Positions 1 through 54,518 of a stretch of DNA of 54,518 nt are shown here, in pieces. Made by a program: the position numbers and the translations under genes. The stretch's first letter is position 1. Every line of letters starts with the position of its first letter. Source of the DNA: a candidate division WOR-3 bacterium (GTDB taxonomy: Bacteria > Hydrothermota > Hydrothermia > B15-G9 > WFZT01); NCBI GenBank assembly GCA_027053075.1, contig JALUEE010000023.1, positions 1 to 54,518 on the forward strand. Reading direction: 5' to 3'. The notes beneath the pieces were generated by a model that worked only from the letters and a program-made list of their open reading frames with translations, searched no databases and was not told the DNA's origin.

Positions 1-122
1 AGGTGTGTGGAGTAAGCCAGAGCCGAGGTTTAAGGGTGTATTACCTGAGTTACACAGGATGTTTAGAGAAGTTTATGAGGAGGAGTGAAATGATGGTTTA
101 CACAAAATTCTTGACAAGTGTC
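1..122 (+). mobile_element. Right end of an IS256-family-like element (transposase C-terminus 2..88 plus right terminal inverted repeat), inserted into the IS110 recombinase gene
   Basis: Frame 2 reads GVWSKPEPRFKGVLPELHRMFREVYEEE* (TGA at 86-88), resembling IS256 transposase C-termini. It is followed by TTACACAAAATTCTTGACA (98-116), typical of IS256-family IRs. Exact end uncertain by a few bp. Confidence 0.65.
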
Positions 123-865
123 CCATTGATCTCCAATATCTGCCTCACTATCGTCTTTATTATCAGCATCTCCGCCTCTGTTAATTCCTGTATCGGTGCA
201 CTCCTCGCTACCTCTATTACCTTCCTGACTATGCTCCTCCTTATTTTTTGTCTTCCAACCCTTATCTTCATTAATTCCTCTTCCCCAGCTCCCAGTATTA
301 AATGTGGTGATGGAAATCTCTGGAGTATGTGTAGAAAACTGATAGGTAACCCGCTCTTCACAAGAATTCTATATCCGGGAAAATAGATTCTCAGTATGTG
401 GTACAATTGATTCTTTAAAGAGGCCATATTCTCTATGAAGGTACGTCTTGTGCGAACGAGATGACGCAGACGTTGGAGGAAGAGGGGGATGTGATAGTCT
501 CCCTGAGGTTTGATAGTGGCCAGGTAGCGGGCTATAATTTGAGCATCGATACGGTCGGTTTTGGCACTGACGTTTAGGGCTTTAGCGAAGTAACGGACGG
601 AGGCGGGGTTGAGTTGATGGACTTCAATGTTATCCATGGCTTGGAGGGTATGTAGGATACCGATATGGAAGTCACCGGTGGATTCGAGGCCGCAGACGAT
701 TTTATAGTCTTTGGAGAGGGAGGAAAGGAGTTTAGAGAACTCGCGCCAGCCATCAGGGGTATTAGGGTATTTAGCGGAGGATATGACGGGGTTTGAATTA
801 TCATCGAAGAAGGAGGCAACGAGTTCTCGTGCACTTATATCGACTCCAATGAATAGATTTTTCAT
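98..865 (-). pseudogene. IS110-family DEDD recombinase/transposase, N-terminal ~250 aa, interrupted near 120-125
   Basis: ATG at 865 with GGAGG RBS. RuvC-like DEDD motifs FIGVDIS, LESTG, KTDRIDA, then LRHLVRTR and a coiled coil. The C-terminal catalytic-Ser (Tnp20) domain is absent because the frame runs into the IS256-like end. Confidence 0.9.
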
Positions 866-1126
866 GTTAGAACCTCCTTTTTTATTTTTGAGGAGGTGGA
901 GAGTGGAATCCTCCACCGAAGTGGGTATAGCCTAACCTCCTGAATCGAGTGATTCAGGCACAAATAACAATCCAGGCTTATACCCCAGGTGGAGGGACCA
1001 ATCTTCCTACCGGGGTCAAGCCCCAAGGAGGGGAAAGATCTAAAAACCACTCATTCCACCTCCTCTAAAGTTTTTCTCTATATTGTGAGTGATAACCATA
1101 ATAAATAACAACAAACATTATAGGAG
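123..1126 (-). mobile_element. IS110 element, left portion (left end at about 1124-1126, putative CT core, TATAAT at 1122-1117)
   Basis: Recombinase plus ~260 bp upstream non-coding end. Sequence switches abruptly to a repeat-family copy at 1125. A -10 box sits immediately inside the end, as expected for circle-junction promoters. Confidence 0.75.
890..1065 (-). ncRNA. Putative IS110 bridge RNA (target-binding loop followed by donor-binding loop)
   Basis: Closing stem GAGGAGGTGGA..GAGTGG / CCACTC..TCCACCTCCTC encloses two stem-internal-loop-hairpin domains. Loop segments match the flanking target (1026-1036 equals 1125-1135) and the IS end. Confidence 0.75.
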
Positions 1127-1222
1127 GAGGGGAAATTTACGATTGGTCTGCAATTATCAGTGAGATTATGAGTATCCGTTGGATGAGGTGGCAACTAAAA
1201 ATTAGATTTTTAGAACGAGCTC
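1125..1222. repeat. Right half of a REP-containing MITE-like element split by the IS110 insertion
   Basis: Colinear similarity to about 3075-3173. Ends in TIR-like TTTTAGAACGAGCTC. Confidence 0.8.
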
Positions 1223-1242
1223 ACTCTAATTTGGGGGAAAGT

Positions 1243-1289
1243 TTAGGGGTGTGGGGCCGCGCACTTCGTGCGCAGCCCCACACCCCTAA
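1243..1289. terminator. Long GC-rich hairpin downstream of the oxidoreductase gene (likely terminator)
   Basis: TTAGGGGTGTGGGGCCGCGCAC-TTC-GTGCGCAGCCCCACACCCCTAA, near-perfect inverted repeat ending just before the stop at 1297. Confidence 0.6.
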
Positions 1290-1296
1290 TAAAATC

Positions 1297-2649
1297 TTAC
1301 GGCAGTTGCTTTAATGCTACTCTACATGCCTGCTGAATGGGCTCCCATACGGGAGATAATCTCGGTGTATAATCAAAATCTACAAACAGCAGGTCCTGAA
1401 TTCTCATACCCTGAGTAATGGCCATGGCAGCAATAGCATTAACACGTTCCGTTCTCTCCGGCCCCACTGCCTGAGCTCCCAGGATACGTCCCGAAGGTTT
1501 TTCAAATACAAGTTTTATCCATACGGGTTTGTGATTTGGCATATAATGTGCTGCATTGTTGGCTTTAATCAAAACTGACCCCACGTTGAAACCTTCTGCC
1601 TTTGCCTCTTCCTCAGACAATCCTGTCTTTGCGACAATCATTCCAAACAGCTCTGTAGATTGAGTCCCAATTACTCCGGGGAATTTAAAACTACCACCTG
1701 CTGCCACATCTCCGGCAACCAGCCCGGTCTTGTTTGCAATATCACCGAGCGGAACATACATCGGCTTGCCAGTAATTAAATTCTTCACCGAAATACAGTC
1801 ACCTGCGGCAAAAATATCTGGGTCATTCGTCTTCATCTCACAGTCAACCTTTATGCCACCATCGGGATTAAGCTCGAGACCAGCATCTATCGCAAGTTCA
1901 TTTCTTGGTTTTACCCCCACGGAAAGGAGAACAAGATCAGCTTCAAACTCCTTACCGCCAGCAACAACACTTTTAACCCTTCCATTTTCACCCTTTATCT
2001 CTTCAACGGGCGAGGAAAGGGCAAATTTAATACCATTTGCCTCCAAATGTTCCTTAACCATGGATGAAACATCGGTATCGAAGTTTTTCATAATCCTATC
2101 GAGCATCTCGACAACGATAACATTTTTACCGTATTTCACAATACCTTCTGCCACTTCGAGGTTAACATAACCCGCCCCGACGAGAACAACATTTTTAACC
2201 CTATCACTCTCAAGCTCATTCCTGATTACAACACCCTCATCGAGTGAATGGAGCGTGTAAACGCCCTCAAGGTCAACCCCTTTAATCGCTTTTGGTCTAA
2301 TGGGCTCGGCACCTGTTGTAATGATCAATTTGTCGTATGGAACCTCAACAATCTCGCCAGTATCTGTTCGCTCTGCCACAACAATTTTCCTCTCACGGTC
2401 TATTTTCACCGCTTTGTGAAATAGCTTAATCTCCACATTTCTTGTCTTTTCGAACTTCTCCTTTGGAACGGACACAAGATCCTCAATATTTTTGACCTCT
2501 CCAGAGAGATAGTACGGTAAACCACATAAACCATAGGAAACCCATTTATCCATTTCAAGAACAATAATTTCTCCCTCTTTGTCCTTTCTTCTGATCTGAG
2601 AAGCAGCAGAGAGTCCAGCAGCGTCTGCTCCTATTATCAAATACCTCAT
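1297..2649 (-). CDS. CoA-disulfide reductase / NADH oxidase family FAD-dependent oxidoreductase
   Basis: IIGADAAG FAD motif, SYGLCGLPYY single redox Cys, VGAGYV NAD motif, FAAGD, C-terminal YTPRLSPVWEP dimerisation motif. Confidence 0.9.
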   Translation of the reverse strand: MRYLIIGADAAGLSAASQIRRKDKEGEIIVLEMDKWVSYGLCGLPYYLSGEVKNIEDLVSVPKEKFEKTRNVEIKLFHKAVKIDRERKIVVAERTDTGEIVEVPYDKLIITTGAEPIRPKAIKGVDLEGVYTLHSLDEGVVIRNELESDRVKNVVLVGAGYVNLEVAEGIVKYGKNVIVVEMLDRIMKNFDTDVSSMVKEHLEANGIKFALSSPVEEIKGENGRVKSVVAGGKEFEADLVLLSVGVKPRNELAIDAGLELNPDGGIKVDCEMKTNDPDIFAAGDCISVKNLITGKPMYVPLGDIANKTGLVAGDVAAGGSFKFPGVIGTQSTELFGMIVAKTGLSEEEAKAEGFNVGSVLIKANNAAHYMPNHKPVWIKLVFEKPSGRILGAQAVGPERTERVNAIAAMAITQGMRIQDLLFVDFDYTPRLSPVWEPIQQACRVALKQLP

Positions 2650-2807
2650 TTTTCTCCTCCCTTTTAGAGAATTTATGCTATTTTAACACAACAGAATTAA
2701 AATGTCTAAACAAGTTCAAAAATTCCAACCTCAAGACTGGTGTTTGAGTAATAAGGGCATCTTAGTATTTTCTTTACATTGACTAACTTTTAGGAGATTA
2801 ACGGAAC

Positions 2808-2850
2808 GAGCGACCTTCCCCGCCTGCGGCGCAGGCGGGGAAGGTCGCTC
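2808..2850. repeat. Perfect 20-bp inverted repeat hairpin
   Basis: GAGCGACCTTCCCCGCCTGC-GGC-GCAGGCGGGGAAGGTCGCTC. Confidence 0.85.
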
Positions 2851-2869
2851 AAACAGGCTCACTAAAAAT

Positions 2870-3173
2870 AAGCTTGTTCAAAAAATGTTACCTCAGTCTT
2901 CCATTAATCAGTGAATGTACAATGGTGGGAAATGTGCTATTTAGTGATTCACGTCTCTTCACCCTCCCTTCCCTCCGGGAAGGGAGGGCTGGGGTGGAAT
3001 GGGGAAATTATGATCGGCAAAACTTTGGGCTTATTTATTTTTCCCATTCTCCCCTACCCCCTCCTTCCAAAGGAAGGAGGGGGAATTTATTGATTGGCAT
3101 GCGATTGTCAGCGAGGTTATGAGGATCCGTTGCGAAAGGTAGCAACAAAAATTTAGAATTTTCGAATAGGCTC
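2870..3173. mobile_element. ~304-bp MITE-like element carrying an inverted REP doublet, with 9-bp target duplication
   Basis: TIRs AAGCTTGTTCAAAAA / TTTTCGAATAGGCTC. ACTAAAAAT at both 2861-2869 and 3174-3182. Internal hairpins near 2962-2988 and 3059-3081. Confidence 0.75.
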
Positions 3174-3181
3174 ACTAAAAA

Positions 3182-3210
3182 TTGACATGACAGGGGGAAG
3201 TTGTTATTAT
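3182..3210 (+). promoter_or_regulatory. sigma70-type promoter of tRNA-Gly
   Basis: TTGACA (3182-3187), 17 bp, TATTAT (3205-3210), 15 bp before the tRNA. Confidence 0.7.
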
Positions 3211-3225
3211 ATTACCGCTTTACAT

Positions 3226-3297
3226 GCGGGAGTAGCTCAGAGGTAGAGCACAACCTTGCCAAGGTTGGGGTCGCGGGTTCAAATCCCGTCTCCCGCT
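3226..3297 (+). tRNA. tRNA-Gly(GCC)
   Basis: GCGGGAG/CTCCCGC acceptor stem, CAACC-TTGCCAA-GGTTG anticodon arm, GGTTCAAATC T-loop. CCA not encoded. Confidence 0.97.
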
Positions 3298-3351
3298 CTT
3301 TTTTATCCTCCTTTCCCTATCCCATCCCTTGATTTATAATACATCTGTTAT

Positions 3352-5052
3352 ATGAGATGGATTAGACTGAAAGAGCAGGCAAGTGCGGAAGAATTAAGAA
3401 ACAAATTATCCATTCCCCTTCCCATCGCAAAAGTCCTTTCAAACCGTGGATTCAGCGTTGAAGAAGCTCGGATATTTCTGAATCCCAAGATTGAGGACCT
3501 CTATTCACCATTCCTATTAGATGGAGTAAAGGAAGCAGCAGAAAGGGTCAAAAGGGCAATAGAAAACAATGAAATCATTCTTATCCACGGAGACTATGAT
3601 GTTGATGGTGTTACTTCTCTTGCGCTTCTTTATAGAAACCTCAAAAAACTCGGGGCAAAAAATGTAATTCCCTATATTCCAAGTAGATTTGAAGAGGGTT
3701 ACGGCCTGTCTGAGAAGAGTATTGAAATTGCAAAAGAACGTGGTGCAAGCCTCATTATAACCGTTGACTGCGGTGTCACAGCTGTAGAAGAAGCAGAAAT
3801 GGCTACAAAAGAGGGAATTGACCTGATTATCACGGACCATCATGAGCCGGCTGATAAGATTCCACGGGCTTTCGCAGTGATAAACCCAAAATTAGGAGAG
3901 TACCCTTTCCCTGACCTCGCGGGGGTTGGGGTAACCTTTAAGTTTTTGATGGGTCTTTACACGTACCTCGGGCAAAAACTCACCCCGCTTTACTGGGACC
4001 TTGACCTTGTTACCCTTGGCACAGTGGCAGACCTTGTACCTCTCATTGATGAAAACCGCATCCTTGTCAAGTTCGGCTTAAAAACGTTAAACAAAAGCCT
4101 CAAAGCAGGGATCAACGCGCTTAAAAAAGTAGCACGGCTCAATGGCGAGCTACGGACATGGCATATCTCTTTCATCATGGCACCACGTCTCAATGCGGCA
4201 GGTCGTCTTTCCCATGCCCAGAAAGCCTTTGAACTCCTTGTTACAACCGATGGCAAAGAGGCTGCAAGGCTTGCAAAAGAATTAAACGAAGAGAACAAAA
4301 GACGCCAGCAGATTGAAAGCAAAATCTACGAAGAGGCTAAATCTCTTGTTGAACAGTACGAGATGTTTAACGACATGGTTCTTGTTCTTGGGAGTCCGAG
4401 CTGGCATGAAGGTGTAATCGGAATTGTGGCCTCAAAACTCGTTGAAGACTACTACCGCCCCACTCTTATGATCAGTGTAAATGGTGAAACCGCAAAAGGG
4501 TCGGGGAGGAGCATTCCGACATTTCACCTGTTCAATGCCATGAGAAAGGTTGAGGACCTGTTTATGGCCTTCGGCGGCCACAAATATGCAGCCGGATTCC
4601 GGATATCGACCGCTGACATTGACGAGCTTAGAAAAAGGATAAACGAAGTCGCAAGAAAAATGCTCACGTCCGAAGACCTTATTCCGGAAGTGCATATTGA
4701 CGCAGAAGTTACACTTCAAGACCTGGACGAAAAATTCTTTGAAGCTTACGAGATGCTTTCACCCTTTGGGCAGGGCAATCCACGGCCTGTATTTTGCATA
4801 AAAGAGGCGGAGGTAGTTGGGGAGCCCAAAGTAGTCGGAGAAAATCACCTGAAATTTGCTCTAAGGCAGGGAAATGCACACATCTTTGCCTTTGCTCCCC
4901 AAAAGGCATCTTTGATTAAAAAAGTCCGTCCGCTCTCGAGAGTGGACATCGTCTTTACGTTTACAAGAGACGAGTGGGCAAGAAACCCCAGGTATGAGCT
5001 GAGGGTTATTGACATTAGATTTAAAGGAGGAGAAGATGAAAAATCTCAGTGA
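3352..5052 (+). CDS. recJ: Single-stranded-DNA-specific exonuclease RecJ
   Basis: GDYDVDG, ITVDCG, TDHH, GTVADLVPL, PRLNAAGRL, GSGRS, FGGHKYAAG, PFGQGNP motifs. Confidence 0.96.
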   Translation: MRWIRLKEQASAEELRNKLSIPLPIAKVLSNRGFSVEEARIFLNPKIEDLYSPFLLDGVKEAAERVKRAIENNEIILIHGDYDVDGVTSLALLYRNLKKLGAKNVIPYIPSRFEEGYGLSEKSIEIAKERGASLIITVDCGVTAVEEAEMATKEGIDLIITDHHEPADKIPRAFAVINPKLGEYPFPDLAGVGVTFKFLMGLYTYLGQKLTPLYWDLDLVTLGTVADLVPLIDENRILVKFGLKTLNKSLKAGINALKKVARLNGELRTWHISFIMAPRLNAAGRLSHAQKAFELLVTTDGKEAARLAKELNEENKRRQQIESKIYEEAKSLVEQYEMFNDMVLVLGSPSWHEGVIGIVASKLVEDYYRPTLMISVNGETAKGSGRSIPTFHLFNAMRKVEDLFMAFGGHKYAAGFRISTADIDELRKRINEVARKMLTSEDLIPEVHIDAEVTLQDLDEKFFEAYEMLSPFGQGNPRPVFCIKEAEVVGEPKVVGENHLKFALRQGNAHIFAFAPQKASLIKKVRPLSRVDIVFTFTRDEWARNPRYELRVIDIRFKGGEDEKSQ

Positions 5053-6223
5053 TCTTATGAATGAAGTTTTCACCCTGAAGGATGAAATCATTTCTTTAAG
5101 AAGGGATATCCACGAGCACCCTGAGCTTTCTTTCAAAGAGTTCCGGACTACAGAATTAATAGTCGATTATCTAAAATCACACGGAATTGAAGTGAGCCGC
5201 CCAACTCCCACTGGAGCGGTGGGATTAATAAAAGGGAATGGTGAAGGAAAAACCATTGCCCTGAGGGCGGACATTGATGCCCTGCCCATCAAAGAGGAGA
5301 CCAACCTGCCATTTGCCTCAAAAAATGAAGGTGTTATGCATGCCTGCGGACACGACGCACACACGGCTATGCTTTTAGTGGCGGCAAGAGTCTTGAGCGA
5401 AAATCGTGATAGTTTCAAGGGCACGGTTAAACTCCTATTTCAACCTGCTGAGGAAAAAGCTGGTGGAGCTGTCCAGCTGATAGAGGCTGGAGCTCTTCAA
5501 AATCCACGGCCCGATGCCGTCATGGGCATTCATGTCTGGCCCTACAGTGAAGCAGGTTCCATAGGTTACACCCGCGGACCTGCCATGGCATCCTCGGATT
5601 TCTTTAACGTTAAAATCATTGGTAAAGGTGGACATGGAGCTTATCCTCACAACACCATTGACCCCGTAAACGCACTTGTACACACGGTCTCCGCCCTCAA
5701 CTCACTCGTGGGCAGAACAGTCAATCCACTGGATTCAATAGTCTTGAGTGTCACAACCATACATGCAGGAACAGCAGGTAACATCGTACCGGAAGAGGCC
5801 ACTTTTGGTGGCACAGTAAGAGCATTAAACGAGGACACAAGGACTAGGATTGAGAAACTTTTCAAAGAAATTGCCAGCAAAATCCCCGAGAGTTTTGGCG
5901 CAAAATCGGAGATAGAATACAAAAGGACAACGAGGGTTGTATATAACTCACCAGAATTTATAGACTTCATGCTGGAAGCTGTGAAAGAGGCCGGGGTATT
6001 TAAAAAATTGGAGGAATTACCACCAACCATGGGCTCAGAAGATTTCTCTTTTTATCTTGAGGAGATTAAATACGGTGGCTTCATACGGCTCGGTGTGAAA
6101 AATGAGAAGATTGGGGCTGTTTATGGGCTTCATTCACCTAAATTTATTATAGATGAAGACGCCTTGCCCTACGGCACGGCCCTCCATGTGGCGGTTTCCT
6201 ATAAATTTTTAAACGGGGAGTAA
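5036..6223 (+). CDS. M20D family amidohydrolase
   Basis: ATG 5036 with AGGAGG RBS. HEHPELS, LRADIDALP, MHACGHD, FQPAEE, GGHGA, GSEDFS motifs. Confidence 0.92.
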   Translation: MKNLSDLMNEVFTLKDEIISLRRDIHEHPELSFKEFRTTELIVDYLKSHGIEVSRPTPTGAVGLIKGNGEGKTIALRADIDALPIKEETNLPFASKNEGVMHACGHDAHTAMLLVAARVLSENRDSFKGTVKLLFQPAEEKAGGAVQLIEAGALQNPRPDAVMGIHVWPYSEAGSIGYTRGPAMASSDFFNVKIIGKGGHGAYPHNTIDPVNALVHTVSALNSLVGRTVNPLDSIVLSVTTIHAGTAGNIVPEEATFGGTVRALNEDTRTRIEKLFKEIASKIPESFGAKSEIEYKRTTRVVYNSPEFIDFMLEAVKEAGVFKKLEELPPTMGSEDFSFYLEEIKYGGFIRLGVKNEKIGAVYGLHSPKFIIDEDALPYGTALHVAVSYKFLNGE

Positions 6224-6227
6224 AGCT

Positions 6228-7106
6228 ATGAAATACGTTTTTCTGAATGGTAAATTTGTCCCAAAAGAGGAAGCAAAGATAAGTATTGAGGACAGAGGTT
6301 TCCTCTTTGGAGACGGAATTTACGAGGTGATAAGAGCGTACAATGGCAGGCTTTTTAGGCTTGACGACCACATAGAAAGGCTCTTCAAATCGGCCGAAGC
6401 AATCCGTTTGCCTGAGGTCTACAAAGCAGAAGAAATTAAAGAGTATGTCAATAAATTATTAGAGCTCTCAGATGAAAAAGACGTAGAAATTTATATTGAA
6501 TGGACACGCGGTGTCGCACCACGAGAGCATGCTTTTCCATCCAAATCAGAGCCAACATTCGTCATGATGCTCTTAAAACCTCATTCCCAGCCACCGGAGA
6601 CTTATCGAAAAGGAGTGAAAATTGTTTCATACCCTGAAATTCGCTGGAAGTATCCGTATATCAAGACAGTGAATCTACTTCCCAACGTGCTTGCCAAGCA
6701 GTTTGCCAAAGAAAATGGAGCCTTCGAGGCAATATTTGTCCATGAGGATACAAAAATCGTGACAGAGGGCTCATCTTCCAACGTGCTGATGGTAAAAGAC
6801 GGTAAGGTTTACTGTCATGAGACCAATGAATCCATTCTCTTTGGCATTACACTCAAAGTCGTGATGGAAATATGCGATAAACTCGGCATAGATTTTGTGG
6901 GTGAAAAATTTACCTATGATGAAATGATTAAAGCGGATGAGGTCTTCCTCTCAGGCACAGGTGCCGAAGTAATGCCAGTCGTCATGGTTGATGACAAGGT
7001 GATTGCTGATGGCAAGCCCGGTGAAGTTACAAAGAAGATTCTTGCTGAGTTTTTGAGAATGACCTGGAGAGAGGATAGATTAAAAGAATATCTGGGGGAA
7101 TCATGA
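6228..7106 (+). CDS. dat: D-amino-acid aminotransferase (PLP class IV)
   Basis: EDRGFLFGDGIYEV, TRGVAPREH, IKTVNLLPNVLAK, TEGSSSN motifs. Confidence 0.85.
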   Translation: MKYVFLNGKFVPKEEAKISIEDRGFLFGDGIYEVIRAYNGRLFRLDDHIERLFKSAEAIRLPEVYKAEEIKEYVNKLLELSDEKDVEIYIEWTRGVAPREHAFPSKSEPTFVMMLLKPHSQPPETYRKGVKIVSYPEIRWKYPYIKTVNLLPNVLAKQFAKENGAFEAIFVHEDTKIVTEGSSSNVLMVKDGKVYCHETNESILFGITLKVVMEICDKLGIDFVGEKFTYDEMIKADEVFLSGTGAEVMPVVMVDDKVIADGKPGEVTKKILAEFLRMTWREDRLKEYLGES

Positions 7107-7960
7107 GCGCGATAATTATTGATGGAAAAGAAATTTCTAAAAAAGTAAAAGAAGAGGTAAGGCTTGAGGTCGAAAAGCTCAAGTCCCAGGGGATACCCCC
7201 CAAATTAACAGTTGTTTTGGTGGGAGATGACCCTGCATCTCAGGTATACGTCAGAAATAAAGAGAAAAGTGCCAGGAAGGTGGGAATTGAATCTGATACA
7301 ATCAGGCTTCCAGCAGAGACCAGCGAAGAAGAGCTTGTGGAGCTTGTGAAAAAACTTAACGATGATGAATCAGTTAACGGAATCCTTGTTCAGCTTCCCC
7401 TTCCAGACCACATCTCGAAAGACCGAATAATTGAGACAATTTCACCTATGAAAGATGCCGATGGATTCCATCCCTACAATCTCGGGAGGCTCATGGCAGG
7501 GCTTGAGACTGTGATTCCGTGTACTCCCAATGGAATCATGAGGATGCTGGATGAAATTGGATTTGAGCTCAAGGGTAAAAATGCAGTTGTTATTGGAAGA
7601 AGTGTGATCGTCGGGAAGCCCGTGGCCCAGCTTTTGCTATCAAGGCATGCCACTGTCACCACATGTCATTCGAGGACAAAAAACCTTGAATTTTATACAA
7701 AAAACGCTGATGTGCTCGTTGTGGCTGTGGGTCGTCCTGAAATGATCAGGGGTGAGCAGATCAAAGAGGGGGCTGTGGTAATTGATGTAGGAATAAATCG
7801 AAAAGAGGATGGGAAGCTCGTTGGTGATGTGCATTTTGAAAGTGCCAGTGAGGTTGCATCCTGGATCACCCCGGTGCCTGGTGGTGTAGGACCCATGACA
7901 GTTGCCATGCTTCTTTACAACACCGTCTATCTCACCAAAAAACAACATGGAATAGTCTGA
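7103..7960 (+). CDS. folD: Methylenetetrahydrofolate dehydrogenase/cyclohydrolase
   Basis: ASQVYVRNK, GILVQLPLP, PCTP, GRSVIVGKP, IDVGIN, ITPVPGGVGPMT. Confidence 0.97.
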   Translation: MSAIIIDGKEISKKVKEEVRLEVEKLKSQGIPPKLTVVLVGDDPASQVYVRNKEKSARKVGIESDTIRLPAETSEEELVELVKKLNDDESVNGILVQLPLPDHISKDRIIETISPMKDADGFHPYNLGRLMAGLETVIPCTPNGIMRMLDEIGFELKGKNAVVIGRSVIVGKPVAQLLLSRHATVTTCHSRTKNLEFYTKNADVLVVAVGRPEMIRGEQIKEGAVVIDVGINRKEDGKLVGDVHFESASEVASWITPVPGGVGPMTVAMLLYNTVYLTKKQHGIV

Positions 7961-8009
7961 CTGTCCTGGTGGTTAGCAAGGGATGAATATATGCAAAACA
8001 TTGTTAACT

Positions 8010-8150
8010 ACCCATTGCACCCCAACCCTCCCTTACATTTGGGAAAGGAGGGTGGTCTTAAGCGTTACTTTCTCACGAAGCAAAGATATCAGAGAGTCAA
8101 AGATTTCCCCTCCTTCACCGGGGAAGGAGGGGTTAGGGGAGAATGGGGAA
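8010..8150. repeat. REP-like hairpin doublet (same family as in 2870-3173 and 46511-46661)
   Basis: CCCTCCCTT..AAGGAGGG and CCCCTCCTTC..GAAGGAGGGG hairpins with G-rich GAATGGG tails. Confidence 0.75.
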
Positions 8151-8249
8151 AGAATGGGATTAAAAGGCTTGCGCTCCATAATTTTCAGCTCGCATTTCAT
8201 GTGTATGGGAAACTTAAATTCTAGGTATAGGTGTCGCGAGGTAGTTTGA

Positions 8250-9131
8250 TTGAAAATTCGATTTTTAACAGGTGAGAGTTTTGGTACGCGCTCCATGGCC
8301 ACTGTTATCGAAAAGGATGGGGAATGCCTGTTTATTGACCCCGGTGTGGCTCTCGCTCCCTGGCGCTCCGGTCTCAAGCCCCACCCAATGGAGCTGGAAC
8401 TACGAGATAAACACTGGCAACTAATTAAAAAAGAGCTCGAAAAATGCAGATATGTAGTTATCACTCATTATCACTTTGATCACTTCAATCTCAAGGAACC
8501 TGAGATTTTTAGAGATAAGGTTGTTTTACTCAAGGACCCGGAGAACAATATCAACTGGAGTCAGCACAGACGAGCTTATGTGCTCCTGAAAAATATCAGG
8601 GACATTGCAAAGAAAATTGAGATTTCAGATGGCAGGGAATTTGACCTTGATTGGGTGAAACTGGAGTTTTCCAAACCTGTGTTTCACGGGGCATCATCAA
8701 GGCTGGGGTATGTGACAGAGGTCTTTGTAAAAAACCACACAGGGACATTCCTGTTTACATCTGATGTCCAGGGGCCTATCCACGATGACCAGACAGAATT
8801 TATCCTGAGGAATAACCCACAAATCGTGTATATTGACGGTCCTATGGTATATCTGCTCGGAAATGCGTATGATAAGGAATCCCTTGAGAAGTCCATAAAA
8901 AATTTGAAAAGGATACTTGAGCTGGACAACCTTGAGACTATGGTGCTCGATCATCATTTAACCCGTGACCTCAACTGGAGAGGGTTTATTGAAGAGGTCT
9001 TTGAAGAGGCTGCGAGACTCGGGAAAAAAATTGTGACAGCAGCTGAATTTATGGGAAAGGAGGACAACCTCCTTGAAGCCCGCCGCAAGGAACTCTACCA
9101 GAGATATCCGGTGGATAAGAAAGACAAATAA
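8250..9131 (+). CDS. Metallo-beta-lactamase-fold hydrolase (UPF0282-like)
   Basis: ESFGTRSMAT, IDPGVALAP, THYHFDH, TSDVQGP, LDHHLTRD. TTG start. Confidence 0.8.
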   Translation: MKIRFLTGESFGTRSMATVIEKDGECLFIDPGVALAPWRSGLKPHPMELELRDKHWQLIKKELEKCRYVVITHYHFDHFNLKEPEIFRDKVVLLKDPENNINWSQHRRAYVLLKNIRDIAKKIEISDGREFDLDWVKLEFSKPVFHGASSRLGYVTEVFVKNHTGTFLFTSDVQGPIHDDQTEFILRNNPQIVYIDGPMVYLLGNAYDKESLEKSIKNLKRILELDNLETMVLDHHLTRDLNWRGFIEEVFEEAARLGKKIVTAAEFMGKEDNLLEARRKELYQRYPVDKKDK

Positions 9132-9218
9132 CGTATTGCCCATACGTGATTTGCGGATACCAGGTGACCTGGTAACTTCTCCTCAAAATTTTCTATAAAC
9201 ATATGGGGAAAACTTAAG

Positions 9219-9650
9219 ATGTAGCCCTCACCCCCCTCTCCCGCAAAGCGGGAGAGGGAGATTGATGAATTATTATTGAAATTTTGGCAGTTGTTTCCCC
9301 TCACCTGACCTTTCTCCGCAAAGAATTTATGCGGGGAGAGGAAGTTTTATTTTTCACGGACTTAAGTTATCTTCATTCTATGGCCTAATGAGAAAATAAA
9401 AATATCATGTCATCCAAAAACTCCACTTAAAGGCAAAAACTTTCCATTTTTAAGAGACAGAGCCCAAAAACAGAAGATATTCTCCACAGAGACATTGCCT
9501 GCTGTTGAAAAATCCCCAAAATACTCCCCTCCCCCGCAGGCTTTGCCTGCGGGGGAGGGTAAGGGAGGGGGTTTCCCGCTTGAAACCTTTAAAATTCAAG
9601 ATGTAGCTCTCACCCAATCCCTCTCCCACAAAGTGGGTGATGGAGAAAGT
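9219..9650. repeat. Cluster of four REP-like CCCTCTCCC..GGGAGAGGG hairpins
   Basis: Units near 9219, 9297, 9525 and 9601, reverse-complement-similar to units at 39195-39800. Confidence 0.75.
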
Positions 9651-9686
9651 GGAGGCTCTTGAAAAACAATAGTCCCAAACTGTAAA

Positions 9687-10334
9687 TTGACACTTATGCT
9701 TATAATTGGTGGAACTGGTAAAATTGGCAGGGAACTGGTAAAGCATTACTCAAGCCGGGAAGAAATCGTCTTCACTTTCCACAAAAATCATGAGCTTGCG
9801 CAAAAACTCCATGAAAAATTTAGTGCCAGGGCAGTAAAACTGGATTTAAAAAATATCGATGAAAATTTCTTTGAGCAAATAGGCAGACACGAAAGGGCTA
9901 TATTCACTGCAGGTATCTTTAAAAGGATTGAGAATATAACGCGTGAAGACCTGGATGAACTCGTTGATGTAAACTTAAAAGGCCCCGTTTATCTCGCTTT
10001 TAAACTTATAGAGAGGGGAGCAAAGAATATAGTTTTTCTCACGGATATCTGTGGTGAAGTGCCCTACCCTTCATTTCCTCTAAATTCTATCACCTCTGCT
10101 GGAATTTTCATGCTAATCCGCACCCTCGCCCGAAGGTCTGCACCACAGGTACTCATAAATGGGATAGCTATCAATGCACTAAGTCTCCCATTCTCTGATT
10201 ACGCCCAAAAGCTTCCGATGCAACGACTTCCAGAGATAGGAGAGGTCATCAAAACCCTTGATTTCCTTCTTTACGAAAATTCCTATATCACAGGGCAAAT
10301 TCTCAAGTTAGACGGTGGCCGATCTCTCCTTTGA
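9687..10334 (+). CDS. Short-chain dehydrogenase/reductase, pteridine-reductase-like (atypical active site)
   Basis: IIGGTGKIG Rossmann motif, VNLKGP, YITGQILKLDGG. Start may be ATG 9696. Confidence 0.75.
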   Translation: MTLMLIIGGTGKIGRELVKHYSSREEIVFTFHKNHELAQKLHEKFSARAVKLDLKNIDENFFEQIGRHERAIFTAGIFKRIENITREDLDELVDVNLKGPVYLAFKLIERGAKNIVFLTDICGEVPYPSFPLNSITSAGIFMLIRTLARRSAPQVLINGIAINALSLPFSDYAQKLPMQRLPEIGEVIKTLDFLLYENSYITGQILKLDGGRSLL

Positions 10335-11183
10335 CGCCGCAATAATCACTGCATTAACCCCGATAAGAATGAGAATTCCACCAAGGAATTGTCTAATTGT
10401 TAGCGCACGGTGAAGGAAAACATAGCTTCCCAGGGTGACAAGCAAAGGTTGAATAGATTTGATTATGGTCACATCAGCCGCTTTCAAGTACTTGAGCGCC
10501 TCAAAAACGGCAAACGTGGCAATAATGGGCCCCATCAGTGCCCCAGAAATTATAAATGGAACTGAGCGGATATCCGGAAAGGCAAAGCCTGTTTTGATAA
10601 AAAGATAGATTGCGTAAATAGTAAATAGCGAATAGACCCTGAACGAAACCATAAAGATAGGCTGAATATCTTTTACCTTGATCCTGACAAGCACTGTATT
10701 GAATGCAAACATCAGGGTAATTGCCACAACAACTAAGATCTTCACAATCTCACCCTTAGGTGATGCACCGGTGATGATAATAACACCTGCAATGGCTATG
10801 AGTCCGCCTATTATCTCTACAGGTCCAAGCTTCTCATTCATTAGTAAAAATGCCCAGAGCGCGACAAAAAGAGGACTTAAATTCCCGATAAAAGACAGGA
10901 GCGAGGGATTCATTAGTTTTAGAAGATAGAAGAAGATAAAAGTACCTGTAGCCTCAGATAGACCAAAATAGAGGAAAAACGTGAGATTATTCCTGACGCT
11001 CTTTGAAAATCCCCTGAGTGTACGTCCAACAAAAATAAAACTCAGGAGCGATGCAATAAAGAACCACCAGAAAAGGAAAACATCAATGGGAGTATATTCC
11101 TGGGCAAATCTCGCAATAATATAAACGCTCGAGTAACCAAGCGCAGATATGAGAGAAAAGATTATGCCCCTTAAACTTCTCAT
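10308..11183 (-). CDS. DMT/EamA family transporter
   Basis: About ten hydrophobic segments in two repeats (LSPLFVALWAFLLMNEKL; IQPLLVTLGSYVFLH). Confidence 0.85.
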   Translation of the reverse strand: MRSLRGIIFSLISALGYSSVYIIARFAQEYTPIDVFLFWWFFIASLLSFIFVGRTLRGFSKSVRNNLTFFLYFGLSEATGTFIFFYLLKLMNPSLLSFIGNLSPLFVALWAFLLMNEKLGPVEIIGGLIAIAGVIIITGASPKGEIVKILVVVAITLMFAFNTVLVRIKVKDIQPIFMVSFRVYSLFTIYAIYLFIKTGFAFPDIRSVPFIISGALMGPIIATFAVFEALKYLKAADVTIIKSIQPLLVTLGSYVFLHRALTIRQFLGGILILIGVNAVIIAASKERSATV

Positions 11184-12382
11184 AGGACCCTAACAATGAG
11201 CATATAAGTCCAGAAAAGAAGGTATAAAGCAAGCACCGAGGGGAAAAGGAGTTTGTACAGCTTCACGGTATCTGCTTTAAAGTAGGTCTTTGTAACTGCA
11301 AGACAAAGATGGGCCGGTGAAAGTAGTATTCCCATAAATCCACTGACATATCCGATAAAGATGTAGTTTAAATTTTTGCCGAGAATGCCAAGAAGCACCG
11401 GGAACCCCACGCCAATATAGGCGGAATTCACACCTGTTAGAAAGCCCACAAGAAAAGGTATCAGCACAAGCGGAATAACAGGTGAGAAACCCCATCTAAC
11501 AAGCTCATCCGGCAGGTGGTTCATCACACCAGAAAGCTCAAGCTCTCTTTTAAAAATCATGACAAAAATGAGGATCAGAAAGATTTTCAATGAAAGCCCC
11601 TTTCGAAAGGAACCTAAAATATCTTTCCTTGAGAATTTCTTCAAAACAAACAGCGAAAGGAGTACGATTGAGAGTCCAATTACAAGGTCAAGCTTGAAAA
11701 TAAGAACAAATAGAATAATGAGGTAGATAGGCCACAGGGCAAATAGAAATTTTAGAAATTTTTCGTTTTTATTACCATTTGAAGGTAGGGTGTAGTAAGG
11801 GACTGTTTTGAAAAGCACAAATAATCCAACACCTGCTGAAAAGATTATCATAGGTGACTGATGAAGCCCGATTTTCCAGATTGGCACTCCGGTGATGGCT
11901 GATGCGAGAATTAGCCCGGGATAGAGAGGCCATGTGTACTCCCAGATATGCCGGAACCAGTAGTTGAAGAAAGTCAGTTTCTCAGGGGACAGTTTCATCT
12001 TTTTGCCGATCTCCTCGGCCAATGGCGCTGAAAGCATGGCTCCAGAAGGCATAGGAAGTAATCCTATGATCATGGATGGGATGATGAAGGCGACCCGCAA
12101 GTCACTAAAAAGTCCTTCAACTGAATCTACGAATTCCTGAAGATACCCTGACCTGTAGAGTGCTTCACCAAATGAAATTATGAGCCATACAACGATGACA
12201 AGGTGGATGGTGGAATATCCGAGTATACCAGTGAGAAGGGCTCTCAGGGTTATTTTCAAGGGGATTCCAAAGAGAAGGGCGATGATTGCTGTAAGAGAGG
12301 CGAGTACAACCCATATTTCCTGTTTTAAGGCGAGCAGGATTATAGCGATTATAAAAGCAACGGAAAACTTTAGTGTTATCAT
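11180..12382 (-). CDS. DUF401-like integral membrane protein
   Basis: IGLLPMPSGAMLSAP, NYWFRHIWEYTWPLYP, LLSPAHLCL motifs; polytopic. Confidence 0.8.
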   Translation of the reverse strand: MITLKFSVAFIIAIILLALKQEIWVVLASLTAIIALLFGIPLKITLRALLTGILGYSTIHLVIVVWLIISFGEALYRSGYLQEFVDSVEGLFSDLRVAFIIPSMIIGLLPMPSGAMLSAPLAEEIGKKMKLSPEKLTFFNYWFRHIWEYTWPLYPGLILASAITGVPIWKIGLHQSPMIIFSAGVGLFVLFKTVPYYTLPSNGNKNEKFLKFLFALWPIYLIILFVLIFKLDLVIGLSIVLLSLFVLKKFSRKDILGSFRKGLSLKIFLILIFVMIFKRELELSGVMNHLPDELVRWGFSPVIPLVLIPFLVGFLTGVNSAYIGVGFPVLLGILGKNLNYIFIGYVSGFMGILLSPAHLCLAVTKTYFKADTVKLYKLLFPSVLALYLLFWTYMLIVRVL

Positions 12383-12410
12383 GGTTTTGTGGAATTATAA
12401 GGTAGTTGAT

Positions 12411-12455
12411 GTGGACTGCAAATTCGTTCGCGTTGCGAACGAATTTGCAGTCCAC
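12411..12455. repeat. Perfect 21-bp inverted repeat
   Basis: GTGGACTGCAAATTCGTTCGC-GTT-GCGAACGAATTTGCAGTCCAC. Confidence 0.85.
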
Positions 12456-12473
12456 CAATAAGGGACAATCTAT

Positions 12474-12595
12474 GAGCCTGTTCGAAAAATTCCATATCCT
12501 TTGATTTTTAATGAAAAATTTACCCCAAACTTCTTCCTCCCCCCACGCACTTTGTGCGTGGGGGAGGATAGGAGGAGGAATTTTCGAACGAGCTC
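12474..12595. mobile_element. 122-bp MITE (family A)
   Basis: TIRs GAGCCTGTTCGAAAA / TTTTCGAACGAGCTC. Flanks GACAATCTAT / GAAAATCTAT (10 bp, one mismatch). Internal CCCCCACGCAC-TTT-GTGCGTGGGGG hairpin. Confidence 0.88.
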
Positions 12596-12639
12596 GAAAA
12601 TCTATTGAAAGGATTGATTTTCGGGGTTAAAATGTAAAT

Positions 12640-13449
12640 ATGAGAAAATCGAAGATATCTGCAACAGGAGATTGGGCTCTAATCCTCGGTGCGTCAAGTG
12701 GCTTCGGAGCCGCAACTGCTAAAGAGCTGGCAAGACACGGATTTAATATCTTCGGAGTACATTTGGATAGAAAGGCTACCCTCAAAAATGCCGAGGAAGT
12801 TATTGAATTCATTAAAAATACCGGGAAAGAAGCCGTTTTCTTCAATATAAATGCAGCCGACGATAAAAAGCGGAAGAAGGTAATGGACGAGATCGAAAGT
12901 ATAGTTAAATCTCAGGAAGACGATGCTCAGGTTCGGGTCCTCATGCATTCTCTCGCCTTTGGAACACTTAAAACCTTTTTCGGTGAGGATAAGATAACGT
13001 CACCTCAGTTGATGATGACCCTTGAAGTTATGGCCAACACGCTTGTTTACTGGGCGCAGGACCTTGTAGAGCGCGGTTTGATGAGGCGTGGTGGAAGAAT
13101 TTTTGCAATGACGAGCTCAGGTAGTCAGAAGGTGATGAAGTACTACGGTGCCGTTTCAGCTGCCAAGTGTGCCCTCGAGAGTCACATCCGACAGCTTGCA
13201 CTTGAGCTCGCTCCTCTCGGAATCACAGCAAACGCCATCCGCGCCGGTGTCACAGATACACCGGCCCTGAGGAAAATTCCTGGACATGAGCAAATAATTG
13301 AGCTTGTTTTAAGAATTAACCCTTCAGGGAGACTCACAACTCCCGAGGACGTTGCAAAGACCATCGCTATTTTAACTCACCCTGATCTTTACTGGATGAC
13401 GGGAAATGTCATCAACGTCGATGGGGGTGAGAACATATCGTGCATATAG
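12640..13449 (+). CDS. SDR family oxidoreductase, enoyl-ACP reductase (FabL/FabI-like)
   Basis: LGASSGFG, YYGAVSAAK (Y-x6-K), GVTDTPAL, MTGNVINVDGG. Confidence 0.8.
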   Translation: MRKSKISATGDWALILGASSGFGAATAKELARHGFNIFGVHLDRKATLKNAEEVIEFIKNTGKEAVFFNINAADDKKRKKVMDEIESIVKSQEDDAQVRVLMHSLAFGTLKTFFGEDKITSPQLMMTLEVMANTLVYWAQDLVERGLMRRGGRIFAMTSSGSQKVMKYYGAVSAAKCALESHIRQLALELAPLGITANAIRAGVTDTPALRKIPGHEQIIELVLRINPSGRLTTPEDVAKTIAILTHPDLYWMTGNVINVDGGENISCI

Positions 13450-13492
13450 GTTGACACTCATGGATATGCTAATTAATAATAAGAACCTGCGT

Positions 13493-13565
13493 GCCGGGGT
13501 AGCTCAGTTGGTAGAGCACGGGACTGAAAATCCCGGTGTCCCCAGTTCGATTCTGGGCCCCGGCA
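13493..13565 (+). tRNA. tRNA-Phe(GAA)
   Basis: GCCGGGG/CCCCGGC acceptor stem, CGGGA-CTGAAAA-TCCCG anticodon arm, AGTTCGATT T-loop. TTGACA at 13451 upstream. CCA not encoded. Confidence 0.97.
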
Positions 13566-13591
13566 CTTTTTAATTTATAAGGAGGTTGCAA

Positions 13592-13993
13592 ATGGACCTT
13601 ACCGCCATTGAAACGATCCTCAAAGAAACCCTTGAAAGTGATCCATCATTCAAAACACTGATCCTTGTGAGTGTTGATGGATTACCACTCTCATCGGCCA
13701 GCCGCATGGAGCTTGATGAAGAGAAGCTCGCCGCAGTTTCGTCACTCGCCATTTCTACAATTGAGAAGGTCTCAAAGGATATGGAGATCGGTGGATTAAA
13801 AGAGACCATCATCCGCGGAGAAGATGGAGTAGTCTTCATCTACAATCTGAATAATGAGGGCGTGCTGGTCGCTCTTGCAGACAAAACGGTGAAGCTCGGG
13901 CTTGCCCTCTACCAGCTCAAAAACGCTTCCAATCTTGTGCTGAACATTCTTACCGCTTCTGGTAGCTCTGCATCAGCAGGAGAACTGGCCTGA
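13592..13993 (+). CDS. Roadblock/LC7 (MglB-like) domain protein
   Basis: LVSVDGLPL, E-KLAAVSS, GGLKETIIRGEDG, KLGLAL. GGAGG RBS before ATG 13592. Confidence 0.85.
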   Translation: MDLTAIETILKETLESDPSFKTLILVSVDGLPLSSASRMELDEEKLAAVSSLAISTIEKVSKDMEIGGLKETIIRGEDGVVFIYNLNNEGVLVALADKTVKLGLALYQLKNASNLVLNILTASGSSASAGELA

Positions 13994-14010
13994 GCAGTAG
14001 GATAATTTTT

Positions 14011-14628
14011 TTGATTCTTTTTGCTGTAGCGATTCCATTTTCGCTACTAACTCAATATTTTGCCGAAAGAAAACAATCCGTAGTTTTCACTCTCGTATTC
14101 TCAATCCTTTTTCCTATCCTATCAATTCCCATTTACAGAAAATTTTCTCTCTCATTTGAATTTTATTACTTCGCCTTTCTGCTCCTTGTTCTTATGGGAA
14201 TAGCCTATGTGGATTTCTTAACCGAGGGCATCCCTCAGCTTTATACGCACACAGGTATTGTGCTTGGGGTTATCTTCAGTTATTTTACTAAGTTTCCAGG
14301 ACTTAAATCCTCTCTATGGGGCGCTGGTATCGGACTGGTGACATTTGGCATCCTTAAGCTTATATCTGACATGATGATGCGGAAAGAATCCTTTGGACTC
14401 GGCGACATCAAACTCCTTACCATGATTGGCGCATTTGGTGGTCCCTATTTGCTTCTTGCCGGAATCGTCGGAGGCTCCTTCATTGGCCTCATCTACGCCA
14501 TCTGGAGGATTCTGAAAACAGGCGAAAAGCGCGTGCCTTTTGGCCCTTTTATTTCTCTCGCGGCCTACCTGGGGATTATCTTCAGGCCAGAAATACTCAA
14601 ATTTCTTCAAAAAATCCTTGTCTCTTGA
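14011..14628 (+). CDS. Prepilin peptidase (A24), lacking the N-terminal Zn-binding domain
   Basis: AYVD and GLGDIKL catalytic aspartates, VPFGPFI motif; hydrophobic. Confidence 0.85.
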   Translation: MILFAVAIPFSLLTQYFAERKQSVVFTLVFSILFPILSIPIYRKFSLSFEFYYFAFLLLVLMGIAYVDFLTEGIPQLYTHTGIVLGVIFSYFTKFPGLKSSLWGAGIGLVTFGILKLISDMMMRKESFGLGDIKLLTMIGAFGGPYLLLAGIVGGSFIGLIYAIWRILKTGEKRVPFGPFISLAAYLGIIFRPEILKFLQKILVS

Positions 14629-14671
14629 CCTGGTTTGGTTAATACTTATTATTAATTTTTAGGAGTTTGTC

Positions 14672-15685
14672 ATGAAATTCGCCACAATAAATGATGCCAT
14701 AGACTTTTACACAAAGCTTGCCGCCGAGAATCCTGAAAACTCTGTAATTTTGAATACACTTGGTGACCTCTACGTAAAGGCTGGAGATCGTGCAAAGGCC
14801 CTTAATTACTACCGGCAGGCCATGGAAATCCTTGAGAAAAACACAAACTACCAAAATGCTATAGCCATTGGGAAAAAGATTTTAAGATATGTGGGGAAGA
14901 ATCCTGAAACGCTTGTAAAAATTGCAAAGCTCTACACAAAAATCGGTGATTACCGAGAGGCAATTAGATATGTTTTACTCATCGAACCGGAGGAAGTGGA
15001 CCTGAACCACGCAGAAGAGGTCACGGGACTGATAGAATTTTTGATCTCCACCATAGACAACCCTGAGGTGAAATTAAAACTTTCAAGAATTTCAGACGCA
15101 ATAAAAGAGAGGCTCCAGGCCACACCGGAACCTGTCGAAGAATTTGACCTTCTCGGATTCGCAGAATCTGCTGAGGATATGCCACCTCTTCTTGAGGAAG
15201 CCACAATTAAAATAGGTGAAGATGCCATTATTGACCTTTCAGTTCCACAGGAGACCGTTGAAAGACCCACAAAAAAGGTGGAGCCAGAGTTTCTTGAAGG
15301 AGTTTTAAAGAATCTCTCTGAAGGTGTATACCAGACAAGTAACAATTACAACGAGCAGATAAAAGTTTTAATGGACGCGGGCTTTTACAAGGAGGCACTC
15401 TGGCTACTGCACAATCTTCCGCAGGATTTGAGAAAAAACCTTCCCTTTGATGAGATGCTTTTGAGGTGTCTGGTCGAGACCAACAGAGTCGATGAAATTA
15501 AAGCAATAATTAATGACCTGGGTAGTGGTGACTCCGCAGAGTCCATTTATTACACAGCGCGCGCTTACGAACTCATCAAAGAGAACGAAAAGGCGCTCAC
15601 GTTTTATTTCAAATTAAGATCACTTTACGGTGACTTTAAAGACGTTAACGAAAGAATACAAAAACTTAGGAGTGGGATAAAATGA
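14672..15685 (+). CDS. Tetratricopeptide-repeat protein
   Basis: LNTLGDLYVKAG..AL..Y, AIAIGKKILR, acidic linker, C-terminal TPR ending FKDVNERIQKL. Confidence 0.75.
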   Translation: MKFATINDAIDFYTKLAAENPENSVILNTLGDLYVKAGDRAKALNYYRQAMEILEKNTNYQNAIAIGKKILRYVGKNPETLVKIAKLYTKIGDYREAIRYVLLIEPEEVDLNHAEEVTGLIEFLISTIDNPEVKLKLSRISDAIKERLQATPEPVEEFDLLGFAESAEDMPPLLEEATIKIGEDAIIDLSVPQETVERPTKKVEPEFLEGVLKNLSEGVYQTSNNYNEQIKVLMDAGFYKEALWLLHNLPQDLRKNLPFDEMLLRCLVETNRVDEIKAIINDLGSGDSAESIYYTARAYELIKENEKALTFYFKLRSLYGDFKDVNERIQKLRSGIK

Positions 15686-16806
15686 GTCAAATAAAGCTTT
15701 TAAATGACCTTGTTTCTGCAGGCTTGATAACGGCCAGTGATAAGGAAGAAATTATCAAAAAGCAATGGGATTCGGGGGAAAGCATTGAAAGAATCCTCAT
15801 TGACAATGGCTACATATCAGAAGATAGACTCCTGAATTTTATTTCCAGAAAATACAGACTGCCGATGGTTTCCCTGCACAACCTTTCTGTAGACGAAGAG
15901 GCCACATATCACATCCCGGCCTATCTTGCAAAGAAGCTGAATCTTATACCGGTAAGACGGATTAATAAAAATCTTATAGTTGCCGTTGCCGAGCCTTTCA
16001 ACGAGACCATTTTATCCGAACTCAGGAAGGTGACGGATTTGAAATTTGTGCCACTCCTTGCAAAAAAATCTGAGATTGATGAAAAAATTCAGGAATTCTA
16101 TGACCACCGTGGGGAGGAAATTAAGGAAATATCTACTCCTCCCGCTGAAATGCTGGAGAAAAAAGAGCTCCCCGGAAGTTTTGAAAAATTTATAGTGGGG
16201 CCAAACAATGAGAAGGCATACAAACTTGCCCTCGCATTCGTGAAATCAGAGATTGAGAGCCTTCTCATCGTTGGAGACACAGGGACCGGTAAGACCTATC
16301 TTCTTGGTGCTATTGATGAGGCCCTTAAAAAGTCCGGTAAAAAATCACTTGCAATGAGTGTCCCTGAATTTGAGAGCTTATACCAGAAGTTTAAAGACAA
16401 CGGTCAACTGCCCCACCTGAGAGAGTTTATCCTTTCACATGATGTTTTTATAATTGACGAAATCGAGCTTTTGCAAAATAAGCCGTACTTGCAGGAGGAA
16501 GTGGAATTTATACTTGAGAAATTTCAGCAAGATGGGAAGCAAACCGCTGCTGCCACAATGGTGCCGATTTCCGAGCTGAGGGCTGTCTCAAGAAAACTGG
16601 TCTCCCTTCTCGGCTCGATGATCGAGGTGGAACTGGGTGAGCTGGACAGAGACACAGCAATGAGATACCTGAACTCCGGCGGATTTGGTCTATCTCAGCT
16701 GGATATAGAGACCATCCTCAAGGAGAATCCACGTACATTCCGGGAGCTTGAAGGCATTGTGAAAAAAGTCCTTGCTATCAAGAAGTTTCTGAGCTCCAGC
16801 TACTAA
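15682..16806 (+). CDS. Fusion of PilB/GspE N-terminal domain and DnaA/Hda-like AAA+ ATPase domain
   Basis: N-terminus resembles T2SSE_N (IPAYLAKKLNLIPV..LIVAVAEP). C-terminus has SFEKFIVGPNNEKAY, Walker A GDTGTGKT, Walker B FIIDEI, RELEG. Confidence 0.75.
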   Translation: MSQIKLLNDLVSAGLITASDKEEIIKKQWDSGESIERILIDNGYISEDRLLNFISRKYRLPMVSLHNLSVDEEATYHIPAYLAKKLNLIPVRRINKNLIVAVAEPFNETILSELRKVTDLKFVPLLAKKSEIDEKIQEFYDHRGEEIKEISTPPAEMLEKKELPGSFEKFIVGPNNEKAYKLALAFVKSEIESLLIVGDTGTGKTYLLGAIDEALKKSGKKSLAMSVPEFESLYQKFKDNGQLPHLREFILSHDVFIIDEIELLQNKPYLQEEVEFILEKFQQDGKQTAAATMVPISELRAVSRKLVSLLGSMIEVELGELDRDTAMRYLNSGGFGLSQLDIETILKENPRTFRELEGIVKKVLAIKKFLSSSY

Positions 16807-16807
16807 T

Positions 16808-18460
16808 ATGCCCATAGGCCTCTTTAAAAACGGCAAAACTTCCTCAGTCGTAAGTATAGACATTGGTTCCAAACAGATGAAAGTTGTAGAGCTTGAAAAG
16901 AAGGGTGGGGAGGTTCATGTCAAAAATATCGGCTATACAAGTACTCCACCTGAGAGTGTAGTCGCCAAAGAAATCATTGACCGCGACGTAATCGCCGAGG
17001 AGATCAGAAATCTCCTCGATAAACTTAAAATTTCTAACAACTATGCTGTAACCGCAGTCGGTGGCAAAAACCTCATTATAAAAAACTTTCTTATTTCTCC
17101 TTCTGAGTCGCATGAAATAGAGGAACGTATAGTTGAAGAAGCCCAGAAGGTCCTTCCGTTCGACATCGAAACTGTCTTCTGGGATTACTGGATACTGCCA
17201 CCAAGGGAAGGCTCAGAGGATATCCCGGTCTATATCGTTGCCACCAGACAGGAAACGGTCTACATGATCGAGGATTCGCTTAAGTTTGCCGGTCTCGAAC
17301 TTAGAATACTGGATGCGGCACCTCTTTCGCTTATAAACACTGTAAAATTCAACTATAACCTTGATCCAAACAGGAATTATCTAATCGTTGACATTGGTTT
17401 TGAGGGCTCCTCATTCATTACAATTTCAAACGGGATTTACTACGATCATCAGGATGGGGATTTCTCGGTCAAAAAATACATCGAATCACTGACGAGGTTT
17501 ATGAATATTTCCTATGAGGAAGCATTTCAGTATCTCTTTGACTCTGAACTACCATCTGAGCTTTCTGCGAGTTTCGAAACTATAGTAAACGGCCTCAATC
17601 AATCCCTCGCAGATGAAATTCAGAGGTATCTTTCAATCTCCGGGCTTGATATCAATACGGTGTTTCTCACCGGCGGTGGAGTAAACATTAAAAACATCCT
17701 TGAGCCTCTGAAAACAGTTTTTCCTGACTACGAATTTGTCATTGTTAATCCTCTGAAGAATGTGAAGGATGCGGCGGAGATAGAGGAAAAATTTGACCTT
17801 AGTGAAAAAGAGCAGAGGCTATTTTCGCTTGCCATTGGAGCAGGTTTACGGGGCCTCGAAATCGCTACCGAGACACTCATAAATTTAAGTCCTCACAAAA
17901 AGGTAGCGAAGAAGATCAAAATCCCACCCATTGTTGGAAATTTGATTGCTCCCCTCATTGTCCTTGCATCATCGGCAATATTTGTATTTCTAATGAACCA
18001 CGAGCAAAATGCCACCTATGCCCTGCTCCAAAGGCAGAAACAGGAAATCGAGCAGGAGAAAAAACTACTCGGTGACAAGCTCAGGATCATGCAGGAAATT
18101 GACAAAAAGAAGCAGGAGCTTTCTCAAAAGGTCAATGTCATTAAGGAAATTACAAAAGACAGGGCATTTTATCTTGAGGTTTTAAACGACATCAATAGAA
18201 ACATCCCCCCAAACATCTGGCTTTCGGAGATAAAGGAAGAGACAGAAGGGGGAACAAGGAGATTCCTTATAAGTGGTGGGGCTTTTACATCGGTCGAAGT
18301 TTCAAATTTCATGAAAAGGCTGTCAGCATCTAAAAATCTCTGGGAAAAGGTAGACCTTATTTTTATGAAAAAGAACGAATTCCAGGGAGCAGGTTACCTT
18401 ACGTTCCAGATCGTGCTGTATCCGAAAACCGGAGGTGAAACTGGTGGACCTCAATCTTGA
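16808..18460 (+). CDS. pilM: Type IV pilus assembly PilM-PilN fusion
   Basis: Actin-like SIDIGS, IVDIG, FLTGGG, LAIGAGLRG, then INL motif, TM helix, coiled coil and PilN-like IPPNIWLSEI domain. Confidence 0.85.
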   Translation: MPIGLFKNGKTSSVVSIDIGSKQMKVVELEKKGGEVHVKNIGYTSTPPESVVAKEIIDRDVIAEEIRNLLDKLKISNNYAVTAVGGKNLIIKNFLISPSESHEIEERIVEEAQKVLPFDIETVFWDYWILPPREGSEDIPVYIVATRQETVYMIEDSLKFAGLELRILDAAPLSLINTVKFNYNLDPNRNYLIVDIGFEGSSFITISNGIYYDHQDGDFSVKKYIESLTRFMNISYEEAFQYLFDSELPSELSASFETIVNGLNQSLADEIQRYLSISGLDINTVFLTGGGVNIKNILEPLKTVFPDYEFVIVNPLKNVKDAAEIEEKFDLSEKEQRLFSLAIGAGLRGLEIATETLINLSPHKKVAKKIKIPPIVGNLIAPLIVLASSAIFVFLMNHEQNATYALLQRQKQEIEQEKKLLGDKLRIMQEIDKKKQELSQKVNVIKEITKDRAFYLEVLNDINRNIPPNIWLSEIKEETEGGTRRFLISGGAFTSVEVSNFMKRLSASKNLWEKVDLIFMKKNEFQGAGYLTFQIVLYPKTGGETGGPQS

Positions 18461-19040
18461 TTTCTTCAAAAAGTCAAAGAACATCTGGGGCACGCTGATT
18501 GTTGTCGAGATACTTTTCCTTGGATGGTACTATTACAAGGTTTATTCTCCAAAAAAGCAAAAAATATCTGAGCTCAGGACAACCATCAATAACGAGCAAA
18601 TGATACTTCAAAAATACAGGGCAAAGCTCAAAAATTTTGCAAAGGTTAAGGCTGAAGCCGATTCCATTGAACAGCTCTGGAATCAGCTTAATAAAATTCT
18701 CCCATCAGAGTCTCAGGTACCACTATGGATAAAAAAGATCGCCCTCACAGGCATCAGAAATCACCTCGAATTCACTATGTTTAAACCCATGCCTACAAGC
18801 GCAAAGGGATTTTACACCATTTATCCTATTGAGATTGACCTTGTAGGCTCTTATCACAATTTTGGGAAGTTCGTAGAGGACCTTACGAATTCACCTCAGG
18901 TCACCAAAATCTCGAATCTTGACGTTACTGCCTTCTCATCTAAAGATTTTCCAGAATTTACGATTAAGGCACATTTTACACTGCAGGTATATGTTTTTAC
19001 TGGAAGAGCAGTTAAGGCACTTTTAAATGAAGGTAAATAG
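18435..19040 (+). CDS. pilO: Type IV pilus assembly protein PilO
   Basis: N-terminal TM, coiled coil, LPSESQVP, FYTIYPIEIDLVGSYHNFGKF. Confidence 0.88.
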   Translation: MKLVDLNLDFFKKSKNIWGTLIVVEILFLGWYYYKVYSPKKQKISELRTTINNEQMILQKYRAKLKNFAKVKAEADSIEQLWNQLNKILPSESQVPLWIKKIALTGIRNHLEFTMFKPMPTSAKGFYTIYPIEIDLVGSYHNFGKFVEDLTNSPQVTKISNLDVTAFSSKDFPEFTIKAHFTLQVYVFTGRAVKALLNEGK

Positions 19041-19782
19041 CGAGCTCATACTCATAGGACTTTTATTGACCGGCATCCTCAGCGCATACAATGAGCTAAC
19101 GGATATTTATTTTGAAAAGCAGCCGGGATTTGCTGAAATTATGCTAAAATTCAGACAGGAAGTGGAAATCTACAGAAACTACATGGAGAAGAACAAGGTG
19201 GTCCTCTTTTTCTCCTACATGGATTACTTCAAAGACCTGAGGAAGATCGATGTAAACACGGCCAATGTAAAATACATTTCCATCAAGCCCGGGAAAAACC
19301 ACACACTTAAAGTCATAATCGTGGAAAAAGAAAGAAGCGACTATAAGGTAGAAACCGTGGGCAACATTATGACGGTAAGAATTTTCCCGCCCAAATTGAC
19401 AAAGGAAAAGCCAGAAAGTGTCGCTGTCCTGCCACAGATACAGCCTTCAACGATAAAGCAAATTCTTCATCTAAAAACTGTAAGATACCAGACATATGGG
19501 AAGCCGGACATATTTAAAACTTTGATAAACGAAAAGGCGGATTCATTGCTCCTCGATCCGCTGACAGCAAAACTGGTGGGCGTGATAATGAAGGGAAGGC
19601 ACAAATTGGGCATCTTCGAGGACAGGTCCAAGAAAACCTTTATCCTTAAAGAGGGAGCAAGGGTGAAAAACGGGAAACTATGGAAATTAACGGAAAATCA
19701 GGCAATTTTCCTTGTCGGCTTGCGTGGATACGCAAGAACTATTAGAATTAAGCTAAAAAACCCGATGGAAGCAATTCGATGA
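19027..19782 (+). CDS. AMIN-like plus PilP-like protein
   Basis: Signal peptide; lies between pilO and pilQ; YQTYGKPDIF and KLVGVI..GIFED..FILKEG resemble PilP. Confidence 0.55.
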   Translation: MKVNSELILIGLLLTGILSAYNELTDIYFEKQPGFAEIMLKFRQEVEIYRNYMEKNKVVLFFSYMDYFKDLRKIDVNTANVKYISIKPGKNHTLKVIIVEKERSDYKVETVGNIMTVRIFPPKLTKEKPESVAVLPQIQPSTIKQILHLKTVRYQTYGKPDIFKTLINEKADSLLLDPLTAKLVGVIMKGRHKLGIFEDRSKKTFILKEGARVKNGKLWKLTENQAIFLVGLRGYARTIRIKLKNPMEAIR

Positions 19783-20981
19783 AAATTTTAAAGGTTTTAT
19801 TACTCATACTGGCGTTCTCATTCACCACACTTAATGCGGTCAATAATAATGCACTTGTTACATTGAATGTGGAGAATGCGAACGTTAAAGACGTCTTAAG
19901 GGCACTGGCCCAGATAGCAGGAGCCAATATTGTCCTATCGAAAGATGTGAACGGGACTGTTACACTCAGTTTATACAAAGTACCCTGGAGGACCGCACTC
20001 GGAATAGTAACTGAGGCGGCAGGACTGAGTTATCAGGAAAAAGACGGCATTATCACTATTACCTCAAAGGCAGAATACGAGACTATAAAGTCGCTTGCAA
20101 AACTACAGACTATCGTTGTAAGTCTGAAGTACGCCAAGGCCAAAGAAGTTCAGGGAATTCTTGAGAAAAAGCTATCCGAGAGGGGAAGTCTCGAAATTGA
20201 TCAACGTACAAATTCCATCATTGTCACAGACCTTCCAGATGTTATAAAGGACATAAAGAACCTGATAAAAATGGTTGATGTACCAAACAAACAGGTCATG
20301 ATTTCTGCAAGAATTGTGGAAGTAGACTACGATGCAGCGAAACAGCTCGGGATTAACTGGTCAATAGGGAACGTCCTCGATACCCTTGCCAAAACGCGGG
20401 CCGGTGTAAGTGTAATAGCGGGAGGCGAGGGTGAATCCGGTTTGCTGATAAAATTTGGAAAGGTACTGCCAACATACGACATTAATGCGGTTTTAAACCA
20501 GCTCGAAAGTGAGAGTAAGGCCAATATTCTATCTGAGCCCAAAATCATGGTCGAGGATAACCAGAAGGCCATGATTTCATCGGGTAAAATGATTCCGGTG
20601 ATAATGAGGGATCAGGCCGGAAATCCAGTTGTAACATTCTACGATGCTACCTTAAAGCTGTCAGTTACTCCGCACATAAGCCCCAACAACGAAATTACCA
20701 TGGAGCTTGAGCCGCAGGTTGGCGATATCGCAGGTATTCTGCAGGGGTCTTCAAGCCCCATCATTTCACTCCAGAGGGCACATACTGTTTTGAGAGTCAA
20801 GGACGGGCAAACTGTTGTTATCGGAGGTGTTTTAAAAACAAGGTCCACAGTGGGTCATCAGGGAGTTCCTTTCATAAGTAAATTACCGGTTATAGGCTCT
20901 CTCTTTGGCTCCAGAGCCACGTCAACGGAGAAAAAGGAGATATTAATTTTCGTTACACCGCGGATAGTGGCCAATGAATAG
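19779..20981 (+). CDS. pilQ: Type IV pilus secretin PilQ (short form)
   Basis: VTLSLYKVPW, IDQRTNSIIV, QVMISARIVE, LSVTPHI, DGQTVVIGG, GVPFISKLPVIGSLF, LIFVTPRI. Confidence 0.93.
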   Translation: MKILKVLLLILAFSFTTLNAVNNNALVTLNVENANVKDVLRALAQIAGANIVLSKDVNGTVTLSLYKVPWRTALGIVTEAAGLSYQEKDGIITITSKAEYETIKSLAKLQTIVVSLKYAKAKEVQGILEKKLSERGSLEIDQRTNSIIVTDLPDVIKDIKNLIKMVDVPNKQVMISARIVEVDYDAAKQLGINWSIGNVLDTLAKTRAGVSVIAGGEGESGLLIKFGKVLPTYDINAVLNQLESESKANILSEPKIMVEDNQKAMISSGKMIPVIMRDQAGNPVVTFYDATLKLSVTPHISPNNEITMELEPQVGDIAGILQGSSSPIISLQRAHTVLRVKDGQTVVIGGVLKTRSTVGHQGVPFISKLPVIGSLFGSRATSTEKKEILIFVTPRIVANE

Positions 20982-23900
20982 AGTGATTCTGGCAATTTTT
21001 TTTATACTGCCTTTTTTTCTGAGGGCACAGACAGATTCCATTCCACCTGTAATTACCGGTCTTTATGTTAATCCCAATCCAGTTTCACCTAATAACGATG
21101 GCCGAAATGACACCACAAAAATAGGCTTCGTGCTCTCAGAACCCGCCAACGTAACCATTGAAGTGGTGAATACGGTGCCAGCTTATCCAGTTTCTGGCAC
21201 TGTTCTTTTTAACTCCTTCCTAAATTCCGGGCATTTTGAGTATGCATGGGATGGGAAAATTGCAGGGCAAATTTACAACGCCACTTTTTATTTAGAGATA
21301 TTTGCTGAGGATACGGCCGGGAATTATTCTGATACAACGGTATTTTCGGTCGTGGTAGACACAACCATGCCATTAATTCCTTACGTATCTGTTTCGCCCA
21401 ACCCATTTTCTCCCAATAATGACGGCGTGAATGACTATGCCAATTTTCAGATAACGGTGGATAAAACTCACCCCGATGAATATGACACCCTTATGCTGCC
21501 TGATGCGCGGATCGCGACTCTCGTTGTTACCCAGAACTCGTTCGTACTCTATCAGAATATCAATGGGCATGTGGATACTCTTATTGTGAATGGCAACGTG
21601 GTCGGGACCCCCTCATTTCCTCCATTCCCTGTCTACTTTGCGGTTAGAGCCGATCACATGACCGTAGAATCGTTCAATATCGGCTTTAAAGATTGGGGAA
21701 GCAGGAGTGTCACTGTTACAGTTCCCGGACGCCCCCCTGACCTTGTAAGGGTGGGAGATTTAACAAATAAGATGACTGCTGCCTCACTCCTCTCTGTATG
21801 GGCAGCGGACAGTTTACAGGAACCAACAGATGAAGTTCAAATAGGAATCTACGCTTTTACAGGGAATCTGAGTCTGAACATCTATGACGAGCAGGGTGCC
21901 CTTGTTAACACTGTAAATTTCTGGGAAAGTTTTCGAGGAGATGGCGGTTACCTTTATCAATGGGGACCAGGCCCATTGCCCGATGGGCGCTACACCTACG
22001 ACATCCAGCTTGAGGATGAAGCAGGAAATATAAAACATGTTGGCGGGGAAATTATAGCAAATTCTGTTCCTACAACCGTTGGCAATATTTTCACCAATCC
22101 TCCAAAGATTTCACCGGCCAACCAGGACGGCATATTTGATGTAACCGAGATCAGGTACTCTATTTCCGAGGAGGCTGTAGTAAACATCAAACTTTACAAC
22201 TCGACGACGCGTTTTGATTCCACTACCTATGTCGCTACTCTGCTCGACAATACCCAGCAGACCGGTGGCGAGCATTCTCTGAGATTTAACGGAATGGTAA
22301 ACAATCATTTCCTGGCGGAAAACTCGGATAGCACGTACGCCATAGTAATTACCGCATACGACCCGTATACTGGTGACGCAGACCAAGGCGTTGGTACAAT
22401 TGAGATTGACAACGCAGGGCCTTCTTACATTCAGCTCGATACCCTTGCCATTCCGCATATTACAAATTCACCTGAAGACACTGTGGTGGGCTATACAGAA
22501 CCTGCATCTCTCGTCAAAATTTACAAAAATGGAATCCTCGCCGGGCAGGTGTACGCCGATTCTGTCTCCGGTAGATTTGAGCTACCTGTGGGATTTGAAA
22601 TCGGAGACACGGCTATTTTTGCTATCGCCTTTGATGATGTAATGAATCCGGGGGACACTTCAAACGTCCTTAGATTTATCTATGACCCTGTACCGCCATT
22701 CATTACTGGCACATACCCGCCTGCAAGAAGCTATCAAAGCAATCCCATAGATACACTATGGGCAGTTGTCAGCGACAATATTTCAGGGGTAAACAAGGAT
22801 ACATTTGACATATCTCTCCTCTTCAACACCCAGTCTTTGCCCGAAGATACGTCATTCTTTTCATCTGACACACTCTTCCTCGTACTTCAAAATCCAATAC
22901 TGCCCCACTCGGGCATGGATGGTGTATATTCGCTGGTGATTGATGTTTTTGATTCTGCAGGGAATGAGACCCGCGATACCATAGATTTTACCTTCGACAG
23001 CGAGAGTCCTTCGGTGAGAATAGAACCCGCTGGGGGCTCAATCGTTAGCAGGCTTGATACAATTAAAATCTTTGTCATTGACTCATTAAGTGGTGTTTAC
23101 AGAGACAGTACATCAGTTTCGCTAATTGGCCCTTCAGGGAATGTAAGCGGGGAAACCGTGTTTGAATCGGATACTTTTTTCTATTTCTATCCAGACCCTC
23201 CTTTACCGAGGAACGGTGTTGCCGATGGTCACTACCAGCTAATTTTAAAAGTTTTTGATCAGGCAATGAATTCCACTGTGGACACATTTTTGTTAACCTA
23301 TGACACTCAACCACCTGCAGTGGATACGTCCATCCCGGCAAATGGTCAGACACTCGCCAATTCACAGCTTGACAGCATTGTAGTTGTTTTCACCGACAAT
23401 GTCTCAGGAGTTAATCTTGATGTTGCAAGGGCCGCTCTGTTCCGTGACACTATACCCGTGGGTGGGCACTATGTTTATAGATACCCTGACACCTTAATCT
23501 TTTATCCTCAAACGCTGAAGGATGAACCTGTTCGAAAAATTTCAAAACCTTTGATTTTTAATGAAAGATTTGCCCTCCACCTTATTCCTCCCACGCACAA
23601 AGTGCGTGGGGGAAGGATAGGAGGGAGGAATTTTCGAACAGGCTCGCTGAAGGATGCAAAATCACTGACAGATGGCCGTTATAGACTTGAATTTTATGTT
23701 GCAGACAGCGCTGGTAATAGTCTTTCAGATTCCATCAGATTTAGAATTGATACATCACCGCCAGCCCTTCTCTATGCCTTTCCTTCACCGAATACCATGC
23801 TGCGTGATACTCTGGATTCACTTGTGTTTTATGTGAAGGACACAGGATGTGGCGTTGAAAGTGTTGGCGTGACTTTGACTGCACCGGATAGCTCTGTAAT

Positions 23901-25872
23901 GCCCGGCGCCCTATTAAACAGTGGAGACACACTCTTTTATTTCATGCCCAATTCGGCGTTAATCCCTAATGGTGCAATGGATGGACTATACCGGATCAGA
24001 CTCGTTTTGATGGATAGTATCGGGAACACAGTCACCGACACAATCAATTTTCTCTATGACAACATATCACCACAGATAATTTACACGCGGCCGGATTCCG
24101 GAGATACGGGAGTCGTGCTTCGAGACAGTGTTTTTGCTTTGATCTCTGACCTGAGGCCCGGGATTGACACGACTTCTGGAATTGACTTCACACGGAGTCA
24201 CATATTCCTCCTCTACCCCGACTCAACAGCGGTTCCAGGCAGGTCGAGTATTGACAACCACGGGGATGGCACATACACCTTTTCATGGGTAATAGATTCC
24301 TCTGCCAGAATCTATGGTGGCACATACACACTTAGAATCATACTCTTTGACAGAGCCCTGAACTATCGTGAGAAAGTTATCACTTTTGACGTAACAGCCA
24401 TTGAGCCCGTGGTAATCAGTGTCTTTCCGACAAACGGGGCTTATGTAAACTCTGTGGACAGTGTTTTTGCACTGATTTACGATAGAACAGGCAGTGGTGT
24501 GGACACATCTACAGCAATTCAATTAATATCACCGGGGGGACAGATTCTTCCCGGTACAAAATCATTTTCAGGGAATGACACCCTGAGGTATGTGATTCTC
24601 CATCTCTTACAACCTTTGAATGCTCTAGGAGTTTACACGCTTAGGGTTACACCAGTCTCAAGAAGCGGTGTCAGAGGTTCAACTTTCTCATCTTCATTCA
24701 CATTTGATAATCAACCACCTGTGGTCTCTTCAGTTTATCCCACCGGTGAAATTTACACATCTGTTCCCCGATGCTGGATCGTATTCTCAGATTTCACAGG
24801 CTTAAACGAGCACGCATCATCTATCTATGTGACACACGCGGGAGACACGTTACCAGGAAATCAATCTTTCGTGGGTGACACACTATTCTTTGACCTCACT
24901 CCCCCAGCGTCTCAGGAAGGACAGTATGAGGTTCGTTACAATTTAACTGATCTGGCCGGAAATATATTGTCCGACTCATTCTCATTCACGATTTCGCCAC
25001 CTGTTTTCTATGCTACAGAGCCAGCACAGAATGACACCGTGCGGACACAGCTTACCCATGTGACTGTTTATATCAGGCCACGGACAGGTACAGTTTCCCG
25101 GTGGAGTCTGTATCTGACAAGAGGAACAAACGATACCATACCCGGTGATTCTTCGAGACTGGATGACACGACTTTCACATATGTTCTTGCAAATCCCCTT
25201 GCCACTGATGGAAGCGACAATGGCCCTTACACCATACACTTCAGCGTAACACTCGACAATGGACTCTCATACAACGGAGCATCAGGTTTTTACTACCTTT
25301 GCGACAACGTGCCACCAATGCGGCCTGAGTTGACCGATACCCTTCCCCCAAGAACTACAAGCACCACAATCACATTGAGGGGGAAAGGCGAGCCAGGCGC
25401 CAGGGTTTTTGTGTCAGTAAATTCAACTCTCGAAGATTCCCAGGTAGTTAATGCAGATTCATCGTGGATTTTCCAGAGTATTTCTCTCACCTTTGGCCAG
25501 ACAAACTTCATTGATATTTTTGAAAGGGATGAAGCTGGCAATTTCAGCGATACCTTGAGGATTTCCATTTACTGTGGAAATCCTGTTTTTGATGTTCAGC
25601 CATCCAAGCCTTTCAATACCCTGAGCCACGAGTTCCTCATTTCCCTTCCACAGAATGCCAAGGTTGTGCTTGAAATCTACACTATGGATGGCAACAGGGT
25701 TTATCGAAAGGCCATGAACATGCAAGCCGGGAACTATAGGCCTTTTAGCTGGAATTTAAAGGATGATGAAGGTAAAAGTGTAAACAACGGAGTTTACCTC
25801 TATGTCGTGAAAGTTATTTATCCAAATGGTAAAGAGGAGGTCAAAAAAGGTCTTATAGCGGTGCTGAGATGA
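20974..25872 (+). CDS. Giant secreted Ig-like repeat protein with FlgD-Ig domains and T9SS-like C-terminal domain
   Basis: Signal peptide; PNPFSPNNDG motifs; many D-x-AGN / DTxPP Ig repeats; C-terminus WNLKDDEG..NGVYLY..KGLIAVLR. Confidence 0.8.
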   Translation: MNRVILAIFFILPFFLRAQTDSIPPVITGLYVNPNPVSPNNDGRNDTTKIGFVLSEPANVTIEVVNTVPAYPVSGTVLFNSFLNSGHFEYAWDGKIAGQIYNATFYLEIFAEDTAGNYSDTTVFSVVVDTTMPLIPYVSVSPNPFSPNNDGVNDYANFQITVDKTHPDEYDTLMLPDARIATLVVTQNSFVLYQNINGHVDTLIVNGNVVGTPSFPPFPVYFAVRADHMTVESFNIGFKDWGSRSVTVTVPGRPPDLVRVGDLTNKMTAASLLSVWAADSLQEPTDEVQIGIYAFTGNLSLNIYDEQGALVNTVNFWESFRGDGGYLYQWGPGPLPDGRYTYDIQLEDEAGNIKHVGGEIIANSVPTTVGNIFTNPPKISPANQDGIFDVTEIRYSISEEAVVNIKLYNSTTRFDSTTYVATLLDNTQQTGGEHSLRFNGMVNNHFLAENSDSTYAIVITAYDPYTGDADQGVGTIEIDNAGPSYIQLDTLAIPHITNSPEDTVVGYTEPASLVKIYKNGILAGQVYADSVSGRFELPVGFEIGDTAIFAIAFDDVMNPGDTSNVLRFIYDPVPPFITGTYPPARSYQSNPIDTLWAVVSDNISGVNKDTFDISLLFNTQSLPEDTSFFSSDTLFLVLQNPILPHSGMDGVYSLVIDVFDSAGNETRDTIDFTFDSESPSVRIEPAGGSIVSRLDTIKIFVIDSLSGVYRDSTSVSLIGPSGNVSGETVFESDTFFYFYPDPPLPRNGVADGHYQLILKVFDQAMNSTVDTFLLTYDTQPPAVDTSIPANGQTLANSQLDSIVVVFTDNVSGVNLDVARAALFRDTIPVGGHYVYRYPDTLIFYPQTLKDEPVRKISKPLIFNERFALHLIPPTHKVRGGRIGGRNFRTGSLKDAKSLTDGRYRLEFYVADSAGNSLSDSIRFRIDTSPPALLYAFPSPNTMLRDTLDSLVFYVKDTGCGVESVGVTLTAPDSSVMPGALLNSGDTLFYFMPNSALIPNGAMDGLYRIRLVLMDSIGNTVTDTINFLYDNISPQIIYTRPDSGDTGVVLRDSVFALISDLRPGIDTTSGIDFTRSHIFLLYPDSTAVPGRSSIDNHGDGTYTFSWVIDSSARIYGGTYTLRIILFDRALNYREKVITFDVTAIEPVVISVFPTNGAYVNSVDSVFALIYDRTGSGVDTSTAIQLISPGGQILPGTKSFSGNDTLRYVILHLLQPLNALGVYTLRVTPVSRSGVRGSTFSSSFTFDNQPPVVSSVYPTGEIYTSVPRCWIVFSDFTGLNEHASSIYVTHAGDTLPGNQSFVGDTLFFDLTPPASQEGQYEVRYNLTDLAGNILSDSFSFTISPPVFYATEPAQNDTVRTQLTHVTVYIRPRTGTVSRWSLYLTRGTNDTIPGDSSRLDDTTFTYVLANPLATDGSDNGPYTIHFSVTLDNGLSYNGASGFYYLCDNVPPMRPELTDTLPPRTTSTTITLRGKGEPGARVFVSVNSTLEDSQVVNADSSWIFQSISLTFGQTNFIDIFERDEAGNFSDTLRISIYCGNPVFDVQPSKPFNTLSHEFLISLPQNAKVVLEIYTMDGNRVYRKAMNMQAGNYRPFSWNLKDDEGKSVNNGVYLYVVKVIYPNGKEEVKKGLIAVLR
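23524..23645. mobile_element. 122-bp MITE (family A) inserted in-frame in the giant gene
   Basis: TIRs GAACCTGTTCGAAAA / TTTTCGAACAGGCTC. Perfect 10-bp duplication GCTGAAGGAT at 23514-23523 and 23646-23655. Confidence 0.95.
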
Positions 25873-26732
25873 AGAAGTTTTTATTGATACTCATAGCGTT
25901 TGGTCTTCATGCGGGTACATTTGACATGGTGAATTTTGACCCACGCGTGCTTGCCATGGGAGGAGTTTCGGTGTTTAATGTTTATTCCGGTGGAGGTATC
26001 ATCACAAATCCCGCGAATGCAGGTTATTTCAAAGGCAAAGAGTTCACAGCTATGTTTGGAAAATTAAGCGACTTCCCGGTTTATAATGGGCTTATCAACT
26101 ACGATGTTGAAGACAATGGGGTCGCTGCCGGTGGGCTCTACTGGCAATACTCGGGCTACAGGCTCTATGACAACGAGTACAACTGGTCTGAAAACATGAT
26201 TGGATATGCCATCGGGAAGAAATTTAGCTGGCACTTAAGCCTTGGAATGGGGATTAAAATTCTCTCCGTGGGGTCAAATTTTGGAAAAGGGAAGGCCTTT
26301 GGGGGTTCAATAGATGTAGGGGCAACAGGAGATGTTCTTGGGTCATTTTTCTGGGGTGTGAGTTTGAAAAACCTGTACTCTCGCCTGAAGTGGGATACGG
26401 GCAGAAAAGAAAAGCTCCCTATGGAGTTAAATCTGGGCTTTGGTTTTCTCAATCTATGGGATAGGTTTTCGGCCGGTCTTGAGCTCAAAACAAAGAATGG
26501 CATTGAATCGGTGGGGTTTGGAACAGAGTTTTGGGTAGTTAAGGGCTGGTTTGCGATAAGGGGCGGGGCCATCCAAAAGATTGTCGAGCCATCGAGAACG
26601 ATTCCAACAGCCGGATTTACCGTATCTGTACCTTCCGGCAAAAATGTGATCTCGATTAATTATGGCTCCTCTTTTGATCAGCAGATCATAGGCTTCACCC
26701 ACCGCTTATCACTAAATATATACCGGTATTAA
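25869..26732 (+). CDS. PorV/PorP-like outer-membrane beta-barrel protein
   Basis: Signal peptide; RVLAMGG and NPA N-terminal motifs; alternating beta strands; HRLSL C-terminus. Confidence 0.7.
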   Translation: MKKFLLILIAFGLHAGTFDMVNFDPRVLAMGGVSVFNVYSGGGIITNPANAGYFKGKEFTAMFGKLSDFPVYNGLINYDVEDNGVAAGGLYWQYSGYRLYDNEYNWSENMIGYAIGKKFSWHLSLGMGIKILSVGSNFGKGKAFGGSIDVGATGDVLGSFFWGVSLKNLYSRLKWDTGRKEKLPMELNLGFGFLNLWDRFSAGLELKTKNGIESVGFGTEFWVVKGWFAIRGGAIQKIVEPSRTIPTAGFTVSVPSGKNVISINYGSSFDQQIIGFTHRLSLNIYRY

Positions 26733-26813
26733 TCAGAGAAGTCTATTAAATCTTTTGATTTCTACACTAACGACGCGTGTGAGAATATCCGTACCTTATG
26801 CAAGGTAACCAAG

Positions 26814-26899
26814 AACTAACGGCTGGCGGGTATCTGAAGGCGCCGAAGGCGATTTGGGTGAAGGTATTAAAACCCAAACCGGATACCCACTTGATAGGC
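26814..26899 (-). other. Integron attC-like recombination site
   Basis: Minus strand GCCTATC (R'') .. GGGTATC .. TTTGGGT/ACCCAAA .. GATACCC .. GTTAGTT (R'), an imperfect 86-bp palindrome starting 12 bp after the stop codon. Confidence 0.75.
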
Positions 26900-26911
26900 G
26901 AATTTGCCACC

Positions 26912-28513
26912 TCAATTACTACCTTGCCGAAATTTGTTCTGAAGTTTTTTTAAATATTTTTTTATTTCTCTATTAAGGCTTTTCAGTTTCTTCCCGTTAT
27001 TAGAAAATTCATCAAATAACATATCCATGTTCTCGACTGTATCTTTACACAAAGAATAAAATATATTCTCAAGAAACGGGATGACAGAATTTATTAAAGA
27101 ATTTCTTGTATTTTCCCAGCTATTGATATAAACTTCAAATTCATGAGCAAAAGTTTCTATTATTTCCCGTTCATTTTCACCTCTTAGCCATTCCCAGATC
27201 ACAGATCCAGCCCAGCCTATTGGCCCAAGCAGAAATCCACCCAAAAAGCCTTCAACTCCCCACCTTGCAAAATCTATCCACGGATTTCTTGTAAGAATCT
27301 TTCTATACTTTGGATAATCACTTAATAGTTTTTTTCTCAAGGATTCAAGTTCTTTCATATTTTCAAAATATGGCTCAATAACAGACAATATTCTTTGATT
27401 GAGTCTTTTTTGAAAATCGTATCCTAAATGAGTTTGTAAATCTATACCAACAGAGTCTGGCAAATATTTACTAATAATCTTATCAATCAATGCATTAACG
27501 AAATTAACATAATCTTCAGTAATATTAAAACAACTTATCTTTATTTCAGAGGAACAGTCGGCAGAAATTTGTAATGATTGCCAAATAATGGTAGCGACTT
27601 CTTCACTTGCCATTCCTTCATTCTCGTTAAATGGACTTAAAATGTTTTCTAAACTTTCGTATCTTTCAAGAAAAGGATTAATGGGGGAATAAAGTCTTTC
27701 ATTTAGGATAAAGCTATTATAAATAAACTCGGTTAAATTTTGTTTTAATTCAGGTTTGACTTTTTCGTTTTTTATTCTCAATTTATCATTAATACCCGTC
27801 TTAATATAATTCTGGTTTGTTCCATAACGGTCTTTTCTCGAAAATGAATTGAAGGAAGCCAAAAAAGCAAGAATACTCACACCTAAACCTGCACTTAATA
27901 TTAACAAATTTCCCTTGAAAAAATGAAAATATATGGCTGTTCCTGTCAAAAGTGTAATCCCAATTAGAAGCCAGAAAATACCAGATACTTTATCCCTTTT
28001 AGACAATCTGGATAGTTGCTCTTCGTGCTGTTGGAGTCGACTTTCAATATTTCGGATCCTTTCATTATACTTATTTAGAATACGGAACAAATAACCTTTA
28101 ATCTGCTCATTTTGTATTTGTATATCCTCAATTCTCTGTAAGGCAAAGTATACAGATTGACTCATTAATTGGTTTTGCTCTGCCAACTTTTGCAGAAAAT
28201 ATATTGCACCTTTCTGAACTTTAAATAAATTTATTTTGTTTATTTTCTCTAATTTTCTATTCTTCCCTGTAATAGTTTTCCAGATTCTCTGAAACCATTT
28301 TTGATCTTTTATTTGCTCCAAATTTTCTTCTGAAACTGTCAGCAATCTCACAATCTCGTTTAAGCGTTCCTTTGATTCGTCAGAATTGGGATCAAATTCT
28401 TTTTTAAATTTAACAAAAGCGGACTCAAAAGAATGGATCAAATCCTGAGAAAGAGAAGGTCCTTTTATTATTTTTTCGATCTCATTGATAGAAATCTTGC
28501 TATCGTCATTCAA
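26912..28513 (-). CDS. Hypothetical coiled-coil membrane protein (cassette gene 3)
   Basis: 533 aa, TTG start with GAGGAG RBS. Long coiled coil, two central TM helices, Gly-rich hydrophobic hairpin near the C-terminus. AT-rich. Confidence 0.8.
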   Translation of the reverse strand: MNDDSKISINEIEKIIKGPSLSQDLIHSFESAFVKFKKEFDPNSDESKERLNEIVRLLTVSEENLEQIKDQKWFQRIWKTITGKNRKLEKINKINLFKVQKGAIYFLQKLAEQNQLMSQSVYFALQRIEDIQIQNEQIKGYLFRILNKYNERIRNIESRLQQHEEQLSRLSKRDKVSGIFWLLIGITLLTGTAIYFHFFKGNLLILSAGLGVSILAFLASFNSFSRKDRYGTNQNYIKTGINDKLRIKNEKVKPELKQNLTEFIYNSFILNERLYSPINPFLERYESLENILSPFNENEGMASEEVATIIWQSLQISADCSSEIKISCFNITEDYVNFVNALIDKIISKYLPDSVGIDLQTHLGYDFQKRLNQRILSVIEPYFENMKELESLRKKLLSDYPKYRKILTRNPWIDFARWGVEGFLGGFLLGPIGWAGSVIWEWLRGENEREIIETFAHEFEVYINSWENTRNSLINSVIPFLENIFYSLCKDTVENMDMLFDEFSNNGKKLKSLNREIKKYLKKLQNKFRQGSN

Positions 28514-28515
28514 TG

Positions 28516-29697
28516 TTAAATCTCCTCAATAATTTTATTTAATATTTCATCGGTCTCTTTTGAAATTTTATTGAGAATTTTCGAGCGCTGTTCAAACCGT
28601 ATCATGGAATTTAGAAACTGCCGCTGTATTTGAATCGCTTCGTCAGTTGTTAATGCAAAGTGCAATAAACCTTTTGATAAATCGTTAGTTATGTACATCT
28701 CCCTAACTACTCTTTCATAATCTCCCTTTCCATAAGCCAAATCTACTACCTTTCTAATACTTGTTCCAACTGCAATCCCAATTCCAATTCCTATGATTCC
28801 AGGAGGAAAAATTAAGGACAAACCTCCCATGATTCCCCCTACAATTGCTCTCCTTGAACCATCAACTGCGATGTTTTTAAATGCTTCATTCAGAGAGATT
28901 TCACCTCTACGATATAACAAGTAGTTATTAAGTGATGATATCCCAATGCCGATAACTGCTCCTATTAATGCTCCCTCACTTATTCTTCCAACAACATCTC
29001 CAAAAGTTATGTAACTCTTAAAATCACCCTGTTCAACAATCTTCATAAGTCTTTCGGCGGATTCTCTGTTATGCTCCACATTTCCATAAACCATAAGGGG
29101 GTTTTTGATATTCATCTCTTTTGCAACTTCAATTAATTCTTTAGGGCCTGACAAAACAATATGCTCGTTATAATTCGGATTATGCAGGAAATTGTCTATT
29201 GTTTGCTTTAATACATGTGGATCATTGCTCCAGTTGCTTTTTACTTGAATTTGTTGAACTATTTTTCCCGTAAAACGACTCTTTACAACAACATCAATGC
29301 CAGGAACATTACTTGTAATGTCTCCTGCACTATTTGTTGCATACTCTGCTTTATACAGTAAACCCTTTAATGATCCATTTATTGCTCTAACAACATCAAC
29401 CTCACCCGCACCATCTCCTTGCAATCTTCTAAAAATTTGGTCTAAATTATTAGGGTTAACTTCAAGGCGAGCATATAACCAATCTTTTGCACTTTGAGCA
29501 TCTTCAAAAATTCCACTTGCAGAAAATTTTCCTCCAAGTAACTTAGCAACCTCTAAATCTCTGATATATTGTTGAGCATTAGTAGTAATATAACCGTAAG
29601 CTGCTGCACTAGATGCAAAATCTATAAAGTTAATCAATCCGTCTTTACCAAGACTTTTTAAGTTCTGTGCTAGTTCTATATCTGAATTATTCTTCAT
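28516..29697 (-). CDS. Hypothetical protein with nuclease-like D..QxK motif and glycine-zipper membrane segments (cassette gene 2)
   Basis: 393 aa. GEVD..PGIDVV..QIQVKS; GALIGAVIGIG; GGIMGGLSLIFPPGIIGIGIGIAVG; C-terminal coiled coil. Confidence 0.75.
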   Translation of the reverse strand: MKNNSDIELAQNLKSLGKDGLINFIDFASSAAAYGYITTNAQQYIRDLEVAKLLGGKFSASGIFEDAQSAKDWLYARLEVNPNNLDQIFRRLQGDGAGEVDVVRAINGSLKGLLYKAEYATNSAGDITSNVPGIDVVVKSRFTGKIVQQIQVKSNWSNDPHVLKQTIDNFLHNPNYNEHIVLSGPKELIEVAKEMNIKNPLMVYGNVEHNRESAERLMKIVEQGDFKSYITFGDVVGRISEGALIGAVIGIGISSLNNYLLYRRGEISLNEAFKNIAVDGSRRAIVGGIMGGLSLIFPPGIIGIGIGIAVGTSIRKVVDLAYGKGDYERVVREMYITNDLSKGLLHFALTTDEAIQIQRQFLNSMIRFEQRSKILNKISKETDEILNKIIEEI

Positions 29698-29983
29698 TTT
29701 TCCCCTCCAAGACTTTTGTCGCTATAGACTTCACTCTTGGGTCAGTTTCTTTTGCTACAATTTTTTTAATAATGTTTTTCGGTGTCTTGGGATGGACACA
29801 AATTAATTCTCTTACCGTTGGATCAGGGCACTGCCATAAATCAAGAATGAGGTCTAACGGACAATCTTCCCGTTTAAGTGCCATTTTAAAAATTTCATAG
29901 TTATTGCTTTTCAAGATGTTATCTATTAGATATTGATCCCATTTTCCCATTTCAATTTCTCTTTTTATTTCGTTTACGTTCAT
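29687..29983 (-). CDS. Small helical-repeat (LRV/HEAT-like) protein (cassette gene 1)
   Basis: 98 aa. Repeated CP..L..L...PD..VR..I..HPKTP pattern; overlaps the start of the next gene. Confidence 0.65.
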   Translation of the reverse strand: MNVNEIKREIEMGKWDQYLIDNILKSNNYEIFKMALKREDCPLDLILDLWQCPDPTVRELICVHPKTPKNIIKKIVAKETDPRVKSIATKVLEGKNEE

Positions 29984-30015
29984 CTTTGCTTTAACAAATT
30001 TTTGCTAATTTTTAC

Positions 30016-30040
30016 TTCGCCTAACTCGTTCATATACACA
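30016..30040 (-). other. Integron core site (attI-like) GTTAGGCGAA
   Basis: GTTRRRY core at 30025-30019; 9 of 10 nt complementary to the inverse core TTCGCCTATC at 26902-26893. Confidence 0.65.
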
Positions 30041-30110
30041 ATTTTGTGAGGATTGCTCTACTTACATGCGTATAAATTTCAGTAGTTTTCTTAAAATTAT
30101 AATCAGGCAA
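30030..30110 (-). pseudogene. Remnant of tyrosine recombinase (integron-integrase/Xer-like) C-terminus
   Basis: KTTEIYTHVS box-II catalytic Tyr motif. The upstream LLGH and the rest of the gene are not recognisable. Confidence 0.6.
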
Positions 30111-30384
30111 TTCATTAATATATCTTAACTTAAGCCTTTCTCTAAAACAGGTATTTTTAATTATTTTTAGAACGTGCCACTTCACAGATAATCTTCTGTT
30201 TAAGAATTTCACGATACCGAAATTTTAGAGCATTTATAATAAAATTCAAAGTAGTGGTTTTCGAAACAGTTCGGGATTATCGATTTCCATCGAGCTCCTT
30301 ATCCAATCTCCGCGAGAGAATAAATAATATAAAGAAAAATTCTTCTTAAACGAATTATGCAAATATAACATCCTTCAAAAATCT

Positions 30385-30421
30385 TTGACATGCTTTCAGG
30401 TAGTCTTTAGAATTATTCCAA
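30385..30421 (+). promoter_or_regulatory. sigma70 promoter of rubrerythrin with overlapping PerR/Fur-like box
   Basis: TTGACA (30385-30390), 17 bp, TAGAAT (30408-30413); 7-1-7 repeat TTAGAAT-T-ATTCCAA at 30407-30421. Confidence 0.65.
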
Positions 30422-30437
30422 AAAAGGAGGTAATAAA

Positions 30438-30941
30438 ATGCGTGAGATGACCAAAAAATCCCTGCAGGAAGCATTTGCTGGTGAGTCCATGGCTCACATG
30501 AAATATATGATTTTCAGTGAAGTCGCTGAGAAGGAAGGATTCCCCAACATTGCACGACTATTCAAGGCCATTGCCTACGCGGAATTTGTTCACGCCAAAA
30601 ACCATGCCAAACAACTTGGTATGATAGGCTCAACTACAGAAAATCTCCAGGCCGGAATTGAAGGCGAAACATTTGAGGTTGAAGAGATGTATCCGGCATA
30701 CGATGCTATTGCCAAACTTCAGCAAGAAAAGGGAGCGCAGAGGTCAATAAACTACGCACTTGAAGCTGAAAAAATTCACGCTGAGCTCTACGCGCAGGCA
30801 AAAGAACTTGCCTCCCAGAAAAAGGATATGGAGCTTGAAAGTGTCTACATTTGCCCTGTTTGCGGGTATACAGAGGTAAACAGCGCTCCGGATAAATGCC
30901 CAATCTGCGGGCTGCCCGGCGAAAAATTCCTGAAGTTTTAG
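30438..30941 (+). CDS. rbr: Rubrerythrin
   Basis: AFAGES, EFVHA, GETFE, EKIHA di-iron ligands; CPVCG..CPICG rubredoxin domain; AGGAGG RBS. Confidence 0.95.
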   Translation: MREMTKKSLQEAFAGESMAHMKYMIFSEVAEKEGFPNIARLFKAIAYAEFVHAKNHAKQLGMIGSTTENLQAGIEGETFEVEEMYPAYDAIAKLQQEKGAQRSINYALEAEKIHAELYAQAKELASQKKDMELESVYICPVCGYTEVNSAPDKCPICGLPGEKFLKF

Positions 30942-30942
30942 A

Positions 30943-31467
30943 ATGGACGTCAAAAAAGCCATTGAAACTCGAAGGGCCTACAGGGAGCTCGAACCGATTG
31001 AGGTTGATGAAGAGCTGATAAGAGACCTGGCAGAGTCCGCATCCCTTGCACCTTCTTGCTACAACAAACAGCCCTGGAGATTTGTTTTTGTAAAGAGCAA
31101 GGAAAAGCTGACTGAACTCTGGAGTGCCCTTCCACGTGGTAATAGCTGGGTCAAGCAGGGTTCTCTGATTGTTGCAGTTTTTACCACCAAAAAGCTCGAT
31201 TGCGTCATTGGAGAGAGGGAATATTTCCTTTTTGACAGTGGACTGGCATCAGCTTTTCTGGTCTTGAGGGCGACAGAGCTTGGCCTCGTGGCACATCCCA
31301 TAGCGGGTTATGACGAATCACGGGTGAAAGAGGTTTTGAAAATTCCTGAGGATATGCGGGTTATAACACTGATAGTGATTGGGAAACACAGAGAAGGTGC
31401 AGAAGAGGGGCCACGACCAGAGAGGTTAAAATTTGAGGAATTTGCGTGGATAGATGAGGTGAAATAA
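30943..31467 (+). CDS. Nitroreductase family protein
   Basis: RRAYR, APSCYNKQPWRF, ATELGL motifs. Confidence 0.9.
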   Translation: MDVKKAIETRRAYRELEPIEVDEELIRDLAESASLAPSCYNKQPWRFVFVKSKEKLTELWSALPRGNSWVKQGSLIVAVFTTKKLDCVIGEREYFLFDSGLASAFLVLRATELGLVAHPIAGYDESRVKEVLKIPEDMRVITLIVIGKHREGAEEGPRPERLKFEEFAWIDEVK

Positions 31468-31470
31468 AAA

Positions 31471-31503
31471 GGTGGCGGGGGCGCCTTCGGCGCCCCCGCC
31501 ACC
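31471..31503. terminator. Intrinsic terminator between convergent genes
   Basis: GGTGGCGGGGGCGCC-TTC-GGCGCCCCCGCCACC; preceding A-run gives a U-tail on the minus strand. Confidence 0.8.
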
Positions 31504-31516
31504 CATCATTAATTCC

Positions 31517-34500
31517 TTACCTCAATAGCACCAGCTTCGACGTCCTTGTTCCAAACTTAGTCTCGAGCCTCACAAAGTAAACACCACTTGAAATCTTCGC
31601 ACCAGTCTTTGACCTTCCATCCCATCTCATTGTGTACCTGCCAGCGGCGAGATTTCCATCAACAAGTTTTGTCACCATTCTCCCGGTAATGTCGTAAATT
31701 GCCAGCTTAACTCGAGAATTGTGAGGAATTGCAAAGGAAATATTTGTCATACCCCTGAATGGATTGGGTGACACGGGGAAGAGGGCAAATTTCAAAGTTC
31801 CATGCTGTCCTTCGGCGACTCCTACAGTCGTATCGGTCACAATGATAAGTGCAGTAGAATCTGTTACACCAAAGGCATGCTCATCAGGTGTACCATCAAA
31901 GAAATAGGTTAATCCGATAGTTCCCGTTTCATTCTCAAGACCAATTGTGTAATCCTGCTGAGTAGGCTCTGTTAGATACTGAATTTTAATCATGCCATCA
32001 CCTGTAGAAGATGGGTAATACTGAGGGTCATACAGGATAAATTCAAAGTTTTCCAGCTGATCGTTGTGTCCAAAGTGAGGAACATTGCGATACTCGATTA
32101 CAACATAATGTTCCGTCTGGTCATAGTAGTAAGAGACTGCTCCACCGGCATGAGGATTTAAATCATCCCAGACACCAGCAATCATGGCGTTTGGCTCGTC
32201 GGTATTCGGCAATGTTGTGTTACTCAAGGTACTCACTGTTGTCCTGCCGAGTGCTATCCATCCATTAGAGCAAACTGATAGCTGTGTGTAAGAGTGGCCG
32301 TAGTATGTGAAATTAAACGGCAGACTAATAGTCTCTGTCATATCGTCGCCAAGATTGATTACTGTTCCATTGCCACCACTATTAGGATCGATCTCAATCC
32401 AGTCAAAGCTCACATTTGCATTGTCCTGATGCTCAAAAATTCTGTACCCATAGGCATCCGGGCCGGTTGGGAGTGCTCTTACATCACCAACTGTGAGAGT
32501 AAACTGAATAGAGTCAATATAATTTCCACCGTTTCCATTGAATAGGAGAACAAAATCAATGTTCTGAGGCACAGGTGTAGCTGAATCCACATCGAATGCA
32601 AATTCTCCTGATCCCTGAGAACCTGGATCAAGAGTTCCAAAGGAAGCTACAGAGTCTACCATATGTATGTATGGGGAAGATGTTCTCAATGTTCCTGTTA
32701 GTCCGGAAACTCCTGAACCTCCATCATTTCTCAATCCAAGCTGGAGAATGATGCTCTCACCAGGGTCCATTATTCCATTGTTGTTTCCTGATGAATCAAC
32801 TATAGTAAGCTGAGTCAAAGCCAGAACCGGTGGTATTGCAGGCGGAGTTACGGCAATATCATCAATGTACCATCCTTCATGAGTGATTGATACATCAGAA
32901 GTCTGGCGGAATCTCAGATAGGTTACTGTCCCCATAGGGATATTTGATAGATCGTAAGTCTTCTGTGTCCAGTTCTGCTGTTCTCCTACTAACCTATCAA
33001 GCTGTTGCCAGGTCTGGCCACTATCAGTGGAAATCTCCACATATCCGAAATCACAGCAATTTTCAAAGTCGTATCTTGTCCAGAAGCTCAGCTGGGCATT
33101 TTCTCCAAGAATAACTATCGGACTCATCAGCCAGGCATTCATATCATTGGTATAGTTACCACTTTCAGAACCGGAGTAGAAGGAATGGGTAGGCGAATGA
33201 TAGCTTCTTGATGTGACGTGCCATAGGTCATTCTGACCACCGTGCTGCCAGCCGGTCGTATCTCCTTCGACGTTGTAGAACATTCCGACTCTTCCCACTA
33301 TCAACTTAAATGAATCCATGAAGGCAAAACCACCAGAAGCTGAAGCGTCAATGTTTATGAGAGGGAAGTATGGAGCTGGGGCACTATCAGCCACATAAAT
33401 TTCGTAAGGGGTTCCGGATGTCACTACACTATCAGGCAAGATAGTTCCGAAGTAAGCCACGCTGTCAGTAATTACGAGATAGGGAGATGGAGATGTAATC
33501 AGGGCACTTACTGAATCAACAGGTGTATGGCCACTATTTCTGAGTCGTACGTAGACGAGCAATGTTTCTCCTGGTTCTCCGACTCCATTTCCATTGCCGC
33601 CCAGAGTATCAATAACCGTATAAGAATCAAATTCTATAACCGGAGCATTGACTGTGATTGAGAAATGAGAGGTCCACACTGAGTCATTGGCGTCATGGAA
33701 CTGAAGGGTGAACATGGCGGTATGCTGGTCTGGTGTATTGAGTGCAGCAGCAATCTGGTATGGTGAAGGTGACCAGAGGGAGTCTCCTTCTGAAACGTTG
33801 CCAAAATATACTGAATCAGAGACAACCGTCACAAAAGAATCGGATGTTGAAAGCACGCCATAGACTGCGTTGGCAGCTGCGTTACCGTAGTTTCTTGCCA
33901 GTATGTAGAGGTCAGCCTGTTCTCCAGCATCGAGAGCGCCATTACCATTGGGGTCGTTTGCAAGAGAATCCCTGACATAACCTACATATGCTCCCTGTGA
34001 AATTGCCGTGATGTTGGCGGTATAAGGAACGAGGTTATGTCCGATTACGTGAACTTCTACCTGGCCACCGGATATAGGTGTCACGTTGATAAGTGCGTTT
34101 CCATTTGCGTCAGTGTAACCCTGTCCTATGATCGAGTCACCCTGAATAAAGGTAACAAGTGCAAGATCAACTGGATTTCCATTGGCCTGAACATTTACTG
34201 GAATCTGTGATGGAGCTATAGGTATTGCTCCCGGGACATCCACAACAGGTGAAACTGGCGGATTTGTGAAAACATCCGTTGAAGGATCACCAAACAGGTT
34301 GTACATCTCAAAGTACCGATGGCTTGCTCCACCTCCGCTGTAATGCTCGTACAGCCTGAGTTTACCTTCAACAATGTTTCCAGCTACCCAGTAGTATGTG
34401 GAATCAAACCACTCGTCAAAAATCCTTCTCTGAAGAATGTCATCTTCATCCCAGTATGAAGTTACAGAGGAGCCCATGGAAGTTATTGCCCCGTTCGGAG

Positions 34501-35962
34501 CCCTGAGCCATGCTTCCATAAAGCATTCAGACTGTGTGTACTGACCCGTCAAACAGGCATAACTCTCGACATGCGCCAGCATATCCACATTATTAAGAGA
34601 ATAAACCTGGGAAATGTTGAAAGGAGGCCCTGCCCATCCAGTTGTTCCTCCATGGCCTGAATATATTGCAAGGCTTCTTCCGCTATTCAACGCATCAGCT
34701 ACAGGTGTTCCAGAGTTGTAGTAATACCAAAGAGAATCTGTCTGCATTCCATGTCTTCTCACAATCCTCATACAGTAAACATGAGTGCTCTCTGCAACCT
34801 GATGGTGGCCACCATCATCCGAAGCCATGAAATAAGCAATACCTGCCCAGTTTGTCCCATTAGACCAGTTGTCCACCATCTCGTATTTCTCTATTTTGTG
34901 AACCACGGTGGAAAGCTGCGAAAGGTCCTGCACACTCAATCTTCCAATATACACATCAGGGAAGTAATCATTACCCTCAAGGGTGGTGTAATAAAGATCT
35001 GTCGCCGGGTTATCGCTTGCCTGACCTGTCCAGTTGGGAATCTGGTCAACATCACCTACGAGCTGCACAAAAGTGAGATTCCTCGTGGGATCGTCATAAA
35101 TCTGCTGTATGTAGTTTTTAATGTCGTCCGTGGTGTTCCCTGTCTGAGAGAGTGTGGCAACAATCACCCTGTATCCCTGAGTTTTCTTAACATTTACAAG
35201 CGGTGTAATGCTGTCAACCCAATTGTCAGGTACAATGAAAAGGTAATCTATTGGGAGGGTCAAAGCCGGTTTGCCAGACTCAAGAACACCATAATTTATA
35301 ACACTTTTCTGAAGCTTCTCTTCAAATGCCATGGAATAATGGTGGAGTATTCTTTCTCTGGTTTCCGAAAGATTTCCACCTATAAAATCCACCCTTACAT
35401 CCACGTTTGATACATATCTAACCTCACCAGTAACAGGGTTGTAGGAAATGGGATAGATGCTCAAAAGAACAAGTCTGTGTCCCCTGATGATCCCGGCCTC
35501 TTTTACCTCGACCATCTTCCGGGGATAAAAAGCATTCGTAGAATAAAACTCCTGGTCCATGGTGAATTTGACCTGTGGATTGGGAACTTTTGGAATAGGT
35601 GGCTGAACAGGTTTTACTTTCTCGGTAATATACATTGAGCCAGAATTAAAGCTAATTACTTTTGGGGAAACCTCTGCACCTATTGGAGCTTCAATGAGTT
35701 TTGTTATCACCGGAAGCTGAGGCTTTCCAATTTCCGTTGTGTATCCATAGTCACCAATTTTGAGGACCGCGAATTTACCGTGTGAAGAAGTTTCCGTTGT
35801 AACCTCAACGCCGGGAACTTCTGCCCTTACCTCTACCCCCATAGGGGAAGATGAAAGTACCTTCACCTCTGGCCCATTACCCGACGAGCCAAAGGGGATA
35901 TATTTTGCATTTACCATCCCCAACCCTATGAGCAGGGCAAGGATGAGCTTAGCATACTTCAT
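31517..35962 (-). CDS. Gingipain-like C25 cysteine peptidase with propeptide, accessory beta domains and T9SS-like/FlgD C-terminal domain
   Basis: Signal peptide; GKPQLP propeptide; LVGDV, IGRL, YSGHG (His), YACLTG (Cys), YNLFGDP; C-terminus PNPF..IYDITG..SGVYFVRL..KLVLLR. ATG 35962 with AGGAGG RBS. Confidence 0.9.
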   Translation of the reverse strand: MKYAKLILALLIGLGMVNAKYIPFGSSGNGPEVKVLSSSPMGVEVRAEVPGVEVTTETSSHGKFAVLKIGDYGYTTEIGKPQLPVITKLIEAPIGAEVSPKVISFNSGSMYITEKVKPVQPPIPKVPNPQVKFTMDQEFYSTNAFYPRKMVEVKEAGIIRGHRLVLLSIYPISYNPVTGEVRYVSNVDVRVDFIGGNLSETRERILHHYSMAFEEKLQKSVINYGVLESGKPALTLPIDYLFIVPDNWVDSITPLVNVKKTQGYRVIVATLSQTGNTTDDIKNYIQQIYDDPTRNLTFVQLVGDVDQIPNWTGQASDNPATDLYYTTLEGNDYFPDVYIGRLSVQDLSQLSTVVHKIEKYEMVDNWSNGTNWAGIAYFMASDDGGHHQVAESTHVYCMRIVRRHGMQTDSLWYYYNSGTPVADALNSGRSLAIYSGHGGTTGWAGPPFNISQVYSLNNVDMLAHVESYACLTGQYTQSECFMEAWLRAPNGAITSMGSSVTSYWDEDDILQRRIFDEWFDSTYYWVAGNIVEGKLRLYEHYSGGGASHRYFEMYNLFGDPSTDVFTNPPVSPVVDVPGAIPIAPSQIPVNVQANGNPVDLALVTFIQGDSIIGQGYTDANGNALINVTPISGGQVEVHVIGHNLVPYTANITAISQGAYVGYVRDSLANDPNGNGALDAGEQADLYILARNYGNAAANAVYGVLSTSDSFVTVVSDSVYFGNVSEGDSLWSPSPYQIAAALNTPDQHTAMFTLQFHDANDSVWTSHFSITVNAPVIEFDSYTVIDTLGGNGNGVGEPGETLLVYVRLRNSGHTPVDSVSALITSPSPYLVITDSVAYFGTILPDSVVTSGTPYEIYVADSAPAPYFPLINIDASASGGFAFMDSFKLIVGRVGMFYNVEGDTTGWQHGGQNDLWHVTSRSYHSPTHSFYSGSESGNYTNDMNAWLMSPIVILGENAQLSFWTRYDFENCCDFGYVEISTDSGQTWQQLDRLVGEQQNWTQKTYDLSNIPMGTVTYLRFRQTSDVSITHEGWYIDDIAVTPPAIPPVLALTQLTIVDSSGNNNGIMDPGESIILQLGLRNDGGSGVSGLTGTLRTSSPYIHMVDSVASFGTLDPGSQGSGEFAFDVDSATPVPQNIDFVLLFNGNGGNYIDSIQFTLTVGDVRALPTGPDAYGYRIFEHQDNANVSFDWIEIDPNSGGNGTVINLGDDMTETISLPFNFTYYGHSYTQLSVCSNGWIALGRTTVSTLSNTTLPNTDEPNAMIAGVWDDLNPHAGGAVSYYYDQTEHYVVIEYRNVPHFGHNDQLENFEFILYDPQYYPSSTGDGMIKIQYLTEPTQQDYTIGLENETGTIGLTYFFDGTPDEHAFGVTDSTALIIVTDTTVGVAEGQHGTLKFALFPVSPNPFRGMTNISFAIPHNSRVKLAIYDITGRMVTKLVDGNLAAGRYTMRWDGRSKTGAKISSGVYFVRLETKFGTRTSKLVLLR

Positions 35963-35967
35963 ACACA

Positions 35968-38900
35968 CTACCTCCTATTTGGTTGAAGTACCAACAACTT
36001 TTTGACAATCCTTTTATCATTTACCCTGAGTCTTACAAAGTAAATACCCGATGGGACCGGGGTATTATTAAACCCTTTTGTATTCCATTGAACAGTGTAC
36101 TGACCCGGATTAAATACGCCTGATTTCAGAATCTTTACAAGTTTGCCAGAAACGTCGTAAATCCTGAGATCAACTTTTGCCCTTGATGGTAGTGCAAAGG
36201 TGATAACCGCGTTTCTCACAATAGTGTTGGGTGTTACAGCAAATCGGGGTAATCCATGTGAATCGTGATTCTCAGTAACTCCAGTCTCAAGGTCAGTTGT
36301 GAACAAAACATTCCTCTGACTCGCCGGCCCCGCCACAGTGACAGGGCCATTGCCATTGTACCAGTACTGTAGGGCATCGTTTTCCGATGGGCTTTCAATA
36401 CCGATTGTTGCAGATGACGTGGAGCCAAGATTCTGGTACTGGAAAAGAATCAGGCCATCTCCAGTTGAGGTTGGATAATATGCAGGATCAAAGAAAATAA
36501 CCTCAAAGGTGTTTGTGCTGGAACTACTCCAGAAAGGTACATTATACCATTCAACGATAAACTTGTGGTCTTCTGCGTGATAGTAAACCTGGCCACTGGA
36601 TGAGGGATTCAGGTCATCCCAGAAAGGAGCAACCATTACAATCCCATCTGAGTTGGGAAGAGAATTGTTGGAATATGGAGAACTGCTGCTGGCCCCCATG
36701 GCAATAAATCCGTTGGAGCAGATTGAAATCTGTGAATAAGTATGGCCGTAGTAAGTGAAGTTAAACGGGAGATTAACAGTTGCAATATCATCATCGCCGA
36801 GATTCATCGGTGTTCCTGTAGATGTAATGTCAATCCAGGCATAAGGCATGTGGGCAGTTACAAGAGTATCAATATTTTCCACCGCATAGTATCCGTAGTT
36901 ATCAGGCCCAGTGGGATCATTGGCAGTAAGTGCGCCTACACCGAAATTAATTCCAAGTGACTGATCAAGATTATCCCCCATGAAGTGCATAACAAGGGAT
37001 TCATCGTGGCCTCGAGGGCAATCCTGGGAAACTACAAGAGATACAGTGTCTGTGATGGTATCTCCCGGCAGTATATTGCCAAGTACAAGGGTTTCTGGCT
37101 GTGTAGTTACAAATGAATCACCCGGGACAAACACACAATGTGCATTTCTTGCTGTGTCGAGTCCAACATTGGAAAATCTGAAAATCAAATTCAAAGTTTC
37201 GCCCGGGTCAGGTCTGCCATTGCCATTCCCTGTCTGGGTATCATCAAAACCGTAGTTAATTATTGCTATATACGGTCCCGATGGCCTTTCTGTTTCCACT
37301 GCGTCCAGATCAAAACCTGGATTGGGGTCAGATGTACTACCATCACCATCATCCACAATTTTTATGTACCTGTAAGAACCTGCAAAGTTAAATGATTCTG
37401 TACCATGACCATTTCCGATAATATTCCAGGGGCCTTTCCAGTTATTGGAACCGTAAACAGTATATCCCTCATTCGGGACACCATCATCTCCTTCATAAAT
37501 CTTAACATATCCGTTGGCAACACCGTTTTGCCCAAGGTCAAGAACCACATGCCCACCTACGCCAAGATAGAAAAATCTGCCATCGTGCTCTCCAAGCATG
37601 TTCCCGACTAAAAACGTGTCAACCGTAATTCTTGAGTAATTGCTGGCATTCACATAAACTTCAACAGGCTTGAATGCGTACCTTCCCCCTCCAGGCGTAA
37701 GATAAACATTCAGATGGGTGAGTGAATCCTCAAACACCTGCACATTGGGGATTGTTTTTGTAACATATCCGTTGGCCTCAACACGAAGAGTGTACGTGCC
37801 AGGCATCAAAAGCTTTATGTAATCTCCTGTAACTCTGTCTGTATAAACAGGCCAGCGAATGCCTTCCACATAGATTTTTGCCTCTTTTATGGTGTCACCG
37901 CTGGCAGAATCAATGACAAATCCTCCGACTCCCTGGCCGGCTTTAACAAGAATCATATTAATAGCCCTTCTATTGAGCTCCGCGACAGAATCAATAAGAC
38001 TTGCAGGAGGATTGTAGCCCCCTGTACCCCAGACCTCTATGGTTATGTCAATATCTGAATCTATTCCATAGGAGTAATCATTGAGGTCTCCTCTTGTCTG
38101 ATACCAGTCATAGCCTTCAGTCACAGGATATCCTGTTGAGTCACCGTACCTGACAGAAACATCGTAAATAAAAGGATTGTCCTCACATCTGACAGGAGTA
38201 TAGTTCCAGGGGTAGTTCACATAAAATGCACCACTGTGGAAAGTGAGAGATAGGACAAAATTGTGGAGCTGGGAAAACTCGTACATTGCCTGAGTCTCGG
38301 GCTGTGAATAGGGCTCTGAACTTCCGCCAGAGCCATCCCACATATATCCATAATCTCTATTAAGGTCCACGCCATCGCCATTACGCCTGGTATCATTCAC
38401 ATAACCATCGGGATTGAAAACAGGAATAATCCAGATTTCCCTGTTGTTAACCATATCGGTTACAAATGGGTCTGTACCATAGTTTTCCAGAAGATATGGA
38501 GCATAGGCGACCAAGACTTCACCAGAAATTTGCTCATTTCCGTGATGTACTCCAACAAGTCTCACCTCTGGCTCAAACTCTTCCACGTCAGGGTTGTCGG
38601 AAATTTTCATTGCAAGAATAGGTCTACCCTGTGAGCTGAAACCAATTGTATCAAGAAGGCAAATATTCGGATAGGTCTGGGCAAGAGAATCAAAAATAGC
38701 AACAATCTGGTTGAATGTATGGAAACCTGGTGGAACTTTTACGGTTACCGTATCATAGTCAATTAAAACCTTAAAACTGTACCCAAGTTTTTTGAGCAGT
38801 GATCCATCATCGTAAATCATTACCTTTAGCTGATTGCCGGGGGTGAGATTCACAATGTCATACTTCTTGCTAATCTTTGGGATATCTCTTCTGTTGAAGT

Positions 38901-38973
38901 TGGGGACAAGGACAAGTTTCTCGCCAAAGAGAAAACTTGCCATAAGTATAGATAGCACAAGGACTTTTTTCAT
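35968..38973 (-). CDS. M14 zinc carboxypeptidase with CarboxypepD regulatory domain and T9SS-like C-terminal domain
   Basis: HHGNE, NPDG, RRN..DLNRDY, TFHSG, PGTYTL; C-terminus IYDVSG..SGIYFVRL..KKLLVL. Confidence 0.9.
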   Translation of the reverse strand: MKKVLVLSILMASFLFGEKLVLVPNFNRRDIPKISKKYDIVNLTPGNQLKVMIYDDGSLLKKLGYSFKVLIDYDTVTVKVPPGFHTFNQIVAIFDSLAQTYPNICLLDTIGFSSQGRPILAMKISDNPDVEEFEPEVRLVGVHHGNEQISGEVLVAYAPYLLENYGTDPFVTDMVNNREIWIIPVFNPDGYVNDTRRNGDGVDLNRDYGYMWDGSGGSSEPYSQPETQAMYEFSQLHNFVLSLTFHSGAFYVNYPWNYTPVRCEDNPFIYDVSVRYGDSTGYPVTEGYDWYQTRGDLNDYSYGIDSDIDITIEVWGTGGYNPPASLIDSVAELNRRAINMILVKAGQGVGGFVIDSASGDTIKEAKIYVEGIRWPVYTDRVTGDYIKLLMPGTYTLRVEANGYVTKTIPNVQVFEDSLTHLNVYLTPGGGRYAFKPVEVYVNASNYSRITVDTFLVGNMLGEHDGRFFYLGVGGHVVLDLGQNGVANGYVKIYEGDDGVPNEGYTVYGSNNWKGPWNIIGNGHGTESFNFAGSYRYIKIVDDGDGSTSDPNPGFDLDAVETERPSGPYIAIINYGFDDTQTGNGNGRPDPGETLNLIFRFSNVGLDTARNAHCVFVPGDSFVTTQPETLVLGNILPGDTITDTVSLVVSQDCPRGHDESLVMHFMGDNLDQSLGINFGVGALTANDPTGPDNYGYYAVENIDTLVTAHMPYAWIDITSTGTPMNLGDDDIATVNLPFNFTYYGHTYSQISICSNGFIAMGASSSSPYSNNSLPNSDGIVMVAPFWDDLNPSSSGQVYYHAEDHKFIVEWYNVPFWSSSSTNTFEVIFFDPAYYPTSTGDGLILFQYQNLGSTSSATIGIESPSENDALQYWYNGNGPVTVAGPASQRNVLFTTDLETGVTENHDSHGLPRFAVTPNTIVRNAVITFALPSRAKVDLRIYDVSGKLVKILKSGVFNPGQYTVQWNTKGFNNTPVPSGIYFVRLRVNDKRIVKKLLVLQPNRR

Positions 38974-39194
38974 TTCTTCCTCCTTTCAAAGATAGACGTT
39001 TTACTTTAATGCCAGTGGTTACCACTTTCAAGGTAGTCTAAAAGACCCGATTTGAAGGGAAATTTAGGAGTTAATTTCATTTAAATCGATACATTGAACG
39101 AGGGTTTAATCTTCGAATGAAAGGGGAATTTTAATCTGCTAAGGAATTTGCAAGATATGGCTGATAATTATGCTCAATCATTAATCCAACACAA

Positions 39195-39800
39195 ATTTCT
39201 CCTCTCCTCGCATAAATTCGTTGCGGGGAGAGGTCAGGTGAGGGGCTACAACTTATAATTTTTATAGCAAAGGTCAATCATTCTCCCTTTCCTGCTTCGC
39301 GGAAGAGTGAAAGGGTTTACATTTTGATTTTTTAAATTTTAAGAGGTATGCCCCTCCTTTGCCCTCCCCTGCAAGCGAAGCTTGCGGGGGAGGGCAAATT
39401 TTCTGCCATTTCTGGCCACAATCTTCGCTCAGGGAAAATTTTCGGGTGTTCTAAGCGCATAATTTGTGCTTGCAGGGATGAATATGTGACTTTTTAACCA
39501 CCAGAATCGGCTTGTAAGTTCAATCATTAGACCCTACATCCAAAAACTTCCTCTCCCCGCGTAAATTCATTGCGGGGAGAGGTCAGGTGAGGGGCAACGT
39601 CAAAGTTTTTTGCAAATTAAAGATTAAATGAATGAGCATATTGAGTTGGATTTACGTTTGATGACCCACCAAAAAGATTCTCTTCTCCCCGCATAAATTC
39701 GTCACGGGGAGAGGGCAGGTGAGGGGCTACATCTGAATTTTTAAAATTCCCAAGAGAAAAGCCTCGCCCACTTGCAAAGCAAGTGGGCGAGGGGGAAACT
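39195..39800. repeat. Cluster of six REP-like hairpins
   Basis: Three near-identical CTC(C/T)CCGC..AAATTC..CGGGGAGAGG.CAGGTGAGGGGC units (about 39200, 39550, 39683) plus three related hairpins; irregular spacing. Confidence 0.8.
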
Positions 39801-39892
39801 CAGACACTCACTTATTCCTCAGCAGAATAAATTTTCGAATACCATCCCCAACTCTTGACACAGAAAAGGGTTGGGTTTAGTTTATTACACGT

Positions 39893-40498
39893 ATGAAAAG
39901 GGTGATTCTTGGAATACTTATAGCAGGATTTCTTCATGCCGGGAGTATCGTAATAAATGAGGTATCTCTCGGCAACTTAAAATGGGTAGAGCTTTACAAT
40001 ACCACTTCCCAATCCATCAATTTAAATGGGTGGAAAATTAGAAATAGCTCAGGGGAGGATGAGCTTAACGGAATTATCAGGCCCCATTCATATTTTTTAA
40101 TTGTTTCTTATCTATCCGACTTTTATGCTGTTTACCCGGACGTCTCCTGCCCCAAATATGAGCCAGCTGACCATACCATTGGCTCAGGTCTTAGAAGGAG
40201 CGCAGACATGCTACAGCTTATTGACTCGGATGGCAATGTGGTTGACCAGATCAACTGGGGTACACCTGATCCTTCCTGGCCCAATTACACGGTTTCACTC
40301 TGGTATCCAGGGATCTTACTAAACTCCGATATACTTGCGAGAATCCCCAATGGACGTGATCGTAACGCCTCCACAGACTGGCGCGTGCCCTCTCACGCTA
40401 CACCAGGCAGTTCCAACCCCGTTATGTCAGGGCTCGATTCGAGCTCATGGGGTAAAATCAAAGCACTGTTTGGAGCCTCCGGGGGTAAGTTCCTGTAA
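39893..40498 (+). CDS. Secreted lamin-tail-domain protein with C-terminal SWGKIKALF motif
   Basis: Signal peptide; IVINEV, WVELYN, INLNGWKI, TPGSSN. Confidence 0.8.
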   Translation: MKRVILGILIAGFLHAGSIVINEVSLGNLKWVELYNTTSQSINLNGWKIRNSSGEDELNGIIRPHSYFLIVSYLSDFYAVYPDVSCPKYEPADHTIGSGLRRSADMLQLIDSDGNVVDQINWGTPDPSWPNYTVSLWYPGILLNSDILARIPNGRDRNASTDWRVPSHATPGSSNPVMSGLDSSSWGKIKALFGASGGKFL

Positions 40499-41962
40499 AT
40501 GAAAATCCTCTGGATTGACGATGAAATTGAGGGATTTAAGCCCCACCTGAAATTCCTCGAACGCGAAGGTATCGAGGTAAAAACCATTGATCGTCCCGAA
40601 GAGGCACTTCGCACATTGAGGAAGGAGACCTTTGACCTCATTCTCCTGGATTACCGAATGCCCGGACTGAATGGACTTCAAACCCTTAAAAAAATAAAGA
40701 GAATTTCTCCCAACATTCCCGTCGCACTGGTTTCCATGATATCTGATAAGGACGTCATTGAAGAAACTATTGCAGAAGACATTTTTGACTATATCATCAA
40801 ACCTGTTAAACCAACACAGATCCTTGCTCTTGTTAAACGCCTTGAAGCTGACAAGCTTAAGGAAAAGCTCAAGGGTAAAAAGCTGTCCGAGAGATACTCT
40901 GAAATTCTCGAACTACCTGAGAATTTTGAGGGCTGGCTGAAAAAAGGACAGGCCTTACTTACATGGAAGGCAGAGACACCAAACGATGAAACGTTGATAG
41001 AAGAAATTTCTTCGCAGAACAACGCCTTCGCCAAGTGGGTTTTTGAAAACTACAAAAACCTTTTTAATGAGGACCACCTGAGAAGCTATAATCTTGTTGA
41101 AAAAGAGATCATTCCCCTCCTCAAAAGTGGCGAAAAGGTTATGTTTTTCGTCTTCGACAGTTTCCGCTTCGACCAGTTTATCGGAATGGTTAAAACCCTT
41201 CCCGGAAGTATTAAGGTTTCTATCAAACCGTACATGGGAATTCTTCCAACTGCCACAGTTTATGCGAGAAATGCACTTTTTGCAGGCAAGACTCCCATTG
41301 AGATCTACCATGCCCATCCGGATTGGCTTGCTGACAACAGGCACGAGATGGAATTACTAAGAGAAAACCTGATTTACCATGGGCTCAAAGATGTGGAATT
41401 TAACTTTCAGAAGATCAATTCTCAGACCCACCTGAAGTCACTCTCCATCAAGGGAGCTCAGTTTGAAGTCTTTGTAATTAACTTCCTCGATCTAATTTCC
41501 CACCTCAGACAGGAGGTTGAAGCTCTAAAAGACATAGCTGGTGACGAAGCATCATTTATCAGATGGTGTAACTTTATCCTCCAGGATGCAAAGCTTTATG
41601 AATTCTTCAAGAAATCAATTGACATGGGATACACCATATTTGCCACCACAGACCATGGTTGGGTGGAGGTCAAACATCCTGTGATTATCATAGGGGGCGA
41701 GGATCTCACTCCTGGCTTGAGGTTTAAGTTTGGGGATTCCGCAAGGGTAAAAGACAAGGGAGCCTTCATGGTCTATAATCTCAAAGAATGGAAATTACCG
41801 GTTGTAAAATCAAAGTCAAGGCTTGCTATAACCTACGAATATTACTTCCTTGTCTATCCATCAGACCCAAATGTTTATAAAAAGATTTACGAGGGGGGCA
41901 TTTTCCATGGGGGAATCACACTTGAGGAGCTAATTCTTCCGGTCTTAAAATTGTCCTCATGA
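40499..41962 (+). CDS. porX: PorX-like response regulator (receiver plus PglZ/alkaline-phosphatase-like domain)
   Basis: ILWIDDE, LDYRMPG, KP receiver; FDSFRFDQ, LPTATVYARNALFAG, TTDHG, FHGGITLEELILP. Confidence 0.85.
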   Translation: MKILWIDDEIEGFKPHLKFLEREGIEVKTIDRPEEALRTLRKETFDLILLDYRMPGLNGLQTLKKIKRISPNIPVALVSMISDKDVIEETIAEDIFDYIIKPVKPTQILALVKRLEADKLKEKLKGKKLSERYSEILELPENFEGWLKKGQALLTWKAETPNDETLIEEISSQNNAFAKWVFENYKNLFNEDHLRSYNLVEKEIIPLLKSGEKVMFFVFDSFRFDQFIGMVKTLPGSIKVSIKPYMGILPTATVYARNALFAGKTPIEIYHAHPDWLADNRHEMELLRENLIYHGLKDVEFNFQKINSQTHLKSLSIKGAQFEVFVINFLDLISHLRQEVEALKDIAGDEASFIRWCNFILQDAKLYEFFKKSIDMGYTIFATTDHGWVEVKHPVIIIGGEDLTPGLRFKFGDSARVKDKGAFMVYNLKEWKLPVVKSKSRLAITYEYYFLVYPSDPNVYKKIYEGGIFHGGITLEELILPVLKLSS

Positions 41963-44900
41963 ACGTAATTTCATCCATTAAACAGAGAGCTATATTTTTC
42001 ATCCTGCTTGAATCACTTGCGCTATGGCTTGGCATCGCGGCAATTTCTTTTGCCATTACACCAATCTCAACTGTCCTTGCAGGTATCATCTTCATCCTCT
42101 CTCCACTTCCTTCAATTTACTATTTCATTAAGAAGGGTCTCTACTTCCTGAACGACCGCAATATTGCACGTCTAATCGAAAAAGCCTATCCTGAGTTTGA
42201 AAACAGACTATCCGCCGTTTTCGATCTCGACGAGGGCGATTACTCTGAATTTTTGGTTGAAAAACTTATCAAAGAAACGGACGAGCTCCTTGCAAAGGTA
42301 AAACCCGGGAAGGTTTATCATCCTGATACCAGACTTTTCAGGTTCTCACTCTACTCACTTGCGGGATTTTTGATACTTTTTAATGTGTTCGCTGATAAAT
42401 ACACCCGCAGTATCCTCGACCTTGTTGGTGCAGGGATAAGGGTCCAGAAATACGCAGTCATTAAGCCCGCCCGGGTAACTGCTTTCTCAGACTCAACCGT
42501 AACTCTCAAGCTTCTACCGGTAAACTTCAAAGCCGAGAGCACAAAAATTATGGTCTACGGAGACAGCTCTAAAATGGTATTCACACCTGACACGATTTTA
42601 AGTGGAATGCTGATTTACAGATTGAGGGCCTTGAGACCCGGCATTTACCATGCCAGGGCCACAGATGGATTTATTAGTAATGCCGTCTTCCTCAAGATCG
42701 TGGAAAAGCCTTTCATAGATTCCGTTGTGGTCAGAGCCAAAATGCCATCCTACCTTGGCTCAAGCGTTTACACGGTAAAAAATCCCCGCTACCTCGCATA
42801 TCTTGGTGGCACACGCCTTGAGCTCCTCATATATTCCATTACCTCGGATTCCGTCCGATGGGAAAGCAAAACATTAAAGAGACAAAATTCAGCCTATCAT
42901 CTCAGCCTTACAGTTAGGGACACCCTAAATCTGAGATTCACCCTTTTCCATTCAGGGCTCTCCACTTCTTCGCCTTATGAAATATCCGTGATTCCCATCA
43001 ATGACAATCCGCCGGGAGTGGAAATTCTCTTTCCACAGGGCACAGTTAACCTTCCAGAAGATATGAAAGTACCGTTGATTATTAGAAGTTACGATGACTT
43101 CGGACTCAAATCATTGGGACTCGTCATCAAATACGCGAATCACGTCTCGGATACCACCATCAAAAGGTTTAAAGGGGAATTTGAGGACACCACGGCTCTC
43201 AAAGTAAGCCTCGAGAATCTTTCCATGATGCCCGGCGACGAGGCCTACATTTATGCTGTCGCCACTGATTTGAAAAATCAATCTGACACCTCCGACGCAC
43301 TCATCGTGAGATTTCCCACCCTTGAGGAAATGTACCAGCAATCCCAGGCTGTTAGTGATACGGGCATCACAACCATTAAGGACATAAAGAAACATACTGA
43401 AAAAATAATGGAAAAGATCAACCAGCTCGAGACTCTGCTCAAGAGCGAGAGAAAGGTAGACTGGTCCAAAAAGCAATCCCTAAAGGAGCTCGTAGAAAAC
43501 GAGAAGAAATTCCTCGAACAAGTGAAGAAATCATTTGAGCGAATAAATAGATCCCTCGAACAGCTTCAGCAACAGATCAATATGGACCCTGAGCTGGTCA
43601 AAAAAATTCAGGAAATACAAAAGCTCTTCCAGGAATCAATGACTGACGAGCTGAGGAAAATGCTGGAGAACCTGAACAAACTTATGCAAAAGAAGGTGAC
43701 TCCTGAGCAACTTGCGAAGGCACTGGAAAATCTAAAGCTCAATCAGGAAGTTTTGAAACGTAACCTTGAGCGAATGGAGAATATCCTCAAGAAATTTGCC
43801 GAGGAGCAAAAATTAAAAGAATTCGCGGAAAGGATGCGAGAACTTGAAAACGAAGAGGAGATTTTAAAAAGCAGGATCGAGGCAGGCGATACATCCAGCG
43901 CAATTCTATCGAAGCAAAAGGAAATTACGAAAAAAATAGAAAATCTCAAGCAGGAAATATCAGAATTTTCTAAAAATGTGAGCGATAAAAAACTCCAGAA
44001 GTCGCTTGAGAACCTTGCAAATGTAGACTTTAAATCACTGGAACAAATGTCCACACAATCCGCAAGTTCTATTGAAAAGGGGGACAAAGAAGGGACTTTA
44101 AAGAAAATGGAGAAAACTGCCAAGAAGATGGAAGATGTGGCACAAAAACTCGAAAACATGCGAAAGAACCTTGTTAATCGCCGAAAGAAGGAGCTTGTCA
44201 AAAAAATCCGAAAGGTCCGACAGGGCTTGATCTTCTCCTCATCACTGCAGGTAAAGGTGAATAAATCCGTACCGGAACTCAAAAGAAATGTTAAAACGAG
44301 CTATTTTAACCTTGCTCAGGACGAGGAAGGGGCGCTAAGTGCCACCCAGCAGAGTTTCAAGGGTATGCTTGAAATATTCAAAAATACAATGGCTTTATCA
44401 CCCAAGGCCCTCGGTCTCACCTATGGAGCCATGGAGACCATGAAAGGGATTAAGACATCCTTTGAACTCTTCAGAACCCCGTCACCCAGTGAGCTATCAA
44501 AGGCCCTTGCTTACGTTAACCTCGCTATACTCGAGCTCTATGGAGCGGAGAAAAACCTTCAGCAGGGCAAAGGGAGCTCCACATATTTCGAAGAGGCGAT
44601 GAAAAAACTCTCCGAGGCCGCCCGCAAACAGGCATCATTGAATCAGCAGGGAAAAAGTATGATGTCCATGCCAAACCCCGCCATGAGCCAGCTACTCTCG
44701 ATGGCTGCCCAGCAGGCGGCAATCCAGCAGCTCGTTAACCAGGCCATGAAACTCTCTCAGGGCTCGCAGAATCTTGCCAGAATGCTTCAGGAGATTTCAA
44801 AAGAGATGAGTGAAGTGGAAAAGACTCTGAAACAGGGCAAATACAACGAGAAAATCTACCGCAAGCAAAAAAAGCTTCTTGTCCGGCTTTTAGAGGCTCA

Positions 44901-45108
44901 GAGATCAATACACAAGCAGGAGTTTGCAAGGAGGAGGGAATCTAAAACTGGTAAATCTTACAAAACCACCTCTCCTGGCGAAGTTAAAGAGGAGGTTTTG
45001 AGGAAAAGGATTAAAACCCTTCTCTTTGACATTGACAGAGATAAAAGCATCCCCGAGGATTACAAGGTCTTGATAAAGGCCTATCTTAAGTCTCTTCTGG
45101 AGGAATGA
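41959..45108 (+). CDS. DUF4175-like membrane-anchored protein with long coiled coil
   Basis: N-terminal TMs, ARLIE..PE..NRL, D.PP.V, DDFGL, PGD..Y, then Q/K/E-rich coiled coil ending IP..YK..IKAY. Confidence 0.7.
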   Translation: MNVISSIKQRAIFFILLESLALWLGIAAISFAITPISTVLAGIIFILSPLPSIYYFIKKGLYFLNDRNIARLIEKAYPEFENRLSAVFDLDEGDYSEFLVEKLIKETDELLAKVKPGKVYHPDTRLFRFSLYSLAGFLILFNVFADKYTRSILDLVGAGIRVQKYAVIKPARVTAFSDSTVTLKLLPVNFKAESTKIMVYGDSSKMVFTPDTILSGMLIYRLRALRPGIYHARATDGFISNAVFLKIVEKPFIDSVVVRAKMPSYLGSSVYTVKNPRYLAYLGGTRLELLIYSITSDSVRWESKTLKRQNSAYHLSLTVRDTLNLRFTLFHSGLSTSSPYEISVIPINDNPPGVEILFPQGTVNLPEDMKVPLIIRSYDDFGLKSLGLVIKYANHVSDTTIKRFKGEFEDTTALKVSLENLSMMPGDEAYIYAVATDLKNQSDTSDALIVRFPTLEEMYQQSQAVSDTGITTIKDIKKHTEKIMEKINQLETLLKSERKVDWSKKQSLKELVENEKKFLEQVKKSFERINRSLEQLQQQINMDPELVKKIQEIQKLFQESMTDELRKMLENLNKLMQKKVTPEQLAKALENLKLNQEVLKRNLERMENILKKFAEEQKLKEFAERMRELENEEEILKSRIEAGDTSSAILSKQKEITKKIENLKQEISEFSKNVSDKKLQKSLENLANVDFKSLEQMSTQSASSIEKGDKEGTLKKMEKTAKKMEDVAQKLENMRKNLVNRRKKELVKKIRKVRQGLIFSSSLQVKVNKSVPELKRNVKTSYFNLAQDEEGALSATQQSFKGMLEIFKNTMALSPKALGLTYGAMETMKGIKTSFELFRTPSPSELSKALAYVNLAILELYGAEKNLQQGKGSSTYFEEAMKKLSEAARKQASLNQQGKSMMSMPNPAMSQLLSMAAQQAAIQQLVNQAMKLSQGSQNLARMLQEISKEMSEVEKTLKQGKYNEKIYRKQKKLLVRLLEAQRSIHKQEFARRRESKTGKSYKTTSPGEVKEEVLRKRIKTLLFDIDRDKSIPEDYKVLIKAYLKSLLEE

Positions 45109-45109
45109 G

Positions 45110-46009
45110 ATGAGGGTTGTGTATTCAGAAAAATACGTCACCATGGATTTAGAGGGGCATGTATTTCCCAACACCAAGTACAAATTAATTTTAGAAGAGC
45201 TTGAGAAATTAGGGGTGGTTGACGAAGTGCTGCCACCCATTGAGATTTCACCTCAAGACCTCGAAATAGTCCACGAGAGGGAATACATTGACGATTTTGT
45301 AAATTTGAGACGGACTTTCAGGACTCTAAGGAGTGAAATGCCTTTAAATAAATCGATCGTAGAGGGATTTATCCTTATGGCTGGCGGAACACTTCAGGCG
45401 TCCTACGTCGCACTCGAGGACGGATTTGGGTACCACATCGGCGGAGGATTCCATCATGCATACGAAGATCACGCTGAAGGATTTTGCTATGTCAACGACA
45501 TTGCCTTTGCCATAAAGAAATTGAAACTTGAGGGAAAAATTAAAAGGGCGGCCGTAATTGACTGTGATCTGCATCAGGGCAATGGCACTGCACACATTTT
45601 TAGAAATGACCCGGACGTTTTTACATTTTCCATCCACGAGGACCCAATATATCCCTGGCCCAAAGAGAAAAGCGACTGGGATATAGGCCTTCCGGCTCTG
45701 ACCGGGGATGAAGAGTATATGAGGAGACTTCGGGAAGCAGTTCCAAAAATTTATGACGATTTTAAGCCAGAATTTGTGATTTACCAGGCTGGGGCTGACC
45801 CCTACAGAAAGGACATCTTGGGCGACCTGATGCTTTCCATCGAAGGATTGAAAGAAAGGGACGAGATAGTCCTTGGCGAAGCCCACAAGAGAGGCATTCC
45901 GGTTGCAATTACCCTTGGTGGAGGATACGCTCCCAACCTACAGGATACAGTAAAAATCCACGTCAACACCGCCCTCGTCGCGAATGAATTGTTGAAAAAT
46001 TTAGCCTGA
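45110..46009 (+). CDS. Histone deacetylase family (acetylpolyamine/acetoin-type) amidohydrolase
   Basis: GGGFHHA, GFCYVND, IDCDLHQGNGT, AGADP, GGGY. Confidence 0.93.
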   Translation: MRVVYSEKYVTMDLEGHVFPNTKYKLILEELEKLGVVDEVLPPIEISPQDLEIVHEREYIDDFVNLRRTFRTLRSEMPLNKSIVEGFILMAGGTLQASYVALEDGFGYHIGGGFHHAYEDHAEGFCYVNDIAFAIKKLKLEGKIKRAAVIDCDLHQGNGTAHIFRNDPDVFTFSIHEDPIYPWPKEKSDWDIGLPALTGDEEYMRRLREAVPKIYDDFKPEFVIYQAGADPYRKDILGDLMLSIEGLKERDEIVLGEAHKRGIPVAITLGGGYAPNLQDTVKIHVNTALVANELLKNLA

Positions 46010-46037
46010 GAGGCCGCTAAAAGGTTTTATCACTTCT

Positions 46038-46389
46038 GAGCTCGTTAGAAAATCCCCACCTCCTATCCTCCTGACGTCACCCACGAATTTCTGGATAACA
46101 ACACCTTATCCCTTGCCACGGCTTCAAAAAGGTGTACTACGCTCTATATTTGGACACTCTCTTTATTCGGTATAAACGAATATATCCTTCAGGTAAAATT
46201 GTTGATTTACTACGAAAAATTGAATTTCTCGCCCAGATTGTATTGTATAAATATACATGACAAGCAAAAACATGGGTGATGTCAGCCTCCTATCCTCCCC
46301 CCACGCACGATGTGCGTGGGGGGAGGAATAAGGTGGTGGGCAAATTTTTCATTAAAATTCAAAGGTTTTGAAATTTTTCGAACACGCTC
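46038..46389. mobile_element. MITE family A copy (reverse orientation) interrupted by a second element
   Basis: Ends GAGCTCGTTAGAAAA / TTTTCGAACACGCTC; flanks TATCACTTCT / TATCACTCCT (10 bp, one mismatch). Confidence 0.85.
46071..46285. mobile_element. 215-bp non-autonomous element (MITE family B) with 12-bp target duplication
   Basis: TIRs CTGACGTCACCCA / TGGGTGATGTCAG; CCTCCTATCCTC at 46059-46070 and 46286-46297. Confidence 0.88.
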
Positions 46390-46510
46390 TATCACTCCTT
46401 GACTCAAATACCTATTAATCATTGGCTTTATAAATTTTCGATTGATTGCATTCCTTGTTGTGAAAAGTTTACAAAAGAATTTAGGCAAGACGTATTTGTA
46501 TGATTTTCGT

Positions 46511-46661
46511 TCTTCCCCATTTTCCTAAACCCCTACTTTCCGCGGGAAGTAAGGGAAATTTTTGGCTTTATGGTAAAGATTTCGTCCATGGCGTGCTTGC
46601 TCGAGCAAAAATAGAGCTCCCTCCCTTCCCGTTGGGAAGGGAGGGCTGGGGTGGAATGGGT
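46511..46661. repeat. REP-like hairpin doublet
   Basis: GGGAAGGGAGGGCTGGGGTGGAATGGG identical to the unit near 2977-3003, plus a degenerate partner. Confidence 0.7.
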
Positions 46662-46772
46662 AATTTATTGCCATCAAGATTAGAACTTGTCGATGGAGAT
46701 AGCAGCGGGAGAAATAGTTAACAGGAAGTCTCCGATATTACCAGGTCAAACTTCCAGCTTTAAAATATCCCT

Positions 46773-47510
46773 ATGATTCAAAGAGTGAGTTTTAAAAATT
46801 CAAAAGGTCTGGTGCTTGCTGGAATTTTGCATAAACCTGAAAATCCTCGAAAGACGGGGGTCATAATTGCCCACGGATTCACAGGTCACAAAGATGCTAA
46901 TTTTATCCCAGAGCTTGCATCCCACCTTGAATCAAAAAACTTCACGGTCCTCAGGTTCGATTTCTCAGGCAATGGTGAGAGCGAAGGGAAATTCGAAGAA
47001 GGTACATGGACTCAGTTCGCGGATGACCTCAATTCCGCCATCAATTTTCTCAGAGGCATTCACAATGGCCCTTTAGCGGTCATTGGCTTCAGCATGGGAG
47101 GAGCTGTCTCAATCATTGCCTACTCAAAATACAAAAACTTTGATAAACTGGTCCTCATTGCCCCTGCTATAAAACCTGCAACAGATAAATTCCTGAAGAT
47201 CGCATTGGCAAGTATCAAAGAAAAAGGTTACGTGGAATTTGAGGATATCAAAGGCAGGAAATGGAAATTGAATAAGGATTATTTCGAAGACCGGGAGAGG
47301 TACAATTTACTCGGACTCGGCAAAGTAATCGATATCCCAGTGCTCATTATCATTGGTGATAAAGACGATACAGTGAGCATAGATGCAGCTCGCGAGTTTT
47401 ATCAGCAATGTCCAGAAGGCCGGAAATTCGTAGTTGTCAAGGGAGAAAATCACGTCTTCCACAACAGAGCTACCTCCTTGATACCCCACATTGATGAATT
47501 TCTCAAGTAA
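46773..47510 (+). CDS. Alpha/beta-fold hydrolase
   Basis: HGFTG, RFDFSGNGESEG, GFSMGG nucleophile, GDKDDTV, ENHVF. Confidence 0.9.
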   Translation: MIQRVSFKNSKGLVLAGILHKPENPRKTGVIIAHGFTGHKDANFIPELASHLESKNFTVLRFDFSGNGESEGKFEEGTWTQFADDLNSAINFLRGIHNGPLAVIGFSMGGAVSIIAYSKYKNFDKLVLIAPAIKPATDKFLKIALASIKEKGYVEFEDIKGRKWKLNKDYFEDRERYNLLGLGKVIDIPVLIIIGDKDDTVSIDAAREFYQQCPEGRKFVVVKGENHVFHNRATSLIPHIDEFLK

Positions 47511-47545
47511 AAAGAGCCTCCGTAAACTCAGGGTAAAATCACGTG

Positions 47546-48895
47546 CTAATTAAGCCCAAGAATACTCTGGAAATCCCTTGCGTTCCTTACCCTATCAAGA
47601 TTAAGCGAAAATTCGACAAGTTTGTTCATTAAATCTTCCCCAATAAATCCGCTGGTGAGAGTTTTAAACTTCTCAATCAATTCATCTTCTGTCAAAGGAT
47701 TTTCGGGATCGCCTTTGGGATAAAAGGATTCGCTCACAATGTTCTCGCCATCACACAAAATTACTTCTACCCGCGAAGCCCATTTTTCCGGGTAAACGCG
47801 GGTATATTCCGGGGCATGGTAGACCTTGATTTTTTTCATAAGTGCCTTGATAGTGGGGTCGTTGAGATTAGACTCATTAAACATATCCGGCGTTATTCTT
47901 TTTCTGGTGAGCAAAAGGGCAATAGTGAACTGGAGGGAAAATTTTGCCTGATATGGATTTACTGGCTCTGGATTATCCACAAGGTCATAAGAAATCTTGT
48001 AAGTGTAAACGGCTATCTCTTTTATCCTGGATGGGTCCAGTTTATCAAGAATTCTATAAACGGCATCAAGAGCGGGATGTGTATGCCTGCATGAAGCAAA
48101 ATATTTTATTGAGGTTTCGCTGAGCTTGAAACCATCTCCAAGCCCATCAAGAAGCTTCTCCATGTGAGGTTCACGAGATGTGGCTTTTATAAATCCCTTT
48201 TCACCTTCAAGGATGGTTTTTGCCCCCTTAAAACCCTTGAAAGCAAGCACTGCGGAAAGTGCTCCATTAAAGGCCGCCTTAGCAGTATGTAGTTGCTTTG
48301 AGTGTGCACCGTGTTTTAAAAATTCCCAGACACCTGCAGCCTGAGTCCCGGCATTTCCAAGTGCATCAATCATCTTTTCTACATCGCAACCCAAAAGCTT
48401 GCAAACACCAGCGGCTGCACCAAACGTGCCAGCTGTACCAGTTGTGTGAAAATACTGGTAGTGCGATGTACCCAGTGCCTCCCCTACCCTGATACCGGCC
48501 TCATATCCAGTTACAATTGCAGTAATCACGTCTCTGCCGTCTTTTTCCAGCTCTTCAGCGTATGAGAAAACGGCAGATATCACAGGAGCTGCAGGATGAA
48601 GTATAGACGAGCGATGCAGATCATCCATTTCAGCCACGTGGGCAGACGCTGCATTGACAAAACCTGCCCACAAAGGAGTAAAAAGTTTTCTCCCTGGAAT
48701 TGAAGTAGCCTTACCAGGCTTCCCATTTTCCGTTGCCACATCGAGCAGGACTTTTACGGGAAAACTCTCTGAGCCAGCGAAAACTGATCCAAGCCAGTCA
48801 AGAAAAAGTTCCTTTGTGTAGGTAACGGTTTTCTCATCTAAGTCACCAAACTTTATAGATGCCAGAAATTTTGCAAGTTCTAAAGTCTCACCCAT
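47546..48895 (-). CDS. MmgE/PrpD family protein
   Basis: AHVAEMDD, HPAAPV, FHTTGT, KQLH, CRHTH, AKFS, PKGDPENP. Confidence 0.92.
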   Translation of the reverse strand: MGETLELAKFLASIKFGDLDEKTVTYTKELFLDWLGSVFAGSESFPVKVLLDVATENGKPGKATSIPGRKLFTPLWAGFVNAASAHVAEMDDLHRSSILHPAAPVISAVFSYAEELEKDGRDVITAIVTGYEAGIRVGEALGTSHYQYFHTTGTAGTFGAAAGVCKLLGCDVEKMIDALGNAGTQAAGVWEFLKHGAHSKQLHTAKAAFNGALSAVLAFKGFKGAKTILEGEKGFIKATSREPHMEKLLDGLGDGFKLSETSIKYFASCRHTHPALDAVYRILDKLDPSRIKEIAVYTYKISYDLVDNPEPVNPYQAKFSLQFTIALLLTRKRITPDMFNESNLNDPTIKALMKKIKVYHAPEYTRVYPEKWASRVEVILCDGENIVSESFYPKGDPENPLTEDELIEKFKTLTSGFIGEDLMNKLVEFSLNLDRVRNARDFQSILGLN

Positions 48896-48941
48896 AATAA
48901 AGATGATAAACCCACACCGGGAAATATTCTACTGATTGATA

Positions 48942-49060
48942 GAACCTGTCAGAAAAATTCAAAAACCTTTGATTTTTAATAAAAAATTCCCCCCACTTTA
49001 TTCCTCCCCCCACGTACAAAGTGCGTGGGGGAGGATAGTGAGCATTTTCCCAAGAAGTTT
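48942..49060. repeat. Degenerate MITE family A copy
   Basis: GAACCTGTCAGAAAAATT..CCTTTGATTTTTAAT..CCCCCACGTACAAAGTGCGTGGGGGAGGATAG; right end decayed and no duplication seen. Confidence 0.75.
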
Positions 49061-49225
49061 GTGTGAAAGAAATTCTTCATAAATATGCAGAAATCCACAA
49101 TTATCCGAATGAGTTTAAAACTCCATTACATTTTCGCACAAACTCACTATCAAAAAACCTGCAAGAAATCTTCAAAAGGGCAATATTTGTTGAAATGCTG
49201 CGAGATTAGAGTTATAAATAGGTCA

Positions 49226-51250
49226 ATGTCTTCTTTCAAATCGAGGTTGAAAAAAATCATACCGCCTGAGGAGTTTCAGCATTCCTGTGTCGAAATCCTT
49301 GATGAAAACGGTATATTTTTAACCTGGGAGAAAAATTCTGAGAAATTTCTTGGGTACCCAGGAAAAGAAGTTATAAACAGGCTTAGCCTCAAAGATATTC
49401 TCGAACCTCCTGATACTTTCACCAGAATATGGGATGAAGTCAAGAAAAATGGATATTTCATAGGATATTCTTACGTAAAACCCAGGGATCGAGAGGGAAT
49501 AGAGACCTTTATCCTCCTCTGGTATCACCGTTCACTCAACCTTATTTCTGCCATCATAGTTGACACTAACAGGTTTCAGCTGGTGCTAAAAGAATACAAG
49601 ACCCTGTTCGACTCGTTACCAGACCCCATCTTTATTCTCGATAAAAACTTCAGAATCATAAAGGCAAATAGCGCGACGGCACGTGCGCTTGGCATGGACA
49701 TAAATGACATTCTGGGGAAAACTTGCTACGAGATTGTCCATGAGAGTGGAGAGTCTCCCGAAAACTGTCCCCACAAAAAACTTCTCAAAGACAAAATGCC
49801 TCACACTGAGATGATTTTTGAAAAGAATCTTGGAGGAGAAAATATTGTCTCTACCACCCCACTCTATGGTCCAGACGGTAAACTAATCGGCTCTATTCAT
49901 GTAACAAGGAATATTTCCGAGCTTAAAAAGATTCAGGAGGAGTATGAATTCTTCTTCAACTACTCACCATCAATAAACCTGATCCTCGATAAAAACTACA
50001 GGATTCTTAAAGCCAGTAAAATGGCCGCTACAATTCTAAACATGAAACAAAAGGAACTTATAGGTCAGAATTTTCTTTCTTTCCTTAGCGAGCAATCAAG
50101 GGAAAGTACAAAGAGTAAAATCGACGCTGTTGCACGTGGTGAACTTGTTCATCCATTTCTTGTCGATGTGATTCGTGATGATACGAAACTCACGATTTTA
50201 ATCTCTCTAACTCTACCACCCTCTCAATTTGGCCAAGAAGACCCGAGAATATTAAGTACCGGCCTCGATATAACCCCCATTCTGGACCTTCAGAAAGAGC
50301 TTATAAAAACTGAAAGAAGGTACAAAACCATTTTCAACAAATCCAAGGATGCGCTTTTCATTCTCAATGAAAGCAAGGAGCTCATTGACGTTAATTCAAC
50401 TGCAAGAGATATATTTTCGGTAAGAAACGAGAAAGGAAAGAAACTAACAGAATTTGTCGGGGATTCTATTACACCTGTTTTGAAAAAACTCGAGAGGGAG
50501 AGTGAAATAACCGATTTCCCGGTCCAGGTTGAGAATAATGGGGATTCAAGGCACTATCTCGTTACAGCCTTAAAGTTTATGGAAGGGGACGAGGCGAGAT
50601 ATTTCATAAGTCTGAGGGACATCACTCAGATGATGAATTACGAAAGGGAGCTTGAGAAAAGTCTAAAAAGACTTTCTATTCTGTTCGATGAAATTATCTT
50701 GGCAATGTCTGACCTTGTTGAAATAAGGGACCCCTATACAGCAGGGCACCAGAGAAAGGTTGCAGAGATTGCGGTTGAAATTGCTCATCACCTTGGTCTT
50801 GATGAAAACAAGATCAAGGCCATTAAGTATGCTGGTTTGACACATGATATAGGGAAAATAGCCATTCCTTCGGAAATTCTCACAAAGCCAGGCAAACTCA
50901 CTGAATTGGAGTACGAGATGATAAAGAAGCACCCTGAAATTGGTTATAAAATTTTGAAAGATATAGATTTTCCCTGGCCTGTTGCTGAGATTGTCTATCA
51001 GCATCATGAGAGGCTTGATGGCTCAGGATACCCTCGGGGACTGAAAAATGGTGAAATTTTATTTGAGGCAAGAATTCTTGCAGTTGCAGACGTAGTGGAG
51101 GCTATGAGCTCTCACAGGCCATACAGACCTGCTCTGGGCATAGAAGTTGCAATTGAGGAGATAAAAAAGAACAGGGGAAAATTATACGATCCTGAGGTTG
51201 TAGATGCCTGTATAGAGATTTTAAAGGAAGGAGGGTATGTCAAGAAATAA
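49226..51250 (+). CDS. Multi-PAS HD-GYP cyclic-dinucleotide phosphodiesterase
   Basis: Several PAS repeats (LPDPIFILD..N); RDPYTAGH, HDIGK, HHERLDGSGYP, HRPYRPA. Start chosen at ATG 49226; the ORF is open from 49085. Confidence 0.9.
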   Translation: MSSFKSRLKKIIPPEEFQHSCVEILDENGIFLTWEKNSEKFLGYPGKEVINRLSLKDILEPPDTFTRIWDEVKKNGYFIGYSYVKPRDREGIETFILLWYHRSLNLISAIIVDTNRFQLVLKEYKTLFDSLPDPIFILDKNFRIIKANSATARALGMDINDILGKTCYEIVHESGESPENCPHKKLLKDKMPHTEMIFEKNLGGENIVSTTPLYGPDGKLIGSIHVTRNISELKKIQEEYEFFFNYSPSINLILDKNYRILKASKMAATILNMKQKELIGQNFLSFLSEQSRESTKSKIDAVARGELVHPFLVDVIRDDTKLTILISLTLPPSQFGQEDPRILSTGLDITPILDLQKELIKTERRYKTIFNKSKDALFILNESKELIDVNSTARDIFSVRNEKGKKLTEFVGDSITPVLKKLERESEITDFPVQVENNGDSRHYLVTALKFMEGDEARYFISLRDITQMMNYERELEKSLKRLSILFDEIILAMSDLVEIRDPYTAGHQRKVAEIAVEIAHHLGLDENKIKAIKYAGLTHDIGKIAIPSEILTKPGKLTELEYEMIKKHPEIGYKILKDIDFPWPVAEIVYQHHERLDGSGYPRGLKNGEILFEARILAVADVVEAMSSHRPYRPALGIEVAIEEIKKNRGKLYDPEVVDACIEILKEGGYVKK

Positions 51251-51254
51251 AAGA

Positions 51255-51372
<118 letters not shown>

Positions 51373-51411
51373 AGATATAAAGCCAGAAAAAGTGGGTTTG
51401 GTTCAGGTAAT

Positions 51412-54518
<3,107 letters not shown>

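Follow-up and report, generated by a model that had tools for sequence, protein, structure and literature searches.

A predicted IS621-type bridge RNA in an IS110-group insertion sequence found in the palindromic repeats of a candidate division WOR-3 bacterium

The model element IS621 inserts into REP sequences, forms a promoter at its junction and depends on four guides within its RNA (PMC11208160; PMC11208158). In the IS110 group the left end is longer than the right and the sub-terminal inverted repeat (STIR) is short, and in the IS1111 group the RNA lies in a long right end and the STIR measures 7-17 bp (PMC11208160). Guide lengths across 32,190 loci range from 12 to 40 nt (10.64898/2026.10.21.760802); copy-out and half-match are dealt with in 10.64898/2026.08.31.748434, and excision in PMC13626964. 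For ISPpu10, also a REP-targeting IS110 element with a CT core, the structure of the REP has been described as a second determinant (10.64898/2026.03.19.712850). CazIS110-1, from Caloranaerobacter azorensis, is a thermophilic system that has already been reconstituted (10.1101/2025.10.25.684509), and ssr9 of ISPpu9 represents IS110-related RNA modules that are unlinked to a transposase (PMC12288879).

The window, meaning the whole stretch of 54,518 nucleotides analysed here, harbors the left end of an IS110-group insertion sequence with a predicted IS621-type bridge RNA region at 890-1065 on the minus strand. In the genome to which it belongs (G000; 2.44 Mb in 114 contigs) the element is represented by 14 left and 12 right ends. 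In our preferred reading, to which we assign a probability of about 0.93, the predicted bridge RNA likely guides a DEDD/serine recombinase to a CT in the stem of host palindromic repeats. Set beside the published descriptions of IS621, the element has in common the RNA in the left end, the guide order left target, right target, left donor, right donor (LTG-RTG-LDG-RDG), a CT core, a 9-nt LTG, a predicted discontinuous RDG, the same predicted handshake dinucleotides, a putative junction promoter, REP targets and a DEDD-plus-serine recombinase, with the layout of the RNA assigned by analogy. REP targeting, the trait by which IS621 itself is known, is not new here. On the other hand, the loops are enclosed by a 17-bp outer stem where IS621 has a preceding 5' stem-loop, the left-donor match extends over 8 nt, the non-coding ends are both long (about 260 nt on the left and 180 nt on the right), and the STIR is 11 bp against 2-3 bp in the IS110 group. 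The position of the RNA and the longer left end are IS110-like traits, and the 11-bp STIR falls in the IS1111 range. All four guides lie upstream of the recombinase gene, and the RNA model R1, introduced below, matches in this genome left ends and the orphan RNA alone, not sequence 3' of the gene, where an IS1111-type guide RNA would lie.

The recombinase gene of the window copy is divided as follows.

1-127: end of another multi-copy element, inside the recombinase gene, identical over 122-127 nt at five other contig ends
123-865, minus strand: IS110 recombinase gene, 5' part, 250 codons (PF01548, E = 2.5e-24)
Contig C52, 4101-3625: remaining 3' part of the recombinase gene, with the right end of the window copy; broken near 4100 by a second element

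The frame, which starts at 865 on the minus strand, agrees with the other copies for 250 codons and then meets the foreign element at 127-123. As it stands the window copy is unusable because its recombinase gene is interrupted, and because the C52 half is interrupted as well it is dead, inactivated by two nested insertions of other elements. The interrupting ends at 1-127 and on C52 are presumably IS256-like. Interruption of IS110 copies by other insertion sequences is frequent and is also seen on C61, on C89 near 29990 and on C11 and C265 of the sister genome G004.

Whole copies of the element are present on C14 and C98, each with a recombinase frame of 431 aa. The whole recombinase scores 235.7 bits against NCBIfam NF033542 (IS110 RNA-guided transposases; cut-off 140), and residues D9, E61, D104, D107 and S314 are invariant in an alignment of 31 sequences, comprising the query and 30 of its 150 matches. 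The C14 copy has the two domains that characterize the IS110 family, an N-terminal DEDD RuvC-like domain (PF01548) and a C-terminal Tnp domain with its serine; the window copy lacks a continuous C-terminal domain. The best solved relatives, by sequence as well as by fold, are IS621 and ISCro4. Compared with the 328 aa of IS621, the protein is longer by virtue of about 74 extra residues between the domains (C14 residues about 165-230), predicted as three confident helices, and of a C-terminal helix and tail at residues 390-431; identity to IS621 in the structural alignment is about 20%. An extra insertion between the domains is not addressed in the portion of PMC11213020 used for comparison. 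A search of 60 related genomes for close protein relatives outside the genus gave a close match in G004 only, and distant recombinase matches, at 29-34% identity, in three others. The host is likely a thermophile, as had been supposed in the first-pass annotation, because the genome encodes a reverse gyrase that scores over the cut-off and the best-matching sequencing run (79% of words) is labelled as a hydrothermal vent metagenome.

The boundaries of the element were established from an empty version of the same locus in G004 (L097:1483-1510). The first 1,493 bases of L097 match C52:2139-3618 and the next 192 match window positions 1125-1314, with an intact palindrome between them; since the empty site joins these two stretches, the right end of the window copy is the one at C52:3625. 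The ends and their targets are composed of the following features.

1125-1126, minus strand: left copy of the CT core, with its right counterpart at C52:3626-3625
1120-1124, minus strand: right donor, the start of the left end, which is complementary to the RDG and changes with it (three states)
1117-1122, minus strand: perfect -10 hexamer, whose partner -35 hexamer lies in the right end at C52:3646-3641
1111-1121, minus strand: 11-bp sub-terminal inverted repeat, flanking the donor; partner at C52:3643-3633
1127-1135, minus strand: left target, an arm of a host palindromic REP-like repeat, with 1133-1127 as the 7-nt left target proper
3058-3082: empty type-A target palindrome
8104-8132: empty type-A target palindrome

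CT is found at both ends of the element and as a single copy in empty orthologous sites. Because it is all that donor ends and empty targets have in common, in both of the subtypes described below, any other core is ruled out and the CT core proposed at the outset is upheld. The perfect -35 hexamer of the right end and the perfect -10 hexamer of the left end would stand 18 nt apart on a circle. Among the joints listed in four contig sets, a type of data that omits rare forms, no backward joint corresponding to a circle junction was found; empty-site joints that skip about 1,740 nt are present in three of the four runs. The right end (C52:3625-3805 and its copies) is unusually long, about 180 nt, and repeats its promoter-bearing terminal segment internally in inverted orientation.

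Some left junctions are slightly longer than the others. The first three bases of the left end, which finish with a second CT, occur once more between core and left end at 4 of 21 left junctions (C50, C56 and C22 of G000 and C80 of G004), and C98 has one extra base. Empty copies of the lengthened forms number none for type B and two for type A. Re-insertion at the second CT or slippage are possible origins of the extra bases.

The RNA itself, with its layout drawn by analogy with IS621, is predicted to contain the following parts, all on the minus strand.

890-1065: predicted bridge RNA body (folding z = -6.2, covarying stems)
1026-1034: LTG, 9 nt including the core; 1025 is likely a linker
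1003-1008: RTG, core plus 4 nt; agrees with the empty orthologous site at 6/6 positions (core + 4) and with the C52 right flank at 5/6 (core + 3)
963-971: LDG; positions 971-964 have the same sequence as the terminal 8 nt of the right end
937-945: RDG, predicted to be discontinuous; 941-937 and 945-944 pair with seven donor bases, 943-942 being looped out
1012-1024: inner hairpin of the target-binding loop, four pairs invariant in 9/9 sequences
949-961: inner hairpin of the donor-binding loop, in which 961-959 would pair with 951-949; across 13 sequences 96% of cells are paired and compensatory changes occur
1001-1002: putative handshake guide in the target loop, complementary to positions 6-7 of the donor and assigned against PMC11208158
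935-936: predicted handshake guide of the donor loop, 936 being complementary to target position 7

None of 200 shuffles folded as well as 890-1065, and the longer segment 870-1135 gave z = -5.6. When the two-loop structure was imposed on nine sequences, 88.1% of cells were paired and 13 pairs showed two-sided change, against 4.4 in shuffles and 2-5 in slid controls; for the two donor-loop helices in 13 more diverse sequences the values were 95.1% and four of eight pairs, the shuffle controls overstating the covariation because the structure was drawn by hand from these same small and related sets. Some tension with the preferred reading arises from the minimum-energy fold of type A, which pairs the RDG with the loop of the donor-loop hairpin, but covariation favors the 961-959/951-949 hairpin over this arrangement. 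An alternative hairpin that would hide the RDG (958-951 with 946-939) can be drawn for type A and for the orphan RNA described below, and is absent from type B and the homologues. The target-loop handshake dinucleotide is identical to that of wild-type IS621 in the comparison with PMC11208158. In the AT-rich leader, nine bases at 1111-1103 repeat 970-962 of the LDG, which may be chance.

No Rfam family covers the bridge RNA at the gathering score, the only hit in the window to pass being a tRNA at 3226-3297. Among 14 sequencing runs listed, no RNA run contains the sequence, which speaks neither for nor against transcription. An RNA model, R1, trained on a set that includes the orphan on C33, found seven matches in G000, namely C33:137136-137303 and six left ends, of which five are full and one is cut. 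Among 100 relatives it matched three, G004 strongly and G030 and G046 weakly. The weak match at G030:C6:76145-76302 (E = 1.1e-5) lies directly 5' of a 29%-identical IS110 gene.

A bridge RNA with guides in the order LTG-RTG-LDG-RDG, programmed against the REP hairpin of its own genome, had been put forward in the first-pass annotation, and the fold, the covarying stems and the complementarity of the guides all bear this out. The matches cited there hold for the LTG side, where 1036-1026 is identical to the flank at 1135-1125 and 1036-1025 to the empty repeat at 8104-8115; for the RTG at 1008-1003, which is complementary to the core and 4 nt of the empty repeat at 3071-3076; and for the RDG at 941-937, which is complementary to the core and the first 3 nt of the left end. 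The perfect -10 hexamer at 1122-1117 is confirmed as well.

Comparison across copies and homologues, made by eye, extends these matches. The RDG agrees with the start of the left end over the core and two further bases in all 24 elements in which both are visible (five in G000, four in G004, L020, L022 and 13 of 19 further loci), in three states, the third being that of L058, L060 and L061. The LDG agrees with the right end at 6-8 positions in 16/16 such elements, in four states. As many of these rows are near-identical relatives, the evidential weight lies in the number of guide states and not in the number of rows. Most homologues have a mismatch at left-donor position 7, a position described as tolerant in IS621 (PMC11208160). 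LDG base 963 would form a wobble with the core C, and is a C, giving a perfect pair, in G004:C80 and L020. On the target side, the right flank follows the type-A pattern for at least 3 nt past the core at 8 of 12 right ends and the type-B pattern for 5 nt at the remaining four. The copy on G004:C4 has another LTG, which fits its flank at 9/9 positions, one of them a wobble, together with an RTG of the B type, to which the empty site on G000:C11 conforms. Thus guides, ends and targets change together, both between subtypes and among homologues that are 40-53% identical, which is the covariation that had been anticipated for a guide RNA.

The target repeat itself is far more abundant than chance would allow, in keeping with the proposed REP targeting, for which filled and empty versions of a locus are also at hand. 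The 11-nt target motif (8 + 3 nt) has 101 matches on both strands, with palindromic repeats counted twice and filled sites included, against 0.58 expected from base composition; the extended motif (11 + 3 nt) has 16. Insertions use both arms of the palindrome, which differ from one another at -10 and -11. Intergenic palindromic repeat families occur in the window at 1243-1289, 2813-2848, 9234-9646, 12472-12604, 39197-39796 and 46296-46668, and empty type-B targets at 12535, 46327 and 49002. In one complete chromosome (L047, L048, L056 and L057), a 41%-identical homologue is inserted at four places that are not palindromic; about 7 nt are matched by its RTG, and one left flank fits at about 11/13 positions.

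The left ends of G000 fall into nine of type A, like that of the window, and five of type B (C14, C98, C22, C47 and C66), which differ at the first base after the core; the base of the RDG that faces it differs correspondingly. Subtype B, whose recombinase is about 90% identical to that of type A, has the same left donor and a right donor changed at that one base, and its target loop is directed to a second family of repeats. A B-type right flank adjoins each of the two whole B copies, and the left flank fits the LTG at 8/9 positions at C14 and C66. In the C89 copy (29113-29990) a type-A LTG occurs beside an RTG that is not of that type, and the left flank belongs to another family of palindromes; the copy may be a hybrid, a case of trans mobilisation or an assembly chimera. 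A further guide version is carried by G004:C80, and contigs from other runs show one that fits the odd left flank of C89.

How far base pairing to the RNA suffices for the choice of site is the question on which the alternatives turn. The first-pass annotation had placed the LDG at 966-956, a segment that ends in CT, predicted the right end from it, and proposed an unusually long left target guide of 11-12 nt on the basis of the 11-nt identity with the element's own flank and the 12-nt match at 8104-8115. In this exact form the model is very improbable. Not one of the 16 right ends (12 in G000, this copy's own among them, and four in G004) fits 966-956, and bases 961-959 of that segment form one strand of the covarying hairpin. 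The LDG is instead placed 5 nt upstream, at 971-964, where it passes the right-end test: the 8 nt preceding CT are identical to it in 11 of the 12 right ends in G000, that of the window copy included, the remaining one differs at a single base, and the four in G004 all fit. As for the LTG, identity over the full 11 nt is confined to the window copy and C96, the other type-A copies matching over 8-9 nt with the exception of C89, and bases 1135-1134, which provide the extra identity, are not conserved among copies and differ in the other arm of the palindrome. There is no clear enrichment of the 11-nt match because it occurs at 2/9 type-A left ends while 16 of the 101 available motif matches offer it, and the twelfth base, 1025, falls where IS621 has its linker U. 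The standard 9-nt LTG is, to judge by these flanks, enough, although with guide lengths that reach 40 nt in the survey of 32,190 loci even a longer guide would not be unusual. A different objection is that the guides and repeats are of low complexity, skewed in purines and pyrimidines, and the RTG and RDG short, such that the matches might be fortuitous and protein or DNA structure alone might pick the site. We give this hardly any credence, as each guide varies together with the DNA it would pair with, between subtypes and in distant homologues alike, the AT-rich donor guides, which have nothing in common with the repeats, being among those that do so.

A more serious proposal refines the main reading rather than excluding it. 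Here the RNA would give the address, and the hairpin or cruciform of the repeat, together with a strict right guide, would decide most of the site choice, the left guide being permissive. Insertions do sit in palindrome stems, and in subtype B the RTG is strict (4/4) and the LTG loose, with only about 3-6 Watson-Crick matches at C47, C98, C22, L020 and G004:C35; since left flanks fit so poorly at these loose type-B sites, base pairing alone does not explain them, which also counts against the main reading in its simplest form. ISPpu10 is described as having the same permissive left and strict right guide, as well as an effect of the stem-loop (10.64898/2026.03.19.712850). Yet type-A left flanks fit at 8-9 of nine positions in 8/9 copies, the variant in G004 fits no less well, and the loose B sites could come from trans action by other guides in the population, of which variants are seen. 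Moreover, the target stem-loop of ISPpu10 lies 5' of the core, whereas here the hairpin spans the core, which is inside one palindrome arm, with either arm used. This proposal therefore stands as a possibility, a little short of even odds.

Returning to the preferred reading, of RNA guidance to CT in the repeat stems, the features that can be read directly from the DNA are the element boundaries, the CT core, the filled and empty locus, the co-changing guides, the covarying stems and the catalytic residues. The steps that follow would proceed as in IS621 and CazIS110-1. A circular copy would join the right end to the left end, and the junction would build a consensus sigma-70 promoter with the 18-nt spacer, from which the bridge RNA would be made. 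The donor loop would then bind the circle junction through the LDG (971-963) and RDG (945-937), and the target loop would bind the repeat through the LTG (1034-1026) and RTG (1008-1003), with the handshake bases assisting strand exchange. CazIS110-1 is likewise a multi-copy IS110 element of a thermophile with a two-loop bridge RNA, and is reported to make mostly target-loop-only RNA.

A further bridge-like RNA, first found by BLAST, stands apart from the element.

Contig C33, 137136-137303 (L004:637-805), and G004:C180:1752-1920: orphan bridge-like RNA

It occurs once per genome, at a locus common to both sister genomes that is bordered by an ABC transporter gene and by a gene whose family is unclear, with neither an adjoining recombinase gene nor a recognisable left or right end. 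Its target loop has a sequence of its own, and a T-rich tail follows the RNA. It also turns up, in the form of loose ends, in X1, X6 and X10, three runs that come from three studies. Within the genus it is present in G004 only and was not detected in the other four genomes (82-96% complete), G001 having other sequence at the locus. Between G000 and G004, 6/166 bases differ (3.6%), three of them in one stem arm and none in the 41-nt target-loop block, against 28/140 (20%) at fourfold sites of the next gene. The intergenic background, a mixed set that includes IS ends and repeats, differs at 583/7,449 positions (7.8%), a rate at which about 13 differences would be expected, and the neighboring spacers differ by 3.8% and 5.5%, such that the conservation of the orphan appears only modestly above a heterogeneous background. 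In the nine-sequence alignment its target-loop closing stem does not pair, and no sigma-70-like promoter was found around it. The RNA is likelier a relic. That it works in trans with the resident recombinase, either as a decoy retained by the host to dampen transposition or as a guide to other targets, is unlikely; the idea of a decoy comes from its RTG being trapped within a 30-nt palindrome and from a left donor loop shortened by 4 nt. A literature search, covering main texts, found no end-less stand-alone bridge RNA, the nearest case being ssr9 of ISPpu9. This too is a small RNA module apart from any transposase gene, but its copies are described as keeping the element end boxes and forming circles (PMC12288879), whereas the orphan has no recognisable ends.

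The mechanism is already known, and the value of the locus lies in the material it provides rather than in the discovery of a kind; the clade may already be covered, either by the supplementary tables that accompany PMC11208160 or within the set of 32,190 loci in 10.64898/2026.10.21.760802. What it offers is the bridge recombinase of a bacterium that encodes reverse gyrase, a protein of a long type without a close solved structure and available as whole copies on C14 and C98. It also offers a natural reprogramming series, in which near-identical recombinases are accompanied by at least five target-loop and two donor versions in two sister genomes, with which guide tolerance, cross-mobilisation and the part played by the target hairpin can be tested directly. 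Finally, the orphan RNA would allow a cheap test of whether hosts keep bridge RNAs in order to control or redirect their own IS110 elements.
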